Position numbers and translations under genes: made by a program
Part shown: positions 1 through 64,000 of the stretch, piece after piece
Layout of the letters: each line of letters opens with the position of its first letter
How positions within the stretch are numbered: position 1 is the first letter of the stretch
Notes under the pieces: generated by a model
Database searches by the model: none
What the model was told of the DNA's origin: nothing
The model's input: the letters and a program-made list of their open reading frames with translations, nothing else
Source of the DNA: Promethearchaeia archaeon
GTDB lineage: Archaea > Asgardarchaeota > Lokiarchaeia > Sigyniarchaeales > SOKP01
NCBI GenBank assembly: GCA_029856145.1
Contig: JAHQWK010000024.1
Coordinates: 43,131 to 107,130, forward strand
Length of the DNA stretch: 64,000 bases
Reading direction: 5' to 3'

Positions 1-1
1 T

Positions 2-721
2 AAAAACAAAAAGGATCTTGTTGAGGAATTAAATTATTATAAATCTCTTATTATAAAGAAAATAAAGAAGGGAGATTATAATTCAGCTTTAGAAAAAGTA
101 AGATCTGCATTAGTATTACTTGAAGAACACCAAGATTCTTTTAATATTAAAAAAGAGCATCTTGAATTTTATGAATTAGCCAAACAAGTAAGGTCAGAAT
201 TATTGGATCATAGAACAATCTATGATCGCCGTTTCAATAATCTTTTAAGAGAAAAGCTCAATGAATCTAATCTTGAAAATTTCTCGAAATTATTAGCCAT
301 GTTAAAAAATGATGTAGACCAAAATCTAGATAAATATAATTTAGGAGACATTTGTGCTAATATTAATAAATACTTCAGATTTATTAAGAAAATGTATGAA
401 ATTCTGAGTTGTTATAAAGTTCTAAATTACCATGATGCTTCTGACAAAATTTTCGAATTTGTGAAAGAAATTAAATCCGAGAATTTCCCAAATCTGAAGA
501 TGTTGATATTATTAACTTATCAAAATTTAGTAAAAGACAGATTATTCGAGTTTTCAAAGGAATTCGATAAACTTCCAATTTCCACTCTTTCTAAAAAAAT
601 GGCTATAAACCAAAACCAGTTAATGAATTTTATTAATCTTATAAGAGAGCAACCTAGAAGTCCAATACAAGATTATAAGTCTAGAACACAAGAAATCGTA
701 TTCAAAAGATCGAGATTTTAA
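2..721 (+). CDS. 5'-truncated helical protein with C-terminal PCI-like winged helix
   Basis: Frame is open from position 2 (KNKKDLVEELNYY...), so the true start lies upstream of the window. C-terminus FDKLPISTLSKKMAINQNQL...QEIVF resembles a PCI wHTH. Confidence 0.6.
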   Translation, partial: KNKKDLVEELNYYKSLIIKKIKKGDYNSALEKVRSALVLLEEHQDSFNIKKEHLEFYELAKQVRSELLDHRTIYDRRFNNLLREKLNESNLENFSKLLAMLKNDVDQNLDKYNLGDICANINKYFRFIKKMYEILSCYKVLNYHDASDKIFEFVKEIKSENFPNLKMLILLTYQNLVKDRLFEFSKEFDKLPISTLSKKMAINQNQLMNFINLIREQPRSPIQDYKSRTQEIVFKRSRF

Positions 722-733
722 TATTAATAAGAA

Positions 734-1657
734 TCATAAACCCCGATAAAGTTCTGGTCGTAAAGTATCTTTATGAGTTATTCCATAATTTATGGTACTT
801 AAGATATTTTCTTTTTCTCGATCTAAAATTCCCTTAATGGGTAAATAATTTGAGGCATGATTACTTCGGAATATGCATTTTGCATTCTTGTTTTTAAAAT
901 CAATTTGATTTATAAAAGTTTTTAATTCTTGAAGAATCTCTATTGAATTCATCTCTAGAAATCCTCCTTTTAACTTTTTTTTAAAGATTTCAGTCCCTGA
1001 AGGAACCATGAGCGTAAGGAATGCAATATACCAAATCCTATCGTCATCCGGACATATTTTATTAACCAAATCAGCTGATTCTAAAGCATGTTCTTGTGAA
1101 ATTTCAGGATTATTTCCACCACCAAGGCCATTTATTAACGTTGCTGATAAAGTTATTCCAGCTTTCATCAATTTTTTAGAAGCTTTAATGTGATCTGATT
1201 TATTTGCTTGTTTGTGTACCATTTCAAGTAAATTATCAGAACCAGACTCAAAACCAACATAAGCGATTTTAAGACCCGCCTCAAACAACATTTTTAGTTG
1301 TTCATCTGATTTTTTAAGTATATCTTTAGAGTGAGCATATACACCACACCTTTCTAAATTTGGAAAAAGTGTATATGCATATTTAGTTACATCTAATAGC
1401 TTCTCAGTAGGGGTAACCATTGCATTTCCATCTAAGAAAAAAATTTTTTTCACATTTGATCCATATTGTTTTCTTGCAATATCTAAATCTTTTTTTACTA
1501 ATTTTACATCCCTAACTAAAAATTTTTTGCGAAGATTTGACATACAAAAATCGCATTTAAATGTACAACCTTCAGTTAATTGAATTAATAGAGAATATGC
1601 TTCACTTGGAGGTCTGAATACAGGTTGGCAATAATAAATTTCTTCCTTGTTTTGCAT
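734..1657 (-). CDS. Radical SAM protein (paralog of 11475..12383)
   Basis: CxxxCxxC motif (CTFKCDFC); RPPSEAYSLLIQLTEGC, YVGFESG and NHASNY motifs. Confidence 0.9.
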   Translation of the reverse strand: MQNKEEIYYCQPVFRPPSEAYSLLIQLTEGCTFKCDFCMSNLRKKFLVRDVKLVKKDLDIARKQYGSNVKKIFFLDGNAMVTPTEKLLDVTKYAYTLFPNLERCGVYAHSKDILKKSDEQLKMLFEAGLKIAYVGFESGSDNLLEMVHKQANKSDHIKASKKLMKAGITLSATLINGLGGGNNPEISQEHALESADLVNKICPDDDRIWYIAFLTLMVPSGTEIFKKKLKGGFLEMNSIEILQELKTFINQIDFKNKNAKCIFRSNHASNYLPIKGILDREKENILSTINYGITHKDTLRPELYRGL

Positions 1658-1695
1658 TATTTAGTAAAAAAATAGTTATAATATTTTAATAGATT

Positions 1696-2379
1696 TCATT
1701 TCTTATCATCTGCATCAGCAGGTTTTTTCGGACAAGAATTTAGGTGGCGTCCAAGTCTAATAAATTCTTTGTTACAATAAGGGCATATCTTTTTTTCGGT
1801 AGATGTACTAGCTTTTCCTTCTGAATCTGTACTAACCTTTTTTCGTTTTTTCTTAAGCTTCGAAGGTATAATATCCTCTATACTTGCGTCGTCAGGTGCA
1901 AACTCACAACTCTGAATATGCGAAGCCAGATTTTCCACGAACTCACCACAAAATGGACATTCATTAGTAATATCAGCAAATTCTTCTGAATCTTCTAAAC
2001 TCGCCTTTCCAGTTTTTCTTTTTTCAAATTTTAATGGAGTTTCTTCATCTTCTTCCTCAAATTCGTCAAGTGTTAAGTCAATTTCATTCTTAGATGTTAT
2101 TTCTGCAATTTCAAACTCTTCTAATCTAATTTCTCTTTCCTTTATTTTTTTTTCAGCTATCTTTTTACTCTCTTCATATACTTCAGAAAAGCGTCGACTA
2201 TTTTTACCTGGGTCATACAACCTGCATACTTGGCAGACAAATGCTCGAGAGCCTAAAGTTAGATCTCTGGCAATACAGTAGCACAAAGATTGAAGACTGT
2301 TACTGATATTACCTTTTGGCTCAAGGTTTTTACACACAATTTTTCTTGAATATTTAATTTTCTGTTTACGTCGCGGCAT
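1696..2379 (-). CDS. Hypothetical protein with two CxxC-x9-H-x3-C zinc fingers and an N-terminal Cys cluster
   Basis: CPFCGEFVENLASHIQSC and CPYCNKEFIRLGRHLNSC; ATG at 2379 (MPRRKQ) preferred over the upstream start. Confidence 0.75.
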   Translation of the reverse strand: MPRRKQKIKYSRKIVCKNLEPKGNISNSLQSLCYCIARDLTLGSRAFVCQVCRLYDPGKNSRRFSEVYEESKKIAEKKIKEREIRLEEFEIAEITSKNEIDLTLDEFEEEDEETPLKFEKRKTGKASLEDSEEFADITNECPFCGEFVENLASHIQSCEFAPDDASIEDIIPSKLKKKRKKVSTDSEGKASTSTEKKICPYCNKEFIRLGRHLNSCPKKPADADDKK

Positions 2380-2480
2380 AATGTAAATCACTAAAAAGAA
2401 GTATATAAAATAGTGATACTTAAAATTTAATTTTTTTGGATTGCAGTTTAATAAATAGATTTTTTTTTTAAAAATTTAAT

Positions 2481-4100
2481 CTAAAAATTAAAATTTATAT
2501 TTTTGAGATCTTTAATAATTTTTTTCTTTAAATCAATGTTTTCTAAATTTAACAATAACTCTTCAACTATATCTCTTAATTCTACAACTTTTTGAATAAG
2601 TAATTCTGGCTTATTCCAAAAATCTGTTCTTAATGGATGCATTTTTAAGATAGCTTTATTAAAATTTTCAATTGCTGCTCGATAAAAAAGGCAAGCATTT
2701 TCTAATTTATTAAGTCGTGATTGATAGATTGAGCCAATTTTATTAAAACACATTCCTGCGCCAGCAAAATCGCCTTCTTTTTCAAAATTTACGGCAGCAT
2801 CTTGAATTTTATTTAAAGCTTCGTCCAAAACCTCATTGTCTCCCTTCTTTAATAGTACATATCCTTTAATATAATATACAACCCCTAAATAAAAACGATG
2901 ATTTTGTTGTTTAGCAAGTTTAAATAACTTGTCAACAAATTCTTCAGCAATGGGTAGATGTTCATTAGAGATACATATTTGGGAGGCATTCCTTAATAAC
3001 TCTAATACTCTCTCAAAATCTTTAATTTCTTTATATTTTTCAATCCCCTGCCTGAATCGTTCGACTCCTGTAATAGCATCTTTTTTTTTAAAAGCCAGAT
3101 TTCCTTCATAAATCAATTGTTCAGCCTCTTCTTTTATTTTGTTCTCCTTCTGCTTTTTTTTCTCTTCGCTCTCACCATAAAAAAAGTCATTAACTCCAAA
3201 TGCGATATCTTGAGTCATAGGAATTTCAGTTAATATATCCTTATTTGAAAAATCATTTTGATTAGAGGAATAATGATAAGTCCTTTCATCTTCTAATGGT
3301 TTTGCTCTTGATGGTACTTGAGTATTTTTTTCTAATGCAAATTCTTCTTTATAAGCAGATTGTAAAGGTTTTCCTTCGGTTACCAATGCAGACAGCTCGG
3401 ATAAAACATTTGCAAAAAAATATTTATTTAATCCATCCACAACATAATCTACTTTATGATAGTTATTATCAAACACAGGATCATTAATATCCATATTTAC
3501 ATTTGTTATTCTATAAATTTCAAATCCCGTATCATATTTAGTCATAGCATACTCAGAACCATCTTCGCTTTTTATAACTTCTTCTTTTTTCTTTCCTAAG
3601 AGAGTATGATCAAATACTAACCCACAAAAATCATTATTATTCTGTTGAAAGCCTAATTGGTTAATTAAATCTATGTAAGAAAAAAATAAGTTTAAACCTG
3701 GATGACTATGGAACCATCCAACCATATAATACTTTTTTCCTTCTTTATCAAGTCTTTCTTGTATTTCCTCAATAAATCCATAATGTCTTTCATCCAACTG
3801 GACATCTGTAGCATGTCCAAATGTTAAAGCTTCAGCACGTTCAACGTATACTAAATCTTCATCAGAATACCCAATTAATATACCATATATTTCTTTCCAT
3901 TCTTCAGGAGGAATTGATTTATTTGCATATCTACTTGTATATAAAATTATTGTCTTATAAGCATCTGCTCTAATAACAACAGGCTTAGTACTTTTTTCTG
4001 TTTGCTTTTCACCTTTAATTTCTTCTTTTTCCGAATCAGCTTCTAAATTTTCTTTTTTGGGAACTTCGTCATTATTAGTTTTCTTGAACTCCTCTGTCAT
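2481..4100 (-). CDS. MPN+/JAMM metallo-isopeptidase (Rpn11/CSN5-like) fused to C-terminal TPR/SNAP-like repeats
   Basis: EIYGILIG...GWFHSHPGLNLFFSYID gives a complete E-HxH-x7-S-x2-D motif; C-terminal helical repeats such as AAVNFEKEGDFAGAGMCFNKIGSIY. Confidence 0.85.
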   Translation of the reverse strand: MTEEFKKTNNDEVPKKENLEADSEKEEIKGEKQTEKSTKPVVIRADAYKTIILYTSRYANKSIPPEEWKEIYGILIGYSDEDLVYVERAEALTFGHATDVQLDERHYGFIEEIQERLDKEGKKYYMVGWFHSHPGLNLFFSYIDLINQLGFQQNNNDFCGLVFDHTLLGKKKEEVIKSEDGSEYAMTKYDTGFEIYRITNVNMDINDPVFDNNYHKVDYVVDGLNKYFFANVLSELSALVTEGKPLQSAYKEEFALEKNTQVPSRAKPLEDERTYHYSSNQNDFSNKDILTEIPMTQDIAFGVNDFFYGESEEKKKQKENKIKEEAEQLIYEGNLAFKKKDAITGVERFRQGIEKYKEIKDFERVLELLRNASQICISNEHLPIAEEFVDKLFKLAKQQNHRFYLGVVYYIKGYVLLKKGDNEVLDEALNKIQDAAVNFEKEGDFAGAGMCFNKIGSIYQSRLNKLENACLFYRAAIENFNKAILKMHPLRTDFWNKPELLIQKVVELRDIVEELLLNLENIDLKKKIIKDLKNINFNF

Positions 4101-4216
4101 TTCAACATTTCCTAATTTAATTATTATTTCTAAAAAAATAATAAGTGTATTCTTAATTAAAATTATGCTTAAAAATTTATATTAACGGATTTTAGCAAAT
4201 AGATTAGAATTGAATT

Positions 4217-4777
4217 TCATTTTTTTTTAGAAATTACCTTTCTAAACCGCTCTTTTATTTCTTCTGGAAGTAAGGGGATATTTTTCACCTGTGCATTTCC
4301 TGGTTGAGCTTTAATAAGCACAAAATGACAACCTAATGTTAAATTCTCTAATATAGGTTTAATCTGTTCCTCTTTATCAATAACTGTGATTGAGTTAAAT
4401 CCAGCGCCTTTAGCGATTATTTCCAACCTTGTTCTATTACTTGTATACGTTTTTTGATCCCCTGTAGATCCATAAGAAGAATTATCAATAACTATCAGAG
4501 TTAAATTATTCGGGTCATTATTCGCTAATGTGCTTAAACTGCCAAGATTCATTAAAATAGAACCATCACCATCAATACAAATTACTTTTTTCTCAGGTTT
4601 AGAAATCGCGATACCAAATGCAATTGAACTTGATAAGCCCATTGAACCTAACATATAAAAATTTTCTTCTCGATCCAATATATCATATAATTCCCTTGAA
4701 GGTGCACCAAGGTTACAAACAATTAATTCATCATCTAATGACTCTACTATTTTTTTTATAGCATCGTATCTTTTCAT
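4217..4777 (-). CDS. comE: Sulfopyruvate decarboxylase beta subunit (TPP-binding)
   Basis: FYMLGSMG and GDGSILMN...DNSSYGSTGDQ TPP motifs; 1-nt gap to the alpha-subunit gene. Confidence 0.85.
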   Translation of the reverse strand: MKRYDAIKKIVESLDDELIVCNLGAPSRELYDILDREENFYMLGSMGLSSSIAFGIAISKPEKKVICIDGDGSILMNLGSLSTLANNDPNNLTLIVIDNSSYGSTGDQKTYTSNRTRLEIIAKGAGFNSITVIDKEEQIKPILENLTLGCHFVLIKAQPGNAQVKNIPLLPEEIKERFRKVISKKK

Positions 4778-4778
4778 G

Positions 4779-5273
4779 TCATTCCCTCCACAAATTCCTT
4801 TTTAAAAGGATGCCAACTAAATTTTTTGATTTTTCACTAATAATTACTGCTTTATTTATTTCAATGACATTATCTACTGAATTAATAATGAATTTTCTAA
4901 TATTTAATAAATCTAAGAGATCTGGCGTAAGTTTACCCATTGGAATTTGAGCTGAAATCTTTTCTCCCTCAGCACCTCTATGACTCATTATAAATATAAC
5001 AGGAATCTTATATAGTTGCAATAATGATTTTATAGCATTTACTGAATTACCTAATCCAGAATTTTGCATCAATATTGCTGGTGTTCGTCCTCCCAAATAA
5101 GCACCTGCTGCAATTCCCATTCCCTCTTCTTCACGCGTTATTGGAATATGCTGAATCTCATTTTTTTCATCAATAAGTTTCAAAAGACCTTTTAGCAAAA
5201 TACAGGGTAATGATAATATCAAATTTATTCCAGATTTTTTAATAGCCTCATATAATAAAATATCTGTATCCAT
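4779..5273 (-). CDS. comD: Sulfopyruvate decarboxylase alpha subunit
   Basis: SLPC, TREEEGMGIAAGAYLGG, MQNSGLGN, SHRG and AQIPMG motifs. Confidence 0.85.
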   Translation of the reverse strand: MDTDILLYEAIKKSGINLILSLPCILLKGLLKLIDEKNEIQHIPITREEEGMGIAAGAYLGGRTPAILMQNSGLGNSVNAIKSLLQLYKIPVIFIMSHRGAEGEKISAQIPMGKLTPDLLDLLNIRKFIINSVDNVIEINKAVIISEKSKNLVGILLKRNLWRE

Positions 5274-5480
5274 AATACTAATGTCTAATTTTACTTAATT
5301 TAATTATAATCATTAATTTTCAAATATCTTTAAAGCTTAAGAATAAACTAAAGTTAGATTTTACTAACAATAAATAATTACATTAAAGTTATTTCAAGAT
5401 CATTATTTAAGTAATATTGTTTACAGAAAATTTAAGTAAATTTAGTGATTAATAAATTTGATTCAATCAAATATTAGAAG

Positions 5481-5867
5481 GTGAATAAAATAGTAATTGA
5501 ATTAGTTGCTTCAATTTATATAATTATAATAGGAATCGCATTGCTATGTATGTGGCTCTTGTTATTAATAAAGAGAGAAGTACCCGAACTTAATACTAAG
5601 CCAACACAAATATTTTTTCATTTAGTTGCTGAATTTCTGACATCTATAATGCTTATAATTGGAGGGATTGGATTGATAATGAATCAATTTTGGGGTGTAG
5701 CAGTATTCTTTATTGCTATTGGAATGGCTATCTATTCTACCATAAACGCAGCAGGTTTTTATGGGCAGTTAAAAGATTGGCCTATGTTTATTACTTTATT
5801 AGTATTTACATTTATTTCTCTTTTAATCACATCATTAATCTTAATTATCGAGTTCCAAATATCATGA
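5481..5867 (+). CDS. Small 4-TM membrane protein
   Basis: Four hydrophobic segments; FHLVAEF motif. Confidence 0.7.
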   Translation: MNKIVIELVASIYIIIIGIALLCMWLLLLIKREVPELNTKPTQIFFHLVAEFLTSIMLIIGGIGLIMNQFWGVAVFFIAIGMAIYSTINAAGFYGQLKDWPMFITLLVFTFISLLITSLILIIEFQIS

Positions 5868-5874
5868 TAAAAAC

Positions 5875-7089
5875 TTAAATAATCCCTTTTTTCCTAAATT
5901 CCCGAATATCTTCATCTGAATATCCAAAGTTTTTAAGAATCTCCATTGTATGTTGGCCAAGTTTAGGAGCAAGTTCTTTTATCTTTAATGGTGTTCGTGA
6001 ATATTTTATAGGTGAAGCTACATTTTGAATTTTCCCAAACTTTGGATGATCCATTTCAATGATCATATTACGTGCTTTAATCTGAGGGTCCTCACAAGCT
6101 TCAGCAAAAGACTTTACTGGCATGATACAAGCGTCGAGATTTTTAAAAATATCCATCCATTCTTTTTGAGTTTTTTTTAAAAATTCTTTTTGTAACTCTA
6201 TAAAGACTTTTTCTCTTTCTTCTCCCTGAGCAAATTGTTTTAGAAATAAATCATCACGTCCTAGAGCTTCACATAATACTCGCCAGAACTTGACTTCAAT
6301 AATCCCTATAGATAAAAATTTATTATCTTTTGTTTTGTAAATGTTGTAAAAAGGAAAATCTCCATGTAAGGGATTTTGTGTTTCAACTCCATCATTTAAA
6401 TCTTTAGAAAAATGGTAGGCAGCTACGAGGGGCATAAAAGAAAAAACAGAATCTGTCATTGATATATCTATATATTGTCCCTTTCTTTCAAGGTTCTTCT
6501 CTCTTTCGATTATTGCACCTAAAATACCTATAGCTGTAACTAGTCCGCCCCCTATATCCGCAACTTGAACACCTGGATTTATCGGCTTTTTTTCTTGAGA
6601 TTCGTCACCATAAACCTTTCGTTCCCTATTTAAATCCAAAATGCCACATATTCCAATGTAATTAAGATCATGACCTGCTATTTGCTCATATGGGCCATAT
6701 TGGCCATAACCCGTTAGAGAACAACAGATTATTGATGGATTAATTGTAGTTAACGTTTTATAGTCAATTTTCAATTTATTCGTAACCTTAGGTCGAAAAG
6801 AATCAAGAACTACATCCGCTTCTTTTACCAATTTATAAAAAATTTCTCGAGCTTTTTCCTTTTTTAAATTAAGTGTAATTGACTTTTTATTTCTATTAAG
6901 AATTGAAGTAAAAGCACTCTCACGATATCTTCCTTTTTGAAAGAATGGAGGTGGTTGACCATAAAAATAACGAGGATCTTCTACCCTAATAACATTAGCA
7001 CCAAGATCAGAGAGTATCATGGAACAAAAAGGTCCAGGTAGCATTCTCGTTAGATCTAATATAATTTTCCCTTCCAAAGGTAATGACAT
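5875..7089 (-). CDS. Family III CoA-transferase (CaiB/BaiF)
   Basis: LEGKIILDLTRMLPGP, LNRNKKSITLNLK, GHDLNY and APKLGQHT motifs; start moved to ATG 7089 (MSLPLEG). Confidence 0.92.
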   Translation of the reverse strand: MSLPLEGKIILDLTRMLPGPFCSMILSDLGANVIRVEDPRYFYGQPPPFFQKGRYRESAFTSILNRNKKSITLNLKKEKAREIFYKLVKEADVVLDSFRPKVTNKLKIDYKTLTTINPSIICCSLTGYGQYGPYEQIAGHDLNYIGICGILDLNRERKVYGDESQEKKPINPGVQVADIGGGLVTAIGILGAIIEREKNLERKGQYIDISMTDSVFSFMPLVAAYHFSKDLNDGVETQNPLHGDFPFYNIYKTKDNKFLSIGIIEVKFWRVLCEALGRDDLFLKQFAQGEEREKVFIELQKEFLKKTQKEWMDIFKNLDACIMPVKSFAEACEDPQIKARNMIIEMDHPKFGKIQNVASPIKYSRTPLKIKELAPKLGQHTMEILKNFGYSDEDIREFRKKGII

Positions 7090-7150
7090 AATAATTAAAA
7101 AATTATATAACATAAAAGTATAAGTAAAAAGCTTGAAATCATAAAGGAAT

Positions 7151-8563
7151 TTATTTTTTCCTTCTTTGAATCCATTCAATATTTCCTTTTTTACTTAATC
7201 TAAATATTTCATATTCATTATTTTTCAAGAGGATCATCCAAGATGATTTAGTAAGGAATTTAATAAGTTCTTCAGTATCACTTAACTCTTTAACAATTAA
7301 TTTTGATGTAAAATTAGTTGTGATAAATTTAACATCTCTTATTATCTCTGATTTATTAGCTAGCTTATCTGAATCATTTAATTCATAAGTAGATAAATCC
7401 CATAAAGAATTTGGAATAAAATCTTCCTCAAGATTTTTTATATCAAGAACTTTTATGTTCTTAAACTTATCAGAAATTTCAATTTCTGATATTTGGTTAA
7501 ATCCAATGTAAAGATGCTGTAATTTTCTTAATTTTTCAAGCCGATTAATCTTGATTATTTTGTTATTTCTTAAGTCTAAAAATTTTAACTTTCTAAGATT
7601 TTCTAATCCTTTTATTTCTTTTATTTGATTATAACTTAAATCTAGAAATTCTAGCTTAGTAAGCTTATCGATTCCTTTGATTTCTGATATCATATTATTA
7701 CTAAGATCTAACCTCCTTAAATTAGTAAGCTTTTCTAATCCCTTTATTTCTGATATATGATTATTTCGAAGATTTAGCACTTCTAAATTTGAATGCTTTT
7801 CAAATTCTTTAATATCAGATATTTTATTATCAAATAACATTAAATATTTCAAATTAGGAAGACAATTTATACCTTCTATTACAGAAATCTCATTATTATT
7901 TAAGTATAGAAACTCAATTTTTTCTAAATTTGATAATCCCTTTATTTTCATAATCCTATTTCCTTGTAAATGTAAAGACGTCAGATTGGTTAATGTATCT
8001 AAACCTTTGATTTCTGGTATTTGATTATAATTTAGATATAATTTCTGTAAATCGATAAGATTTTCCAAATTTTTAACTTTTTCAATATTATCAATGTTAT
8101 TATTATTGAGATTAATGATAGGATAATCCTTAGAAGGAAAAAATATATTTCCTTCAAAATTTACGAATTTTACAATTTTTAACAGAGATTTTAATTTCTC
8201 ATTTGAAATTTTTTCTAATAGTTTAATTATTTGAACCAAACAAAATGAGTTGTTATCATGTTTTAACACCCATGAAATAGGTTTTATCGCTCTTTCTGGA
8301 AAATTAAATATTATAACACTTGCTGCTTGTCCTCGCACCTGATCATTCAAATCTGAGATTAGTAAATTCTCGAGGAAATTAAACACTTTTTCACCTTTAG
8401 GATATATTAATCCTAAAAATTTTAAACTTAATATCCTAGTCTTATCATCATTATCATGGATATCATCAATTACTGATATTAATAAGTCTGAAGCTTGATT
8501 TTTATTTAATATTTTATTCTTAAAATCCTCATAAATCTTAATTGGCGTTAGAACTGGCATCAA
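7151..8563 (-). CDS. HEAT-like N-terminus plus SDS22-type leucine-rich repeat protein
   Basis: About 10 repeats of 22 aa (LxxLxLxxNxIxxIxGLxxLxx); N-terminal LISDLNDQVRGQAA HEAT-like motif. Confidence 0.9.
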   Translation of the reverse strand: MMPVLTPIKIYEDFKNKILNKNQASDLLISVIDDIHDNDDKTRILSLKFLGLIYPKGEKVFNFLENLLISDLNDQVRGQAASVIIFNFPERAIKPISWVLKHDNNSFCLVQIIKLLEKISNEKLKSLLKIVKFVNFEGNIFFPSKDYPIINLNNNNIDNIEKVKNLENLIDLQKLYLNYNQIPEIKGLDTLTNLTSLHLQGNRIMKIKGLSNLEKIEFLYLNNNEISVIEGINCLPNLKYLMLFDNKISDIKEFEKHSNLEVLNLRNNHISEIKGLEKLTNLRRLDLSNNMISEIKGIDKLTKLEFLDLSYNQIKEIKGLENLRKLKFLDLRNNKIIKINRLEKLRKLQHLYIGFNQISEIEISDKFKNIKVLDIKNLEEDFIPNSLWDLSTYELNDSDKLANKSEIIRDVKFITTNFTSKLIVKELSDTEELIKFLTKSSWMILLKNNEYEIFRLSKKGNIEWIQRRKK

Positions 8564-8683
8564 ATTAATAAATTCATGAAATTAAATGATGATTTATTAC
8601 TAATTTATCTTATTTTTTAAAAATAATAAGATAATTAAAAGATACTATTTATTAATTAAAAAAGAAAAAAAATTATTTGAATG

Positions 8684-9196
8684 CTACAACTCAATTATTT
8701 CAGATTCCATTCTTTCTGTATCTACAATAGCAAAAGTAGCTTTACCCGTTATGTAACCACAAATTTCACCGGGATTAATCACTAAAGTACCATTATCCAA
8801 CTTTTTATTAGATAAGAAATGTGTATGACCTGATAGAATTATATCAAAATTACCTGAATTTCCTAAGGCTTCTATTGTCTGTTCTCTGGGCATGTGAGAT
8901 GCAAAAATTCGTTTACCACCTAATTCTAAAATCAATTCATTCCCATTCTGAGGAAATTCACATATTTGACCTAAATTTTCTTTTAGAAAAAGACGTTCTC
9001 CATCATTATTTCCAAAGACCCCCAAAAAATTCTTTTTTATAGAGTCATTTAATTCGTTAAACCATCTCCTAACAAATGGTGCAACATAATCTCCACAGTG
9101 TATAAGTGCATCAACATTTCTTTCATTTATTATAGAAATTGCTTTTAAGATGTTAATTTTGTGGTCATGGGAATCGGAAATTACCGCAATTTTCAT
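8684..9196 (-). CDS. Metallophosphoesterase, YfcE/Vps29-like family
   Basis: ISDSH, HCGD, GNND and SGHTH motifs, plus INPG. Confidence 0.92.
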   Translation of the reverse strand: MKIAVISDSHDHKINILKAISIINERNVDALIHCGDYVAPFVRRWFNELNDSIKKNFLGVFGNNDGERLFLKENLGQICEFPQNGNELILELGGKRIFASHMPREQTIEALGNSGNFDIILSGHTHFLSNKKLDNGTLVINPGEICGYITGKATFAIVDTERMESEIIEL

Positions 9197-9316
9197 TCTT
9201 AAAACTCTCCTTTTATATAGAATTTTTAGGTTTTGTATATAATAAAAATAAATTATTAAATGTTTTATATTAATATTATTGCATTAGTTAAACTAAAGCA
9301 AATTTTTGTTTTTATC

Positions 9317-10390
9317 ATGAGTTATAAATTCTTAAAAACCGAAAAAACTCTAGTAGATAAGCAATTAGAAATGTATTTTGCTAATTTACACAAGAAAGAA
9401 AAAGATATACTTCTAAATGATTTTATTAATCAACTTGAAGAATTCATTTTAAATGAAAAAGCGAAAAGAATCCATCCTATTTTGTTGAATGCCGCTTTTG
9501 CGGGTATTGTAAATCCTATGTATTTAGAGGATCAAATAGAACAAATTCGTGAAGTGTCCATATCAGTCGAATTATTACATAGCGGTCACTTAATACATGA
9601 TGATCTCCTAGATAATGATGAGATAAGAAGGGGTAAACCTACATTTCATGTACAATTAAAAAATGAAATAAGTCAAGTGTACAAGGACTTAGAACTCCCT
9701 AATAAAGACGAGTTGAGTGGATTATATGGAAGGGATATGTCAATATTAGGGGGTACACAAGGATATCTTTTAGGTTTAGACATTTTAAAATCTTCAAAAT
9801 TCCCAGAACAATTAAAACTCTTTGCTATTAATGAATATACACAAGCAATGGATTATTTAATGAAAGGACAGTTAGTAGAAGAATACATGAATTATCATAA
9901 TATTACCATGACATTAGAACAATATTTGAATATAATGGAATTTCAAAAAGCAAGAATATTTGAAAAATCTACAAAAATTGGAGCATTTTTGGCTAAAGGG
10001 AATCTTCATTATCAAATCAATCCTCTAAGTAATGCAATGTTACTTATTGGTCAAGCTCATGCAATTCGTGATGATATTATTGATCTAGAAGACGACATTA
10101 AAGGAAAGCAGAAAAAAATCGTGTATATTTTAGCTATCTCAAATACTGATGAAGATCAGTCTAAGAGATTGAATGAAATATACCATAAAGATCATTTGAC
10201 AAATAATGATGTAAAAGAAGCAGAAGATATCTTCACAAAAACCAATGCCTTAATGATTGCTGAACATTTAGCAAAAAATTTTATCGAACAAGCTAAAGAT
10301 TCTCTTAAAGATATTTATCCAGATCTAAATAAAGAACAAAAAATGTTCTTTAGTGAATTTTCAGATTTTGTTTATACAAGAGAATTTTAG
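9317..10390 (+). CDS. Trans-isoprenyl diphosphate synthase (divergent)
   Basis: FARM LIHDDLLDNDEIRRGKPT, GQ motif and SARM DDIID; start likely at ATG 9317. Confidence 0.85.
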   Translation: MSYKFLKTEKTLVDKQLEMYFANLHKKEKDILLNDFINQLEEFILNEKAKRIHPILLNAAFAGIVNPMYLEDQIEQIREVSISVELLHSGHLIHDDLLDNDEIRRGKPTFHVQLKNEISQVYKDLELPNKDELSGLYGRDMSILGGTQGYLLGLDILKSSKFPEQLKLFAINEYTQAMDYLMKGQLVEEYMNYHNITMTLEQYLNIMEFQKARIFEKSTKIGAFLAKGNLHYQINPLSNAMLLIGQAHAIRDDIIDLEDDIKGKQKKIVYILAISNTDEDQSKRLNEIYHKDHLTNNDVKEAEDIFTKTNALMIAEHLAKNFIEQAKDSLKDIYPDLNKEQKMFFSEFSDFVYTREF

Positions 10391-10407
10391 AATTATCCTC
10401 TAATATT

Positions 10408-11004
10408 TTATACTACAACAAATGGAATATGTTGTTTTTTCAACATTAAGTTATTTAATTCTTTGAAAACTTCTAAAACGTTTTGATTCTCCAAAGCAGA
10501 TGTTCTAGCAAATCCATCTAATTTTCTTTTTTCTAAATATTCGGAAATCAAGGTATCATTAATAATTTCTGATTTTGAGGTTTTCTTTATTAAATCACTT
10601 TTACTCGCAACTAAAATTATTGGAATCTTTGAATCTATAGCATTCTCAATTATTATATCATACCAGAAATCTAGTTGATTAAAAGATGGAAAATTCACTG
10701 AATCGAATACTAACAAGGCTCCATTAGCACCTTCTATAAATTTGGGGATTAATGGAGCAAATCTTTCCTGCCCTCCAAAGTCAAAAATCGAATTTACAAC
10801 ATAATTTTCCTTCTGTGGATTTATTTCTTTTGTAAAATTGATTTTTAAATAGACTGAATGAAAATTTATACCAATTGTTGGAGAACTATCAAAACTAAAT
10901 GAGTTAAAACAATAACGATTAAATAATGATGTTTTACCTACTGAACTGGCACCACAAATCACAGTTTTGAAACTAAATAATATATCTTTTCGATTATAAC
11001 TCAT
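10408..11004 (-). CDS. Rab-like small GTPase
   Basis: G1 GASSVGKTS, G2 PTIG, G3 DFGGQE, G4 SKSD, G5 TSA. Confidence 0.92.
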   Translation of the reverse strand: MSYNRKDILFSFKTVICGASSVGKTSLFNRYCFNSFSFDSSPTIGINFHSVYLKINFTKEINPQKENYVVNSIFDFGGQERFAPLIPKFIEGANGALLVFDSVNFPSFNQLDFWYDIIIENAIDSKIPIILVASKSDLIKKTSKSEIINDTLISEYLEKRKLDGFARTSALENQNVLEVFKELNNLMLKKQHIPFVVV

Positions 11005-11220
11005 CTTTTAATAGAGCCTTGAATGTAAATAAAATTATCTTAAGTAATTTTAATGTTTAAATATTGGAATGTTAGATTCTCTAAATTTAATAGAGTGAAT
11101 ATGCAACACCTTAAATAGTTTCCGAGAATCGTTAATAATAAACTAAACTAGTAAAATATATTCTAGAGATGGTTCGATTTAATTTCTAAACTATTTTCTT
11201 TCTTTTATTATTCAATCTTT

Positions 11221-11367
11221 TTAAAATCCAACTGCTTGCTCGTCTTTCCACCAATCTGAAGCACCCAAATAACACTCTCCAAGTTTGTATATAATTTGAG
11301 CTCCTTCAATTTTATAAAAGTCCTCTTTATACACTTGATGACTAAGATTAGATAAGCATTGAATCAA
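11221..11367 (-). CDS. Possible 48-aa small ORF or gene remnant
   Basis: Translated by hand from a TTG start: MIQCLSNLSHQVYKEDFYKIEGAQIIYKLGECYLGASDWWKDEQAVGF; includes a TPR-helix-like segment. Confidence 0.25.
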   Translation of the reverse strand: MIQCLSNLSHQVYKEDFYKIEGAQIIYKLGECYLGASDWWKDEQAVGF

Positions 11368-11474
11368 ATTTTCTTATTATTTTATAATAATAATATCTAA
11401 AAATCCCTTTTCTTTTATTATAATTGTAAATAAGGTTGTTTAAATTCTTTAATTATTATTCTTAATGAATCTGT

Positions 11475-12383
11475 ATGGCTACTAAAATTCCACCTGATCA
11501 GATAGTTATTAGGCCTCCTGTAGAAGCTTATTCTGTTTTAATACCTGTAACAGGTGGATGTTCATGGAATAAATGCCGTTTCTGTGGAACTTATAAAGGC
11601 GTATATGGAGTTTCCCAAGACTATGCTATACGAACTTTAGAGGATGTAAAAAAGGATATTGATAAATATGCTGAGAGTAATTATCATGGTTTTCCTGTAT
11701 TTTTAGCAGGAGGTAATCCTACTTCCGCACCAACAGATTATTTAGTTGAAATTATTAAATATGTTAGAGTTAAGTTAAAAAATGTTCCACGAGTAAGTTG
11801 CTACGCTAAAGCTTTAGATGTTTTAAGAAAGTCAGATGAAGAATTAAAAGCGATAATGAATGCAGGATTAGATATAGTCTATATGGGATTAGAGAGTGGC
11901 TCAAATACCATATTAAGAATTATGAAAAAAGGAACTAATGCTGAATCTATGATAGAAGCAGGGAAGAAAATTCTAAATGCTGGAATTAAACTTTCATTAT
12001 ATATCATTTTAGGATTAGGAAGTCATAAATATTCAGAAGAACATGTGAAAGAAACTGCTAGAGTGTTAACTGAAATTAACCCAACTATTTTCCGGTTCAG
12101 AACCTTAAATATTTTACCTGGTACTCCACTTTGGGATGAATGGAAATCTGGTGAATTTAAACTATTGAGCCCATTGGAAAATATTACAGAAGAGAGAAAT
12201 ATCATAGCTAATTTAGGTGAAAATGTTACTTCTCAAGTCTTTAACGACCATGTGTCTAATTATTGTACGATAGAATCTTCTAATATAAAAGTAGATCGAG
12301 AAATGTTTATAAAAACCTTAGATTCTTATATTAATGACCCAAAAATCCAAAACTTGCCAAGAAAAAACTTAATAAGAATGTGA
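11475..12383 (+). CDS. Radical SAM protein (paralog of 734..1657)
   Basis: RPPVEAYSVLIPVTGGCSWNKCRFC, YMGLESG and DHVSNY motifs. Confidence 0.9.
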   Translation: MATKIPPDQIVIRPPVEAYSVLIPVTGGCSWNKCRFCGTYKGVYGVSQDYAIRTLEDVKKDIDKYAESNYHGFPVFLAGGNPTSAPTDYLVEIIKYVRVKLKNVPRVSCYAKALDVLRKSDEELKAIMNAGLDIVYMGLESGSNTILRIMKKGTNAESMIEAGKKILNAGIKLSLYIILGLGSHKYSEEHVKETARVLTEINPTIFRFRTLNILPGTPLWDEWKSGEFKLLSPLENITEERNIIANLGENVTSQVFNDHVSNYCTIESSNIKVDREMFIKTLDSYINDPKIQNLPRKNLIRM

Positions 12384-12414
12384 ATATTTGAGGATAGAAC
12401 AAATATAATCTTTT

Positions 12415-13491
12415 TTAAGCCTCAAGAACTTTATCCACCAGATCAATGAATTTTTTATATTTAGATATTGAACCTAAAAGGAATTCATATATTTTGTAAA
12501 TCCGGGTATAACCATTTAATTTTTCCAAAGTATTTCTATTTTCCTCAAGTTCTAGTCTTAGTTTTTGTAACTCATCATCCCATTTTGCCATTCTGTCAAT
12601 AACGGTTCTAGAGAATTTTAAAAGGATTATTCCCGCGGATTCAGCACAATACGTAATTTTACCTTTAGGTGAAATATCTGATTTCTCTATTAATCCATTT
12701 TCTAAAAGTAAGTTTACTTCTTCAGAAATCTTCCCTGCTGACAATCCGGTGATCCTTTGTAATGTTTTTTGGGTAAGCAATTTTCTTGTAATAAAGTACA
12801 CGAGAATCCTAATGAACATTGGATCTCGACTTGAAAACATGGGGGAAGTGGCAAGTTGATTTAACATATCATCCTCAACTAAATAAACTTCTGGGTCAAA
12901 AGAAATCTTCTTCACTTCTTCTTCTCTTCTAATCAAATTGAAAGATTTTGAAGATATATCTTTCAATGTTTCATTAGTTGAATTTTCTATCAATATTGGA
13001 AATATAATTTTATAAATTTCAAAAGTTTCAAGCAATTCATCAATTCTATTTGAGAGATGTTGCGCTCCTTTTTTAGATTGCTCAATAAATTTTATCAATT
13101 CTTCCTTTTTATTTTTCAAATAAGTTTCTAAAGGACCAAAAGTACTTAATGCAATTTCAATCCCTCTTGTTGTAAGATCTTCAAGCTTGCCGGTAAATGA
13201 ATATATAAATGTATGAGTGTGAGGAATACGTTCTTTTTGAAAAGTTCCAGTACCCGTCATAACTGATAAAATTGTTGATATAGAGCCCATTGAGAATCCC
13301 GTTAACTTTTTTAATTCCTTCTGGGTTAAACTTTCATGAATTAGTAAATAAGAAGAAATCATAGATATCTTTGGATTAACTCTTTTACTTTGAGCAATAT
13401 CTAATAAAAATTCTACAAGCTTATTTTCATATTTGCGAAGTTTATCACTAAAAAGATGACTAAAATTTTCTGTATCTTCTTCAACTGTCAT
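12415..13491 (-). CDS. Tandem two-domain GbsR/MarR-like wHTH transcription regulator
   Basis: Two HTH motifs: LTQKELKKLTGFSMGSISTIL and LTQKTLQRITGLSAGKISEEV. Confidence 0.85.
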   Translation of the reverse strand: MTVEEDTENFSHLFSDKLRKYENKLVEFLLDIAQSKRVNPKISMISSYLLIHESLTQKELKKLTGFSMGSISTILSVMTGTGTFQKERIPHTHTFIYSFTGKLEDLTTRGIEIALSTFGPLETYLKNKKEELIKFIEQSKKGAQHLSNRIDELLETFEIYKIIFPILIENSTNETLKDISSKSFNLIRREEEVKKISFDPEVYLVEDDMLNQLATSPMFSSRDPMFIRILVYFITRKLLTQKTLQRITGLSAGKISEEVNLLLENGLIEKSDISPKGKITYCAESAGIILLKFSRTVIDRMAKWDDELQKLRLELEENRNTLEKLNGYTRIYKIYEFLLGSISKYKKFIDLVDKVLEA

Positions 13492-13536
13492 TTCTTATTT
13501 AAATATAGGTTAAACAGGTTTATAAATGTTTTTATA

Positions 13537-13553
13537 TTTCAAACTTTATGAAA
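13537..13553. promoter_or_regulatory. Palindromic operator TTTCA-N7-TGAAA
   Basis: TTTCAAACTTTATGAAA between the divergent regulator and the Zn-finger gene; identical copy at 13988. Confidence 0.75.
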
Positions 13554-13623
13554 GGTGAAGAAAGTTAAATCTCTAATTTTTTTTAATTATCTTGATGAAG
13601 AAATTAAAAAAAAAGAAATTTTC

Positions 13624-13827
13624 ATGCCGGAAAAAGACACCAAATATAATCAAATTTTTGACATGGGGGATGTGAAATATAAGAAATGCCCCGTTTGCAA
13701 AAAGACGCGGGAGTATCCAGATGAGTTTCAGCCTGAGAGTCTATGCGTCTTTTGTACCGAGGATATCTTTACAGAGCCCGAGTTTTTTAAAATATATCTG
13801 AAAGCTATTAGAAAAGAATATGTTTAG
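13624..13827 (+). CDS. Small (67 aa) CxxC...CxxC zinc-binding protein
   Basis: CPVC...CVFC; ATG 13624 preferred; followed by a T8 run at 13851-13858. Confidence 0.7.
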   Translation: MPEKDTKYNQIFDMGDVKYKKCPVCKKTREYPDEFQPESLCVFCTEDIFTEPEFFKIYLKAIRKEYV

Positions 13828-13987
13828 CCTGTTCAGGATATGCACACTTATTTTTTTTCCAAGAACTAGCCAATAAATAATTAAGGAAAAATTAAAAGAA
13901 AATTATAGAATCTTTAGGATTAAGGTTTAATAAATAAATAGGATCCTACTATTTTTTCTACAGTTGTAATTAATAATTCTTTATAAT

Positions 13988-14133
13988 TTTCAAACTTTAT
14001 GAAACAGAAGTTTGAGCTATGATTCTGTTGCAAAATTCGTTTCACGACTTTTGAAAAATAAAAACATTTAAATATGTAGTTGATTATAATATTAATGGGT
14101 TTCATAACTTTTGAAACTTAAAAAATTATGAAA
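13988..14133. promoter_or_regulatory. Operator cluster (TTTCA-N7-TGAAA x3 plus one degenerate copy) flanking a TATA-like box
   Basis: Perfect sites at 13988-14004, 14040-14056 and 14100-14116; degenerate site at 14117-14133; TTTAAATA at 14067. Confidence 0.75.
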
Positions 14134-14150
14134 CTTCACATTCCCACCAA

Positions 14151-14873
14151 GTGTGTAAAAAAATGATTGAAATTATTTCTCAGGAAATATGGATTGGAGA
14201 TATTGATGCTAATATCAAAGAAGTAAAACCTGAACATATTTATTCAAGATGGGTTTTATTAATTGCGGGTATAAGTTATTTCATTGTATTTATTACAAGT
14301 ATATTAATAGCAATCTTTCTAGGACCTTTAGGTTATAATCCTTATTTTAATGCGATTAGCGATTTAGGGTCGTCTCATATTACTCCTGTGGCATTTCTTT
14401 TCGATAGTTCATGTTTCATCAGTCCTGGGTTTATAATTCCTTCCTTAATTATAATAGAGAAGAGGGTAGCCCCTGAATCTTTTTTTAATGGAATTAAGAA
14501 TAAGAGTGTATCATTAAAACAGAAATTTGCAGTCTTTGGAGTAGCCTTTGGACTTATTGGACTTATTGGATTGATTTTAGTAGGAGTCTTTAGTTTAGAT
14601 CGAGCAGGTCCAATGGGAATTTATCATGGGATTGCAGCAATATTAACTTTCGGAGGTTTTGTCCTTTGTATTTTCATATTTACTTTATGTTTAATTTGTT
14701 TTCGAGGCGAAATATCTAAAGTTTATGCAATAGCCACATCTTTACTTCCTATTATTATGCTATTTTTGTGGTTTTATACGAGAATCTTAATTTTTGAGTG
14801 GCTCTCTTATTTGTCAATCTTATCATACCTACTCTTTTTTCATTTTACTAATTTTAAGAGGGGAGGTTGGTAA
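14151..14873 (+). CDS. Multi-TM membrane protein, DUF998/Frag1-like
   Basis: About 6 TM segments; YNPYFNAISDLG and GIYHGIAA motifs; start may be ATG 14163. Confidence 0.7.
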   Translation: MCKKMIEIISQEIWIGDIDANIKEVKPEHIYSRWVLLIAGISYFIVFITSILIAIFLGPLGYNPYFNAISDLGSSHITPVAFLFDSSCFISPGFIIPSLIIIEKRVAPESFFNGIKNKSVSLKQKFAVFGVAFGLIGLIGLILVGVFSLDRAGPMGIYHGIAAILTFGGFVLCIFIFTLCLICFRGEISKVYAIATSLLPIIMLFLWFYTRILIFEWLSYLSILSYLLFFHFTNFKRGGW

Positions 14874-15106
14874 AATAGGGCTCTCTAACAGAAAAAATAA
14901 TTATTGACTTATAAAAAATTAGTTTTTCAAGCCTTAAGAACATTAATTAATAACCTATTTTTATTTACTTTTGATTTTAAGAAATTTCTTGAATACTAAG
15001 ACTTCCTTTTTTTTTATTACAAAAATAAATAATGTAGAGGTTTTAAGTTCTATTTTTAATTTATAAATGGAATTATTTTTTTAATTCAATTTATATAATT
15101 CGTAGA

Positions 15107-16411
15107 TTATATATCAAGGATTTCCTTCGTAATTGATAAGATTTCAACTTCATCAAACAAATTAGTCTTCCCAGTTTTTTTAAACAACTCAATTTGTTCA
15201 TGATAAAGCGTTTCAAAAAGATTAGTAAGATAATTAAGTCTTTCCTTAAAACTTGAATCTGATGGTTTAAATAGAAAACAGACTATTTCAATATATTTAC
15301 CGTAAACGGCTTGAACATAGAGACCTTTATAATTAATTTCTTCCATTTTTGAACCCCCAATTTGAGTTACAAATGAATCCATTGCTGTTAAAAAACCTGA
15401 TACTAATGCTTGTTCCTTGAAATTTTCACTGGCATAATTTATAATTGGCGTTCCACTAGTCTTTTCTATTATTATTAAATCTCTGAATATTTCCGAATAT
15501 TTTGGTTGATTAGCTTCTTTGAGCATTAATTTATTATGTTCTAAGTCATTGTAAATATCAAATAATCTAAAGTTATATGAGTCAAACGAATTTGTTTCGT
15601 TGAAATAATAATCTGATAATTTTATAACTTGTGAAGGAGCTCTCATTGGTTCTTTTGGAAGCTTTTTAATAAACTTATTTCGTATTTCAAGATCATAATT
15701 ATCGTTCTTTTTTCCTTTTCTTACACCGTAAACTATTTTCCGTGATGGATCAACTACATAAAGCCAACAATTCAAATCTTTCATGTCGTAAATTAAATTT
15801 TGTAATCCTAATTTAAGAACACCAATAGGAGTTGTTACAAAAATATTCCAACTCGCAACCTTTGCAGCTTCTTTTATTGATTCTTTTGTTTCAAGATAAG
15901 TCTTTTCATTAACATTAACACCATTCATGACGAATACAGCTGCGGTCTTTACTTTCGATTTTTTCATTGTTAAATACATGTCCATTTTAGGTGAAATTGA
16001 ATCATAGGAGGTATTATGAACTGTTGTTTCGAGATCAGCACAATGATCTGCAAAAGTTTCACTTAAATCTTGCTTTGCTATGAAATCTAAATGATATAGA
16101 TACCTCTTGAATGTTTTTGAATTAATGACTGCGTATCCACAATATTCCAAAGGGTTATCAAATCTTTTTTGCCAATCAGTTGAATTATATACATTAGTTA
16201 GGTGTGTTAAAATGAGTTTTATATATTCAAGTCTACTAACAAATGATTTTTCAGGAATAGTTATCCCATAATCCGCAATAAATTCTAACAATTCTTGAAT
16301 TTTGCAATTTATTAAAATATAATTAATAGAAAATAAACCAAATTTGCTTTTGCTTTTTTCTATAAGGTATTGAATTACATTATCCTCAGTAATTTCAGTT
16401 TCAGCGCTCAT
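15107..16411 (-). CDS. Protein with C-terminal longin/roadblock-like domain
   Basis: C-terminal LIIIEKTSGTPI...ALVSGFLTAMDSFVTQIGGSKMEEINY pattern typical of Asgard longin-like domains; N-terminal region unknown. Confidence 0.65.
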   Translation of the reverse strand: MSAETEITEDNVIQYLIEKSKSKFGLFSINYILINCKIQELLEFIADYGITIPEKSFVSRLEYIKLILTHLTNVYNSTDWQKRFDNPLEYCGYAVINSKTFKRYLYHLDFIAKQDLSETFADHCADLETTVHNTSYDSISPKMDMYLTMKKSKVKTAAVFVMNGVNVNEKTYLETKESIKEAAKVASWNIFVTTPIGVLKLGLQNLIYDMKDLNCWLYVVDPSRKIVYGVRKGKKNDNYDLEIRNKFIKKLPKEPMRAPSQVIKLSDYYFNETNSFDSYNFRLFDIYNDLEHNKLMLKEANQPKYSEIFRDLIIIEKTSGTPIINYASENFKEQALVSGFLTAMDSFVTQIGGSKMEEINYKGLYVQAVYGKYIEIVCFLFKPSDSSFKERLNYLTNLFETLYHEQIELFKKTGKTNLFDEVEILSITKEILDI

Positions 16412-16716
16412 TTTTCCACTAAACCCATCAAATTAATATCTAGTAAATTGTACAACTTTTACACCTAGGTTCTTCTATACAAATTTTATCTAATTAATAT
16501 ATACTAGAAATATATCTTTTCGTGATATCCGTATATATAATTTCATAAAATTTACTAAGGAAGAATTTGTAAAAATAATGATTTAGATTGTTCTAGCCCT
16601 ATTAAGCTTATAAAAAAAAAGAAAAATATGGAATAATTTTTAATAAATAAATGGAATTAATTTTTAAAACTTTTTTTTTATTTGAAAATATTTTAAATTC
16701 TCAATTCCCTTATAAT

Positions 16717-17229
16717 TTATTTTTCAAGAGATGCTAGTTCTTTTTCTAATACTTCAATTACTTTCATAGTTAAGGGTAGAGATGCTGTAAGTAATGTAAG
16801 GAGCTCATAAACATCAGTATAGCCGTAGAGATTTTCTATTTCATTTTTCTCTGCATTCATTTCTTTTTTTAATTCATTAAGCTCATTATAAAAATCAAAT
16901 ATTTCTTTTTGCGAATTAAAAAAATTCTTAATAATAGCTTTTTTGGGAGAATCCATTGAATAAGTAATCTCGCCTGTTCTAGATATTTTAGATTTCTCAA
17001 TAAATGCATTCTCAACTAGTTTTTTCAACTCCTGGGAAATCTTGCCTCGGGAAAATCCGGTTAGTTTATGTATCATATCTTGGGTTAGATTTTTCCTTGT
17101 AATGAAATAGGCCTTTATTGTGTAATATATGGACTTCTGAAAACCAAAAAGTGGAGCACTTAGTAGAAATTCTATTAACTCACCTTCAAAGTTCTTGATC
17201 TCATCATCAAATGGCTCATTTTCACTCAT
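16717..17229 (-). CDS. GbsR/MarR-like wHTH regulator (matches the C-half of 12415..13491)
   Basis: YFITRKNLTQDMIHKLTGFSRGKISQEL; ATGA overlap with the upstream gene. Confidence 0.85.
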   Translation of the reverse strand: MSENEPFDDEIKNFEGELIEFLLSAPLFGFQKSIYYTIKAYFITRKNLTQDMIHKLTGFSRGKISQELKKLVENAFIEKSKISRTGEITYSMDSPKKAIIKNFFNSQKEIFDFYNELNELKKEMNAEKNEIENLYGYTDVYELLTLLTASLPLTMKVIEVLEKELASLEK

Positions 17230-18011
17230 GAGTTTTCCCTCCCAAGGCCTTTTACGAATTCTGAATCAGTGATTAAACCAACTATTTTGCGGTGAAATTC
17301 TAAAAAAGAGAGAATCCCTTGAATTCTTTCTAATAAAATTTTATGGCCTTTTCTGAACTGAAAAGGCTCTAAATTTATAATCATTGATTGTAAAAACTTT
17401 TTAGTATACTCATTTGTTTCAAATTTATAGACGCTCGTACCTGAAGCAATTGCTGAAAAATCTCCTCCTAAAGAATATAAATATTTTCTAGTCCCCTTAA
17501 TCAATTCCTTTTTAAGAATTGGAGACGCTTCCATTAATTTCAAATTTTCAGAAATTGCACCCTTTGAAAGTCCTGTAAGCTCTTTCATTTGAGCCTGCGT
17601 TAAACCATTACGTTTATGTAAAAGTAGACAACCAATAATTGTGGCTAAAACATAATTTTGTCCTTTTAATTTGCCTGCCCTTACGAAGAATTTAATAACT
17701 CTTTTTTCATATTCACGGATCTTTCCCTCAAACATGTGAGATTTTCTTTCCACGTAATCCGAATAATCTTCATCAAGTCTTCGATTAATAACATTCCATA
17801 ATGATGTAAAATCTTCATTTGAGAGATCCAACTTATTAATTTTGTTTTTTAATTCGAGGATTAATTTTTCATTCCATATTGGATCAGTAAGAAAATCTTT
17901 AAGTTTTTCTTTTAGTAATTTGATATGCCCACCTTTATTATTCTCCAAATAATTCTGAGCAATTTTACCTATTATTTCCAATAAATTATTAATTTTCTTC
18001 TGATCAATCAT
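17226..18011 (-). CDS. GbsR/MarR-like wHTH regulator with N-terminal extension (matches the N-half of 12415..13491)
   Basis: LTQAQMKELTGLSKGAISENLKLM...GTRKYLY. Confidence 0.85.
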   Translation of the reverse strand: MIDQKKINNLLEIIGKIAQNYLENNKGGHIKLLKEKLKDFLTDPIWNEKLILELKNKINKLDLSNEDFTSLWNVINRRLDEDYSDYVERKSHMFEGKIREYEKRVIKFFVRAGKLKGQNYVLATIIGCLLLHKRNGLTQAQMKELTGLSKGAISENLKLMEASPILKKELIKGTRKYLYSLGGDFSAIASGTSVYKFETNEYTKKFLQSMIINLEPFQFRKGHKILLERIQGILSFLEFHRKIVGLITDSEFVKGLGRENS

Positions 18012-18099
18012 TACTGGTACAGCTAATAATATTAAACATCATTTTCTTTTAGTCTTTCCTATAAATAATATTGCTTTTCTATTATTTAAAGATTATGAA

Positions 18100-18196
18100 T
18101 TTCATAGATTGTGAAGTTCATAGGAAATGAAAATATTTAAATATGCAATTTCACTCTTAATAATTGTAAGATCTACTATTTTCATTATAAATGAAA
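18100..18196. promoter_or_regulatory. Operator cluster flanking a TATA-like box in the divergent promoter of the ABC exporter
   Basis: TTTCATAGATTGTGAAG (18100), GTTCATAGGAAATGAAA (18116) and TTTCATTATAAATGAAA (18180); TTTAAATA at 18136. Confidence 0.75.
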
Positions 18197-18213
18197 AATA
18201 AAAACAATAAAGG

Positions 18214-19179
18214 TTGATAAAAATGAATGCTATAGAGGTAAAAAATCTAATAAAATATTATGACAAAGGAAAAATTAAAGCTGTAGATGATATTTCATTT
18301 GAAGTGCCTCGAGGCTCTCGATTTGGTTATTTAGGACCAAATGGAGCTGGAAAAACTACCACGATTCGATGTATACTTGGTTTTCTCAACGCAGATGCGG
18401 GAGATATTACAATATTAGGTGAAAAGATTAATCCAAAAAAAGATGTAAAAATTCGGAATCATATTGGATATTTACCCGGCGAATTGGGACTATATAAAAA
18501 TATGACCGCAAATGATTTGATTAATTATTTTGCGAAGCTCTATGATATTGAAATAGATTGGAATTTTGTTAAAGAAGTAACAGAACGTCTTAAATTAGAT
18601 ATGAATCGAAAATTGGGCGTATTAAGCAAAGGTAATAAACAAAAAGTTGGTGTATTATCAGCTCTTATGGGAAAATTTGATGTGCTTATTATGGATGAAC
18701 CCACTTCAGGACTTGACCCATTGATGCAATTAGAATTTTATCGAATTGTATCTGAGAGACAGAAAGAATCAAAATGCACCGTATTTCTTTGTAGCCATGT
18801 GCTCGCAGAGGTAGAAAAATTCTGTGATAGAGTTGCAATCATAAAGAAAGGAAAAATTGCTGAAATATCTGATGTAAATGATCTAAAAGCAAAAAATTTG
18901 AAACATATAGAATTGATTTTTGAAACTCCAGGTAGTATGGAAGCATTTAAATCTCTTTTAGAAACTGAATATTCTGAATCAATCATAAAATATGAATTCC
19001 AGACTCAACTTGAATTTTTATTACCCCCTCATCAAGCCCGGAAAATATTATGTGAAATTAGCGAAAGAGACTGGGGTGGTGTTCCTGTAAAAGACTTCTC
19101 GATTAGACATTCCACACTAGAGAATATTTTTATGCAATATTATGAAGAGGGCAAATCAAAAGGAGGTAAAATCGCATGA
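18214..19179 (+). CDS. ABC-2 type exporter ATP-binding subunit
   Basis: Walker A GPNGAGKTT, signature LSKGNKQK, Walker B LIMDEPTSGLDP, H-loop CSH. Confidence 0.95.
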   Translation: MIKMNAIEVKNLIKYYDKGKIKAVDDISFEVPRGSRFGYLGPNGAGKTTTIRCILGFLNADAGDITILGEKINPKKDVKIRNHIGYLPGELGLYKNMTANDLINYFAKLYDIEIDWNFVKEVTERLKLDMNRKLGVLSKGNKQKVGVLSALMGKFDVLIMDEPTSGLDPLMQLEFYRIVSERQKESKCTVFLCSHVLAEVEKFCDRVAIIKKGKIAEISDVNDLKAKNLKHIELIFETPGSMEAFKSLLETEYSESIIKYEFQTQLEFLLPPHQARKILCEISERDWGGVPVKDFSIRHSTLENIFMQYYEEGKSKGGKIA

Positions 19180-19991
19180 AAGTATTGCAGATTGTATGGA
19201 AAGAATTAAAGAAGGATTACAAAAGTCTCTTAATTTTCACAGGTATTATGTCCCTTTTCTTCATGTGGTTTGTAACTTTTTTTGATCCTGAGCTATTTGC
19301 GGGTTTGGAGGAAGTTTTTGAGAGTTATCCGGAAGCAATCCGACAGATGATTGGAGAGTTTTATAATCTCGCTGAATTTGGAGGTTTTCTTAACGTTTAT
19401 TTATTTTCAATGTCGTGGTTCTACTTTGGAATATATTTTATTTTAAAGTCAGCACAGAACATCCCAAAAGAGATAGAGGATAAAACAATTGATTTGGTGT
19501 TGTCAAAGCCTATCCCACGGACGGAGTTTACTCTAGGTAAGTATCTAACCCATATAATCGAAATATTATTAATTTATTATGGTGTCATGATGAGCGTTCT
19601 TTTAGGAATATTGATATTTCCATCTGTAACTATCAATGGTATCTTTTTGAATGAAATAATTTTCGCATTTCTATATAATTTTATTTTTATGGTTACATTA
19701 ATAAGTACGGGGTTCTGTTTCTCTACTTTCTTATCTTCTAAAAAGGCATTAGCTTTAGGGTTAGGGGTGGTGATATTTTTCTACGCTGTAGGTCAATTTT
19801 GGAAATCATTTCCCGAAGTAGCACAAGAAATTAAACGTATCAGCATATTTTTCTATTCAGACATGTCAAATCTTCTCGTAAATCATGTTTGGGATAACGT
19901 CGGATTACATATTTTAGTCCTTTTAGGCTATTCTGTAGTATTAACAACATCTTCGGTTATAATATTTAATAAACGGGATATTCCCGTCTAA
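19176..19991 (+). CDS. ABC-2 type exporter permease
   Basis: Six TM segments; EIEDKTIDLVLSKPIPR...GKY motif; C-terminal FNKRDI; ATGA overlap with the ATPase gene. Confidence 0.92.
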   Translation: MKVLQIVWKELKKDYKSLLIFTGIMSLFFMWFVTFFDPELFAGLEEVFESYPEAIRQMIGEFYNLAEFGGFLNVYLFSMSWFYFGIYFILKSAQNIPKEIEDKTIDLVLSKPIPRTEFTLGKYLTHIIEILLIYYGVMMSVLLGILIFPSVTINGIFLNEIIFAFLYNFIFMVTLISTGFCFSTFLSSKKALALGLGVVIFFYAVGQFWKSFPEVAQEIKRISIFFYSDMSNLLVNHVWDNVGLHILVLLGYSVVLTTSSVIIFNKRDIPV

Positions 19992-20004
19992 ATTTATATT
20001 ATTC

Positions 20005-20016
20005 TTTTTTTTTTTT
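20005..20016 (+). terminator. Oligo-T archaeal-type terminator
   Basis: T12 run 13 nt after the permease stop codon. Confidence 0.5.
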
Positions 20017-20172
20017 AAATCCTATAGGCTAATAATTAGTTTAGAAATACTAATTAAATAGTCAATACCAAAAATTTATAAGTTTGTCATAATACGAATA
20101 TCTTTAATATTATAACATCTATTTTTACGTTATAATAAGAATATTATATTAGATCTTTAACGAGGTTAACAA

Positions 20173-21639
20173 ATGTCGAATTTCCGTGAAAAAATACATT
20201 CAAAAGAGCTTATAGCTACATTTGATGATGTACTAATACTACCCGGATTCACGAATTTCTCGCCTTCAGAGGTTAATATATCTTCAAACTTAGGAAAATA
20301 TCATCTTAAACTTCCTATATTATCATCGGCGATGGATACAGTCACTGAAGAAAGTATGGCAATCAATATGGCTTTACGAGGTGGTCTTGGAGTTTTACAT
20401 CGTAATTGCTCTTATGAAAGGCAATTAGAAATGGTAAGAATTGTTAAGCGAGCTAGATCTTTTGTAATTGACGACGTAGCAACAATTAGTCCTAATGCTA
20501 AAGTCACTAAAGCAAAATATATGATGGATAATTATAATATAAGCGGGATCGTAGTAGTAAATGAAGCTAAGAAAGTATGTGGCATTTTTACCAAGCGCGA
20601 CATTCCTTTCTTTGAAAAAGATATACAAAATGGGACAATTAAAGACTATATGACCAAGGATGTAATTTCCATCAATCCTGGAGCTTCGAGAGAAGAAGCA
20701 CTGAAAGTTTTATACGAGTCACGTAAAGAGAAGTTACCCATTATAGATAAAGATGGTCTGTTGAAAGGGTTAATAACAAAGAAAGATTTAGCTCCAGAAT
20801 TTCCATTCGCTTCTAAAGATAATGAAGGACATTTATTATGTGCTTTAGCATTATCCCCAAAATTCCCAGAATCCTCTCAAGCTCAAGAATTATTGAAGGA
20901 AATTGATAAATATGTTGATATATTTTTTATAGACGTTGCTGATTTTTATAAAAAAGATGATATCGAAGGCACTATAAAGTTAATGAGACTTTTGGAATCT
21001 GATTTTGTTTTAGGGAATATTGGCACTTACCAAGCTGCTGAATATTTAATCTCAAAATGCGATTTTGTAGAGGAACGGTTTATTGGATTAAAGGTGGGAA
21101 TGGGTTCGGGGTCAATTTGCACAACTTCGATACAAACTGGTGTAGGAGCTCCAACTCTATTTGCCACAGCGCAAGTAGCTGATGCTATACAAGATTATAA
21201 TCAGAAATTATCTTTAATTGCGGATGGTGGTTTCACCAAACCAGGTGATTTACCAAAAGCATTTGCTGCAGGTGCAGATTTGATAATGTCAGGGCATTTC
21301 TTTGCTGGTACTGATGAATCTCCTGGTTTTATAGATACCATTGCTGGAAGAAAGGTAAAAATTTATCGTGGTATGGGGAGTAAAGATGCGAGAGTGTCAG
21401 GTTATATAGCAGATCGTTATATAGAAGGCTCGAAAATGCTAACTGAAGGTGTTAGTGATTATGTAGCCTATGTGGGAGATGTAACTGGTGTTTTAGCAAC
21501 TTTGAAAGAAGGATTATCTAATGGAATGATTTATGCTGGTGCGGGATCTATTGAAGAGATGAAAAAAGCATCACTTGGAATTGTCTCAATTGTTGGGCAG
21601 CGTGAAACATCACCACACGATCTTATTGGCAAGTTTTAA
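20173..21639 (+). CDS. guaB: IMP dehydrogenase with CBS pair
   Basis: TFDDVLILPG, SAMDTVTE, catalytic GSGSICTT, ADGG, YRGMGS, flap DRY and EGV motifs. Confidence 0.93.
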   Translation: MSNFREKIHSKELIATFDDVLILPGFTNFSPSEVNISSNLGKYHLKLPILSSAMDTVTEESMAINMALRGGLGVLHRNCSYERQLEMVRIVKRARSFVIDDVATISPNAKVTKAKYMMDNYNISGIVVVNEAKKVCGIFTKRDIPFFEKDIQNGTIKDYMTKDVISINPGASREEALKVLYESRKEKLPIIDKDGLLKGLITKKDLAPEFPFASKDNEGHLLCALALSPKFPESSQAQELLKEIDKYVDIFFIDVADFYKKDDIEGTIKLMRLLESDFVLGNIGTYQAAEYLISKCDFVEERFIGLKVGMGSGSICTTSIQTGVGAPTLFATAQVADAIQDYNQKLSLIADGGFTKPGDLPKAFAAGADLIMSGHFFAGTDESPGFIDTIAGRKVKIYRGMGSKDARVSGYIADRYIEGSKMLTEGVSDYVAYVGDVTGVLATLKEGLSNGMIYAGAGSIEEMKKASLGIVSIVGQRETSPHDLIGKF

Positions 21640-21695
21640 ACACTTGATATTAAATATAAAATATAAAAGAAAAAAAAATTAGGATTTAGAATAAT

Positions 21696-22127
21696 CTATG
21701 GACTTACCATAAGTTGTTTTTTATCAAAGTCCTCTGGATTTCCACCTTCTTCAAGAAAGTCTACATAATTCTTTAGGCCTTTTAAAACTAAATCTGCAGT
21801 TTTTTCATAGCCTTTCCTAAGTTTCTTATTTTCAAATTCCGTCCATATAGTCACTTCAGTAAGTTCTCCTTTTGGTTCAACAATATAGCCTATTGAATCC
21901 ATATCGCTGTTCTCCATTTTCCATGTCACATGTTCATTTTCAACAGTTTCTGTATCTACAATTAAGATATCCCCCAAACTAGATTTTAAAAGAAATTTTT
22001 GACCTTCTTCTTTTTCGATTACCTCATCAAGGGCTAAATTCCATCTTGGTGTATTTTCCCCATCAATTACAATATCATAAAGTCTTTTAGGGGTTGAATT
22101 AATTTCAATTTTTTTCTCAGCTCTCAT
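21696..22127 (-). CDS. SRPBCC/START-like family protein
   Basis: EKKIEINSTPKRLYDIVIDGENTPRWN start and C-terminal LKGLKNYVD helix. Confidence 0.75.
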   Translation of the reverse strand: MRAEKKIEINSTPKRLYDIVIDGENTPRWNLALDEVIEKEEGQKFLLKSSLGDILIVDTETVENEHVTWKMENSDMDSIGYIVEPKGELTEVTIWTEFENKKLRKGYEKTADLVLKGLKNYVDFLEEGGNPEDFDKKQLMVSP

Positions 22128-22345
22128 ATAAAAATTACCTCCATTTGATTTCGGATAAAATTTATGTCACCATTGTTTTTATACATTTGTGTCGATATTT
22201 AAAATGGAAGGAAGTTCTTAAATTTTAAAATATTAACCTTAATTTCACTTATTAAAGCTCTATTAATTAAGTTTTAACAACAGTAAACTTTTCTTTGTTA
22301 TTATTACTTCTATTATATAAATAAACTAGAATAAATTGAATTTAT

Positions 22346-23947
22346 ATGAAATCTATAAAAAGAGCAATTGTTAGCGTCTTCGATAAAAGTGGAGTCATTG
22401 AGTTTGTTAAAGTATTAGTTAATGAATTTGAAATTGAAATTTTATCTACAGGTGGTACTGGGAAATTATTAGAAGAAAATGGAATTGATTATATTAAAAT
22501 TTCAGATTATACTGAATCCCCTGAGATGTTTAACGGGCGAGTAAAAACTCTTCATCCAAGAATAGAAGGAGGTATACTTTTTCGGAGAGAGATCAGTAAA
22601 GATGTTCAAGATGCTGATAAGTATAATATACAACCAATTGATATGGTTATCTGTAATTTATATCAATTCAAGGAGGCTATTGCAAAACCCAACACAACAT
22701 TAGAAGAAGCTCTGGAACTAATTGATATTGGTGGGCCAACTATGATCCGAGCAGCAGCTAAGAACTTTCCAGATGTAGTAGTTATCCCAAGTCCAAAATA
22801 TTATGACAAAATTTTAAAGGAACTAAGAGATTCTGGGGGAATTAGTGATAAAACAAGAGCTAAATTAGCTCAGGATGTTTTTACGATAATGGCAGATTAC
22901 GATGCATCAATTGCGAACTATTTACAGAGTTATTATAATCCAAATCTAATCATGGGGGGACATTTAATCAAAGTTTTTGAAAAGGTTCAAGATTGTCGCT
23001 ATGGTGAGAATTGGGATCAAACAGCAGCTTATTATCGAGATTCCTCATCGAAGTATGGACTTCACAACCTTAAACAAATTAGTGGAAAACAAATATCATT
23101 TAATAATTATTTAGATATAGACTCTTGTATGCAAATCCTTTTAGATTTCGGCACTCAGCATTATGTGACGGCAATTTTAAAGCATACAAGTCCAAATGGT
23201 GTAGCTATTGATAAAAAAGATCAATTAATATCGGTAAAAAAGGCATTTAGTACAGATCCTCTATCTGCATTTGGAGGAATTTGGGGCGTTAACAAAGAAC
23301 TAACAAAGAAAGTTGCAGATTTTATTGTAAATAAAGAAAAAATCTTCGTAGAAGTTTTAATAGCACCCTCTTTCGAACAAGAAGCTTTAGAAATATTAAA
23401 ACAAAAAGAAAATCTAAGAATTATAGAATGTAAAGATTTCCTTAATAAAAGAAATAAGATATATAAAGAACCAGAAATTAGGGGAGTACTAGGAGGCGTC
23501 CTTGTTCAAGAATATGATTGTAAACCAATTATTAAAGAATGGAATGTAGTTAGTAAAAGAAAGGTAGATGAAACTGAAAAAGAAGCTTTAATATTTGCCT
23601 ATAAAGTTTCAAAATGGACTAAATCGAATTCAGCATGTTTTGCTCAAGTCTATGATGATGGGCTTTACACATTAGGAATCGGTGCTGGACAACATAGTAG
23701 AGTTCATGTAGTTAAGCTAGCTGCCCAAAAAGCAATAGAATTTGGACATAAAGAAGAACTTAAGAACTCTGTTATGGGTACAGATTCTTTTTTTCCTTTT
23801 CCTGATGGTTTAGAGGTATCAGTAGAATCTGGTGCTAAAGCAATTATTAATCCTGGAGGTTCTATGCGGGACGATATGGTAATTAAACGAGCAGATGAAT
23901 TAGATTGTGCTTTAGTATTCTGTGGCAAAAGAGTTTTTAGACATTAA
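22346..23947 (+). CDS. purH: Bifunctional AICAR formyltransferase/IMP cyclohydrolase
   Basis: RAIVSVFDKSG, STGGT, GRVKTLHP, IDIGGPTMIRAAAKN, DSFFPFPDG and RVFRH motifs. Confidence 0.96.
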   Translation: MKSIKRAIVSVFDKSGVIEFVKVLVNEFEIEILSTGGTGKLLEENGIDYIKISDYTESPEMFNGRVKTLHPRIEGGILFRREISKDVQDADKYNIQPIDMVICNLYQFKEAIAKPNTTLEEALELIDIGGPTMIRAAAKNFPDVVVIPSPKYYDKILKELRDSGGISDKTRAKLAQDVFTIMADYDASIANYLQSYYNPNLIMGGHLIKVFEKVQDCRYGENWDQTAAYYRDSSSKYGLHNLKQISGKQISFNNYLDIDSCMQILLDFGTQHYVTAILKHTSPNGVAIDKKDQLISVKKAFSTDPLSAFGGIWGVNKELTKKVADFIVNKEKIFVEVLIAPSFEQEALEILKQKENLRIIECKDFLNKRNKIYKEPEIRGVLGGVLVQEYDCKPIIKEWNVVSKRKVDETEKEALIFAYKVSKWTKSNSACFAQVYDDGLYTLGIGAGQHSRVHVVKLAAQKAIEFGHKEELKNSVMGTDSFFPFPDGLEVSVESGAKAIINPGGSMRDDMVIKRADELDCALVFCGKRVFRH

Positions 23948-24202
23948 ATTTAACGTTTCTAATATTTATCTTCTTGATGAAATATAGTTTTTGGATAATA
24001 TTATACAAGTTTAACTATTATATTATTTGAGGAATTGATAGATTTAAACTTTAATATAAACATTTTTTTTTTCAAAAAAACTATATATGTAAAAAAAAAT
24101 TAAATTATTATACGTAAAAAAAATCAAATTGACTTTTTAATTTGATATTTTAAATGAGGAGAGAATTTCTAAACGTATATTAATAAGGGAGCTCTTTTAA
24201 AA

Positions 24203-24484
24203 ATGGATTTTTTTCAGAAGAATTTAAAAGAAACAGTAGAAGCGATTAATAAATTAATAGATAAAAATGTAACTATCGTAAATACTAAAAGGATAAGAAG
24301 ATGTAATAATATCAAATCTTCAAATCGTTCTAAGATTAATTTTATTTGGAGAGCTTTAAATTACCTTGAAAACCAAGGAATTTTAACCTTGAATGGTATC
24401 ACAAATCCAAAAACTTATAAAATTATCACTAATGAAAAAATTGATATTGATGATTTCCTTTCTCAAAACAGTAAAAGTAAATAG
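24203..24484 (+). CDS. Small basic winged-helix-like protein
   Basis: FIWRALNYLENQGILTL...PKTYKI recognition helix plus wing. Confidence 0.6.
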   Translation: MDFFQKNLKETVEAINKLIDKNVTIVNTKRIRRCNNIKSSNRSKINFIWRALNYLENQGILTLNGITNPKTYKIITNEKIDIDDFLSQNSKSK

Positions 24485-24491
24485 AAAAAGT

Positions 24492-27224
24492 TTATTTTAG
24501 ATCTAATTCATCTAGCAGTTCGTTAAATTTGCTATTAGACTCCTTATTATCTGGATTATTTATCAATCTTTTTTGGTAAAATATCATATTTGGATATTTC
24601 AATTCGATTTTATTATATCTTTTTACCCACGTATTAAAATTATTTAAAAGTTCGTAAACTTCAGGATCCTCTTCTAAGGATTTTATTTCATCTTTCTTTT
24701 CTTTTGAGAGAATATTTTTATACTGTTTTACACTAAAACCTTGATCTTCTAATAACTTTTTATTAGTACTACGAATAAACCCTTCCAAACCGCTTCTCCA
24801 ATAAACATACTTCTCATTAATTTTATCAATAGTTTCTTGAATTATTTTTATCTCTTGTGGAAAGATTGTTTCTTCTTTCTTAGTTAGAATCTTTTTAATT
24901 TTTTGGAATTCCGTTTCAAACTTTTTAATGTAATTATTAACCATTTTTTCAAATTCAAATAGAACTATATTATAGTCTTTCGCAAATAATACCTCATTAC
25001 TAGAAAAAGTTAATGTTTCTTCATCAAAATTTCCTCTTATCTTTCTTTTACTAACTAAATCATCAAAAATTTCTTTCAATAAATCAATTTCTTCTTGATT
25101 TAATTCCTTACCATAAAATAAATCATGGAAAGAAAAAAGAAAACTGTTTTCTAGCATCAGGTTACGAATTCCTCGTTCTGTATAAAAAATAATTTCTCCC
25201 TCATTTTCATGAAAAATGCCCTTTAGCTTTCCATCTAGTAACAAATCATTCATCAAATCTTCAACTAGGGTTGATTGGATAAATTTCATAGTTCCTAGTG
25301 ATATATAATCATCTGATTTAGATTTGTCAATTAACATATATTTGATTTCATTCTTAGCTTCTTCTATTTTCTGGGGATTAAATATTAAAAAATCTACCTT
25401 TCTGAAATAATGAATATCCAAATCATCGACAAATGTCAAAAAAACATCTAGTTCCATCCCAGTTTTTTGGAGATATTCCTTTAATTTTATTTGGTCTTTT
25501 TGTTTTATTTCTTCTGCAATTAACTGTAAGTTTTCATCGATTTTAGATAAAATATGATTTTTATCAATGTTTAGTTCCTTAGAGATTTTTTCAATTTGAT
25601 TTAATTTTTCCTTTTCATCAGATACTAAACTAATCTCATTGATTGTATCTTTCAAATATTTAGAATAATAAAAAATGTTTTTTTTCTTATTCCAAATCCC
25701 ACTTCTATAATCTACAAACTGATCAAATACATCTAATAGTAAAAGTTCTCCTATATTTAGTTTATCTGAGATTTTAGAAATATTAAAATAACCTACAATT
25801 TTAGAATTTTGAACCTCATTAGTTATTTTTTGGGTCCCTAGGTTAGTCAACCACTGTGTTCCTTTATGAAATTTCGATAAATACTCTCTAGGCATATTTT
25901 TTATTAATTTTATGAAATCTTCCTCTAATAGTATCTCTCGATATGTTTTTAATTCTATAATACTCTTTTTTGCAGCTTCAGAATTAATTTGATCTTTAAT
26001 TTGCTTTAATGAGGTATACAGTTCCAGATCTTTGTGTCTTAAAAATTTACGATTTGTAGATTTAGAAATATCCTTAATGATTTTATCAATAAAATTATGT
26101 GGAAGAAAGTTATAATTCTTTATACTCATAGATCCGTTTATTTGTAAATCTTCTAAGAATTTTGACTTAACATAATTTGATGGATAAAAAAACCCAATAT
26201 TAGAATAGTACCCATCAATTATTTTTAAGTTATTTAATGTTTTGATAAAAATTTTTAGTTCTGAATGGTCATCTATAACCTGAGAAAAAGTATTACGAAT
26301 ATTTTCATCAGATATTTTTATTTTTTGTTCAAAGAATCTCTTTAATTTGCTTTTTTCTAATTCGTAAATATATAATATATTTTCTTTTGTTTTTATATAG
26401 AAATAGACTTTTTCATCCTTTAGCTTAGATTTTGCAAAGTTCTTTAAATATTCTTTTAATTTTAAGTCCGTGTTTTTACTTATTTCAGTATAATTGGTCT
26501 TTTTCATTAAAAATTGATTTTCTAATAAATTTACTATTTTTTTAGCTTCTTGGTTCTCCAAATCAAATTTGCTAAGCTGTGGATATAACTTTTTTATTAA
26601 ACTTATTAATTTATTAAATATTTTAGAGGTTTTTTTCTCTTCAAGTAGAGTAATTAATGAATTTGAAATATTTCTAAAGGTATATAAATGATCAAATTCA
26701 AAATCCTCGCATTTTTCTAGTAAATTTAATAGAGAAATGATATTGTCGGTTTTTCTTTCAATGTTAAGACTCTTTAAAATAATATCTATATTTTTTTTTG
26801 CTAATTCTGGTTTTATTTCAACTAATTTTAGTAAAAAGTAGTGTATATTATTTCTAATATCTTCAAATTCATCTAATAGGAATTTTACAAATTCCTGGGA
26901 ATATTTTTCCATATAATTAGAATTTGCTAACATTGCAAATCCAATAACAATCAGTGAATTACTTTTTAATTTAATATTTTCAGAGTGAAGAAAAACCTCA
27001 ATTTTTTGTAGCAACTCTTCAGAAATGAGTTCTATTTTGTTTTCTGCTAAAATAGATAGAATATATGTAATAACAACATTATTTTCTTGTTCTAATAAGT
27101 CTTCAAGCTCGGTAATTATTTTTAATATTTTATCTGTTTTATTTTTGCTTAAATACTTATTTAGTTTATCTACTTTTTCAAAGATTACACTGTCCTCAAA
27201 TTCTTCGAGATTAAACATATTCAA
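24492..27224 (-). CDS. Large protein: N-terminal HEAT/ARM repeats, tandem PCI/UFL1-like winged helices, C-terminal coiled coil
   Basis: HEAT-like FLHSENIKLKSNSL and LLDEFEDIRNN; wHTH-like LMNDLLLDGKLKGIF and FDDLVSKRKIRGNFD. Confidence 0.6.
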   Translation of the reverse strand: MNMFNLEEFEDSVIFEKVDKLNKYLSKNKTDKILKIITELEDLLEQENNVVITYILSILAENKIELISEELLQKIEVFLHSENIKLKSNSLIVIGFAMLANSNYMEKYSQEFVKFLLDEFEDIRNNIHYFLLKLVEIKPELAKKNIDIILKSLNIERKTDNIISLLNLLEKCEDFEFDHLYTFRNISNSLITLLEEKKTSKIFNKLISLIKKLYPQLSKFDLENQEAKKIVNLLENQFLMKKTNYTEISKNTDLKLKEYLKNFAKSKLKDEKVYFYIKTKENILYIYELEKSKLKRFFEQKIKISDENIRNTFSQVIDDHSELKIFIKTLNNLKIIDGYYSNIGFFYPSNYVKSKFLEDLQINGSMSIKNYNFLPHNFIDKIIKDISKSTNRKFLRHKDLELYTSLKQIKDQINSEAAKKSIIELKTYREILLEEDFIKLIKNMPREYLSKFHKGTQWLTNLGTQKITNEVQNSKIVGYFNISKISDKLNIGELLLLDVFDQFVDYRSGIWNKKKNIFYYSKYLKDTINEISLVSDEKEKLNQIEKISKELNIDKNHILSKIDENLQLIAEEIKQKDQIKLKEYLQKTGMELDVFLTFVDDLDIHYFRKVDFLIFNPQKIEEAKNEIKYMLIDKSKSDDYISLGTMKFIQSTLVEDLMNDLLLDGKLKGIFHENEGEIIFYTERGIRNLMLENSFLFSFHDLFYGKELNQEEIDLLKEIFDDLVSKRKIRGNFDEETLTFSSNEVLFAKDYNIVLFEFEKMVNNYIKKFETEFQKIKKILTKKEETIFPQEIKIIQETIDKINEKYVYWRSGLEGFIRSTNKKLLEDQGFSVKQYKNILSKEKKDEIKSLEEDPEVYELLNNFNTWVKRYNKIELKYPNMIFYQKRLINNPDNKESNSKFNELLDELDLK

Positions 27225-27237
27225 TGTTAAAGAGTGT

Positions 27238-27963
27238 TTAATTCAATAAGAATTTTTTGAAATGCTCAATTTCTAAAATGTTCTTTATCTCTGGAAGTAG
27301 ATAGGTGGGATTAGATTTTTCTAATCCCTCTTTTGTACCATGACCAGAAAGTAAAGCAATACTTTTGATATCTGCATTCTTAGCACATTCAATATCTGTG
27401 GGAAGATCACCGATATAATATGAATTGTTTTTATCTATTGAATAATTGATATTTTTCTTCATTTTCATTAATGCGGTAATAATTGGGTATGGATTAGGTT
27501 TTCTAAAGGGAGAATCGTCTCGGGAGATAAAGACAGAAAAATATTTATCTAAATTAAATTTCTTTCGAAAATAATCTAATCTTTTTTTACTCGTATTAGA
27601 GACAATTCCTAATTGAAATCCATTCTTTTTGAATTGGTTTAAAATTTGTTCTAGATTTGGTTTTAAAGTTTCAAATTTTTCAAGCTTCGGATACATACGT
27701 CTAAATTTAAGAAAGAATAGATTTCTTTTCCATATACTTGGAATAAATGGTTTGTATACTTTAGTAATTCGTTTTAAAGCCACCACTCTATTTTTTGAGT
27801 CAGATTCCTCAAAAAGTCTCGCAAAATCTATTAATCTCATATTTTCTATGTTTTTCCATCGATAAAACTCATTTTTAATTAACTTAGATGCCGTATATTC
27901 GAGAGATTTTTGAGTAATAATTACACCATCAAAATCAAATAGCAAAATTGGTGGATGAGACAT
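27238..27963 (-). CDS. HAD-superfamily phosphatase (phosphoglycolate phosphatase-like)
   Basis: FDFDGVI, VSN, KPNP and YIGDLPTD motifs. Confidence 0.92.
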   Translation of the reverse strand: MSHPPILLFDFDGVIITQKSLEYTASKLIKNEFYRWKNIENMRLIDFARLFEESDSKNRVVALKRITKVYKPFIPSIWKRNLFFLKFRRMYPKLEKFETLKPNLEQILNQFKKNGFQLGIVSNTSKKRLDYFRKKFNLDKYFSVFISRDDSPFRKPNPYPIITALMKMKKNINYSIDKNNSYYIGDLPTDIECAKNADIKSIALLSGHGTKEGLEKSNPTYLLPEIKNILEIEHFKKFLLN

Positions 27964-28066
27964 AAGTGTATTTTAAAGTGCTATTTAACACTTAAATTTA
28001 TCTATATTTGCTTTGGCATTAAAAGAATAAAAAATTAAAAAAAAGATTATAGGATTATTTTAAATT

Positions 28067-28735
28067 TTATTGATCTATTTCATCTGGTTCAACTGACACG
28101 TGAGAAAGCAACCAATCAAGTTGCTCTTCCTTTTTGTTAATATTGAGCACTGTGGGTAATATCATTACTTCATCTGCCTTTCCTGGCATTATCGTGAAGC
28201 GCCCGGCTCTGAGCATGAAAAACTCAAAGACATCTGGAATTTCCTTCTTAAATCGCAAGCTTTTTACTGGAAATCGCTCAGCTGAACTAAAGATCCCTTT
28301 TTTATGGATAATTTCGTTTCTTTCAATTTTATAATATTCAAATCTCGTGCTAATGACAATAATCCCTAATATAAAAGCTAATATTAACGTCATTAACATA
28401 TAGAATTCATAAGGTAATGCTATATCAATTTGTATTCCTGTAAATTCAAATGCATAAGTTGCCCCTAAGAAAACTACAACTAAAATAACGATTACAATAG
28501 CTAATATTAAAACGAAGAATTTAGTTGAAGAGAAATCGAAAGCAGTTACAAAAATATTTACAAAAAACACTATAAACCAAATATAACCCAAAACCATATT
28601 TGGAGTACCCATAATTGATTGGATCAGCCAGAGAATCAAGGAAATGACAAGCAAGGGATAGAAGAAGATAACTTTGGGATAAGTACGGAGAAAGATTTCA
28701 CTTGGGTGCTTAGGTTGTTTTTTTTGTTCAGACAT
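28067..28735 (-). CDS. 4-TM membrane protein with C-terminal bacterial PH-like domain
   Basis: Four TM segments followed by YYKIERNEIIHKKGIF...GRFTI. Confidence 0.6.
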   Translation of the reverse strand: MSEQKKQPKHPSEIFLRTYPKVIFFYPLLVISLILWLIQSIMGTPNMVLGYIWFIVFFVNIFVTAFDFSSTKFFVLILAIVIVILVVVFLGATYAFEFTGIQIDIALPYEFYMLMTLILAFILGIIVISTRFEYYKIERNEIIHKKGIFSSAERFPVKSLRFKKEIPDVFEFFMLRAGRFTIMPGKADEVMILPTVLNINKKEEQLDWLLSHVSVEPDEIDQ

Positions 28736-28886
28736 AATATATTTTCACTATTTTTTTTTAAAATTTAAAGAGGATTATAAAAATAATAGATAGATGTGTT
28801 ATTTAAATATTAGTATCTTTTAGATTTAATTTAAAAGGAGAATTTAAGGCGTTATAGACATGCTCGTGAGACTTTTGTAATTAACA

Positions 28887-29651
28887 CTAATAACGAAGTG
28901 TTTGGATGGTTTTAAAAGCACTATCAATATGCTGATTTGCATTTTCTAATACAATCCCCATATGACCTGGGAGCAAAATTGATACATCAAGTTCTGTAGC
29001 ATGCTTAATTGATTTTTTCAAGGCATCTAATGATCCTCCTGGAAAATCATAACGACCAAAACTCCCTATTTTTAGAAATTTATCCATTTGAAAAACTAAA
29101 TCTCCTGGAATTAATATTTTTTTTGTATTTTCATAATAACATATTGATCCTAAAGAATGTCCTGGCGTATAATGGATTTGGAATTTAAATTCAGAAGATA
29201 TTTCAATCTCTTTTATATTTTCTAAATTTGTGACTTTCAATGGAATGATTTCCACGCCAAACATGCTGGGTTTAATTCCTAAATTACCAGGAAATATTCG
29301 AGATACATCTCCTTCTCTTAAAATTTTAGCGGTTTCACCATAAGCATAAATTTGAGGAGGGGAATCTACCATCAATTTCATTAATGGATAAAGCCCTAGT
29401 GTATGATCTACATGCTCGTGAGTCAAAAACACTTTAGTAATATTAGAAGGATCAAGATTATATTTTGCCATACCCTTAAATAAACCTTTGAGAGAAATGC
29501 CATTACCTGTATCAAATAAAGCTAATTCTTTAGTATCTAAATCTTCTATGATATATTGATTGCAATCTAACATTTGATCTTCTGAAAAATGGTAAAGATT
29601 TTTTATAACTTCTTTACCCTTTTTTTCAGATTCTCCATTAGAAAAAAACAT
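28887..29651 (-). CDS. Metallo-beta-lactamase fold hydrolase
   Basis: THEHVDH, TPGHS, GD and LPGH motifs. Confidence 0.92.
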   Translation of the reverse strand: MFFSNGESEKKGKEVIKNLYHFSEDQMLDCNQYIIEDLDTKELALFDTGNGISLKGLFKGMAKYNLDPSNITKVFLTHEHVDHTLGLYPLMKLMVDSPPQIYAYGETAKILREGDVSRIFPGNLGIKPSMFGVEIIPLKVTNLENIKEIEISSEFKFQIHYTPGHSLGSICYYENTKKILIPGDLVFQMDKFLKIGSFGRYDFPGGSLDALKKSIKHATELDVSILLPGHMGIVLENANQHIDSAFKTIQTLRY

Positions 29652-29764
29652 GATGTATATGCCAGTTCCGTATTTTTAACAAGATAAAATGAGCTTAACT
29701 TTTATGTTTTTCTTTTCTAATATATAACAAATTATTAAATGAACAAAAAATAAATAATAATAGT

Positions 29765-30145
29765 ATGGAAAATCAACCCAATATTGAAGATTTAAAATCT
29801 AAAGTAGGTTTTGGTATAAAATTTTGGTTAGAATTTGATAATAAAAGTATATTGGGTTCTGGATGGGCTGAGTTGTTAGATAAAATTGAAAAAAATGAAG
29901 AAGGATCTTTAACTTTAGCCGCTAAAGAATGTGGATATTCTTATAAATATGCATGGAACATTTTAAAAAGAATAGAGAAAAGAACCGGCATGTCTGTTGT
30001 AGTAACTGGTAAAGGAGGTCGTGGTGGAGGTGGATGGGTAAAGTTAAATGATTGGGGACATTACCTCTTAAAAATCTATAAAGAGTATTTAAAAGAAATA
30101 ATAAAAATTGAAAAGAAATTAGGAGAATCAATAAGTAGTAGCTAA
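29765..30145 (+). CDS. ModE-type wHTH regulator (DNA-binding domain only)
   Basis: GSLTLAAKECGYSYKYAWNILKRIE...GGRGGG. Confidence 0.85.
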   Translation: MENQPNIEDLKSKVGFGIKFWLEFDNKSILGSGWAELLDKIEKNEEGSLTLAAKECGYSYKYAWNILKRIEKRTGMSVVVTGKGGRGGGGWVKLNDWGHYLLKIYKEYLKEIIKIEKKLGESISSS

Positions 30146-30237
30146 TAAATATATTTTAATTTCAATATTGATTATCTTCCATAAGGAAATTTCTGACTTT
30201 GTTTCTTGAATAATTTATTTAAATTTAGGGTTTTAAT

Positions 30238-30663
30238 ATGGAAGACTGCTTCAATCAATTAAGTAAAATAAAAGTATCTGAAATAATGATAAAAGATCCG
30301 CTATATTCCTTTCCAAATGAAAAAATCAGTGCTACTGAGCTATTGATGATAAGAAAAAATATTGATGGACTTCCTATTGTAAAAGATCGTAAGGATAAGC
30401 AATTAATTGGGATAATTACACAAAGAGATATACGTCTTGCTAGATTTGCAATGAGTTTAGACTCACCAAATACAACTGTTAAGGATTTAATGACACCAGA
30501 ACCTTTTGTTGTAAAAGAGAATGACACACTAATATATGTTCTAGAGATAATGTTTAATAAAAAAGTACAAAGATTACCTGTTGTAGATGAAAATAATTAC
30601 ATTATTGGATTAGTTATGCAAAAAGAGATCCTCAAAACTCTTCTTAAATATATGAAAAAGTAA
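30238..30663 (+). CDS. Stand-alone CBS-pair protein
   Basis: KVSEIM...GLPIV...IGIITQRDI and VKDLMT...RLPVVD motifs. Confidence 0.9.
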   Translation: MEDCFNQLSKIKVSEIMIKDPLYSFPNEKISATELLMIRKNIDGLPIVKDRKDKQLIGIITQRDIRLARFAMSLDSPNTTVKDLMTPEPFVVKENDTLIYVLEIMFNKKVQRLPVVDENNYIIGLVMQKEILKTLLKYMKK

Positions 30664-30762
30664 TTAAAAGAATTCTTATTTTTAAATTCTATAAAATAAT
30701 TATAAAAACTATTAATTTAGATTATTAATAAGAAAAATCAAAATAAAAAACATTGATAAAAA

Positions 30763-32283
30763 ATGGCACTGCCTTTACCTGGAACACCAATTATAATTGA
30801 TATCGGATCGGCATACGTAAAAATCGGATTTGCGGGAGAACCGGGGCCAAGATTTGTGTTCCCCTGCATTACTGGAACCGAGAAATATAAATCTGTCATG
30901 GTTGATGTAAGTGCTAGAAGCATATATGTTGGAAACGATGTATCCCGTATGCGTGGTGTCCTTAAAATCAAGCATCCCGTAAGTCGTGGCGAAATCATGG
31001 ACTGGGACAGTTACTATGAAATCCTGAATTACATTTTTTATTCACTACTTAGAATTGAAGATCTTACTCAATATCCTGTATTCTATTGTGAATCTACTTT
31101 CATGCATAGAGAAACTAAAGAGTATATTGCTCGACTTTTCTTTGAAACTCATCGGGTTAAAAGTTTGATAATGATGCCAACACCACTGTTATCTTTATTT
31201 AGTGTTGGCTTAACAACAGGCTTAGTAATCGAATCAGGAGATGGTTTGACTTGGATTGCCCCAATAATAAATGGAACAATAGTTCAACATGCGGTTCAGA
31301 AGCTTCCTCTTGCCGGAATTGATGTAAATCAAAACTTTAAAGGTCTTTTAATGAGGGAAGGTGTAAGTATCGCCTCTAGTGCAGCGGATGAAATCATACA
31401 AGAAATAAAAGAGAAAAATTGTTACTTTGTTTTAGACGCGAATAAGCCCTTAAAGGCAGGAGATATGTTTAGTGTTCCAATGCCAGATGGTTCGACTATT
31501 AATGTTCCAACTTATATTCTATATCAAGCTCCGGAAGTGTTATTCAATCCTGGAATGCTAGGATATAGTAATATTATGAATCTCCCTCAAGCAATAATTG
31601 CTAGTTTAAGAAATATTGATAGTCTTTATTGGTATGATCTTTTATCTCATATAGTTTTTTCAGGAGGGAATCTTTCATATTCCGGCTTTCAAGAACGTTT
31701 CGAGGCGGAGTTAGATTTGGTTATTCCTCAATTAGGTTCTATTCCAAAACCTGTTACACCCCTTTCTGCTGTTAAAAGCGAATTAATCAAGCTACAAGCA
31801 GTTGAAATTTCAAAAAAGAAAGAGGATACATGCCCTAACTGTGGGGCTTTTGTGGATCTTAGCGATGGAAAAAATTTATGTTCCTCGTGTGGTGGAGTAT
31901 TAATCTTACCAGAAATCAAGATTGGTGAAAAAGATGAAATTAAACAAAAAACCCAAGAGGGAAAATGCCCACATTGTGGGAAAGATGTTTCTGATTTAGA
32001 TTCACTCTTTTGTCCTTATTGTGGAAAGCCGATAGAAACTTTAGAAGCAGGTAATGTCTCGAAAGAATTAATAGAAAAAACACCTGCACAAGAATTCTCT
32101 GAATCTATTAAATCAGCAAGTAAAATACTCAAATTTTTTGTACCTAATAATCTTCAATATGCTATTTTTAATGGAGCTGCAATTCTCGGAAGCTTGGAAT
32201 CCTTTAGAAAATTATTTATTACATACGATCAGTTTCAAGTTAATAAGGAATTATTATATAGAGATATCAGTGAAATTCTTTAA
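30763..32283 (+). CDS. Asgard actin-related protein with zinc-ribbon insertion
   Basis: IIDIGSAYVKIGFAGE (phosphate 1), ESGDGLT (phosphate 2), SGGN (adenosine), PEVLFNP; four CxxC pairs at 31831-32022. Confidence 0.93.
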   Translation: MALPLPGTPIIIDIGSAYVKIGFAGEPGPRFVFPCITGTEKYKSVMVDVSARSIYVGNDVSRMRGVLKIKHPVSRGEIMDWDSYYEILNYIFYSLLRIEDLTQYPVFYCESTFMHRETKEYIARLFFETHRVKSLIMMPTPLLSLFSVGLTTGLVIESGDGLTWIAPIINGTIVQHAVQKLPLAGIDVNQNFKGLLMREGVSIASSAADEIIQEIKEKNCYFVLDANKPLKAGDMFSVPMPDGSTINVPTYILYQAPEVLFNPGMLGYSNIMNLPQAIIASLRNIDSLYWYDLLSHIVFSGGNLSYSGFQERFEAELDLVIPQLGSIPKPVTPLSAVKSELIKLQAVEISKKKEDTCPNCGAFVDLSDGKNLCSSCGGVLILPEIKIGEKDEIKQKTQEGKCPHCGKDVSDLDSLFCPYCGKPIETLEAGNVSKELIEKTPAQEFSESIKSASKILKFFVPNNLQYAIFNGAAILGSLESFRKLFITYDQFQVNKELLYRDISEIL

Positions 32284-32436
32284 GTAGTAAGGATATTTCT
32301 CTTTTAATTTATAATTCTTTTTAAATCATATGAAATTGAAATATCACTTTTAGTTCATTAATCATATAGTTAATTTTTAATTTCAAGATATATTTAACAA
32401 AGTAAATTTTAATTTATCAGAATTAGGTACTTTTAA

Positions 32437-33537
32437 TTGAAGCATAAATATCGGAATTTTATCATTATTATTTTTGTATTATTTTTAACATTAAATGCAA
32501 TTCCGAGTGTGTTAGGAAAAACACGGCAGTCATATTTAAAGGATTTTATATTAGATACTGAAATTGTAGGAAAAGGGTTTTCCAATGTTATTAGTGATGA
32601 AGACAATGTGAATTTTGAAGCAACAGCTTATGCTTTGAATCTTTTGAATGATTGGGGAAGAGATCCACAAGAGATTGAAGATCTTAAAAGTAAATTGGAA
32701 GATAATATTGTAGCAATGTTTGATAGTACTCATGTAAATATATATAACTTATACTATCTATTGAATTCACTGAACATATTAGAACATACTATTGATTCAA
32801 GTTTATCAAATAGAATTTATGAATATCTAAATGAGACTGAGCAGATAAATGGTGGATTTTCTTTTTCAAACACAACTCATTTGCCAAGCTTAACTTATAC
32901 ATTTTATGTTATTCAACTTTACTCATTGATAGGGCAACCGATTGCAAATATATCAATTCATAAAGATTGGGTTCTTTCTTGTAATAATACTGATGGCGGG
33001 TATGGAGGTAATCAAACATTATCATCTACATATATTGATACATGTTTTGCAGCATTTATCCTGGATGATGAAAGATTTGGAGATATTAATGATTTAGTCG
33101 ATATTAACAACACATTAACTTACCTCAAATCTTTTTATGTTAATAATTCTGCAGATCTTAACAACTATGGAGGATATCTTCCTGATGAATTAGCTGGATA
33201 TGCTTTATTAAGTAGTACATATTATTGTGTAAAAGCAATTTCTTTAATCAGTGGTAGTGAATTCAATAATCAAGAAACAAGCTCATGGGTACTAGCACGC
33301 CAAAACTTCGAGGATGGTGGATTTGTAGAGAATGCTGAAGGAATCCAACAAAAAATCTCTTCAGTCATATCTTGCTATTATGCATACAAAACTTTGGAAA
33401 TATTAGGCTCTTTATCTAGTTTATCTCTTGATGTTTGGATGGTTGAGTTTAATTATCTGATTTTAGGTATTGTATTAGGTTCGATTGGATTAATTATCGC
33501 TATAGTTGTTTTTCTTTGGAGAAGGAGAAGAATATAA
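32437..33537 (+). CDS. Membrane-anchored exported prenyltransferase/squalene-oxidase-repeat (alpha/alpha barrel) protein
   Basis: N-terminal signal-like helix; repeats NGGFS, DGGYG, YGGY and DGGF; C-terminal TM followed by RRRR. Confidence 0.8.
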   Translation: MKHKYRNFIIIIFVLFLTLNAIPSVLGKTRQSYLKDFILDTEIVGKGFSNVISDEDNVNFEATAYALNLLNDWGRDPQEIEDLKSKLEDNIVAMFDSTHVNIYNLYYLLNSLNILEHTIDSSLSNRIYEYLNETEQINGGFSFSNTTHLPSLTYTFYVIQLYSLIGQPIANISIHKDWVLSCNNTDGGYGGNQTLSSTYIDTCFAAFILDDERFGDINDLVDINNTLTYLKSFYVNNSADLNNYGGYLPDELAGYALLSSTYYCVKAISLISGSEFNNQETSSWVLARQNFEDGGFVENAEGIQQKISSVISCYYAYKTLEILGSLSSLSLDVWMVEFNYLILGIVLGSIGLIIAIVVFLWRRRRI

Positions 33538-33625
33538 GGATTTAATTATTGTAAAAAAAACACAATATTTCGATATTAATATTATTACTTTTTTTAATTT
33601 CAAATTTTATTATAATCAAGATATC

Positions 33626-34489
33626 ATGAGTAATAAAATATTAGATGGAAAAAAATTAGCAGAAAAATTAAATTCAGAATTGAAAAAGCAAGTTAAAATA
33701 GCAGCAGAGAAAACGGGAATTAGACCAAAATTGGCTACGATACTTGTAGGGAAGGATCCCGCTTCTAAAGTCTATGTGAATATTAAACATAGAACTTGCC
33801 AAAGTGTAGGTATCGATTCCATTATTATAGAGTTAGAGGAGAATATTTCAAAGGAGGAACTTTTAGAGAAAATTGATAAAATTAATAAAGATGCTAGTAT
33901 TCATGGAATTTTAGTGCAAATACCCCTTCCAGAACATTTAAGAGATTATACACCTGAGTTTTTAGAGAAAATCTCACCATTAAAAGATGCAGATGGTTTA
34001 AATTCTGTTACAAGAGGAAAACTTTTTGATTATAATGAAGATCAAGGGCCTTGTACTCCAAAAGGCATTATTTCACTATTAGAACATAATAATATAGATT
34101 TAAAAGGGAAAGATGTAGTAATTATTAATCGTTCAAATTTGGTTGGCAAACCTTTGATTTTTATGTTGTTAAAAAGAAATGCCACTGTTACTATATGTCA
34201 TACTTCAACAAAGGATATTGATAGTTATCTCCAAAAAGCAGATATAGTTATAGTTGCAGTCAGAAAACCAAAATTCATAACTAAAGAAAGAATTAAAGAG
34301 GGAGCAATTCTTATTGATGTGGGTATAAATAGAATTGAAGGTAAATTATGTGGTGATGTTGATTTCGAAGGAGTCTTAGATAAGTGTGGAAAAATAACAC
34401 CCGTTCCTGGAGGAATAGGCCCAATGACGGTAGCAATGCTTTGTGAGAATACGTTTTTCCTCTATAAAAAACAGATGGAACTTCCTTAA
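33626..34489 (+). CDS. folD: Methylenetetrahydrofolate dehydrogenase/cyclohydrolase
   Basis: ILDGK, PASKVYV, HGILVQIPLP, PCTP, RSNLVGKP and TPVPGGIGPMT motifs; start at ATG 33626. Confidence 0.96.
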   Translation: MSNKILDGKKLAEKLNSELKKQVKIAAEKTGIRPKLATILVGKDPASKVYVNIKHRTCQSVGIDSIIIELEENISKEELLEKIDKINKDASIHGILVQIPLPEHLRDYTPEFLEKISPLKDADGLNSVTRGKLFDYNEDQGPCTPKGIISLLEHNNIDLKGKDVVIINRSNLVGKPLIFMLLKRNATVTICHTSTKDIDSYLQKADIVIVAVRKPKFITKERIKEGAILIDVGINRIEGKLCGDVDFEGVLDKCGKITPVPGGIGPMTVAMLCENTFFLYKKQMELP

Positions 34490-34699
34490 TATTTCTAAAA
34501 ATTAATCTTTTAAATTAGAATTCAACTTATAATTTAGGAATTGATAATCCAAAAAAAAAATTTCAATGATATGCTTTATCCTTTTAAAAAACAATTAAAA
34601 TTATATTAAATAAAGTTTTAAAAAAAAAATAGAAATAAAAAATTTAATTATTTTATAAAAAATAACAATTTAGATAGTATATAGATATCCTTTTTTAAA

Positions 34700-35155
34700 A
34701 TGGCGATTCTTGAAGTAGGAATAAACATAGGTATGCGAAACTTAGTTGAGATTAAATATTATTCTTCCTCAGATGATGTCTTAGATCCAAACTTACGTGC
34801 GGGTTTTTTAACGGCACTTGAAAGTTTTACCAGCGAGGTATTCGGCGATAATATAAATGTAATCTCTCTTGCTTCCTTTAAGTTAGTATGCTTCTGTGAG
34901 ATGATTACATTACCAAGTGATGATGAAACTAATAAACAGCCTTTATTATCATATGCTATAATAGAAAAAGCAACAGATGTTACAGTCGTCAAACGCCAGT
35001 TAAATCAAATCATTACTTATTTCTTGAACCGCTATCCCCTTAACGATATATTTTCAAAAAAACCTAAATACTTCAAACAATTTGAAATTCGAATTAATGA
35101 AGTGTTAGGGGATTTAAAATTGAAAACAGAGGATAGATTTCGTTCTTTATTTTAA
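34700..35155 (+). CDS. Longin/roadblock-like domain protein
   Basis: DPNLRAGFLTALESFTSEVFGDNINVI motif, shared with the 15107 and 59590 proteins. Confidence 0.7.
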   Translation: MAILEVGINIGMRNLVEIKYYSSSDDVLDPNLRAGFLTALESFTSEVFGDNINVISLASFKLVCFCEMITLPSDDETNKQPLLSYAIIEKATDVTVVKRQLNQIITYFLNRYPLNDIFSKKPKYFKQFEIRINEVLGDLKLKTEDRFRSLF

Positions 35156-35177
35156 ATTAATACTTAAGTGTTTTGTT

Positions 35178-36371
35178 TTGAGCTCAAATTTACCGACTGC
35201 TGCAAAAGCAAAATATCAAGAATATCTTGATGCGGGTTCTACAGAAGAAAAGATAAAAAAGTTAGAAGAATTTTTATCTTTGGTTCCTAAACATAAAGCT
35301 ACAGAAAAAATTGTTGCCCTTAATAAATCTCGTTTAGCAAAGATGAAACGTGAAGTAGAGGAGCGGAGACAAAAGCAGAAAATCACCCAAAAGATTGTCA
35401 GCCCTTTTTCAATAAAAAAGGAAGGACTCCAAATAATATTAATTAGCAATTATTATACACCTGGAGTGGGAAAAACAACTCTTTTAAATTATTTAACAGG
35501 AGCAGCAAATGAAAAAATTGGTAGATTCACCCCCATTCCAGAAATTGGAATATATAAGTATCAAAATATTAGATTTCAAATTGTGGATATGCCCTCCATT
35601 ATGGAAGGTGCTTCTGATGGAGTTGGTAATGGAAAAGAAATTCTTTCGCAACTCAGAGCAGCAGATCTATTATGTTTTTGTATCGACTTATCTCGAAATA
35701 TTAAAGATCAGATGGATTTATTGTTAAAAGAATTAACTAGAGCCGACATTCGAATAAACCTACCCCCTCCACCTCTCACTATTGAGAAAACTGGGGCGAA
35801 TAAAATTCAAGTCCTATATATGACTAAAGAAGCAAAAGGAATTGAGGAATTGGAAAAATTAACAGAAGAAATAAAAGAAATTGTGAATGAAAATGGAATA
35901 CGTAATGGAATTGTAAAAATTTACGGGAAAATAACAATTGATAATATTATTGACGTTCTTACTCCCTCTGTTGTATATAAAAAAGTAATAATATTGGGGA
36001 CTAAAGGGGATCTTCCTCATACTCAAGAAACTTTTGAAATGTTAAAAACGAGATATTCTGATAGATTTCCGATAATACTAGGAACAAGTTTCCAGAAAGA
36101 GAATTTTCCAAAAGATTTTGGTGAAATAATCTTAAAATTTCTAAAGAAAATTAGGATATTTACTATGAGTCGTGGAATAGTAGCCGATCAACCTCTCCTT
36201 ATGGAAGAAGGAGTAACTGTAAAGGGGGTCGCTGAGAAGATTCATAGAAGCTTTTATGAGAGCTTTGACCATGCTATTGTTATGCGTGAAGGAGTGCGCC
36301 AGAAGCGGAAAAAAGTTGGTCTAGATTATATTTTAAAGGATTATGATATAGTAGAAATACATATAACTTAA
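35178..36371 (+). CDS. Archaeal DRG/OBG-family GTPase with TGS domain (divergent motifs)
   Basis: N-terminal LEEFLSLVPKHKATEK; PGVGKTT; TKGD; TGS domain TVKGVAEKIH...VGLDYILKDYDIVEI. Confidence 0.88.
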   Translation: MSSNLPTAAKAKYQEYLDAGSTEEKIKKLEEFLSLVPKHKATEKIVALNKSRLAKMKREVEERRQKQKITQKIVSPFSIKKEGLQIILISNYYTPGVGKTTLLNYLTGAANEKIGRFTPIPEIGIYKYQNIRFQIVDMPSIMEGASDGVGNGKEILSQLRAADLLCFCIDLSRNIKDQMDLLLKELTRADIRINLPPPPLTIEKTGANKIQVLYMTKEAKGIEELEKLTEEIKEIVNENGIRNGIVKIYGKITIDNIIDVLTPSVVYKKVIILGTKGDLPHTQETFEMLKTRYSDRFPIILGTSFQKENFPKDFGEIILKFLKKIRIFTMSRGIVADQPLLMEEGVTVKGVAEKIHRSFYESFDHAIVMREGVRQKRKKVGLDYILKDYDIVEIHIT

Positions 36372-39034
36372 TATTTGATATTTTCTATTAAGTTAGGTAT
36401 TTCTTTGATTTCTTTCTTGAAAACATTATCTAAATTGGATATACCTTCTACAATATTTTTAATGCTCTCCAGACTGTAGATTAAATTCTCTAAATAATCA
36501 ATAAGATCTCCTTTAAAAACCATGATTTTAAATTCTTCCATCAAGTAACTGGAAATCTCTTCAATTGTCATATTATGTTTGATTCTCAAGTCAAGGATTA
36601 GTTTTTCTAAATTTAAACGACCGCAATCACAATATGGATTATCTTTACAACTGCAATTAAATATTTCGTTAGTTAATTTCATTATAAAATCAATAAAATC
36701 ACGGGAAAATGATTTTCTCTTTCGGACATACTCTGCATTCATTAAGGATAATACACTAGCACTAAATAAATTATTCGAAAAATATCTCATATTGATATTC
36801 TTTGATAAATCTGCAACTATATTTTTTGATAGGTATATGTTTCTAAGAAATTCTAAGTCTAAAGCAATATCTAAAGGTGTTTCTAATTTATTCTGTAATT
36901 TTTTTATAATTTCAAGACTTTCATCAACACTTAAAAATGAATTTGCAATTGCTCTTCCTAAACGGGTTGCTTTAATTGTCAAATCTTCTTTTATTCGTAT
37001 TAAATTAAAAGATATTAACTTCTTCAAAACTTCTTCCATATCGAAATGATTATTTATTAAACGGTTATAAAAGTTATACACAATTTCTTTTGTAATCCAC
37101 TTATTAAACATAGAATTAAATGCAAGAATTTCTGTTTGAGATTTATCTTTATCAGGAACAAGCTCAAAATCTTTAATCTTTCCATTCAATAGTTTTATTG
37201 CTATATTTTCTTCAGTAATTTTCATTTTAGGAGAATATATCTTTCCAGGTTCAACAAGTATATATGCTAAACCCTTTTCATGTTTTTTTAATCTTCCACT
37301 TCGTCCTAGCATCTGTTCAAATTCTGCAACAGATAACCAATTTATGCCCATTGCTAAAGATTCAAAAATTACTTGGCGAGCTGGAAGATCTACACCTGCT
37401 GCTAATGCTGCAGTTGCTATAACCCCAATAATCTTCTGAGTCTGGAATTTTTCTTCAATTTCTCTTCTTTCTTCATTGGTTAAACCTGAATGGTAAGCTA
37501 AAACATTTATCCCTTTGTTCTGTAAATAAGCTGATATCGATTCACACTTTTTTCTAGTATTTGTAAATACTATTGATTGCCCTTTAAATCCGTATATAGA
37601 TTTCATAGAAAAAGCAGCTCTTACTAACCTAGAAATATACTTATTTTTTTGAGTTTCGTTTAGACATAATAATAAATGACGCTCAACTGGAACAGGGCGA
37701 TTATTATACTTAATTAATTCACAATTTAATTTTTTAGCTAAAAACTCTGGTTCTCCTAAGGTTGCACTTAAATATAGGAACTGAGAATTGAATTGTGTTT
37801 TTAGTCTAGCTATTAAACCATCTAATATAAAACCTCGTTCTGGATCAATTAATGTTTGAATTTCATCAATTACAATTGTACCAATATTACCTAAGAGATC
37901 TTTATTCCCACTTCTTAAAATATAGTCAATTGCTTCATAAGTTGCAATAATAACATGGGCATTAGCTAAGTCTTTAATATTGGTATCCTCTTTTTTTCCA
38001 AATAGTGATTCTCCAACTCTTTTGATGACTTTTAGCTTAATTGTTTTATATTTTTCTTTAAATTCTTCTGTCCTTATATTGGCTAAAGCTACAATTGGTA
38101 CTAAATATAACATTTTTGCGGCTCTGTCTTTTAAAACTTTTGAGACTCCTGCTAATTCTCCTACTAAAGTTTTACCTCCACTCGTAGGAGCCATAATTAA
38201 TTGATTATTACGTTTTGATAATAAACCCTTTTCAATGGAAATTGCTTGGATTGGCAATAAATTAGTTAATCTTAACCCTTTCAATATCTCTTTAAACGCT
38301 GGAGGAATGTCTATACTATCTATTTCTTGATTAAGATATTTTTTGCTAATTGAAGATGATTTTTCAATATCATAAAGTGTTATCTCACGGGATCTTACAG
38401 GATCAAAATCTGCCTTAAATGACTCCAATACTTTTCTAATATCTCTAAATTTGAGTATTAAATGCATTAAAAAATTCTTTAATTTAGGGCTGATTTTCTC
38501 TTGAGAAATAAGCCCGGTAAGCTTAATTCTATTTAACATAATATCATAAGCACATTCAGAACAAATAATTTGATTCTTATAAGATTTAATTTGAAGATTC
38601 TCATTTAATAAAGTAAAGTTATGTTTTTCCATACAAGAATTGCATAAAGTTAAATTAATAATCCTATCCGTGTCATATTGATAATTGTTTAGCATTTCTT
38701 TAACAGGTGAAACATCTTGAGAAGGAGTTTGGCTTGAAAAAGCGACAAATTTGTTTTTATCTGATAAAATGAACTTTCTTAGTAATCGTGGATTAATTGG
38801 CTGTGAACTTCCTTCTTTCTCAATTTTATTAAAATTTAGAGGACGTATTCTATTTTTAAAATCTAGTCCAAAAATTACCGTGCCCCTAAAGAATGGTTCC
38901 TTTACGTAAGAAAATGTAAATCTCTTTTTCTTAAATGATTTTAGATAAAAGAAATTAACATTAAATTGCAATTCTTTCTTATGCTTACGATTTCTATCAA
39001 AAACTATAAAGAAACTTCTTAAGGGAACACTCAA
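36368..39034 (-). CDS. Archaeal superfamily II (Ski2-like, COG1202-type) DExH helicase
   Basis: LLPIQ, PTSGGKT, DEIQ, SAT, AGVDLPA and QMLGRSGR motifs; Cys clusters CSCKDNPYCDC. Confidence 0.92.
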   Translation of the reverse strand: MSVPLRSFFIVFDRNRKHKKELQFNVNFFYLKSFKKKRFTFSYVKEPFFRGTVIFGLDFKNRIRPLNFNKIEKEGSSQPINPRLLRKFILSDKNKFVAFSSQTPSQDVSPVKEMLNNYQYDTDRIINLTLCNSCMEKHNFTLLNENLQIKSYKNQIICSECAYDIMLNRIKLTGLISQEKISPKLKNFLMHLILKFRDIRKVLESFKADFDPVRSREITLYDIEKSSSISKKYLNQEIDSIDIPPAFKEILKGLRLTNLLPIQAISIEKGLLSKRNNQLIMAPTSGGKTLVGELAGVSKVLKDRAAKMLYLVPIVALANIRTEEFKEKYKTIKLKVIKRVGESLFGKKEDTNIKDLANAHVIIATYEAIDYILRSGNKDLLGNIGTIVIDEIQTLIDPERGFILDGLIARLKTQFNSQFLYLSATLGEPEFLAKKLNCELIKYNNRPVPVERHLLLCLNETQKNKYISRLVRAAFSMKSIYGFKGQSIVFTNTRKKCESISAYLQNKGINVLAYHSGLTNEERREIEEKFQTQKIIGVIATAALAAGVDLPARQVIFESLAMGINWLSVAEFEQMLGRSGRLKKHEKGLAYILVEPGKIYSPKMKITEENIAIKLLNGKIKDFELVPDKDKSQTEILAFNSMFNKWITKEIVYNFYNRLINNHFDMEEVLKKLISFNLIRIKEDLTIKATRLGRAIANSFLSVDESLEIIKKLQNKLETPLDIALDLEFLRNIYLSKNIVADLSKNINMRYFSNNLFSASVLSLMNAEYVRKRKSFSRDFIDFIMKLTNEIFNCSCKDNPYCDCGRLNLEKLILDLRIKHNMTIEEISSYLMEEFKIMVFKGDLIDYLENLIYSLESIKNIVEGISNLDNVFKKEIKEIPNLIENIKY

Positions 39035-39161
39035 CTATGAAACCATTTAAGCAATTAATTAATAATAAAATAAAATGAAAATTACCAAATCAAATTTTCT
39101 AGTTTTAAAATAACTGACTAAAATAACTTAAAAAATTAGATAATAAAAAAGAAATTAGAAA

Positions 39162-39323
39162 CTAAAACCCAAAGACTTGTTTTATTTTATCATATATCTC
39201 TTTAATTTCTCTAAGTTTTGTTTCATCGCCTTGATTTAAGAAATGGGACAACCAGTCTGCAAGTCCACCTTGTTGTATCCATTGTAAGAAGTATTCAACT
39301 GATTGACGTTCCTCAGCAGACAT
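39162..39323 (-). CDS. Unannotated 53-aa helical small protein
   Basis: Translated by hand: MSAEERQSVEYFLQWIQQGGLADWLSHFLNQGDETKLREIKEIYDKIKQVFGF; fills an intergenic gap with coding-like composition. Confidence 0.65.
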   Translation of the reverse strand: MSAEERQSVEYFLQWIQQGGLADWLSHFLNQGDETKLREIKEIYDKIKQVFGF

Positions 39324-39455
39324 TTTTTATTCGACTTTTCTATTATATTTGTTTTTAATTATATTTTTCTTCTATATAAAAGTTATAAATCATTCTATTT
39401 TATATTTTTATAATTCTAAAACATTTTTGATGAAATTTTTAATTAAATCTTATAA

Positions 39456-40424
39456 GTGAAAAAAATGCCTGATATAAGAATTAAGACTCCTCCATTGGAT
39501 AAAGTATTCGAAAAATGGAAGCAAAGAGCAGTAAGAACGGATCGGAAAAAAATGGAAAAAGAGTTTGGGACAAAAGGTGCTGTTTTCTCATTAGACGCAG
39601 TTAGCGCAGCTGAATATGTAAAAGAAACCACAAAAGAGGCAGCAATTTATTTTGCACTTAAAAAATCTCTTGGTCCCGCCCCAAAAGGAAAGGAAGAAAA
39701 CCTTGTAACAGCCCCAAGAGTTGTTCGAGAACAATTTTATTCCTTTAAAGGAGCTGGAAAGATAAATAAAGAGGAATGGAAAGGAAATGAAATAGTTCCT
39801 CACTTTGAATCAATTCAAGCAGTTTCTTGTAAAAATTGTCGAGGAAAAGGATATATCGAAAATAAATGTAAAACCTGCAAAGGAACTGGAAAAATTGAGG
39901 AAACTTTGACAGTTCTTGTTGGTGAAGAACAGAAAAAGGAAAAGAAACCATTTTCTTATCCCTGTGCAACTTGTTTTGGCACAGGAAATAGAACAGAACC
40001 TTGCAAAGAATGTGGAGGTTATAAAAATATGTATAAATATGAAGAACTCCCTGTACCATTTCAAACAGTGGTAACAGGAGCCCCCATCCTTCATTCAAGC
40101 GCTCAAACCAAGTATGAAAAGGAGATTGGAGAGGATCTCCATAAAATGATTGAAGACGTCGAAGGAATAAAATTTAGTGATTTCAAAGAATTAGACTCTA
40201 AAGCAGAAGCGTCATTAGGATATTGGAATAAAAATATTAAAAAAACCATTAACTCTGCTGGTAGTGATTATAAATCTTATGAAAAAGACAAAGATGCTCA
40301 AATTACATCTCAAATTTATCTCTTTCCTATGATTTTGATGAATGCTGAAACGAAACGTGGTAAAAAATTTGAAATTTATAGTCTTGGATCAGGAGAAAAA
40401 TTTATGGTATATTCTAACTTCTAA
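39456..40424 (+). CDS. DnaJ-type zinc-finger protein without a J domain (SSUH2-like)
   Basis: CKNCRGKG, CKTCKGTG, CATCFGTG and CKECGGYK; no HPD motif. Confidence 0.75.
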   Translation: MKKMPDIRIKTPPLDKVFEKWKQRAVRTDRKKMEKEFGTKGAVFSLDAVSAAEYVKETTKEAAIYFALKKSLGPAPKGKEENLVTAPRVVREQFYSFKGAGKINKEEWKGNEIVPHFESIQAVSCKNCRGKGYIENKCKTCKGTGKIEETLTVLVGEEQKKEKKPFSYPCATCFGTGNRTEPCKECGGYKNMYKYEELPVPFQTVVTGAPILHSSAQTKYEKEIGEDLHKMIEDVEGIKFSDFKELDSKAEASLGYWNKNIKKTINSAGSDYKSYEKDKDAQITSQIYLFPMILMNAETKRGKKFEIYSLGSGEKFMVYSNF

Positions 40425-40600
40425 TTCTTTTTTTCTGAAATTAATTACTAATTTAACAAACATAAATTTTTTATTTTCATCTTAAATTATGCTTCAATAT
40501 CTTAATTGAATTGTTTTCAAAACACAAACTTATAAATAACTAGAATCTACTTTTTTTTTAGAAATTTTTTATTTAAATAATTTAAAGCTTATTTAGCACT

Positions 40601-40744
40601 ATGATTAGTATAGTAGAAAAAGAAAAATTCTTAAGTTTAAAATGCAATTGTAAGCATTGTTGTGATACGGGTAAAATTAAGATTTATAGAGTTGATTGGG
40701 AGGATTTCGACGAGATCAAGTGTGAAAAATGTAAACCTGACTAA
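40601..40744 (+). CDS. Unannotated 47-aa zinc-ribbon microprotein
   Basis: Translated by hand: MISIVEKEKFLSLKCNCKHCCDTGKIKIYRVDWEDFDEIKCEKCKPD. Confidence 0.6.
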   Translation: MISIVEKEKFLSLKCNCKHCCDTGKIKIYRVDWEDFDEIKCEKCKPD

Positions 40745-40875
40745 ATAAACTTGTATAAAATAACATTCTAGGCCTTAGATATAATAAAAAAGTGAATAAA
40801 ACCAAATTTTTCTTGATTCTTACTGAATTTATGACTTATTCTAAATTTTAGACATACATTTCTAAAGTTTTCTAT

Positions 40876-41460
40876 TTATTTAAAGACTTTATCGAATACT
40901 TGCGGTAAGTTGTTGATTATAGGTTTTCGCGCTGTAGCAATAAAAGTAATAGCAATCAATCCTCCTAACCCGAATTGGATTATGCCATTTAAAATTAATT
41001 CATACGATGCTGCGGGTATGCCGAAAATGATAATTTCATATAAGAAATATCCAATTACCATCGTAAAACCACCAGTTAAAACAGCTAAAATGTCTCTATA
41101 ATTAATTTTTTTATAAAATTTTTTAGGGTTAGCGATGATACCCACTAAAAAACCCTCTAAACCTTTAATTATTAAAGTTCCAGGAGCATATATGGTATAG
41201 CCTAAAAAAATATCTGCTAAAGCTGAACCTATACCTCCAGAAAAACCTCCTATTATAGGTCCGAACAACATACCGCAGATCATTACTCCTGCATCTCCAA
41301 TATTGATGAAACCCTGAGTAGCTGGAATTGGAATAGAAATTACCATTGTTAGTATGCAAATAAGAGCAGAAAATACTCCAATTATTGAAAGTGATAAAAT
41401 TAATCGTGGTGTAAGACGCTGTTTATAATGATCTGGTGCTGTTACTTCTTCATTTTTCAA
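40876..41460 (-). CDS. ECF transporter S component
   Basis: SIPIPATQGFINIGDAGV...GGIGSALADIFLGY...PGTLIIKGLEG. Confidence 0.9.
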   Translation of the reverse strand: MKNEEVTAPDHYKQRLTPRLILSLSIIGVFSALICILTMVISIPIPATQGFINIGDAGVMICGMLFGPIIGGFSGGIGSALADIFLGYTIYAPGTLIIKGLEGFLVGIIANPKKFYKKINYRDILAVLTGGFTMVIGYFLYEIIIFGIPAASYELILNGIIQFGLGGLIAITFIATARKPIINNLPQVFDKVFK

Positions 41461-41573
41461 TGTTTTTATCGCCTTTAATTATAAATATCTAATTTTTTGA
41501 ATTTTTTAGACTTTATAAAATTAATTTACAAAAAACTCTAATGATAGCTTTTAAGAAAAAGAAATGAAAAAAG

Positions 41574-42050
41574 TTACTTAAGTATATTATTTGAAGCATA
41601 GGCGATTAGAATCTTCCCATAAAAATAGTGATGACTACTCATTTCTGATTTACATGAATGAACAATTTGACATTCATAGCTTAAATCAGAGTCTTTTATA
41701 GTAGAGACTTTTGTTTTATTTCCTGGAATAATTTCCAATCCTGCTTCTTTAATTTTATCAGTATTTCTTCCAGAATAAGAACCTGCTATATCTACCGCGT
41801 GATATATTTTATCCGAAGGGATATTTACAGTAAATTCATTGACTCCCTCAGTAAGTAATTTATATGTGTATCGACTATAAGCTACTTGTGCTCTAATAAC
41901 AGGAATACCCTCTAAATCTTCTATACTCTTCCAATCTAAAGCCATAACATTGAGTTTTCCATTTTTATCCATTGAAACTAACAACGCTGTATTTCTCTTA
42001 AAATGTTCAATATAATCATATGGCCCAATTTCTTGCCTAGTTTTAGACAT
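41574..42050 (-). CDS. Flavin reductase-like FMN-binding protein
   Basis: LLVS..GKLNVM, RYTY, EFTVN, GSYSGRNTDK and YEC motifs. Confidence 0.88.
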   Translation of the reverse strand: MSKTRQEIGPYDYIEHFKRNTALLVSMDKNGKLNVMALDWKSIEDLEGIPVIRAQVAYSRYTYKLLTEGVNEFTVNIPSDKIYHAVDIAGSYSGRNTDKIKEAGLEIIPGNKTKVSTIKDSDLSYECQIVHSCKSEMSSHHYFYGKILIAYASNNILK

Positions 42051-42142
42051 TTTTATAATTCTAATATAGCTATTTCTTAATATATCAATAATTGTTAATT
42101 ATGGCATAAATTTCTTGTCATGTATGAATTTGTCTATTGCTT

Positions 42143-42286
42143 CTAACACGTTTCTTCCCAATCATCATTAGGATCAATACTTTCACAGCAATTAGGACAC
42201 CAATCATCAGGATAACCTCCATCAAAATCATCTGCTTCTATATTTAATAATTCATCATATATTTTTTCTGAAATTTTACCTTTAAG
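42143..42286 (-). pseudogene. Possible start-less remnant of an acidic Cys-containing small protein
   Basis: Open stretch LKGKISEKIYDELLNIEADDFDGGYPDDWCPNCCESIDPNDDWEETC, preceded by an in-frame TAG; nearest ATG is out of frame. Confidence 0.25.
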
Positions 42287-42315
42287 CTATGTGTCATAAG
42301 TTAATGTAAAAATGT

Positions 42316-42531
42316 TTAATCAGAGTCATCTTCGTCATCGTCATCATCATCATCATCATCATCGTCATCCTCCTCCTCATCATTATTTACATCAATGGTC
42401 TCATACTCTTCAGCATCACGATAACAGGTTTTACAATAAGGTTTTCCACCTACATAAATTGCTTTATCTTGGAGTATTTTTTTCTCGCAATTTGTACAAT
42501 AAACATCATCTTCATCATCAAATTTACCCAT
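42316..42531 (-). CDS. Small LIM-half-like zinc finger with poly-acidic tail
   Basis: CTNCEKKILQDKAIYVGGKPYCKTCY followed by a D/E tract; GGAGGTG SD-like site just upstream of ATG 42531. Confidence 0.8.
   Translation of the reverse strand: MGKFDDEDDVYCTNCEKKILQDKAIYVGGKPYCKTCYRDAEEYETIDVNNDEEEDDDDDDDDDDDDEDDSD
42326..42382 (-). repeat. GAT/GAC/GAG trinucleotide tract encoding poly-Asp/Glu
   Basis: (tca)n run on the + strand. Confidence 0.8.
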
Positions 42532-42740
42532 AACAAACACCTCCATATTTAATATAGGGAACTTTACTTAGATAACCAAATAAGCTCAATCTATAATTAT
42601 AATTTATATAAAAAAAAATTGTAACCATCATCGTATCCATCAATTAATTGTAATTTTTTCTTTGAATTCATTTTTAGATAGGATGTTTAATTTAAAATAT
42701 AATAAAATAAGACAAAAAATAATATAAGTATTGCATAAAA

Positions 42741-43778
42741 TTAAACAATACAGCTATTTGCCTTTTTTAATCTTTTCTCAGCATCATTAACAATACTATT
42801 AATTATGTCTTGAACAGTTTCGACAGAATTAATTAAACCGATACTTTGACCTAAAAGAACAGCTCCCTCTTCCACATTACCATCATAAGTCATTTCATAA
42901 TGTTTTTGATCGTCCATTACTCTCTCTGGTGTTAACTGAGCTTCCAATGCCATCTTTTCTTCTTTACTTGTTACAACTCCATGATGTAAAGAATAATTAT
43001 TTTTCCAAAGGCGTATTGGCCCAAGAACTCCAGTAACCCATACTGTGTCATCTGCTTTTGCTGAAGGTACAATATTTTTGTATTTTTCATGGAATTCACT
43101 TTCTTTTGAAGCAATAAATCTTGAACCCATTGCAATAGCTCCTGCACCCATTGCTAATGCTGAAGCTAATCCTTCTCCACTAGAAAATCCTCCGCATGCT
43201 ATTATTGAAGTGTCTGGATATTTTTTCGTGACTTGTTGTAATAAGACTAAGGTACTGATTTTTTCATAACTTTGATGTCCTCCGCCCTCCCAACCAGTAA
43301 TAACCATACCATCAACTCCAGATGTTATACATTTATCAGCAAGCCATAATGCTGGTGCCACATGGAAATGCTTAATGTTAGATCCACTCTCTTTTAATCT
43401 TTGATATGTTTTAGCTTTTGGCAGCATTTTCGATGAACCAGCGCTAGTTACTGCATAAACACATTGTTCTTTTATTTTTGGATTGTTCAATATGAATCTT
43501 GAAATCCCTCGACAGAGTCCTGGAGCATCTAGTTGTAATCTTGCTGTTCTAATATTAAATCCAAAGGGTTTTTCTGTATGTTCCACAACATATTCCATAT
43601 TTGATTTCATTTCTTCCAAGGCACTTTTCCCAAATAGATTAGTATGACTCAATACTCCCAATCCACCGGCTTCAGAAACTGCAACTGCTAATTCCTTTGT
43701 GTAAAACGGACCCATAGGAGCAGCAATTATCGGATGCTTAATTCCAAACATTTCAGTTATATCTGTTTTTAATCCCAT
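42741..43778 (-). CDS. Nitronate monooxygenase/FabK-like flavoprotein
   Basis: FGIKHPIIAAPM, AVSEAGGLG, GWEGGGH, ACGG and MGSRF motifs. Confidence 0.9.
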   Translation of the reverse strand: MGLKTDITEMFGIKHPIIAAPMGPFYTKELAVAVSEAGGLGVLSHTNLFGKSALEEMKSNMEYVVEHTEKPFGFNIRTARLQLDAPGLCRGISRFILNNPKIKEQCVYAVTSAGSSKMLPKAKTYQRLKESGSNIKHFHVAPALWLADKCITSGVDGMVITGWEGGGHQSYEKISTLVLLQQVTKKYPDTSIIACGGFSSGEGLASALAMGAGAIAMGSRFIASKESEFHEKYKNIVPSAKADDTVWVTGVLGPIRLWKNNYSLHHGVVTSKEEKMALEAQLTPERVMDDQKHYEMTYDGNVEEGAVLLGQSIGLINSVETVQDIINSIVNDAEKRLKKANSCIV

Positions 43779-44096
43779 ATCCTTATACCATTTTCAACTG
43801 TTTTAATAATTATAATAATATAATAATATTAATAGTGAAAAATCAAAAAGTAATATAAATCTTTTATAAATTTAAAAGCAATTACTTAGATAAGTTGCTC
43901 TTAATAAAAATATACATTTAATTAATTTAAGAGTCAGATTAGGATTTTTGATGTTTACAGAAGTATTTTTCTAAATATATTTAAATATAAGTTCCGTTTT
44001 TGTTTTAATAAATTAAATAATTCTTAATAAAGGTTCTTTACGCCAGAAAATTTTCAATTCAAGAATCTTATTAGTTTTTTCTAGGCGATTAATGAG

Positions 44097-45107
44097 TTGG
44101 ATAATACCATAAATTTAAAACTAGTTGTTCTCGGAGAAGGAGATGTTGGGAAATCTTCTATTATAAATGCTTTTATGGGGAAGCAATTTCCCGAACAGTA
44201 TTTACCAACAATTGGCAGTGAAACTGCTAAAAAAGAATACGTTATAAAAGAGAGTGGTAATATTATAAGAGTATTTCTTTCTATATGGGACACAGGAGGT
44301 CAGAGGTCATTTAATCCTTTTAATCCAGCTTTATATAAAAATATCGATATAGTTCTGTTAGTTTTCGATTTAACAAAACCAAAAGAAACATTGGAACTTC
44401 TAAAAGAAGAGTTTTTAAAACATGTAAATTATCATTCTGAAGATGTTTTAAAACTATTTATTGGAAATAAATTGGATGCACTTACTAATGTTAAGCAGAT
44501 TAAAACAAATTTGAATAATTTTTTAGCTAAAAATGACAATGTAGTATTCGTATCTGCAAAAACAGGTGAAAATATTAATGAGTGTTTTGAATTATTGATA
44601 TATACTTTTTTAAGAAAAGCAGAAATATTGTATCCTGATATTATTCAGAATAATACAGCTACAAGGTTCCTAAATTTAATTAATAAAAACGAAAATCAAT
44701 TAAAAATCGGATTAATAAATTTAAAAAATTTAGATTCAATATTAAAAAAGCAGAAGATAAAACCAAAAATCAAAGAAGAAAGTGTTGAGGAAAAAGAAAT
44801 TAAAGAATTGAAATATTATGACTTTCTAAAGCAAGAGTTAGAAAATAACACAACTCAAAAAAGCGATATTATGGATCTATTTTTGATTAATTTATCTGAA
44901 CTTGACAAAACTATAGAGCATTTAAAGAAAACCCACTCTAAATCAGTTAAGGATTTAATTGACAACTTAAAAGAACTCTTAATTATTACTAAAAAAGATT
45001 TTGAACAGAATGTTGACTTAATAGCAAAATTAAATAGAGAAGAATTTGAATTAGTAAAAATCATCTCAAAAACTAAAGAAGAACAATCAAAACTAAATAA
45101 GAAGTAG
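44097..45107 (+). CDS. Rab-like small GTPase with ~165-aa C-terminal helical/coiled-coil extension
   Basis: G1 GEGDVGKSS, G2 YLPTIG, G3 WDTGGQ, G4 NKLD, G5 SAK. Confidence 0.9.
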   Translation: MDNTINLKLVVLGEGDVGKSSIINAFMGKQFPEQYLPTIGSETAKKEYVIKESGNIIRVFLSIWDTGGQRSFNPFNPALYKNIDIVLLVFDLTKPKETLELLKEEFLKHVNYHSEDVLKLFIGNKLDALTNVKQIKTNLNNFLAKNDNVVFVSAKTGENINECFELLIYTFLRKAEILYPDIIQNNTATRFLNLINKNENQLKIGLINLKNLDSILKKQKIKPKIKEESVEEKEIKELKYYDFLKQELENNTTQKSDIMDLFLINLSELDKTIEHLKKTHSKSVKDLIDNLKELLIITKKDFEQNVDLIAKLNREEFELVKIISKTKEEQSKLNKK

Positions 45108-45164
45108 TTTTTCGCCTAGATAATAAAACAATTATGATTAAAGAATTAATAAAAATGAAAAAAG

Positions 45165-46079
45165 GTGAATAAAATATCTGAAGAAATTTCTTTAAAGGAA
45201 TTCCAGAAATTAAAAGAACAAGTTAGTAAGCTAGATAATAAAATGAATGAACAGTTTAAAAAATCTGAACAAAAAACGAATGAGCAAGTAAGTAATCTAG
45301 AAAAAAAATTATCTGACAGGTTGGATAAACTTGATCAAAGTCTAAATGAGCAAGTTAATAATCTTGAGGAGAAATCAACTGAGCAAATCAATAAATTAGA
45401 GCAAAAAACAAAAGATCACTTTACACAACTAGAACAGAACATGGATAAGCAGGGAACCTCGACGAGTAAGAAAATAGAGGATTTAGCAAATATGTTTGAA
45501 GGGGAATTAAAAGAAAAATTTACAGCACTTTCAAAGAAACTAGAAGAAAACTTTAAGACACTCAATTTAGAAATAGAAAATAAATTTAGAACAGTTGACC
45601 AAAAGTTAGATAGACATGTTAATAATCTGGAGAATCAAATAGAATCTCTTATAGAAAAAATTAACACTGCGAGTGAAGATTTTTCTACAAAATTAAATAA
45701 TTTCAAGGAAGAGTTTGATACTAAAGAAGAGGTTCTTAGAGATATGATTAAAAAATATAATGAAGAAAACACAGAGTTTAAGAACAATCTAGAACCTATG
45801 TTAGAGAGACTTAGAAGTGAACAAGATTTAGTTAAAATAACTGTTGATGTGCTTAAAAAACAGATAAAAGAAAGCGCAAAAGAATGGATTGATGATGAAA
45901 TAAAATTGGCTTGTAAAAACAAAGAAAAAGAAATTCTTATGAATTTATGGATTGATGAATTGAAAGAAATTATAGATAATTTAGATAAATTAAAGGAAAT
46001 TCATCCAAAAGAACTAAAACTTCATATAAATGAAATTTCGAGTACTATAGAATCATTTAAACAAAAGTTTTTAAAATAA
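45165..46079 (+). CDS. All-helical protein with 11-residue repeats (apolipoprotein/hendecad-like)
   Basis: EQVSKLDNKMN/EQFKKSEQKTN/EQVSNLEKKLS/DRLDKLDQSLN/EQVNNLEEKST/EQINKLEQKTK. Confidence 0.8.
   Translation: MNKISEEISLKEFQKLKEQVSKLDNKMNEQFKKSEQKTNEQVSNLEKKLSDRLDKLDQSLNEQVNNLEEKSTEQINKLEQKTKDHFTQLEQNMDKQGTSTSKKIEDLANMFEGELKEKFTALSKKLEENFKTLNLEIENKFRTVDQKLDRHVNNLENQIESLIEKINTASEDFSTKLNNFKEEFDTKEEVLRDMIKKYNEENTEFKNNLEPMLERLRSEQDLVKITVDVLKKQIKESAKEWIDDEIKLACKNKEKEILMNLWIDELKEIIDNLDKLKEIHPKELKLHINEISSTIESFKQKFLK
45216..45446 (+). repeat. Degenerate 33-nt coding tandem repeat (about 7 units)
   Basis: Units typically begin GA(A/G)CA(A/G) and recur every 33 nt. Confidence 0.65.
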
Positions 46080-46480
46080 ATCTTTTTTTACCCTTTCTGA
46101 AATAGTACCACCATTGACACCATTGATAAAGTTTTACCGATATCTTTCAATCAGGTCAAAAGATACATTAACTCCATTTTTAGAGATTAAATGATTTAAA
46201 AAAATGCAATTTACCATCTAAAACATTTTCATTTATAAAGTTATTCATTTATTTGGTCCTAATACCGAAATATTAAAGAGAAAAAATCAAAATTTAAATA
46301 TCTGAACACTCTCTATTTCTTAAGAATCAAATATGATGAGCAAAATAATGTTCTATTTGTATCGACATCTATTTAAACAAAATAGAATCTGCAATGAAAT
46401 GAAAAATTGCAAAAATTAAATAAACATTCATATTCTAATTCTATATGAGGTATTAATAATTATAATCCAATATTCATAAA

Positions 46481-47935
46481 ATGACTGACGAATTTAAAGG
46501 AGAAGAAAAGGATAGTAAATCGGAAAGGGAAGTTGATAGAATAGATAAGGAATACTTATCTAAAGCTAAAAACTCAAGAGATATGATAGATAAAAAACTA
46601 AGGACATTTGAAAATAGTATTGAAGACATATCAGAAACCATAACAAATGGAGAAACGGCAGAAGAAAAAGAGACTGAGAAGAAACCTATAGAGGAAATTA
46701 GCGAAGAAATAAAAGAAGCTCAGGAAAAACTTAATACTATTAAAAAAAAGATAGATGATAAAGAAGAATATCTTACAGCGATTGAAGAGACTATAAAACA
46801 GCTTGAAGAAAAGTATAATCGTAAAACTGAAGAGATGGATAACGTAGAGGAGAGACTAAATATTACAACTGAAAGTAAAGAGAATTTGGAACAAGAATAC
46901 ATGGAACTCTTGAAAAATAATGAACAATTAGTAAAAACATACGAGACAAGGCAAGTGGACTTAATTGTTCTTACAGATTCAATAAAAGAAAAAATTACTA
47001 CTCAAGAAGAACTTCGTAATAAAATTTCAAAAATGAATCAAGAGATCCAATCAAAAGAAGATTTACTTATAAAACAGAGAGAAGAAGCTGAAGCATTTGA
47101 AAAAAAATTAAAAAGTCAACATGCTGAAAATGAGACTTTAAAAGTCTCAATTAGCAAGAATAAAATTGAATTAGAACATTCAAATTCAGAAATTGAAGCA
47201 AAAGAAGAAGAAAAGAAGCTTTTAACTGAACAGATTGATAAAAGAGAAAGTAGAATTAAAGAGATCGAACTAAGAATCGAAGAATATAAAGAAGGGTTTC
47301 CAGAAATGGAAAAACAAAGAGGAACATATGAAGAACTCCTTGCTAAATATAAAGTACAATTAACTGATAAACAACAACAATTAATTGAAATTGAATCTCG
47401 AATACAAGAATTGAATGATACAACAAATAATTTGATAGAACAAATTATTGCTAAAGAAAATCTAATTGAAGCTAATGAAAAAAGAATAGTGGATTTAAAA
47501 AAAGATATTGAAACTTCGAATACAGAGTATATTGAACTAGAAGAAAGATTAGAAGCATTAACTGAAAAATTAACGCATATGGAAGCAGAACATGAAAAAT
47601 TAAATAAATCAAAAGAAGTAATTGAAACTAGCACCAATGACTCAAGAACAATTTTACAAAAACTCAAATTAGAATTAGAAAGTCAAGAAAAAGAAATTAG
47701 AGATAAAGAAAGTAGAATACATAGATTAGAAGTCCTATCTGCTATTTACCGAGCTTCTAAATTTTTTGGAGGGATTTTAATAGGAGCAGGAATTTTCTTC
47801 ATAGTCTGGGCATTAGGAATATTTTATCATTTTATTGATTTTGGTAATGCAAATGATTTTATAATGGGTTTATTCCTATTAATTGGAGCTATTTTATCAA
47901 TTATTTCAGGTGTATTCCATTTGGAAAAGTCATGA
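46481..47935 (+). CDS. Long coiled-coil protein with C-terminal two-TM anchor
   Basis: About 400 aa of E/K-rich heptads, then FFGGILIGAGIFFIVWALGIF and FIMGLFLLIGAILSIISGVF. Confidence 0.85.
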   Translation: MTDEFKGEEKDSKSEREVDRIDKEYLSKAKNSRDMIDKKLRTFENSIEDISETITNGETAEEKETEKKPIEEISEEIKEAQEKLNTIKKKIDDKEEYLTAIEETIKQLEEKYNRKTEEMDNVEERLNITTESKENLEQEYMELLKNNEQLVKTYETRQVDLIVLTDSIKEKITTQEELRNKISKMNQEIQSKEDLLIKQREEAEAFEKKLKSQHAENETLKVSISKNKIELEHSNSEIEAKEEEKKLLTEQIDKRESRIKEIELRIEEYKEGFPEMEKQRGTYEELLAKYKVQLTDKQQQLIEIESRIQELNDTTNNLIEQIIAKENLIEANEKRIVDLKKDIETSNTEYIELEERLEALTEKLTHMEAEHEKLNKSKEVIETSTNDSRTILQKLKLELESQEKEIRDKESRIHRLEVLSAIYRASKFFGGILIGAGIFFIVWALGIFYHFIDFGNANDFIMGLFLLIGAILSIISGVFHLEKS

Positions 47936-47996
47936 AATTCATTTTAAAAATCAAATGTCTATTTAAAATTCTTTATATAAATTTAATGGGATATTA

Positions 47997-49886
47997 TTGA
48001 CTGAAAAAGATCAAGAAGAAATTCTTCCAACTCGACACGTAGGATTGTTGGCGGGAATTTTATACGGAATTGGGTGTGGCATTGGCGGTTCAATTTTTAT
48101 TCTATTAGGATCAGCTATTTACGGAGCTCAATCTGGTGTTCTGATTAGTCTAATTTTAGGAGGTATATTAATATTTATTACAGCTCTAAATTATAGTGAA
48201 TTATCTACTAGCTTACCTGTGTCGGGGGGAGCTTATAACTTCAGTAAGGAAGCATTAGGAGGATTTTTAGCTTTTATAATTGGCTTCTTTTTATGGATCG
48301 CAAGTATCCTAACATTCTCATTTTCTGCTCAAGCTTTTACTGTTGTAATAGAAGCTTTTTTTCCTGGAACATTTATTCAAAACTTATTTATACCAATAGC
48401 AATTTTATCAATTCTTTTTACTGCTGTAGTCATGTTTCGAACTCAGAAAGTAGCTTTAAGAACTCTGGTATCTTTAACAATAGTTTTATTAATTATTTTT
48501 GGAATTTTTATTTTTGCGGGTATTTTTATTGCTCCTACTACTAATTTATCAAATTATGATCCAAGTTTTCTACTTTCTGAAACTAACTTCTTTGTTGTTG
48601 TTTTTTGGTTTTCATCCCTATTTATTTTTTTTACAAGTATTACCTCAAATTTAGCTTATATAAATGCGGAATTGAAAACCCCATCAAAAAATATTCCTAA
48701 AACTAATATATTTGCAATTCTAATAACTCTACTTATTTACTTATCTATAACTATTGTTGTAATGATCAATATTGGTTCTGATACTTCAGGTTTAGAAAAT
48801 TCTCCAATCTTATTATCATTAGTTTTGAATGATATTTTAGGTTTTCCTGGATATTTACTGATGGGCATCGCAGCAACAATTTCAACATTTATAGCAATGA
48901 ATGCTGCTTTAGGTTCTGCCGTAGCTGTAATGTTCGCACTAGCAAGAGATAATTATATCTCAAAAAAATTTTTAAAAGTAAGTAAAAAAACCAAAGTACC
49001 TACCTTAGTAATAATAGTAACAACTACTATAGCGGTATTTTTTACAATTATAGCAATTATTTTTGCAGACATTGGATTTATAGCGAATATCACAACTTTT
49101 ATTTATTTCTTTGGATTAGCGTTTGTAAATTTTGCAGCTGTTATCCTAAGATATAAAAGAAAAGAATTAGATCGTCCTTTTAAAGCACCCTTCTTTCCCT
49201 ACTTACCTGTGATTATTGGCTCTACTTGTTTAATATTAAGTTTTGTATTAAACCCTAATGCTATACTTCTTGGTTTACTTATTTTATTTATTGGAATAAC
49301 GTATTATTTATTGACATTAGCAGATCGTCATTCAGTTATTTTAACCTTAGCAGGATTGAAATTTTTTGCACTTGTCCTGGTTGGAATTTTCATTTGGGTT
49401 TTAAACAATTTCAGTGTTTTATCCTCTCCAATAAGTGGTTTTTCTTCAATTTTTTCTTATATATTATTACGAATACTAATTTCTTTAGGTATATTTGCTG
49501 CTGCTACTATTTTTTTTGACATTTTCCCTCTCAAAGAACTGGTTTATTTCTTTATAAAAAGAGTTAATAAAAAAGAAGTGGCTATTGATATTGGAATTGG
49601 CCAAATAATTGAGTTAAAAAAAAGTAAAGCAAAATTAATTTATAATATTAACATCATCATTAGTATAATTCAAATTCTCTCTTCTATATTTATCTTCATT
49701 TTAGTCTCCTTATTTGCAATGGATATAATTTCAATAGATTCAATTACTTTTGGAGCTATTTTTATGCCTCAAGCAACGGCAGAATACTTATTTAATGCAG
49801 TTTTAATTTTTCTTGGCACAACATTATTATTTGGTGGGCTATTTAGTCTTTATTTAAACAAAGAACATAGAACACTAGGAATTTAA
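47997..49886 (+). CDS. APC-family amino acid permease with extra C-terminal TM segments
   Basis: GIGGSIF, YSELSTSLPVSGGAY, ELKTPSKNIP, FALARD and RPFKAPFFP motifs. Confidence 0.9.
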   Translation: MTEKDQEEILPTRHVGLLAGILYGIGCGIGGSIFILLGSAIYGAQSGVLISLILGGILIFITALNYSELSTSLPVSGGAYNFSKEALGGFLAFIIGFFLWIASILTFSFSAQAFTVVIEAFFPGTFIQNLFIPIAILSILFTAVVMFRTQKVALRTLVSLTIVLLIIFGIFIFAGIFIAPTTNLSNYDPSFLLSETNFFVVVFWFSSLFIFFTSITSNLAYINAELKTPSKNIPKTNIFAILITLLIYLSITIVVMINIGSDTSGLENSPILLSLVLNDILGFPGYLLMGIAATISTFIAMNAALGSAVAVMFALARDNYISKKFLKVSKKTKVPTLVIIVTTTIAVFFTIIAIIFADIGFIANITTFIYFFGLAFVNFAAVILRYKRKELDRPFKAPFFPYLPVIIGSTCLILSFVLNPNAILLGLLILFIGITYYLLTLADRHSVILTLAGLKFFALVLVGIFIWVLNNFSVLSSPISGFSSIFSYILLRILISLGIFAAATIFFDIFPLKELVYFFIKRVNKKEVAIDIGIGQIIELKKSKAKLIYNINIIISIIQILSSIFIFILVSLFAMDIISIDSITFGAIFMPQATAEYLFNAVLIFLGTTLLFGGLFSLYLNKEHRTLGI

Positions 49887-49940
49887 AAATATATCTCTTC
49901 TTTTTTATAATTAAGATTTTATTCAAGGTCTATTTTATTT

Positions 49941-50693
49941 ATGCAATTTCCGAAATTGAATCTACACATACATTCAAACTATTCTGATGGAAAACAAACC
50001 ATATGGCAAATTGTAGAAAAATCCATCAAACTAGAATTAAATTATATTGCAATAACTGATCATTTTACAAATTCATGGAAAGCATGGGTTTCTACACTAA
50101 ATAATAATGAAACTATTTCAGCCTATTTAGATGAAATTTCAAATTGTCAATTATATTTAGCAAATAATAATATCAATTTAATGGTTTTAAAAGGAATTGA
50201 AGTAGATCTTGCGAGTTCAGAGCAATTTATTAAAAAAAGTGTACAAATCGATAAGTTTGATTTGATTTTATTTGAGTATCTTCAAAGTTATGAATCTATT
50301 GCTTTTATTGAAAATATAATCTATTACTGGAAAAATCAAATGAACGATCCTATTAGATTTCCAGTTCTAGGATTAGCACACTTTGATCCTTCTTACTTTA
50401 TAACCAGTGACCTTGACACTTTAATGAAATTTCTCAAAAAACATATCATCTATTTTGAGTTTAACCCTAGTTATCCATCATTTTATTCTCCTCGTTATGA
50501 AAGATTTTTTGAAAAATTAAGAGACTATCAAATTCCAGTTGCTATTGGATGTGATTCTCATAACCTGAGAACTTTAGATAATTTCGAGGAACCTCTTGAA
50601 ATGATTGAATATTATAACCTTGAGAGAAATTTTGAAATTCTTATAAACATTTTAGATCTTAAAAAAAAGGGTAAGCACAAATTGGCTATTTAA
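49941..50693 (+). CDS. PHP-domain phosphoesterase
   Basis: LHIHSNYSDG, ITDH, GIE, AH and GCDSH motifs. Confidence 0.9.
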   Translation: MQFPKLNLHIHSNYSDGKQTIWQIVEKSIKLELNYIAITDHFTNSWKAWVSTLNNNETISAYLDEISNCQLYLANNNINLMVLKGIEVDLASSEQFIKKSVQIDKFDLILFEYLQSYESIAFIENIIYYWKNQMNDPIRFPVLGLAHFDPSYFITSDLDTLMKFLKKHIIYFEFNPSYPSFYSPRYERFFEKLRDYQIPVAIGCDSHNLRTLDNFEEPLEMIEYYNLERNFEILINILDLKKKGKHKLAI

Positions 50694-50725
50694 GTTAATT
50701 TCTCCCTCTTTAGATAAAGATAGAG

Positions 50726-51094
50726 TTATTGACAACCTTTACTAATATAATTAAGGTAATATTTAAATGCTTTTTCAAATGCTATATCGAGGATAATTTC
50801 ATTTTTAGATTCTGGTTGTTTCAACATACTTTTTAAGATTTTATTTCCAAGAAGAAAGATTTCTTTCACAGCATTTAGCCGTCTAGTTATAGGCAATTTA
50901 GCTATGTCTGCTATAGTTTTATTGTTTTTTACCTGCCATTCTCTTAGAGCATTCCAAACAATGCCTTTGATTGCGGTCTCCGGAATTTGGATAATTATAC
51001 TTAAAAAAGTAGATATTTCTTGAATTAGTTTGGATTGATCTGGAGTATATTTAACTTTTATATATTCTGCTTCTGTAGTTTTTAAAGCCTCCAT
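50726..51094 (-). CDS. Hypothetical protein
   Basis: ORF with coding-like composition; ATG 51094 preferred. Confidence 0.6.
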   Translation of the reverse strand: MEALKTTEAEYIKVKYTPDQSKLIQEISTFLSIIIQIPETAIKGIVWNALREWQVKNNKTIADIAKLPITRRLNAVKEIFLLGNKILKSMLKQPESKNEIILDIAFEKAFKYYLNYISKGCQ

Positions 51095-51397
51095 ATCGAA
51101 ATTAATAGTATATGATAAAATAATCCTCAACCTCTGTAATGCTAATTAAAAGATCAAATAATTTTTATTTAAACTTTGATTAAAGCAAAAGCTTATAAGG
51201 GTTTATATTGTCCCTTCTTTTTGCTGGCACATAATATCTAGCGATTTTGTATTTGACTATAAATATTTAAAATACTCCATTTTTTGAAAACAAAAAGAAG
51301 AAGATTTTAATTTATATAAGTGGAAGGAAACTAAAGGTGTGAATTTGAGTGATATTAAATAAGCATTACAAAAATCTTTTTAAATTCGATTATTTTT

Positions 51398-52165
51398 ATG
51401 TTTTGTATGGATTTTCAAGAAAAAATTGATCTAGCTGCTAAATGGATAGCTGAATCAGAACGATTAGTAATCTTTACTGGTGCGGGGATTTCTACTGGTA
51501 GTGGATTACCTGACTATAGAGGCCCAGATGGCGTATGGACTCGACGTGATAAGGGTTTACCACCCCCTAAACCAAAAATTGCATGGGATCAAGTAAAACC
51601 AAATCCAAGTCATTATGCAATTGTGGAGCTAATGGAAATGGGTAAGTTGAATTATCTCATTTCTCAAAACGTTGATGGACTTCATGCTAAATCTGGAATC
51701 CCTTTTGAGATCTTAGCTGAACTTCATGGTAATCAATTTTTCATGAAATGTTTATCATGTAATAAAAAAATGTTATTTGAAGAGGTTAATTGGAATAAAA
51801 GCATATGGGGTCCAGGATATAGAACACATCCTGTTCGAGAAGGTCAACCAACATGTCCTCATTGTGATGGGCGAATAATATCAAGTATTGTAAATTTTGG
51901 CGACCCACTTCCTTACGATGAGCTTCAAGAGTCAATAATACGTTCTGAAAGAGCTGATGTTTTTTTTGTAATTGGTTCATCTTTAGTAGTGACACCTGCA
52001 GCAAATATGCCAGGGATCGCAAAGAAAAATGGTGCTAAATTAATACTTCTTAATAAAGGAGCTACACCATATGATGCCGTAGCAGATATAAGGTTTGATA
52101 ATTTAATTGAAGAAGTTTTGCCCCTAATAATGGAATTAGTAAGAAAATTAATAGTCGATAGTTAG
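51398..52165 (+). CDS. Sir2-family NAD-dependent deacylase (class IV/SIRT6-like motifs)
   Basis: [29 protein letters not shown], ELHGN, Zn CxxC...CxxC and GSSL motifs. Confidence 0.93.
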   Translation: [255 protein letters not shown]

Positions 52166-52377
52166 AATCCATTCTTTTATTTTTTAATAAGTAATTTAAA
52201 AATTATTCGCAGTTGTTTATTTATGGGAATTTTAAGAATTATTATTAATAATTACTAATTTTAAATTCTTTAAAATTTCCGTTATACTACATAAAACTAA
52301 CAATTAAAAGGATAACTTTAAATAAAAAATCTAGCATCATCAAACTAATTCCTAATCACTTAGTAAAATTTTAAATT

Positions 52378-53208
52378 TTGTTATATCAAGGAATCACTAA
52401 GGTAAATCCCTTATTTATTGTTGTTTTTATTGCTTTTATGTCAATTGCATATTGGTTAATATCGGGCCGAAAAATAAAATCTTTAGAATTTAGAGTGGTT
52501 ATACTAGGGTTAGCTTCAACAACTTTCATGGTAATTATATCTCAGAATATTGATCCAAATAATCCATTGATTTTTATCAGTATGATATTAATTGGGGTAC
52601 CTTTTATGGTTTTTAGCGGTTGGTATAATATTCGGACTATTAAAAATAAAACTATGCAATTAAAGAATCTTGTTGATAATGTAATAAAGGCTAGCTCGGA
52701 AATGACTATAAACGTAGCAAATGTTGCTACGGAATTAGCAGCAAGCGCTAGTGAAGTAAATGCAACATCTGAAGAAATTTCTTTATCTGCCCAGAAAATC
52801 GCGTATGAGAGCCAAGATGTTATGGTTTCGACTGATGATATTCAAGAAATAATGCAAATTATTAGAGATGTTTCCGATCAAACTAACTTACTTGCCTTGA
52901 ATGCAAGTATAGAAGCAGGGAGAGCCGGAGAAAAGGGTCGAGGTTTCGCAGTTGTGGCTGATGAAGTTCGAAAATTAGCAGAAGAGTCAAAAAATACAGT
53001 TATGAGTTCTGGAGGAAATGTTGATATAATAATTACAAAAATTCAATCAATATCTACATCAATGGAAGAAATAAGTTCTGCAACCGAAGAACAAACCGCT
53101 TCAATGGAAGAAATAACTGCCACTGCCAATAAATTAAGCAGTCTTGCTGAAAATCTCAGAAAAAAATTGAATATTGATCTTGATAAAAATTCTCAATATG
53201 TCAATTGA
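52378..53208 (+). CDS. Methyl-accepting chemotaxis-like protein (short signalling domain, 3 TM)
   Basis: [35 protein letters not shown] hairpin tip. Confidence 0.9.
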
Positions 53209-53313
53209 AGATGTAGTCCCTCTAATAATGGTAAAAGTAAAAGAAATTTTAAATAAAATTAGTAATTAATTACTCTGGTTTACTTTTTTTATCGATACAA
53301 TAAGGTATTTTTA

Positions 53314-54135
53314 ATGAGAACTATTGATGAAGATCAGATTAGAAAGATAAAAGAATTTATTTTTAAAAACGGAAGACTACTTGAAAGAAGATTATTTTCA
53401 TTTTTTTTTGAAAACGGAAATAGAAATGACGTCATTAAGGCTTTAGTGGCATATCAGAATTTGGATGGAGGTTTTGGTAATGGAATTGAACCAGATCTAT
53501 CGTTTCCAGACAGTACTGCTATTGGAGCTGAAACTGCAATGTATATACTTGATCTCTTGGATTATGTAAATAATGAAATTACAGATCATATATTTAATTG
53601 GATTATTAAAGAGCAGAATGAAGAAGGGTATATTAATCATCCTCCTAAGAATATGTCTAATTATCCATTTCAAGAATGGTGGAGTGGTCCTGATGATCTA
53701 AGAATATTTGCTTTATCAGGCTTTCTTAAAAAGTGGGGATTAAAAGATGCTACTTTTTTTAAAAAAGTAAAATATTTTTATTCAAACAGCTCTCTTCCTA
53801 AGGAATTTACTTTTTATGAGTATCCTTATTTTATATATCTGAAATACTTAGGAGAAAACAAAGAGGAAAAAAAGATGCTACAACATATTATCACCCAACT
53901 CCCGAGTATTTTTGAAAAAAATAAAGAATATTATCCATTATTTGGTCGACATTGGTATCATGCTCTCGATTTTGTTGATAAAAAAGTAGTCGAAAATGAA
54001 GCAGATAATTTTGTTAATGGTCTTAAAGACGATGGAGGTCTTAAAATAATTTATCAAAATTTGCCTTGGTGGAGTCCGATATGGACATTAGATGGTTTAA
54101 TATTATTAAAGAAATCAGGTATTATTGAATTCTAA
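53314..54135 (+). CDS. Prenyltransferase/terpene-cyclase-like alpha/alpha barrel protein
   Basis: GRLLER...AYQNLDGGFGNGIEPD, QNEEG and DDGG repeats. Confidence 0.7.
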   Translation: MRTIDEDQIRKIKEFIFKNGRLLERRLFSFFFENGNRNDVIKALVAYQNLDGGFGNGIEPDLSFPDSTAIGAETAMYILDLLDYVNNEITDHIFNWIIKEQNEEGYINHPPKNMSNYPFQEWWSGPDDLRIFALSGFLKKWGLKDATFFKKVKYFYSNSSLPKEFTFYEYPYFIYLKYLGENKEEKKMLQHIITQLPSIFEKNKEYYPLFGRHWYHALDFVDKKVVENEADNFVNGLKDDGGLKIIYQNLPWWSPIWTLDGLILLKKSGIIEF

Positions 54136-54148
54136 CTTATAATTTATC

Positions 54149-55807
54149 TCATTTTATTTTAGCATATATGTTTTTTTTTCTGTCGAATTCTTTTAGAATT
54201 TTTCTTCCTTCTTTATTATTTAAGGATAAGTTGATTTCACTTTTTCTACTCAATGATCCAATAAAAATTTCTTCCTGATCAGAAAATACAACAATATTTT
54301 GGCTAGAATATTTTGGAGCTGCTTTTAGAATAACCCTATCTTTCATTACTTCTATATCAAGATTAATTCTTTCCTTTTTAGATTTCTCTCTTCCATATCT
54401 AGATTGCTCTATGTATTGATTTGGTTTATCTTTAAATCTTTTAGGTTTTATAGGATTTATTACAATATCTTGACCAAATGAATAGATTTCGAATTCTAAT
54501 TGCCTGGTTTTATAATCTCTTACTTCGACAACTGGTCTAGCTAGATCTCTATCTCTAAATCCTGAAGGAACTTTAACAGTCATTTTAATTACTAACACAC
54601 TTGAAATATCACCACCTTCAATAAAAATAATCGTATCTATTATTGAAGGCAACATTCCAAGTTCTATACGACCAATGAATCTTTGAATAGCATCTATAGC
54701 AGACGATGAATGTACTACGCCAACCATACCTACTCCAGATAATCGGAAATCTGAGTAAATTTCAAAATCTTTTGTGGTTCTTACTTCATCAAAAATTGTA
54801 AAATCAGGTCTCACAAGTAAGAGAATATCAGCTGAATTCTCAAGACTTCCTTCTAATTTAGTGTATTGAGTTATTTCAGGCTCCACTTGTAAATCTCTAA
54901 CACTTTCAAGTGTTTTAATCACTTTATCTTGACTCAAATAATAATTCGCTAATGCTGCTGAAAAAGTTGATTTTCCTGCTCCTGGTGGACCTGCAACTAA
55001 AATTCCTTCTGCTTTTTGTAATCTATTCTGTAATCTGTTATCAATTGAATAGTCAGATAAACTTAAGCTTACGAGAGGTCGTACTGCAGTTATTTCTACA
55101 TCATTAGAAAAAGGAGGCCGGGTAATCACTATTCTAAACTCACGTAATTGTGCTACAACAGCACCTTCTCTTTCAATTTCTATAAAAGAATGTTCATCTT
55201 CTCGTACATTTTCAATAATTTCAAGAGCAATATCCTCAATTATTTGTGGGCTTAAAGGTTCTTTACTAACTTTTTCAAGATGCCAATTACCAGGAGCACC
55301 TTTCTTAGCATAAGGTGATAGATTTCTTTTGAGATGAACACTCATAGTAGTCTCATCAAAAAATTCCAATAATTTTAGTGAAAGGGGTTCTTTTTCTCTT
55401 AGAATTTTTTTTTCCCAAGTAAATATTACATCTAAACCTTCAAAAACTCCAACATCTCCTTGAATTCGGTCCGAAGTGATCAACGTTGCACCATTTTCTA
55501 ACGCAGATTCTCTAATCAACGCATCTAACTCTCCACCGGGAGCCATTTTTATTTCTTCTCTAGTCGGTCTTTTCCCTATAACATGAAGAGCAATCACACC
55601 TTCATCATGAAGTTTTCTTAATTGCTTTAAAACATTTAAACCAAAGAAACCAATTTCCTTCTGAATGTTAGTTCGATATTCAACCTCAGCAATAACTACA
55701 TTCGAAATAAAGATTTCTGGTTTTTCCCCTAATTCTCCATTTTCTATTAAACTGAGAACCTGACCATTAAAGATAACACTTGTATCACAATTGAATTTAT
55801 TTGGCAT
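54149..55807 (-). CDS. PINA-type PIN-domain + VirB11-like ATPase
   Basis: PIN DTSV...EVE...D...TSD; Walker A GPPGAGKST; ESVRDLQV; DEVR; GVVH motifs. Confidence 0.93.
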   Translation of the reverse strand: MPNKFNCDTSVIFNGQVLSLIENGELGEKPEIFISNVVIAEVEYRTNIQKEIGFFGLNVLKQLRKLHDEGVIALHVIGKRPTREEIKMAPGGELDALIRESALENGATLITSDRIQGDVGVFEGLDVIFTWEKKILREKEPLSLKLLEFFDETTMSVHLKRNLSPYAKKGAPGNWHLEKVSKEPLSPQIIEDIALEIIENVREDEHSFIEIEREGAVVAQLREFRIVITRPPFSNDVEITAVRPLVSLSLSDYSIDNRLQNRLQKAEGILVAGPPGAGKSTFSAALANYYLSQDKVIKTLESVRDLQVEPEITQYTKLEGSLENSADILLLVRPDFTIFDEVRTTKDFEIYSDFRLSGVGMVGVVHSSSAIDAIQRFIGRIELGMLPSIIDTIIFIEGGDISSVLVIKMTVKVPSGFRDRDLARPVVEVRDYKTRQLEFEIYSFGQDIVINPIKPKRFKDKPNQYIEQSRYGREKSKKERINLDIEVMKDRVILKAAPKYSSQNIVVFSDQEEIFIGSLSRKSEINLSLNNKEGRKILKEFDRKKNIYAKIK

Positions 55808-56414
55808 TATCTATTTCGCTATTCTCCCCTTTATTCAAAATTTGGAATTTCTTTACGCTATAGTAGATGGGTTTAGATAATCGATCAACAGTAGCGACGA
55901 TTAAATCCTTTCGAGAACTCATAGCAACTCTAGACATTTTATCCAAGTCTCTTAATTCAATAGGATCTCCTTCAAATACGGGAAATATTAGAAATTTAGC
56001 TGAATCTTTTTCAAAATCAGCCCCTCTCTTATAAACCCGAAAATCTAAACCATTACCATAACCTGTGCGGACGATATATCCTCTTTTTCTTAAATCCATG
56101 TAAATAATATACTTATGCCATAACCTCTCATCAAATTGGGTAAAATAAGTCAATAAACTTTCAAAATCATATAATTTCTTGTTTTTATCATTATCTTCCC
56201 ATATTAATATCCGATTCCTTTCACATAGAAGTAACACTTCTGTTGATCCTAAGACTAAAATTTCTAGCCCATTACTATTTGTCTCTATAGTACCTATATA
56301 AGATGTATTATAAAATTCTTCAAATGCTTTATTATCCGAAATTATAACCTTATCTTTTTTGATTATACCTTCTAATTGAACTTTCTCAATTTTTTCAGCT
56401 AATTCTTTCGTCAT
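55797..56414 (-). CDS. endA: tRNA-intron endonuclease family subunit (possibly non-catalytic/structural)
   Basis: YMDLRKRGYIVRTG...DFRVYKRG...RVAMSSRKDLIVA; the catalytic His appears absent. Confidence 0.8.
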   Translation of the reverse strand: MTKELAEKIEKVQLEGIIKKDKVIISDNKAFEEFYNTSYIGTIETNSNGLEILVLGSTEVLLLCERNRILIWEDNDKNKKLYDFESLLTYFTQFDERLWHKYIIYMDLRKRGYIVRTGYGNGLDFRVYKRGADFEKDSAKFLIFPVFEGDPIELRDLDKMSRVAMSSRKDLIVATVDRLSKPIYYSVKKFQILNKGENSEIDNAK

Positions 56415-56544
56415 ATAACATTAAATATGAATTATTTATAATTAATGAATTTTTACGTGTACTTTTCTCTATTTTTAAATTAAGTAAAATAAAAATATAA
56501 AGCATAGGTAGAAATCTGTATTTCTTAAACAAGTATTTTAAAAA

Positions 56545-58407
56545 CTAATCTTTAATAAGTGGAAGTGAAAAATAAAAAGTACTCCCTTTATTCCTACCTT
56601 CAGATTCCATCCAAATTTTCCCCCCATGAGATTCTACTATTTTTTTTGAAATATATAAACCTAATCCAGATCCATCAATTCCTAAATCGATTCCCTGACC
56701 ATAACGTTCAATTTTTCCAAATTGCTGAAAGATTTTATTTTTTTCCTCTTCTGTGAAGCCAATTCCGTTATCTTTTATTGAAACAGCAACATAATCTTCT
56801 AAGATTTCAGTTTTAATGTCGATCCATCCTTTTGGTGGAGTGTATTTTATTGCATTTATGAGTAAATTTGAAATTACATCATGAATTTCTTCTTTTTCAA
56901 ATTTTGTTATTATAGTGTCTTGAATTTCTAAATTAATCGAGTGCTCCCTTTTTGCGACAAGAGGGTGCAACTCCTCTACACAGTAATTAATTAGGAATGA
57001 TAAATCTTCTCTTTCAAGTTTTGGTTTAAATTCAGATGCTTCTAATTTAGAAGTTTGTAAAAGGTTATTAATTATATCCTGTAATCTTTCACATCCTTTA
57101 TTTATTTCCTCTAAGTTTGAAATCATATTAGGATTTAGATCTTCTGAATATTTCGATAAAATTAACTCAGAAAAACCTTTGACAGAAACTAATGGAGTTT
57201 TTAATTCATGAGAAGCTCTTCGTAAAAATTCAGATTTTAGGCGATTAATTTCTTTTAATTCATATTCTATTTGTTTACGTTCTGTAATATCTCTTACAAT
57301 TGCCCAAATTCTATATGGATCACTTTGTTCGTCTTGTAAAATCCAAAATCTTACACTAACCGGGATAATTGATCCATCTTTTCGAATAAGTTCTTTTTCA
57401 TATATTTTACTTTCTTCTTCTGATAATTGTGTAAACGTTATCTCATCCTCAATATCATACCACTTTGACGGTGTAATTTGACGATTATTTTTAGTTAAAA
57501 GCTCTACTCTTGAATATCCGAGCATCTTAAGAAAAGCTTCATTAAATTCGATAAATTTACCTTCCATATCCGTCGAATAAATTCCATCTGTACTAGATTC
57601 AAATAAAGTACGATATTTATTTTCAGATTCTTTTAATCTTTGCTCAGCTTCTTTTTTATCTGTAATATCTCTTGAAATAAATATTGCTCCACTGATTTCA
57701 CCTTTCTTTTTTAAAAAGCTACCTTTCGTTTCTACCCAAATATAATGTCCATTTTTATGTTTAATTCTAAATTCTTCTAACATTTCTCCTCTAAGTAATC
57801 CTCTCTTTATCGCTTTAGAAATTCGTTTAATATCATCTGGATGAGTAAAATCTCTTACTAGTTTACCAATAACTTCATCTTCTGTATACCCTAATACATT
57901 TGAATAAGCATTTTTATTAATAAATTCATGTTTAAAATCTTTATTCAGAATTGCAATTAAATCATTAGCATTATCTGAAATTAAATTAAATTTTTTTTCT
58001 GTCTCCTTTAAGTTTTGCTCAAGCATAAATTTTTCAGTAACATCGGTAGCTGTTCCTTCTACAAGTATACTGTCTTCTTCTCCTTCTTTAATTAGATGAG
58101 AATTAATTTGAATATAAAGTGTAGATCCATCAGGCTTCTTAATTTTCATAATGAAATCTTTAACAAATCTATTTTTCTCTAATTCATCATAATAATTTTG
58201 CTGGACTTCAGGATCTGAAAAAAATTGAGATGAAGAAGATCCAGTTAAATCAATTGAAGAATCTATGCCTAAAACTCTATTAAGAGCAGTATTATGAATT
58301 AATAATTTCCCATTTAATTCTCCTTTAAAATAAACTACATCTAAATTATTAATGATCTCTTGAAGTTTTTCTTGAGAAATTACTGCTTTCTTATTTTTTA
58401 TATCCAA
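56545..58407 (-). CDS. Cytoplasmic triple-PAS sensor histidine kinase
   Basis: Three PAS/PAC units; H-box SHELKTPL; NLLINAIKYT, DNGIG, GSGLGL and GSTF motifs. Confidence 0.95.
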   Translation of the reverse strand: MDIKNKKAVISQEKLQEIINNLDVVYFKGELNGKLLIHNTALNRVLGIDSSIDLTGSSSSQFFSDPEVQQNYYDELEKNRFVKDFIMKIKKPDGSTLYIQINSHLIKEGEEDSILVEGTATDVTEKFMLEQNLKETEKKFNLISDNANDLIAILNKDFKHEFINKNAYSNVLGYTEDEVIGKLVRDFTHPDDIKRISKAIKRGLLRGEMLEEFRIKHKNGHYIWVETKGSFLKKKGEISGAIFISRDITDKKEAEQRLKESENKYRTLFESSTDGIYSTDMEGKFIEFNEAFLKMLGYSRVELLTKNNRQITPSKWYDIEDEITFTQLSEEESKIYEKELIRKDGSIIPVSVRFWILQDEQSDPYRIWAIVRDITERKQIEYELKEINRLKSEFLRRASHELKTPLVSVKGFSELILSKYSEDLNPNMISNLEEINKGCERLQDIINNLLQTSKLEASEFKPKLEREDLSFLINYCVEELHPLVAKREHSINLEIQDTIITKFEKEEIHDVISNLLINAIKYTPPKGWIDIKTEILEDYVAVSIKDNGIGFTEEEKNKIFQQFGKIERYGQGIDLGIDGSGLGLYISKKIVESHGGKIWMESEGRNKGSTFYFSLPLIKD

Positions 58408-58557
58408 ATATAACTTTCCTCTTTAGTTTTAGAAAGATTATTCTTAGTGAGAATACAATTTTAATCTAATTAACAATAAAATATTATGTATTACTTTTTT
58501 TTTTAAATTTGCTAAGTTTTATATTAGTGTTTTAAAATATCACTGATTTATATATTT

Positions 58558-59127
58558 ATGAAGGAAATGCTTGAAAAGCTTTTATTAAAATTAGACGATG
58601 CGAAGAAAATTACTTTTATGGGTATAGGAGAAGAAAAATTAAGTGATGATGGAGTTGGGCCTTATATTATAAGTGAATTATTAAATTATTCAAATGACCG
58701 ATACCTATTTATTAATGCTGGAATTGATCCGATGAGTAGGATTGAAGAAGTTTTAGAATTTCAAGCATCACATCTCGTTCTCTTTGATACTTGTTCTTTA
58801 AGTAAACCTCCTGGGACTATCGCTTTAATTGAACGAGAAAATATTCAAGAATCTGTTCCAATATCATCACATACAATTCCAATCCATGTAGTTGTTGATT
58901 TATTAATTGAAAAACTGCCAGATTTAAAGGTTTTTATGATTGGAATTGTACCAGAAAGTCTTGAAGGATTTTCAGAGTTAAATTTATATAAAGAAGATGA
59001 ATTCTCACTAGAAGAACGAAGTGAGAATGAAGACCTTCCCTTTTTTGAATTTAATCTCACAGATACTATCCAAGAGGTAGCAGATCAGATTATTGAGATT
59101 ATTAAGGAAATTATGCAGAAATTATAA
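58558..59127 (+). CDS. hycI: Hydrogenase maturation protease (HycI-like)
   Basis: MGIGEEKLSDDGVG, FDT...PG and SSHTIP motifs. Confidence 0.8.
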   Translation: MKEMLEKLLLKLDDAKKITFMGIGEEKLSDDGVGPYIISELLNYSNDRYLFINAGIDPMSRIEEVLEFQASHLVLFDTCSLSKPPGTIALIERENIQESVPISSHTIPIHVVVDLLIEKLPDLKVFMIGIVPESLEGFSELNLYKEDEFSLEERSENEDLPFFEFNLTDTIQEVADQIIEIIKEIMQKL

Positions 59128-59131
59128 AATC

Positions 59132-59320
59132 TTACTCATTATCCTCTAAGATTTTCGTTATATATTCCGTGATTATTTCAATAGTTTTAGAAAAATATTC
59201 TTTTTCTTCCGGATTTAAATCTCTTTTAAAGCTTTCTAAAAATCCAATGACTTTATCCGCTTCTCTAAGTTTTCTTATGTGATTAGAACCTTTTTCATTT
59301 AATGAACCGCCCCATGCCAT
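59132..59320 (-). CDS. Small helical hypothetical protein
   Basis: MAWGGSLNEKG...; coding-like composition, convergent with the protease gene. Confidence 0.6.
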   Translation of the reverse strand: MAWGGSLNEKGSNHIRKLREADKVIGFLESFKRDLNPEEKEYFSKTIEIITEYITKILEDNE

Positions 59321-59589
59321 GAATATCAAATTTTCGAGATTAATACCTTGATTATATTAAAGAATTATTCTGTTTAAAACTAATTATTACTTCATTTATT
59401 TTTTCATTTATCGACAAAATTATTTCCCAATTTATTATTAAATGAATATTATGCATTTAAATACAAGATATGTGTATTAAGTTCAAGAGAATATATTATT
59501 GTGAATTCTATAAAATCTAGAATAAAAGTTTAAAAATAAGTTGTTCTATAATTTAAATTGGAAATTCCAGATAAGAATATGTAATTAAA

Positions 59590-60015
59590 ATGATTAAAGA
59601 ATTAATGATTATAGATCAGGCAGGAATCGCTTTATTTTATCACAATTTCAAAAATAATGATAAATTAGATGATGAACAATCCTTAGCAAGTTATTTTGAT
59701 ATAATTTGTCGATTTACAAAAAACAGTTTCAAAGAAAGTTTAAAAACATTAGTCTTAGACAGTTTTATCTTTTTCTTCTATACTCATAAATCTAATTATC
59801 ATTTAGTTCTTAAATGCGAAAATGAAAAATATAATAAAGACGTATTAGAATCTATTTCCGAAAAAATAATTAAAAAATTCTTATTAAAATATAAAAAAGA
59901 ACTTAAGGATTTTAACGGAGAAACTTCCCTTTTTATATCATTCTCTGAAGATGTTATAGAAATTTTAGCCTCAAAATTCGATGAGTTTAAGAAATTTTTA
60001 ATTATGGAACAATAG
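59590..60015 (+). CDS. Longin-like domain protein
   Basis: MIKELMIIDQAGIALFYHNF...DEQSLASYFDIICRF...F.SFSEDV longin pattern. Confidence 0.75.
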   Translation: MIKELMIIDQAGIALFYHNFKNNDKLDDEQSLASYFDIICRFTKNSFKESLKTLVLDSFIFFFYTHKSNYHLVLKCENEKYNKDVLESISEKIIKKFLLKYKKELKDFNGETSLFISFSEDVIEILASKFDEFKKFLIMEQ

Positions 60016-60288
60016 TTAACTAGTGAGAAAAGTTCAGTAATTTCGCTTTCGAAGACAAATCAATTGAGTATTAAAAATGAAATAAAAAAATTTATTGAAA
60101 AAAAAAAATCAGTTTTAATGAAACTTATAAAAAAGGCGGAATTTGTTAAAACAAATTTGAAAAAATTTCTTGATTTCTTGAAATAAAAGATAATACAGGA
60201 TGATAATAGGAAAAGGATTTATAATAAAGCATAATTTTCCACTAAACTCATGTAGAAAATGACGATTTGAGATATAAAGATATTTATT

Positions 60289-60936
60289 TCATACATCAAC
60301 TACATTATAATTTTTGTTTCTATTGTAGAAAACACTAATTGAATTGAAGAGCTCACCCATATTTTTTTGCTCTCTTTTACATAATTGTCCTTCCTTTGGT
60401 GCTTGCCAATTTATTACATATTTTCTCCAATCAGAATCATTTAAGATTTTGGAATGAATTCCAAAAAATATAAGAATTTCTTTATCATTTACATAACCAC
60501 TCTCGTTTTCGATAACAAAATGAGGGACTTCATGTAAATATGTCCTTCCAGCAATCATGTAAGAAAGTAAAGAATGATGTCCATCAAATAAAATCCATTC
60601 CGATTGCTTTGTCTTTACTAATTTAATATTTGGTAATCCACGTGGAGATAGGATATCTTTTCCAGATATTATTTGTTTAACCATTGTTCTTATCTGGTTC
60701 ATACTTTTAATGCCATTAATATTGTGGAGGTTTATAATTTCTCTCAATAAAACTAGTTTTTTAACTTCTTTGATTGTTTCTTTTATTTTTGAATCTAATT
60801 CTTTTTCAAACTGCTCTACAGTATCATAAATGGTAATGTTTTTATTTCTTAAATGAACTTTTAATGATGAAATGCGCGTTAAATTTCCATCTTTAGATTT
60901 ATACGGATATATTATTTTCACGAATCTATAATTCAT
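60289..60936 (-). CDS. Hypothetical protein with ParB/Srx-like motif
   Basis: PNIKLVK...WILFDGHHSLLSY..AG. Confidence 0.55.
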   Translation of the reverse strand: MNYRFVKIIYPYKSKDGNLTRISSLKVHLRNKNITIYDTVEQFEKELDSKIKETIKEVKKLVLLREIINLHNINGIKSMNQIRTMVKQIISGKDILSPRGLPNIKLVKTKQSEWILFDGHHSLLSYMIAGRTYLHEVPHFVIENESGYVNDKEILIFFGIHSKILNDSDWRKYVINWQAPKEGQLCKREQKNMGELFNSISVFYNRNKNYNVVDV

Positions 60937-61162
60937 CTGTATTAAAAATATTTAACCTAATTTATAAAGCTTTTATGAGGGTTTTAACCAAACATTCCAT
61001 ATTTCATCAATAATTGATAATAAGTTATTAATACAATTCAATTTTGCTGACTATACTTTAGTAAATTATTAAGAAACATACATTTACTAACATTCAAGTA
61101 GTTTAATTACTATCTATGAATTAATAAGAGAATTATTAAAAAAGAGATCGTTATATCAAATC

Positions 61163-62377
61163 ATGGTAATAGTACGAAGAGAAAGAGTTCTTTTAGAAGC
61201 AACTAAGAACGAGTTTGAAAATCAGGCAGTATTAAACCCTACAGTTGTTCAGCAAGGAGATACATTGCATTTGTTTTATCGCGCTGTAAAAGAAGGAAAT
61301 TATTCAAGTATTGGTTATTGTAAATTAGAAGGACCCTTGAATATTGTAGAAAGAAAAAAAAGTCCTATTTTGTTTCCTGAACATGATTATGAAATACATG
61401 GTACGGAAGATCCTAGAATCGTTTTTCTTGATGGTACTTATTATATGTTTTACACGGCTTATGATGGAAAAAATGCATTAGCAGCATACGCGACTAGTAA
61501 AGACCTTAAAGTGTGGGAAAAGCATGGAATAATTTCAGCTAAAATGAAATACGATGAAGCAGGGCATTTTTTTCATTTATCAAAACTAAAAGAAAAATAC
61601 CATTTCTTTATATCATATTATAAGGATGTCGTTGCTGAAGATGTACTCTTATGGGAAAAAGATTCATTCATTTTTCCAATAAAATTTAATAATAAGTTTG
61701 CACTGATTCATAGAATATTACCTGATATTCAAATTGTTTGTTTCGATGATTTTAAAGATTTGACAACCGATTTCTGGAAGGATTATCTAAAAACATTAGG
61801 TGAACATGTTGTAATGGAGCCAAAATTTGGATACGAATCAAGAAATATCGGTGCTGGAGCACCATTAATAGAAACTGAAAGAGGTTGGCTCATGTTATAT
61901 CATTCTGTAGAGGATTCTAATAAAGGTAAGGTGTATCACGCAAGTGTCGCCCTCCTTGATAAAAAAAATCCGTTTAAGGTAATAGGACGACTTAAAGAAC
62001 CTCTTTTTTCGCCAACCGAAGATTATGAAAAATTTGGAGATGTAAATAATGTTGTTTTCCCCACAGGCACCGCAATATTTGGAGATAGACTATATATTTA
62101 TTATGGTGCCGCTGATAAGAGAATAGCCGTAGCATCGGTAAATCTGTATAAACTTCTTCACGAACTCTTGGCGTCTGAAGTAGAAGTCGGGATTGGTTTT
62201 TTAGCAGGACAGATTTTTAATCTTACATTAAAAGAAGAACAAAGTTTAACTCACCTTAAGAATTTATTGCATCAAAACGAAAAAGTTTTACTAATGGCAA
62301 TTGGTTGGCTAACAAGGGAAAATAAAGTTCTGTGTAGATTTGATTCAGATGAATTATTCGTTAGATCTCTAAGGTAA
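61163..62377 (+). CDS. GH130-like (PH1107-type) beta-propeller glycosidase/phosphorylase fused to a C-terminal DUF2582-like wHTH
   Basis: VLNP, YRA, EDPRI, YTAYDG, NVVFPTG and YYGAAD motifs; tail IGFLAGQIF...MAIGWLTRENKV. Confidence 0.88.
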   Translation: MVIVRRERVLLEATKNEFENQAVLNPTVVQQGDTLHLFYRAVKEGNYSSIGYCKLEGPLNIVERKKSPILFPEHDYEIHGTEDPRIVFLDGTYYMFYTAYDGKNALAAYATSKDLKVWEKHGIISAKMKYDEAGHFFHLSKLKEKYHFFISYYKDVVAEDVLLWEKDSFIFPIKFNNKFALIHRILPDIQIVCFDDFKDLTTDFWKDYLKTLGEHVVMEPKFGYESRNIGAGAPLIETERGWLMLYHSVEDSNKGKVYHASVALLDKKNPFKVIGRLKEPLFSPTEDYEKFGDVNNVVFPTGTAIFGDRLYIYYGAADKRIAVASVNLYKLLHELLASEVEVGIGFLAGQIFNLTLKEEQSLTHLKNLLHQNEKVLLMAIGWLTRENKVLCRFDSDELFVRSLR

Positions 62378-62674
62378 CTATTAACAAAAAATTATTTCAA
62401 TTATCGAAGATCTTAAATTTTTTAATGTTTTTGTCTTTTCTTAAATTAATTTATCGAATTTCATATTATGGAACTGTTTTTCTGTATTATTAAAGATCAG
62501 ACGTTTAATGTCATTGTAATCAAAAAAACTGAACCTTATCCAGTAAAATTGGGGATAAATAACATCTAAAAATTTAAAAGTGGTAAGATTATAAGATAAT
62601 TACTTCATTTCTAATGAAAAATGTAAATCCCTTTTTTTTTGCTACATATATTCATTTTTTGATTGTGATTTAGA

Positions 62675-64000
62675 ATGGAATCTAATTGGATCCTTTATAT
62701 AGCCACATATCCTCCCAGAGAGTGTGGGATTGCTACTTTTACAAAAGATTTAATAACAGCAATGGATAAAAAATTTTCTCCTTCTCTAAAATCAAAAATC
62801 CTCGTTATGAATAATAATAACGATAATTATTATGAAAATATTGAAGAGGTTTTATTTGATATTGCTGTTAATGATATTTCAGCATATAAAAAGGCAGCGA
62901 AAAGAGTAAACGAGATAAATTCTATAAAGCTAATAAATATACAACACGAATTTGGTATTTTTGGTGGAGAATATGGAAATTATTTAATAAAATTTTTAGA
63001 AATTGTGAAAAAACCAGTCGTCATATCCTTCCATACAGTCATCCCAAATCCAGAGGAAAAATTAAAGAAAATTGTTCGCAAGTTAGCAAAAAAATCCTCT
63101 TATTTAGTTGTTATGACTAACAAGGGGATCGACATTTTAAGAAAAGATTATGATATTAAAAAAGAGATATTCTTAATACCTCATGGAACGCCAACAGTGT
63201 CATTTGATGATAGTATAAAAGAAAAAACAGCAATGGGTATTGATGATAAAATTGTATTATCGTCTTTTGGCCTTATGAACTCCGGGAAAGGTTATGAATA
63301 TGTAATTGAGTCGTTAACTGAGGTTGTTAAAAAATATCCTAATATTTTATATTTAATAATTGGCGAAACCCATCCCTTAGTAAGGAAAAAAGAAGGAGAA
63401 AAGTATAGAATTTTTCTCGAGGAAAAAGTGAAGGAGTTTAACCTTGAAAAAAATGTAAAATTCTATAATAGGTATATGACGTTAGAAGAAATAGTAAAAT
63501 TTCTACTAGCAACAGATATCTATATTTCTTCAAATCTGAATCCTAATCAGATTGTTAGTGGTACTTTAGCATACGCAATAGCCTGCGGTAGAGCGATTAT
63601 CTCTACACCCTTCATTTATGCTAAAGACATTATTACACCTGAAAGAGGTCTTTTAGTAAAGTTCAGAGATACTAATTCAATTACTAATGCTCTAATAAAA
63701 ATATTATCAAATCCCCTCTTAAGAGAAGAAATGGAAAGAAATAATTATTCATTTTCCAGGTGCATGATCTGGCCAAATGTAGCAATATCATATTATAATG
63801 TTTTCAAGCGAGTTATTCCTGATTTAGAAAAATGTGAAATGTCATATCCAGAAATCAAGTTTGATCATATCAAGAATCTTACGGATGATTTTGGAATATT
63901 ACAATTTGCAAATTATGCAAAACCAGATCAATTATCTGGATATACTCTAGATGACAATGCTCGAGCCTTGTTAGCTTGTACGCTATATTATAAGTTATTT
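62675..64000 (+). CDS. GT4-family glycosyltransferase fused to a glycosidase-like domain (3'-truncated, missing from the ORF track)
   Basis: Translated by hand: MESNWILYIATYPPRECGIATFT...IQHEFGIFGG...FGLMNSGKGYE...GETHP...SGTLAYA...LTDDFGILQFA...GYTLDDNARAL; open to the window end. Confidence 0.9.
   Translation, partial: MESNWILYIATYPPRECGIATFTKDLITAMDKKFSPSLKSKILVMNNNNDNYYENIEEVLFDIAVNDISAYKKAAKRVNEINSIKLINIQHEFGIFGGEYGNYLIKFLEIVKKPVVISFHTVIPNPEEKLKKIVRKLAKKSSYLVVMTNKGIDILRKDYDIKKEIFLIPHGTPTVSFDDSIKEKTAMGIDDKIVLSSFGLMNSGKGYEYVIESLTEVVKKYPNILYLIIGETHPLVRKKEGEKYRIFLEEKVKEFNLEKNVKFYNRYMTLEEIVKFLLATDIYISSNLNPNQIVSGTLAYAIACGRAIISTPFIYAKDIITPERGLLVKFRDTNSITNALIKILSNPLLREEMERNNYSFSRCMIWPNVAISYYNVFKRVIPDLEKCEMSYPEIKFDHIKNLTDDFGILQFANYAKPDQLSGYTLDDNARALLACTLYYKLF

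Follow-up and report, generated by a model that had tools for sequence, protein, structure and literature searches.

Fused and split regulator genes at one locus

We analysed a 64,000-nucleotide stretch of a Loki-type Asgard archaeal genome, hereafter the window, in which a gene for a two-unit regulator (F) lies near two adjacent genes (A and B) that encode its units separately, with an ABC-2 transporter beside the split pair (Table 1). At E ≤ 0.01, the 3.55-Mb genome had no family members other than F, A and B. By BLASTP, residues 3–169 of F matched residues 79–249 of A (30% identity, 67 bits, E = 3e-17) and residues 198–358 matched residues 7–167 of B without gaps (35% identity, 100 bits, E = 6e-30), which bears out the proposal of an earlier note, made from the sequence by eye, that the N half of F corresponds to A and the C half to B. 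The cross matches were confined to the helix-turn-helix (HTH) core, at 47 bits over 85 aa for the N half of F against B, 29 bits over 64 aa for the C half against A and 43 bits over 95 aa for A against B. Because the collinear matches were both stronger and longer than the cross matches, each half of F is specifically closer to its own split gene, and an equal likeness of the half-domains to both split genes, named in the earlier note as an outcome that would count against its reading, was not observed.

The split genes follow the order of the units in F and overlap by ATGA, as first described and at exactly the same positions. A ends in ...TCA TGA, within which lies the ATG start codon of B, and this overlap suggests translational coupling of the two genes. 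The ~78 N-terminal residues of A have no counterpart in F; the extension was conserved across 15 lineage IV A proteins, whose lengths range from 257 to 293 aa.

Table 1 Genes, units and operator-like sites of the F/A/B locus (positions in the window).
Feature	Position	Strand	Basis or remark
F, fused two-unit regulator, 358 aa	12415..13491	minus	ORF; BLASTP vs A and B; Pfam MarR_2
F, A-type unit, ~aa 1-170	12982-13491	minus	
F, linker, ~aa 171-197	between A-type and B-type units		low confidence in model
F, B-type unit, ~aa 198-358	12418-12900	minus	
Palindrome TTCAAACTTTATGAA	13538..13552	.	centre 54 nt 5' of F start codon
Three TTCA-N7-TGAA sites (13989, 14041, 14101)	13989..14115	.	spacing 52 and 60 bp; 5' of gene at 14151
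Membrane protein, 240 aa	14151..14873	+	three operator-like sites upstream
B, downstream split gene, 170 aa, B-type unit	16717..17229	minus	ORF; BLASTP; tree
ATGA overlap, A stop / B start	17226..17229	minus	sequence
A, upstream split gene, 261 aa	17226..18011	minus	ORF; BLASTP
A, N-terminal extension, ~78 aa	17778-18011	minus	followed by A-type unit, aa 79-261
Three TTCA-N7-TGAA sites (18101, 18117, 18181)	18101..18195	.	between A and divergent ABC genes
ABC-2 transporter ATPase	18214-19179	+	Pfam ABC_tran
ABC-2 transporter permease	19176-19991	+	Pfam ABC2_membrane_2; divergent from A-B

Fused and split forms across Asgard genomes

Homologue searches returned more than 100 homologues of F (353–366 aa) and, in public data, 114 B-type homologues of ~170 aa; the taxon-labelled B homologues came from Asgard MAGs, save one from a marine sediment metagenome. 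In related Asgard genomes the A-type gene lay directly 5′ of the B-type gene on the same strand in all 37 assessable split pairs, at a spacing of −23 to +26 nt and with the 4-nt ATGA overlap in 13, and an independent profile search found an adjacent C-type match beside every split N-type match (21/21). No orphan A or B gene occurred among these 37 + 21 pairs. Each subtree required three or more changes between the fused and split states, always with A before B, and the survey proposed in the earlier note showed the pattern of this locus to recur. Distances among A units correlated with those among the partner B units (mirror-tree r = 0.886; none of 1000 permutations gave as high a value), a signal that, like adjacency, is partly expected of any linked gene pair in related genomes. 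The available orthologues of A and B were 65–70% identical, and their synonymous sites are probably saturated.

The same survey bears on whether the split pair arose by breakage of a fused gene, through frameshift, assembly error or decay into a pseudogene. The break point of the split form does coincide exactly with the linker of the fused form, and in one relative (L011) A and B are parted by a lone in-frame TAA. Against this, closely spaced, intact split ORFs, each with its own start codon, were present in more than 30 genomes of four lineages, the 13 ATGA overlaps among them, and the B-type unit exists as a separate protein 114 times over in public data, so that breakage is effectively refuted as an explanation.

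Phylogeny of the half-units

We assessed the relationships of the units in a tree of 140 half-units labelled only as position 1 or position 2. The two positions formed a clean bipartition requiring one label change, with 69 of the 70 position-1 rows inside one set (support 96). A more careful tree that included 13 stand-alone single-unit Asgard homologues recovered a B-type clade (support 100/100) and a single-unit clade (99/98) with unit types unmixed, while the A-type units were monophyletic in just 18% of bootstrap trees and their clade is without support. Fused N halves clustered with upstream split genes and fused C halves with downstream ones, with zero exceptions. The phylogeny of half-domains suggested in the earlier note thus separates two unit types, which are also told apart by type-specific residues (YlliH vs YFiTRK) and by their C-terminal helices, the recognition helix being common to both. 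Since A-type units resemble the stand-alone single-unit proteins, A may still homodimerise.

Predicted fold and relation to known regulators

The AlphaFold (AF2) model of F was compact (pLDDT 87.4, pTM 0.83), with an H-H-H-strand-strand secondary structure in each half; packing of half on half was judged by pTM alone, and this value is too high for halves that tumble independently. A read-through model of A-TAA-B from L011 also packed (core pLDDT 85–97, pTM 0.69), with ~110 N-terminal residues poorly modelled, and is not independent of the F model because the second AF2 alignment consisted mostly of fused homologues. Alignment A3, restricted to two-unit rows, was used in place of alignment A2 (read-through pairs, single A or B proteins and fused proteins), in which MAFFT had put B on the A half at 20–30% identity to the query.

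The N half of F aligned with the whole chains of 1KU9, 5JBR and 4NB5 (VIA-align Z 8.5–8.7, 138–150 residues), including 150 of the 151 residues of 1KU9_B onto residues 15–171 of the model (Z 8.5, rmsd 3.4 Å), while in a PDB search the family profile matched 1KU9 mainly through the C half (E = 2.7e-10, query 238–346, chain 40–150). Many MarR and ArsR winged-HTH (wHTH) domains also matched the F model in VIA-align. The HTH of both halves was matched by Pfam MarR_2, TrmB and DUF7343, with MarR_2 scores of 32 bits for F, 19.8 for A and 14.1 for B against a cut-off of 27, and all three proteins fell below every NCBIfam family cut-off (GbsR-type CudC, 26.5 bits vs 218). The structure 1KU9 is MJ223 of Methanocaldococcus jannaschii, the template of the GbsR family (GbsR, OpuAR, OpcR, CydE; COG1510) within the MarR superfamily. 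Like MJ223 and GbsR, each half combines a winged-HTH reading head at its N terminus with helical arms at its C terminus, and homologues bear the JGI label 'GbsR (MarR family)'. All archaeal GbsR proteins in a survey from 2018 were euryarchaeal, and within the GbsR family only the osmoprotectant subgroup has the aromatic cage that binds choline or glycine betaine (PMC6207618).

A single chain with two homologous wHTH halves is also characteristic of the two-domain SarA-family proteins from Staphylococcus (SarS, PDB 1P4X; SarU; SarY), the halves of SarS reportedly being MarR-like and mimicking a dimer. SarS superposed poorly on F (Foldseek E 3e-3, TM 0.21–0.29, rmsd 19.5 Å) and was rejected as a template for the two-unit arrangement; the PDB profile search gave no SarA or SarS sequence match to the family, and the SarS lineage is bacterial and appears unrelated to the Asgard family. 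We know of no split A+B counterpart, or of repeated fusion and fission, among two-domain SarA-family proteins.

The best Foldseek matches of F were chains of RPC82/RPC62 (E 2e-5), which share tandem winged helices with helical extensions (2XUB, VIA Z 7.0). These matches, together with weak Pfam matches to HTH_9 and B-block_TFIIIC and the Asgard archaeal host, could indicate a tandem winged-helix scaffold akin to eukaryotic RPC82/RPC62, TFIIE or ESCRT-II modules instead of a sequence-specific regulator. We regard this as very improbable, as the RPC82/RPC62 matches had a TM of 0.16–0.28 at an rmsd of 22–26 Å and the Pfam E-values were 0.1–0.9, whereas the best whole-domain matches were MJ223 and MarR-type regulators and a conserved palindrome marks the family's own promoters. 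RPC82/RPC62 of RNA polymerase III moreover has four eWH domains and a coiled coil, unlike the two wHTH units of F. Kinship with RPC82/RPC62 and TFIIE was rejected (TM ≤ 0.28, rmsd 14–26 Å, HTH_9 E 0.92, sequence signal absent), and we read the likeness as generic winged-helix resemblance.

Operator-like palindromes and subunit composition

Palindromes of the form TTCA-N7-TGAA occurred at 11 sites in the window compared to 4.6 expected, with 7 of them in the F/A/B locus, and the only two clusters of at least three sites in the 3.55-Mb genome were both at this locus (0.02 expected by chance). Across related loci the motif lay within 200 bp 5′ of 33 of 37 family operons, at a density of 8.24 per kb there vs 0.096 per kb elsewhere in those loci (86-fold). 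The distance from the palindrome to the start codon of F is typical, being 47–48 or 54–55 nt across loci, and the position of operators 47–55 nt 5′ of family start codons would imply autoregulation; the putative sites 5′ of A are, unlike these, 97–177 nt from the start codon. One operator core was common to all paralogue lineages, and the palindrome was indeed shared by the fused and split versions, which might cross-regulate through it, as the earlier note suggested.

A layout of two sites 16–17 bp apart with a third 53–64 bp off recurred in related loci. Promoters with two to four sites, recurring spacings of 16–17 and 52–64 bp and the operator core common to all paralogue lineages would fit higher-order or mixed complexes, such as dimers of pseudo-dimers or exchanged subunits, which would bridge multiple sites and replace the simple 1:1 pair as functional unit. 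A single site is frequent at F-lineage promoters, however, and we think such complexes quite unlikely.

No strong asymmetry was seen among gene-oriented sites, for which the search core was itself symmetric, such that asymmetric operator variants would have been missed. A symmetric palindrome fits a homodimer equally well.

GbsR/MarR regulators are normally homodimers (PMC6207618), in agreement with the premise of the earlier note. This rule, the symmetry of the operator and the closeness of A-type units to stand-alone single-unit homologues all favour A and B as co-transcribed paralogues that are each homodimeric (A2 and B2), with F the product of an unrelated tandem duplication. We nevertheless consider that arrangement unlikely, because the split pairs included no orphan A or B and kept a fixed gene order, fusions in identical order recurred in at least three lineages, the halves of F group in the A and B clades and do not stem from a recent internal duplication, and the AF2 models are compact.

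The comparative evidence is instead strong that A and B halves act as an A:B pair and not as a dimer of identical subunits. The specificity of the halves, the unit tree, fixed adjacency, recurrent fusion and fission and the compact models all support the original suggestion that two distinct subunit types pair, as two chains or as one. Rosetta-stone analysis is an inference method in which a fused protein and separate genes for its parts together predict that the parts interact; here the fused and separate states are found both within one genome and across lineages, and since the two parts are paralogues of each other, the predicted heterodimer would derive from a homodimer. MJ223 and GbsR are homodimers of one product, whereas the family described here has two differentiated unit types that, as known from sequence, are always co-encoded.

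Neighbouring genes and a proposed A:B unit

A divergent ABC-2 transporter stood beside the split pair in 15–16 of 20 related loci, and it is probably the local target of A:B. The combination of palindromic operator-like sites and linkage to a local ABC transporter is typical of the GbsR family, although the transporter here is of ABC-2 type and not an Opu-type importer; ABC-2 type transporters are usually exporters. The gene downstream of the other site cluster encodes a membrane protein that had zero Pfam or NCBIfam matches and lacked homologues in all 20 related loci; this gene is a candidate for the local regulon.

The reading we favour, and hold to be probable, is that F, A and B represent an Asgard archaeal branch of the GbsR/MJ223-type MarR superfamily whose working unit is one A plus one B, fused or split, acting on TTCA-N7-TGAA operators. 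The ancestral subunit would have consisted of a winged helix-turn-helix head and a C-terminal helical dimerisation arm, and a single duplication would have given rise to the differentiated types A and B. The pair may then be encoded either by a translationally coupled A gene and B gene, in that order, or as one A-linker-B chain, which would make F a single-chain pseudo-dimer. What the analysis shows is the gene architecture, the unit phylogeny, the conserved motif with its synteny, and a predicted fold; physical and perhaps obligate pairing of A with B, binding to DNA, the direction of regulation and a ligand are inferred. Because both types carry the recognition-helix signature LTQ...TG.S.G.IS, the pair would read a near-symmetric operator (tTTCA-N7-TGAAa), which for the split pair lies in the intergenic region common to the divergent ABC-2 transporter. 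A:B would be a probable local regulator of this transporter, most likely a repressor and presumably responsive to a ligand.

If so, a branch of textbook homodimers has turned to heterodimers and pseudo-dimers, providing a clean natural case of homodimer conversion, and the locus offers a testable transcription factor with a candidate 15-bp operator and a small, local regulon in Asgard archaea, of which, to our knowledge, very few regulators have been characterised. We found no description of the two-unit family in open-access papers or bioRxiv preprints, including those on heterodimeric, tandem or pseudo-dimeric MarR proteins and on Asgard transcription factors; an earlier account elsewhere is possible.

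More speculatively, and with considerable doubt, fusion might serve as insulation. Because one genome carries several A/B sets with a common operator core, mispairing could occur between free subunits from different sets, and a covalent A–B link would lock the correct partners together. Were this true, it would explain the recurrent fusion and fission, as well as the coexistence of F as a fused, conserved core copy with a split, fast-evolving local copy, and the family would illustrate, in nature, how a dimeric transcription factor can escape interference among its paralogues.

Fused and split genes encode matching units

We compared three minus-strand genes of a lokiarchaeial contig that encode MarR/GbsR-like regulators: the fused two-unit gene F and the split genes A and B, A lying upstream of B. 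All three ORFs were found where an earlier note had placed them, and the ATGA common to the A stop and the B start could be seen in the sequence as the note had described. The note had also held that the N half of F corresponds to A and the C half to B, and BLASTP bore this out, with residues 79-249 of A matching F 3-169 (30% identity, E = 3e-17) and residues 7-167 of B matching F 198-358 without gaps (35% identity, E = 6e-30). The F halves were not equally similar to the two split proteins, the outcome that the note had named as refuting its reading, because alignments of the N half with B, of the C half with A, and of A with B were weak (29-47 bits) and confined to the HTH core. About 78 N-terminal residues of A had no counterpart in F, and no further family member was found in the genome at E ≤ 0.01 (3.55 Mb, 32 contigs, 97% complete).

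Features of the regulator locus and the wider window
Feature	Position	Strand	Description
F	12415..13491	-	ORF, 358 aa
A	17226..18011	-	ORF, 261 aa
B	16717..17229	-	ORF, 170 aa
Operator, single site			54 nt before F
Operator, three sites	13989-14115		before the membrane-protein gene at 14151
Operator, three sites			between A and the ABC transporter
Palindrome, single site	62604-62618		64 nt before a GT1 glycosyltransferase gene that starts at 62675
Small GTPase	10408-11004	-	Ras/Roc/Arf-like, 198 aa
Cys-rich ORF	13555-13827	+	small, CxxC...CxxC, divergent from F
Membrane protein	14151-14873	+	no family match
434-aa protein	15107-16411	-	lies between F and A/B; unmatched in Pfam and NCBIfam
GH130 enzyme	61163-62377	+	mannooligosaccharide phosphorylase-like, C-terminal winged-helix DUF2582 domain

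Fold and family placement

Both HTH regions gave weak to moderate Pfam matches to MarR_2, DUF7343 and TrmB, with F alone among the three proteins passing the MarR_2 cut-off, and an NCBIfam scan of F, A and B reached no model. A profile built from 55 fused homologues found one convincing match among solved structures, MJ223 of M. jannaschii (1KU9, E = 2.7e-10). This protein serves as template for the GbsR family; GbsR proteins are homodimeric, each subunit having its reading head at the N terminus and its dimerisation domain at the C terminus (PMC6207618). The AlphaFold2 model of F (alignment of 55 fused homologues; pLDDT 87.4, pTM 0.83) predicts two copies of a helix, a wHTH and long C-terminal helices; the linker between the copies, around residues 170-198, has low confidence. 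An all-against-all structural search placed 5JBR, 4NB5 and 1KU9 at the top (Z 8.5-8.7), and because their near-whole chains align to model residues 15-171, the N half of F corresponds in fold to a whole MJ223-type subunit; for the C half, the match to 1KU9 is at the sequence level. RPC82/RPC62 and SarS, which appeared in a Foldseek list (TM ≤ 0.29, rmsd 19-26 Å), were read as generic tandem winged-helix resemblance. Open-access papers and bioRxiv preprints yielded no description of the F/A/B family, whose closest precedents are the GbsR/MJ223 proteins, which are homodimeric, and SarS-type proteins, in which a single chain carries two domains.

Phylogeny of the units

Fused proteins were cut at the linker and units labelled by position alone, as a guard against circularity. 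In a tree of 140 units, the split between position 1 (A-type) and position 2 (B-type) needs one label change, with 69 of 70 position-1 rows falling within one set (support 96). A more careful tree of 71 rows (IQ-TREE, LG+C20, UFBoot/SH-aLRT) also took in 13 homologues from other Asgard families; these are stand-alone single units with no partner gene within 1.5 kb. This tree placed no unit on the wrong side and recovered a B-type clade (support 100/100) and a single-unit clade (99/98), the A-type units forming an unresolved grade that was monophyletic in 18% of bootstrap trees. The lack of mixing in the unit trees puts the A/B duplication, as read from the sequences, before all the paralogue lineages found. 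Lineage I holds F and has basal members that are split in genomes G145 and G001/G056; lineage II comprises other fused proteins (368-388 aa). Short pairs of split genes make up III and V, whereas IV, to which the window's A and B belong, consists of split pairs with an N-terminal extension on A. Lineage VI is again fused and includes a protein from a MAG labelled Heimdallarchaeota.

Each subtree requires three or more changes between the fused and the split state. Split close relatives of the F lineage occur in loci L053 (6448-7484, G145:C183), L026 and L027, as pairs of 171 + 174 aa and of 163 + 179 aa, and a single lineage at orthologue level therefore includes both fused and split forms. 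At locus L011 (1486-1491, G070:C112), one in-frame TAA alone parts A from B, followed immediately by the TTG start of B, and this pair is a single substitution away from a fused gene. A model of the A-B read-through reached a core pLDDT of 85-97 and a pTM of 0.69, with about 110 N-terminal residues poorly modelled; its alignment relies heavily on fused homologues, so it is not independent of the F model. Distances among A units correlated with the distances among the B units paired with them (r = 0.886; none of 1000 permutations reached this value), a correlation to which genome relatedness contributes.

Distribution and gene order

More than 100 homologues of the fused form, 353-366 aa long and 54-98% identical, came from Loki-type Asgard MAGs; B had 114 of about 170 aa. 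Family matches were present in 96 of 151 sampled genomes of the class, and in 77 of 201 genomes and 22 of 58 genera of the phylum. A representative library contained 494 family clusters at E ≤ 1e-3, the best 150 of which comprised about 95 fused proteins of full length and about 50 proteins with one unit, of A or B type; all named cluster members were Asgard MAGs. Two family members, P0265 (607 aa) and P0310 (459 aa), have 130-216 extra N-terminal residues before the two-unit core.

Gene order was surveyed in more than 80 fetched loci after ORF calling, counting B-type genes whose upstream side lay inside the locus. An A-type gene was directly upstream on the same strand in all 37 pairs, at a distance of -23 to +26 nt, and 13 of the 37 had the ATGA overlap seen in the window. 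Likewise, every split N-type match in a profile search of the class (21/21) had an adjoining C-type match.

A shared palindrome as the putative operator

The palindrome TTCA-N7-TGAA occurs at 11 sites in the window against 4.6 expected, and seven of these lie in intergenic DNA of the F/A/B locus. Among 199 sites genome-wide, there were only two clusters of at least three, both in this locus (0.02 expected by chance). In 21 loci, one or more sites lay no further than 200 bp upstream of 33 of the 37 family operons, which were both fused and split and came from all lineages (8.24 sites per kb upstream of family operons vs. 0.096 elsewhere). Most site centres were 47-48 or 54-55 nt ahead of the start codon, and the extended consensus, tTTCA-N7-TGAAa, was roughly symmetric. 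A-type and B-type units have in common the recognition-helix signature LTQ...TG.S.G.IS but differ at other conserved positions (YlliH vs. YFiTRK) and in their C-terminal helices. This pattern fits two related heads that would read two like half-sites, with differentiation elsewhere in the units, and we infer that the units pair through the C-terminal helices in which they differ.

The site near the GT1 gene could mark a distant regulon member or be due to chance, since about 4.6 sites are expected per window. The membrane protein, which lacks a family match yet has three operator sites upstream, had no homologue in 20 related loci; translation probably begins at the ATG at 14163, so that the nearest operator centre would fall at -55, the usual offset. 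The real start of the Cys-rich ORF may be the ATG at 13625, because the annotated GTG lies directly against the F operator; a homologue was found in one related locus only.

Genomic context and proposed role

In the window, an ABC-2 transporter (ATPase and permease) is divergent from the split pair, a layout found in 15-16 of 20 related loci, distant ones included. A:B, the proposed pairing of one A unit with one B unit, is most likely a local regulator of this transporter and of itself, in which the two subunits would pair physically, bind the operator and respond to a ligand; it probably acts as a repressor. F appears to be a conserved autoregulated paralogue that would recognise the same operator core, and cross-regulation between F and A:B is plausible. 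In 11 loci F and a radical-SAM gene are arranged tail to tail and thus have no common promoter there.

Congeneric loci (L034-L045) carry split pairs of lineages III, IV or V at the position of window 16717-19991. These pairs share only 34-41% identity with A and B of the window, next to an ABC ATPase that is 73-89% identical; the regulator pair there would have either evolved very fast or been replaced by paralogues. The 434-aa protein recurs in that neighbourhood in four related loci (L038, L039, L044 and L045; 76-88% identity). Further out, the window encodes the GH130 enzyme, and the small GTPase, of a type typical of Asgard genomes, is kept beside the F/A/B locus in 9-10 related loci.

Follow-up and report, generated by a model that had tools for sequence, protein, structure and literature searches.

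A TTTCA-N7-TGAAA palindrome as the candidate operator of fused and split GbsR/MarR-like regulators at an Asgard archaeal locus

The window, that is, the whole stretch of 64,000 nt analyzed here, contains a compact locus where copies of the palindrome TTTCA-N7-TGAAA accompany genes of winged-helix regulators. Seven good sites, all of them intergenic, as had been noted in the initial annotation, are located upstream of the genes for a 358-aa regulator (A), a Zn-ribbon protein (B), a 236-aa membrane protein (C), a pair of regulators of 261 and 170 aa (F and E, whose reading frames overlap by 4 nt at the start of E and the end of F), and of an ABC operon (Table 1). The five perfect copies reported previously (13537, 13988, 14040, 14100, 18180) are indeed perfect, the first two being identical across all 17 nt, and the two near-perfect ones (18100 and 18116) have one mismatch each. 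The degenerate neighbours reported along with them are present but weak, with two mismatches in the copy at 14117 and three in the one at 18084. A sixth perfect copy, overlooked in the initial annotation, occurs at 61533 inside a 404-aa open reading frame and is probably a chance match. The earlier estimate of less than one perfect match per 64 kb by chance holds as well, shuffled sequences yielding 0.64 expected copies per window against 6 observed, and the TATA-like element ATTTAAATATG is indeed shared by two of the promoters (14066-14076 and 18135-18145).

Table 1. Genes, TATA-like elements and palindromic sites of the locus, in window coordinates.
Feature	Position	Strand	Description
A	12415..13491	-	358-aa single-chain regulator, two wHTH halves, GbsR/MarR-like (Pfam, AF2, Foldseek)
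TATA-like box, A promoter	13519..13527	-	ATTTATAAA, read toward A; 27 nt from ATG
S1	13537..13553	no strand	Perfect palindrome; 9 nt from the TATA of A, between A and the divergently oriented Zn-ribbon gene
B	13624..13827	+	67-aa Zn-ribbon protein, two CxxC pairs; small gene divergent from A
S2	13988..14004	no strand	Perfect palindrome, same sequence as S1; second copy of the S1-module direct repeat
S3	14040..14056	no strand	Perfect palindrome; precedes the TATA of the membrane-gene promoter by 9 nt
TATA-like element, membrane-gene promoter	14066..14076	+	ATTTAAATATG; same 11-mer in G014 L043
S4	14100..14116	no strand	Perfect palindrome; overlies the predicted start site, 25 nt past the TATA octamer
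S4'	14117..14133	no strand	Degenerate copy, two mismatches; abuts S4; PWM score 9.9
C	14163..14873	+	Polytopic membrane protein of 236 aa; DUF998/Frag1-like according to the atlas alone, no Pfam
E	16717..17229	-	wHTH protein of 170 aa, homologous to A over the latter's C-terminal half (34-35% identity)
F	17226..18011	-	wHTH protein of 261 aa with an N-terminal extension of about 80 residues; the part from about 75 to 261 is homologous to the N-terminal half of A
S5	18100..18116	no strand	One-mismatch palindrome; one base common with S6
S6	18116..18132	no strand	One-mismatch palindrome; 2 nt from TATA; S5 and S6 form candidate operator O1
TATA-like element, ABC promoter	18135..18145	+	ATTTAAATATG; TTTA(A/T)ATA conserved in 15/16 aligned sequences, TTTTTATA in G004
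S7	18180..18196	no strand	Perfect palindrome, candidate operator O2; about +14 to +30 of the predicted ABC transcript start
ABC-2-type exporter operon	18223..19991	+	ATPase 18223-19179 and permease 19176-19991; PF00005, PF12679

The regulator A, whose orthologs are found in 23 of the 24 genomes of the genus, matches the MarR_2 domain (PF12802) above the gathering score (32.0 bits vs. the cutoff of 27), and its AF2 model (pLDDT 85, pTM 0.80) is composed of two wHTH plus helical modules. In Foldseek comparisons the halves of A match 1ku9_A (probability 1.00, TM 0.56 on the target, 146 columns) and 4nb5 (TM 0.64-0.66), the predicted model having the Mj223-like fold, an N-terminal wHTH head followed by a C-terminal helical domain, in each half. 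E and F score 19-20 bits with MarR-type Pfam models, which is below the cutoffs, and both are homologous to halves of A. All four wHTH modules share the pattern LTQ..TG.S.G.IS, the two wHTH heads being supplied either by one chain (A) or by two genes (F and E). The label "GbsR/MarR-like", given to these proteins initially, seems reasonable, considering the MarR_2 match, the automatic JGI naming of the homologs as GbsR, and the resemblance of the model halves to Mj223 (PDB 1KU9). As for the GbsR subfamily proper (COG1510), the fold agrees, and the matches to GbsR-type models or proteins do not reach significance: the NCBIfam CudC (GbsR-type) model hits F with E=5e-6 and 26.5 bits, far below its cutoff of 218, 1KU9 (E=0.04) is the sole weak sequence match to a regulator found by phmmer, and a sequence-profile search of PDB with 46 homologs produced no match.

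Among the putative target genes, the ABC operon is DrrA/GldA-like, and its orthologs are 74-88% identical and always divergent from the F-E pair. The membrane protein C has five paralogs in this genome (G000) and no Pfam hit at E<=1, while a language-model atlas assigns it to Asgard DUF998 clusters with score 0.95; hence, the original description of C as DUF998-like is backed by the atlas and not by Pfam. A homolog of B (76% identity) directly follows the ABC permease gene in the relative G017, and the membership of B itself in the regulon is uncertain. Judging by this gene content, the locus may represent the export/membrane-stress module suggested initially.

The complete genome contains 34 perfect copies of TTTCA-N7-TGAAA, 10 of them intergenic. 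Other spacers between the half-sites, from N0 to N15, yield 23-60 copies, and thus the motif as such shows no overall genome-wide enrichment. Its core carries little information in a genome with 30% GC, and single matches are also observed in coding DNA. The distribution of the copies is uneven, as 5 of the 34 fall within 4.66 kb of the locus (scan-statistic P about 4e-6), the same 4.7-kb locus holds half of the intergenic ones (5/10), and the top three intergenic site clusters of the 3.55-Mb genome, according to a scan with a positional weight matrix (PWM), are all located here. This whole-genome PWM and cluster scan yielded no intergenic cluster outside the locus that would point to further regulon members, most single hits being coding. 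The best outside candidate, C27:15907, lies upstream of a third ABC ATPase gene and adjoins a TATA-like box; it was not counted, since the site is not conserved, being absent upstream of two 79%-identical orthologs. Other top single hits (C9:227112, C6:23280 between convergent genes, and C3:206732) are chance-like or situated outside promoters. Part of the local repetition is accounted for by duplicated promoter modules of 31-35 nt: the S1 and S2 modules form the 35-nt direct repeat D1 (13519-13553 and 13970-14004, 83% identical), and the pairs S1/S3 and S3/S4 belong to 31-nt repeats.

The sites are associated with predicted promoters. A TATA-like octamer is found within 14 nt of 57% of sites, compared to 9% of background positions. 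The sequence TTTAAATA, positioned about 29 nt before the ATG of A orthologs, is intergenic in 42% of its occurrences in a genome that is only 13% intergenic, and ATTTAAATA, comprising the first 9-10 bases of ATTTAAATATG, recurs at loci L098 of G005 and L100 of G014. The usual center of archaeal TATA boxes is at -26/-27 from the transcription start. The genome-wide distribution of TATA-to-ATG distances is flat, with no sharp peak, the only peak, at -14 to -10, being Shine-Dalgarno-like; as no calibrating spacing is provided by the genome, positions of sites relative to +1 were deduced from the textbook TATA distance. The centers of paired sites are separated by 55-64 bp, and since this distance is not constant, we do not claim looping.

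Conservation of the motif upstream of orthologs, a check named in the initial annotation, is strong. A palindrome with at most one mismatch precedes the A orthologs, which are 57-80% identical, in all 17 same-genus loci with available upstream sequence (perfect in 14), and the promoters of the split regulators and the ABC operon contain it in 15 of 15 relatives, though the relatives are kin, and counts across them overstate independence. In the A promoters the half-sites are fixed and the spacers are variable. Similarly, the half-sites and TATA form the invariant blocks in the alignment of 16 ABC promoters, S5 and S6 occupy the same position as O1 of the relatives, and the conserved O2 block in the relatives reads TTTTAttattcaTGAAA. 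In the A promoters of 11 relatives, as well as in O1 of the ABC promoter, the site is located 2-4 nt upstream of TATA. DNA upstream of the regulators in the loci of the relatives contains 22 perfect sites and 54 with at most one mismatch in 6.2 kb, whereas other intergenic DNA of these loci with equal AT content contains 0 and 7, respectively, in 28.5 kb, which gives densities of 8.7 and 0.25 sites per kb, a 35-fold difference. An unbiased analysis of k-mers shows enrichment of TCATGA (21-fold) and TTTCAT (6.8-fold), and distances between half-sites peak sharply at N0, N7, and N14 only.

Moreover, the motif is found beyond the immediate neighbourhood of the regulators. The nearest homolog of C, 40% identical, is encoded in another species (G014), where it is unlinked to the regulators and adjacent to ribosomal-protein genes, and its promoter (L043) has the order site, ATTTAAATATG, 24 nt, site, as in the promoter of C, matching the S3-TATA arrangement; S4' has no counterpart there. 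Further pairs of sites in the relatives precede genes encoding an alpha/beta hydrolase and a PlsY-like protein, neither of which proved homologous to the 236-aa membrane protein. Paralogous regulators (27-30% identity) and regulators from other genera are preceded by related sites abutting TATA. In the genus g2 the motif is missing, and the N-terminal half of the regulator has another recognition helix. The candidate operator of the paralog at L094 features unequal half-sites, TTTCA-N7-CGAAA.

Taken together, the comparative data make it likely that the palindromes are operators of the local GbsR/MarR-like regulators (A, and F with E), which would repress their own genes, the exporter, and the membrane gene. 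This agrees with the initial reading of the motif, which is supported by the fact that the sites follow the regulator orthologs, the paralogs, and the unlinked target gene. In the proposed circuit, the single-chain A and the two-gene pair, with F and E corresponding to the two halves of A and possibly forming a heterodimer, would be the regulators acting at these sites. Each of them would contain two reading heads with the recognition-helix motif S-x-G-x-I-S, each head contacting one of two TTTCA half-sites that lie 12 bp apart. The sites positioned against TATA would cover the BRE, and the others would lie over or just past the predicted start; given these positions, the bound protein should block TBP/TFB or RNA polymerase. 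Transcription of the regulator genes themselves, of the divergently oriented ABC-2 exporter operon, and of the DUF998-like membrane gene would thereby be repressed until a ligand releases the bound regulator. By position and conservation, a palindromic site is present in or near the regulators' own promoters, as in MarR-type autoregulation, and the mechanism is most likely a classic MarR-type circuit with an unusual host and protein architecture.

An alternative explanation, which we consider quite unlikely, is that the regulators bind the sites but mainly activate transcription, recruiting TBP/TFB from positions just upstream of TATA, a mode reported for several archaeal factors. The 2-4-nt offset seen at O1 and in the A promoters of the 11 relatives would be compatible with that. 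In some archaeal systems, sites directly upstream of TATA can activate, and with SurR, TrmBL1, and similar archaeal factors it is the position of the site that decides the sign of regulation. On the other hand, so short a gap leaves no space for a free BRE, the second site lies over or past the predicted start in S4, S7, O2, L043, and L098, and the MarR/GbsR relatives are repressors (PMC7396694). Still lower is the probability that the palindrome is read by a factor encoded elsewhere or serves as a specialised core-promoter element and is linked to the GbsR-like genes only incidentally: paired sites at unlinked genes in the relatives and single high-scoring matches elsewhere in the genome could be interpreted in this way, but the motif tracks the regulators through orthologs, paralogs, both the fused and the split architecture, and into other genera, avoids the remaining intergenic DNA of the same loci, and forms no further clusters in the genome.

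It is highly improbable that the sites are non-functional repeats created by chance matches in AT-rich DNA and recent local promoter duplication. The 35-nt and 31-nt repeats that hold S1/S2, S1/S3, and S3/S4, and the lack of genome-wide excess of the N7 spacing speak in its favor, but it is already largely refuted by the conservation of half-sites next to diverged spacers, observed also across unalignable promoters, and by the 35-fold enrichment over matched intergenic DNA with spacings strictly of N0, N7, or N14. The least probable explanation, with a hardly appreciable chance, is that the palindromes act not as DNA sites but as RNA hairpins in 5' leaders (attenuators or stability elements). 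Although the predicted folds of S4 with S4' and of the ABC leader are more stable than those of shuffled sequences (z = -3.1 and -3.5), many sites upstream of TATA would stay untranscribed, a single site forms just a 5-bp A/U-rich stem (-5.5 kcal/mol, z = -1.1), the S4/S4' hairpin is missing in the G014 ortholog, and an Rfam search of positions 12000-20000 gave no match; this reading was rejected as weak and not conserved.

Returning to the interpretation of the palindromes as operators of the local regulators, a broader and unlikely version of it is that fused and split regulators share one operator code and run a membrane/lipid homeostasis regulon with fast-changing membership, including the ABC-2 exporters, the DUF998/Frag1-DRAM-like protein and, in sister species, the PlsY-like acyltransferase and the membrane-anchored alpha/beta hydrolase. 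If so, the unequal half-sites of L094 would show each half of the pseudo-dimer reading its own half-site, and the family would be a natural system for studying asymmetric operator recognition in the archaea most closely related to eukaryotes.

A literature search identified no transcription factor-operator pair for Asgard archaea. The locus offers a candidate for such a pair, with a 17-bp site, fused and split regulators, predicted promoters with TATA-flanking sites, and a small conserved set of targets, and it is directly testable with recombinant proteins, culture of the organism not being needed. If binding and ligand release are true, the promoter-operator cassette could become a controllable expression element for Asgard genetics, and the fused and split regulators would illustrate the transition of a homodimeric MarR-type fold to a heterodimer and then to a single chain.

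Mj223 from Methanocaldococcus jannaschii, the best single-domain structural match, is also archaeal, but is a 151-aa homodimer, and neither its operator nor its regulon is known to us. None was found in PMC6207618 either. GbsR and OpcR from Bacillus subtilis repress transcription by roadblock (GbsR) or promoter occlusion (OpcR) at A/T-rich inverted repeats (PMC7396694), and the regulators considered here resemble them in the combination of a wHTH head with a C-terminal helical domain, as in Mj223, the template for GbsR, in the A/T-rich inverted repeats at or past the promoter of an ABC transporter operon, and in the expected modes of action, occlusion or roadblock (PMC7396694, PMC6207618). Unlike them, GbsR and OpcR are homodimers controlling osmoprotectant importers, with GbsR half-sites 4 bp apart, whereas here we observe a fused chain and a two-gene pair, the N7 spacing, archaeal TATA/BRE promoters, and an ABC-2 exporter. 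The MarR-marO circuits are similar in having palindromic operators in a shared intergenic region, with targets comprising the gene of the regulator itself and an exporter encoded divergently from it, and in the MarR_2 match above the cutoff; the differences are the archaeal promoters, where the sites abut TATA rather than -35/-10, and the pseudo-dimeric or heterodimeric regulator. SarS, a two-domain SarA homolog (PDB 1P4X) that is among the Foldseek matches, likewise has two MarR/SarA-like wHTH halves in one polypeptide mimicking a dimer, but the global superposition is poor (TMq 0.22, rmsd 19 A), and this bacterial protein lacks an adjacent split two-gene counterpart, being an analogy rather than a family member. 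Finally, archaeal repressors such as Lrs14, MDR1, LrpA, and the TrmB family act at or beside TATA/BRE or over the start, and FL11 binds TGAAA-WWW-TTTCA. The logic proposed here, with a site over BRE/TATA or +1 blocking the pre-initiation complex, would be the same, while these repressors belong to other protein families, none of them Asgard, and the half-sites of FL11 are reversed and spaced by 3 bp.

Re-scanning of the window reproduces every palindrome position and description in the initial annotation: perfect copies of TTTCA-N7-TGAAA start at 13537 (S1), 13988 (S2), 14040 (S3), 14100 (S4) and 18180 (S7), one-mismatch copies at 18100 (S5) and 18116 (S6), and the TATA element ATTTAAATATG occurs at 14066 and 18135. 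The rough estimate there was less than one perfect match per 64 kb by chance; shuffles give 0.64 expected, versus six observed. A sixth perfect copy, absent from the initial list, lies at 61533-61549 within a 404-aa reading frame (61163-62377) and is probably a chance match. Homologs of the window's proteins are labelled Promethearchaeota or Lokiarchaeia (Asgard archaea).

Genes of the palindrome-containing locus, with window coordinates
Gene	Position	Strand	Features
A	12415-13491	-	358 aa, two wHTH halves; MarR_2 exceeds cutoff
B	13624-13827	+	67-aa Zn-ribbon protein
C	14163-14873	+	236-aa membrane protein; no Pfam match; DUF998/Frag1-like by atlas only
D	15107-16411	-	434 aa, no Pfam family
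E	16717-17229	-	wHTH protein
F	17226-18011	-	wHTH protein; reading frame shares 4 nt with E
ABC ATPase	18223-19179	+	
ABC-2 permease	19176-19991	+	followed by IMPDH

The whole genome (3.55 Mb, 30% GC) contains 34 perfect copies, and since this does not exceed the counts for the other spacers from N0 to N15 (23-60), the N7 motif is not a genome-wide word. Five of the 34 fall within 4.66 kb (approximate P = 4e-6), and half of the ten intergenic copies are at this locus. In a scan with a weight matrix trained on relatives only, the top cluster is 13988-14133, and the best three intergenic clusters all belong to this locus. The top-scoring single match genome-wide (C9:227112-227128) is an isolated site that precedes a peptidase-T-like gene by ~41 nt and lies just beyond an enoyl-CoA hydratase-like gene's stop codon. 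Another candidate regulon site, TTTCATTATTCATGAAG at C27:15907-15923, adjoining a TATA-like box ~107 nt upstream of a third DrrA-like ABC ATPase of this genome, was dropped, being not conserved upstream of the two 79%-identical orthologs.

Orthologs of A are present in 23 of 24 same-genus genomes (57-80% identity). The initial annotation had left conservation upstream of orthologs to be checked, and all 17 A loci with upstream sequence have the palindrome, with no more than one mismatch. In 14 genomes the palindrome is perfect, ~40-60 nt (in some up to ~100 nt) before the start codon. The half-sites are fixed, while the spacers vary (AATTTCA, GCTTTTT, AAAATTT, ATTATTT, ACTCTTT, AACTTTA). In 11 genomes the site stops 3-4 nt before TTTAAATA, which itself stops ~29 nt before the ATG. 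The intergenic alignment between F and the ABC genes (15 relatives and the source genome) has as invariant blocks the double site O1 (here S5 and S6; TTTCAtcTTTCATGAAAaaTGAAg in many genomes), a TATA box 1-4 nt later, and a second site, O2 (S7), ~40 nt beyond; in closer relatives an F-facing TATA-like box also precedes O1. Farther out in the genus, A and a second ABC-2 exporter (~40% identity) are divergently oriented around a site, and one genome (G011) has a split regulator pair in A's position. The DNA left of O1 in the source genome is rearranged relative to relatives.

Sites are also found beyond the locus. The sole close homolog of C (40% identity), in the relative G014, is on a separate contig next to ribosomal-protein and RpoN genes, and its promoter (site, 2 nt, ATTTAAATATG, 24 nt, site) has the same plan as S3-TATA-S4. 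Further site pairs in relatives, 55-62 bp apart, flank the same TATA element ahead of the gene for an alpha/beta hydrolase of 570 aa (G005) and, in G014, ahead of that for a PlsY-like membrane protein (384 aa), which is divergent from a DUF3795 gene; they also occur in one unassigned region. Compared with C, the hydrolase and the PlsY-like protein show no homology, so regulon membership turns over. TATA-abutting TTTCA-N7-TGAAA-like sites accompany fused paralogs (27-30% identity) and regulators of other genera in the order. One fused paralog (27% identity; L094, G010:C9:1600-4600) has TTTCA-N7-CGAAA twice in the same orientation, and such unequal half-sites would be expected of a single-chain regulator whose two halves each recognise a different one. 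In genus g2 the motif is absent, and the N-terminal recognition helix is PKSKVS versus S.G.IS.

Within the intergenic DNA of 20 relatives' loci, stretches immediately upstream of the regulator genes (6.2 kb, 81% AT) contain 22 perfect sites and 54 with at most one mismatch, while the remainder (28.5 kb, 79% AT) contains 0 and 7, respectively; chance is a weak explanation of the palindromes. Without a motif prior, TCATGA (21-fold) and TTTCAT (6.8-fold) come out as the most enriched hexamers. Only spacings of 0, 7 and 14 separate TTTCA from TGAAA, N7 being dominant, and a TATA-like octamer lies within 14 nt of 57% of sites versus 9% of the remaining positions in these regions. These counts overstate independence, because the relatives are kin; still, given spacer turnover and the cases beyond the locus, inheritance alone is not a sufficient explanation. 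Duplicated 31-35-nt TATA-plus-site modules supply part of the repetition within the source genome. Among them, two 35-nt copies of a TATA-like box with its palindrome (13519-13553 and 13970-14004, 83% identical) stand as direct repeats on either side of B, and suggest that recombination between operator cassettes inserted B or duplicated the promoter module. Judged from sequence, the palindrome is a real, conserved cis-regulatory motif.

Control of B by these sites is uncertain. A 76%-identical B homolog in the relative G017 (L033, 5470-5670), directly behind the ABC-2 permease and before IMPDH, may be a member of the exporter operon. D, which is conserved next to A in several relatives (76-88% identity), has no palindrome upstream. 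The C family is multi-copy, with five members in the source genome (14163-14873, C22:99842, C30:3371, C30:4228, C28:52247), all without a Pfam match; the atlas puts it among Asgard DUF998 / Frag1-DRAM-Sfk1-like clusters, and some members in relatives lie within ~640-aa open frames.

The N-terminal half of A aligns with residues ~75-261 of F, and its C-terminal half with E; the motif LTQ..TG.S.G.IS, spanning helix 2 and the recognition helix, is common to all four wHTH modules. F has ~80 additional N-terminal residues compared with the 170-186-aa orthologs of relatives. The AF2 model of A from 46 sequences is confident (pLDDT 85, pTM 0.80) and has two wHTH plus helical modules. In Foldseek, the whole chain matches the tandem winged-helix proteins RPC62 and SarS with poor global fit. 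Since single halves match Mj223 (1KU9, the GbsR template), as well as 4NB5, and similarity to GbsR models at the sequence level is weak, the regulators are assigned to the MarR superfamily with a GbsR/Mj223-like fold, membership in the GbsR subfamily being not demonstrated.

In each operator unit, A or an F-E heterodimer would use its two heads to read a pair of TTTCA half-sites spaced 12 bp centre to centre. Regulators bound there would occlude the BRE/TATA region and block the polymerase; such repression fits the sites abutting TATA boxes (S1, 9 nt from the TATA of A, S3, 9 nt from that of C, and S6, 2 nt from that of the ABC promoter) and those covering the predicted start region (S4, starting 25 nt past the TATA octamer, and S7, at ~+14 to +30). 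Activation by the regulators from upstream sites is a less likely possibility, and RNA hairpins in place of DNA sites are a weak alternative. Under repression, both regulators would be autoregulated, and a ligand would release them.

The palindrome is predicted to be the operator used by a lineage-specific family of Asgard regulators, as the initial annotation had proposed for the local regulators; a literature search found no description of an Asgard operator. The circuit type is textbook, the proposed repression, autoregulation and ligand release being like those of MarR/GbsR-type systems (PMC7396694, PMC6207618).

Follow-up and report, generated by a model that had tools for sequence, protein, structure and literature searches.

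Gene and Domain Architecture

The window, which is the whole analysed stretch of 64,000 nucleotides from an archaeon of the Lokiarchaeia, contains at positions 30763–32283 of the plus strand (on which all features below lie) an intact open reading frame for an actin-related protein of 506 amino acids, P0001, which we call zinc-ribbon Arp. Residues 9–319 match the Pfam family Actin (PF00022) with an E value of 6e-62 and 210 bits, compared with a gathering cut-off of 27, and the homologues and the AlphaFold2 model described below support the same assignment. The best sequence match in the PDB is the Asgard "HC1 actin" 9wc4 (E 1e-65), in an alignment that ends near residue 324 and picks up near residue 454. 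Aligned with a eukaryotic actin taken from the representative search, whose residue numbering is used for actin positions throughout, the core stops after P322 and restarts near K326, at about residues 453–455 of the query. Between these borders an insert of ~130 amino acids (residues ~323–452, positions 31729–32118) stands in place of the actin loop 323–325 in subdomain 3, and the rest of the actin fold (actin ~326–375) follows at 32119–32283. An earlier note on this DNA had reported such an insertion with CxxC motifs at 31735–32120, in close agreement with these borders.

The insert carries two zinc ribbons, one formed by C357, C360, C373, and C376 (31831–31890) and one of the FCPYCG type formed by C402, C405, C417, and C420 (31966–32022), as identified by Pfam and by alignment. 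Zn_ribbon_3 (PF13248) matches in two stretches, the better one at residues 356–380, DUF7575 (PF24460)/Zn_Ribbon_1 matches at 399–425, and DZR (PF12773) spans 357–421; all these scores exceed the curated cut-offs, and the cysteine spacing is CxxC-x(8–12)-CxxC. The motifs had been read as two double zinc ribbons, but eight cysteines make two single C4 ribbons, that is, one "double zinc ribbon." In contrast to other C4 zinc ribbons, these lie inside an actin fold, and a PDB sequence search with the insert returned matches to solved structures at chance level only. A feature search of the ESM Atlas with the insert gave no usable match. Longer fused forms (887–2530 aa) of zinc-ribbon Arp were not found either, which is weak evidence.

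An AlphaFold2 model built on a 135-sequence alignment reached a mean pLDDT of 81 (53 if only 31 close orthologues were used), with most of the core above 90 and the ribbons near 68. By Foldseek, the model shows the four-subdomain fold of actins with a TM score of 0.91 by target length. It also matches an Actin+DZR cluster of the ESM Atlas with 79 archaeal members (TM 0.79 over 421 residues). The insert is placed in subdomain 3 at loop 323–325, on the barbed face, and three linkers within it (residues 334–350, 383–399, and 426–447) are predicted to be disordered, with pLDDT below 50. In this model, zinc-ribbon Arp is an ordinary actin fold with two small modules tethered flexibly to it. Together with the alignment and Pfam, it confirms the actin fold and the full-length D-loop that had been proposed from the sequence.

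Conservation and Distribution

All 120 listed homologues (62–100% identity) have both Actin and ribbon Pfam matches. Four CxxC motifs are present in 100 of 100 fetched loci, and all eight cysteines, in the two-knuckle arrangement of C4 ribbons, are invariant in 90 of 90 aligned orthologues. The insertion is therefore not missing from orthologues, the finding that would have spoken for an assembly chimera; the homologues, the motifs in the fetched loci, and the presence of the gene in closed genomes rule this explanation out. GC content is uniform along the gene and alike in insert and core (0.356 vs 0.354), and synonymous changes outnumber nonsynonymous ones about 3:1 in the core and likewise in ribbon 1.

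The insert varies from about 100 to 214 amino acids across orthologues, and its net charge lies anywhere between –29 and +6 (–2 in this protein). This range does not support the earlier suggestion that the insert binds nucleic acid or acidic membrane, and a basic nucleic-acid-binding insert was rejected as a candidate on the same grounds. Ribbon 1 is present in every orthologue examined. L. ossiferum and the deepest-branching family have a single ribbon each and lack ribbon 2; L. ossiferum probably lost it, since its branch nests among two-ribbon forms.

A single copy of the zinc-ribbon Arp gene was found in 139 of the order's 153 genomes (38 of the 39 of high quality); a search of about 190 other Asgard genomes showed none among the best matches listed. 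Its restriction to one order differs from the Lokiactin-type spread over all Asgard lineages. Within this order the orthologues diverge to 36% identity, and the Lokiactins of the genomes that hold them fall in one 90% cluster. Exact look-ups identified the orthologues of two cultured strains: UYP44711.1 of L. ossiferum (499 aa, one ribbon) and QEE17409.1 of P. syntrophicum (557 aa, two ribbons). One genome of the same family as the present one (G040; 100% complete, 60 contigs) shows three actin homologues, with the zinc-ribbon one not found; loss or an assembly gap is possible.

Phylogeny

This genome encodes four actin homologues. Its canonical Lokiactin (L001:5274–6419), located on another contig, is 36% identical to zinc-ribbon Arp and belongs to the same 90% cluster as the Lokiactin of L. 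ossiferum (UYP47028.1). In a tree computed without the insert columns, which leaves the deeper branching order unresolved, zinc-ribbon Arp and its orthologues form a 100/100 clade of their own on a long stem (0.62), outside a group of Lokiactin and eukaryotic actin (97/95). A second paralogue, of the UYP44126.1 type and referred to here as paralogue 2, forms a separate 100/100 clade. A further 100/100 group, without zinc-ribbon Arp, unites the actins of eukaryotes with eight close relatives of eukaryotic type; one of the eight has Arp1 as its best PDB match, and the tree includes no named Arp2, Arp3, Arp4–9, or Arp10/11. The orthology of UYP44711.1 is evident from the look-up, the common clade, and common synteny.

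Phylogeny had been named as a check on whether the protein groups with canonical Lokiactin, which it does not. The separate Lokiactin gene, the position of the clade, and the changed residues described below all argue that it is, as had been proposed, a specialized Arp-like paralogue.

Active Site

The phosphate-1 loop (residues 13–20) is encoded at 30799–30822 and the phosphate-2 region at 31231–31254. Across the family, D11, G13, K18, G156, G158, E214, G301, and G302 are invariant, K213 is kept in 94%, and position 157 is Asp or Glu in 92%, so that the phosphate-1, phosphate-2, and adenosine motifs are all recognizable. Because of these invariant residues, zinc-ribbon Arp likely binds nucleotide. 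Within the phosphate-1 loop, N12 is replaced by I and G15 by A. S14 is kept in this protein and is E or Q in deep-branching orthologues, including UYP44711.1 and QEE17409.1; an S14→E replacement may weaken ATP binding in such members.

In F-actin, the attacking water is held by Q137 and activated by D154/H161, and a Q137/D154/H161 triple alanine mutant has no measurable ATPase activity (PMC9646518). The residue alignment bears out the four substitutions that had been read by eye: T140 corresponds to Q137 (31180–31182), E157 to D154, and W164 to H161 (both in the phosphate-2 region), and R75 to H73 (30985–30987). Among 96 aligned orthologues, the Q137 position is T in 64%, S in 34%, and A in 2%, and never Gln; the D154 position is Glu in 97% and the canonical Asp in only 3%; and the H161 position is Trp in 85%, the canonical His not figuring among the residues listed. 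H73 is replaced by Arg in 100% of the family, and N111, R177, and R183 are likewise changed, whereas Q137, D154, H161, H73, N111, R177, and R183 are all 100% conserved in Lokiactins (n=36). With Q137, D154, and H161 all changed, poor ATP hydrolysis by zinc-ribbon Arp is a sound inference from its residues.

Stacking Faces

We next consider the two faces by which actin subunits stack, using longitudinal contact positions assigned from background on F-actin rather than computed from coordinates. Each face was scored as identity to the Lokiactin consensus at Lokiactin-conserved contact positions other than Gly and Pro. The pointed face of zinc-ribbon Arp scores 0.60 and its barbed face 0.29, compared with a background of 0.38 (permutation p=0.0036; p=0.011 with all positions). 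Paralogue 2 shows 0.35 and 0.49, respectively; its own bias is not significant (p=0.14), and the difference of differences between the two proteins gives p=0.0009. These p-values overstate the case, because neither the positions nor the related sequences are independent. A pointed-over-barbed bias occurs in 26 of 26 orthologues (+0.13 to +0.48) and is weakest in the cultured strains (+0.17 and +0.22). Among 38 other divergent actin-like proteins, the mean bias is –0.10 (sd 0.20), and one of them exceeds +0.32.

On the pointed side, the D-loop (residues 41–52, 30883–30918; pLDDT about 60 in this block) is of eukaryotic length, two residues shorter than that of Lokiactin, and Lokiactin-like at K39, Y40, M44, and D46. 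K39, Y40, Y53, R62, V64, P243, D244, and G245 are invariant in the family. On the barbed side, the family has lost Y143, R147, Y166, F169, D288, R290, and Y294 of Lokiactin. In this protein, W290 replaces R290 (31630–31632) in the decayed 286–291 contact, where D288 is lost as well, and the insert loop 323–325 lies on this same face. The hydrophobic cleft (L346, L349, F352) is largely kept, and lateral contact positions do not stand out from background (0.32). Within the family, self-conservation is 0.59 for the barbed and 0.57 for the lateral positions, vs 0.70.

One stacking face kept and the other disabled is the pattern of an end cap, as far as contact lists based on general background on F-actin can tell. 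Of the roles that the earlier note had offered, cap and adaptor fit these surfaces. Nucleator is disfavored, because an Arp2/3-like nucleator must present a conserved barbed face and here this face has decayed to a score below background.

Expression and Lokiactin Pull-Down in L. ossiferum

Published proteomes of L. ossiferum (bioRxiv 10.1101/2025.11.30.690169, Supplementary Table 2) were used after mapping the gene identifiers. GNAMCCOK_01003 is FolD by mass (31.93 vs 31.95 kDa) and GNAMCCOK_01004 the membrane protein encoded downstream of the Arp gene (41.88 vs 41.90), so that GNAMCCOK_01005 is the Arp by gene order, an assignment whose offset lies within the range seen in the ID list that the paper gives. 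Under this mapping, the Arp was detected in 16 of 16 proteomes with a mean of 16.12 vs 21.69 for Lokiactin, which makes it about 48-fold rarer if the scale is log2. By RT-qPCR, the UYP44711.1 transcript, like those of two other non-Lokiactin homologues, is several-fold below that of Lokiactin (PMC9834061). An abundance this low fits a protein that binds ends or acts as adaptor better than one that forms bulk polymer. Zinc-ribbon Arp is a genuine protein of Loki-type Asgard archaea, actin-like and low in abundance.

The Arp is not among the listed rows of a cross-linked Lokiactin Co-IP (log2 ratio > –1.06, with 841 rows lower), and a stable, quantitative complex of the two proteins is therefore unlikely. 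For looser binding the experiment is a weak test. Among the gelsolins that were enriched, the rarest in the proteome (17.27) came down about 5.5 log2 units short of what its stoichiometry would give, and a gelsolin-like recovery would leave the Arp close to the limit of detection. Enrichment of profilin 1 was likewise not significant.

Genomic Neighborhood

The gene downstream of zinc-ribbon Arp (32437–33537) encodes a protein of 366 amino acids with an N-terminal hydrophobic leader, a prenyltransferase-like alpha/alpha toroid (PF00432, E 2.6e-14), and a C-terminal membrane helix followed by a cytoplasmic tail of 6–7 residues (basic and six residues long in this genome). It accompanies the Arp gene in 95 of 96 loci and in 15 of 18 further loci, across four families. 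The rule that the Arp always lies next to a surface-protein gene does not strictly hold, as three loci (L171, L179, and L180) break the link. The genes for FolD (87/96) and a ModE-like protein (85/96) are nearly as constant, and the gap behind the Arp gene measures ~100–360 nt and contains T-rich tracts. A scan for Sigma-70 promoters gave chance-level results, with a model unsuited to archaea. The L. ossiferum proteome contains ~40-fold more of the neighbor than of the Arp (21.46 vs 16.12), and the Lokiactin Co-IP did not enrich the neighbor (ratio –0.02). We consider the likelihood of a direct partnership low, and the neighbor is probably no functional part of the Arp system.

The neighbor itself is an uncharacterized, single-copy surface protein found order-wide. 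In L. ossiferum (L164:5056–6204, matched by mass) it ranks about 73rd of 3061 proteins, near the level of Lokiactin, which makes it a candidate for forming the surface structures that tomography shows in abundance.

Similar C4 ribbons occur on 54 open reading frames of this genome. A predicted membrane helix is present in 29 of these 54, compared with 718 of 3270 other open reading frames (22%; p=5e-7), and the closest ribbons are mostly on small membrane proteins. The ribbon type only hints at a membrane-side partner.

Proposed Role and Alternative Explanations

We propose, with a probability of roughly 0.4, that zinc-ribbon Arp is a nonpolymerizing, hydrolysis-poor Arp that caps or anchors the barbed ends of Lokiactin filaments through its pointed face while its ribbons hold a partner. 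We infer zinc binding, absence of self-assembly, Lokiactin binding, capping, and a ribbon partner alike. In this mechanism, the Lokiarchaeia-specific, single-copy Arp would bind nucleotide, hydrolyze it poorly, and form no long filaments of its own. Its conserved pointed-end face (D-loop, R62-G63-V64, 204–208, and P243-D244-G245) would dock on Lokiactin, either at a filament's barbed end or as a monomer. The exposed barbed face of the Arp, being degenerate and bearing the tethered ribbons, would then accept no further Lokiactin, and the filament would end there. The ribbons could tie this end to another protein, with the membrane as a plausible site. The Arp persists with its pointed face intact in a lineage where paralogue 2 was not found (0 of 4 genomes), and in one genome (G341) only Lokiactin and the Arp were seen. 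The lateral contacts at background weaken the cap, as a cap normally touches the second strand as well.

A doubtful but serious alternative is that zinc-ribbon Arp serves as a monomer, as scaffold or adaptor of a nonfilament complex, and that its pointed face and ribbons have binding partners other than Lokiactin. Nuclear Arps act in this way, and the missing enrichment in the Lokiactin Co-IP, the decayed lateral contacts, the lost hydrolysis residues, the low abundance, and the many other proteins in this genome with the same ribbon type all agree with it. Such a scaffold leaves unexplained why a Lokiactin-like pointed face has survived a long branch along which the barbed face decayed, and no candidate partner co-occurs specifically with the Arp. 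The complete actin fold, the intact D-loop, the nucleotide-binding residues, the largely kept cleft, and an insert that could point outward on its flexible linkers would also allow a low-abundance, nondynamic filament of its own or a sparse copolymer with Lokiactin, with ribbons projecting from the surface. This is improbable given the variability of the barbed and lateral faces within the family, the divergence of the orthologues next to nearly uniform Lokiactins in the same genomes, and the roughly 50-fold lower abundance.

We give somewhat less credence still to a pair with paralogue 2, either as an Arp–Arp module or as an Arp2/3-like nucleator. The surfaces of the two proteins are complementary, paralogue 2 retaining its barbed face, and most genomes of the two large families have both genes. 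Against this, paralogue 2 was not found in five genomes (63–88% complete) of two small families that have the Arp or are kin to it, a head-to-tail arrangement would hide the two conserved faces and leave nothing to serve as template, the bias of paralogue 2 alone is not significant, and the genes are unlinked. That the Arp is the cytoplasmic partner of the neighboring surface protein, joining cytoskeleton and envelope, draws on the most persistent syntenic gene and on the enrichment of ribbon proteins for membrane helices. It is nevertheless quite improbable, as the unrelated FolD and ModE-like genes persist almost as well, three loci break the link, a T-rich gap separates the genes, the tail is 6–7 residues long, and the neighbor is far more abundant than the Arp and unenriched with Lokiactin. 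Least probable is that the ribbons tie the actin fold to DNA or RNA. C4 ribbons of transcription and translation proteins do bind nucleic acids, and there are weak matches to RpoP/TFIIB-type ribbons below their cut-offs, but the insert is not consistently basic, and the closest ribbons in this genome belong mostly to small membrane proteins.

Relation to Known Actin-Related Proteins

The paralogue as such has been seen before: UYP44711.1 is one of three non-Lokiactin homologues included in a tree, where they clustered with ARPs, and in RT-qPCR, and it was given there without domain description or function (PMC9834061). In the literature searched, outside of which most subscription papers lie, we found the accession only in that article and no description of the insert or of a function. 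What was known already is therefore a tree branch and an RT-qPCR target. Databases label homologues as "zinc ribbon domain-containing protein" or "actin-related protein." UYP44711.1 and QEE17409.1 resemble our protein in clade, insert site, and gene neighborhood; they differ in an identity of only about 36%, in S14→Q/E, and, for UYP44711.1, in having one ribbon.

With Lokiactin, zinc-ribbon Arp shares the actin fold, the nucleotide-binding glycines, D11, K18, K213, E214, and the pointed-end face, and it differs in the 130-aa insert, the decayed barbed and lateral faces, the catalytic changes, and the restriction to one order. For Arp11 of dynactin, the same kind of reasoning with the two faces exchanged predicted a pointed-end cap (PMC2174220). 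Zinc-ribbon Arp would work like Arp11, for which we claim no orthology: both are actin folds with one stacking face kept and the other disabled by insertions or deletions. In Arp11 the barbed face is retained and residues 38–57 are absent, whereas zinc-ribbon Arp, its mirror image, retains the D-loop and would have its barbed face blocked. Arp2 and Arp3 have short inserts near the same subdomain-3 loop, but they present their barbed faces as a filament template, a surface that is decayed in zinc-ribbon Arp. They are substoichiometric and not expected to copolymerize (PMC2199984).

Asgard archaea crawl by means of a dynamic Lokiactin cytoskeleton, and zinc-ribbon Arp is near-universal in one order and expressed in a cultured strain. 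The only core regulators of Lokiactin named so far are gelsolins and profilins (PMC13716822). The sequence signature of the Arp predicts barbed-end binding by the pointed face, no polymer, and little ATPase activity. If this holds, archaeal actin paralogues came to divide their labor in parallel to the eukaryotic Arps and with a geometry that eukaryotes do not use. To our knowledge, no Arp serves as a barbed-end cap in eukaryotes, where barbed-end capping uses CapZ and gelsolin. If it does not hold, there is still an actin fold carrying an inserted metal-binding module that we found described nowhere. Since zinc-ribbon Arp is limited to a single order, it has little direct bearing on the ancestor of eukaryotes.

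Other Actin Homologues and Neighboring Genes

Paralogue 2 lies at L002:5322–6443 in this genome and occurs in 49 of 61 genomes of the order. It keeps Y143, Y166, H173, D286, D288, and R290 and has lost M44, R62, A204, and the C-terminus, with Q137→D/G and H161→R. From these residues, it is a candidate pointed-end cap or seed. That Lokiarchaeia evolved, independently of eukaryotes, two end-regulating paralogues, zinc-ribbon Arp as barbed-end cap or anchor and paralogue 2 as pointed-end cap or seed, is a speculative and, taken as a whole, rather unlikely extension. Upstream of paralogue 2 in at least nine loci lies a gene for a proline-rich protein of 221 amino acids (L002:6569–7234; 18% Pro, no NCBIfam match) with a nearly invariant C-terminal helix motif, which to our eyes recalls WH2 or VASP-type tails.

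The fourth homologue (L003:4988–6184) is very divergent, with 23% identity to P0001 and the changes D11→N, K18→R, and Q137→E. Close to its gene lie a roadblock-like open reading frame and one for a von Willebrand A-like protein whose linker is rich in Pro, both recognized by eye. Other Asgard lineages have actin-family open reading frames of 696, 754, and 853 amino acids (L149:1495–3585, L155:1468–3732, and L152:67–2628); the Pfam match of the 696- and 754-residue forms breaks in two near position 67–69, which suggests a large insert in subdomain 2. Three of the representatives (P0129, P0131, and P0138) are tandem double-actin proteins of 742–767 amino acids, and the aligned domain of P0138 has a pointed-over-barbed bias of +0.57, in the same direction as zinc-ribbon Arp.

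Further downstream in the window, an open reading frame of 151 amino acids (34700–35155), longin-like by eye and without Pfam or NCBIfam match, is followed by a gene for an Obg/DRG-type GTPase (35178–36371), both syntenic in about 80 of 96 loci. The gene at 39456–40424 encodes a protein of 322 amino acids that has DnaJ-type CxxCxGxG repeats without a J-domain match.
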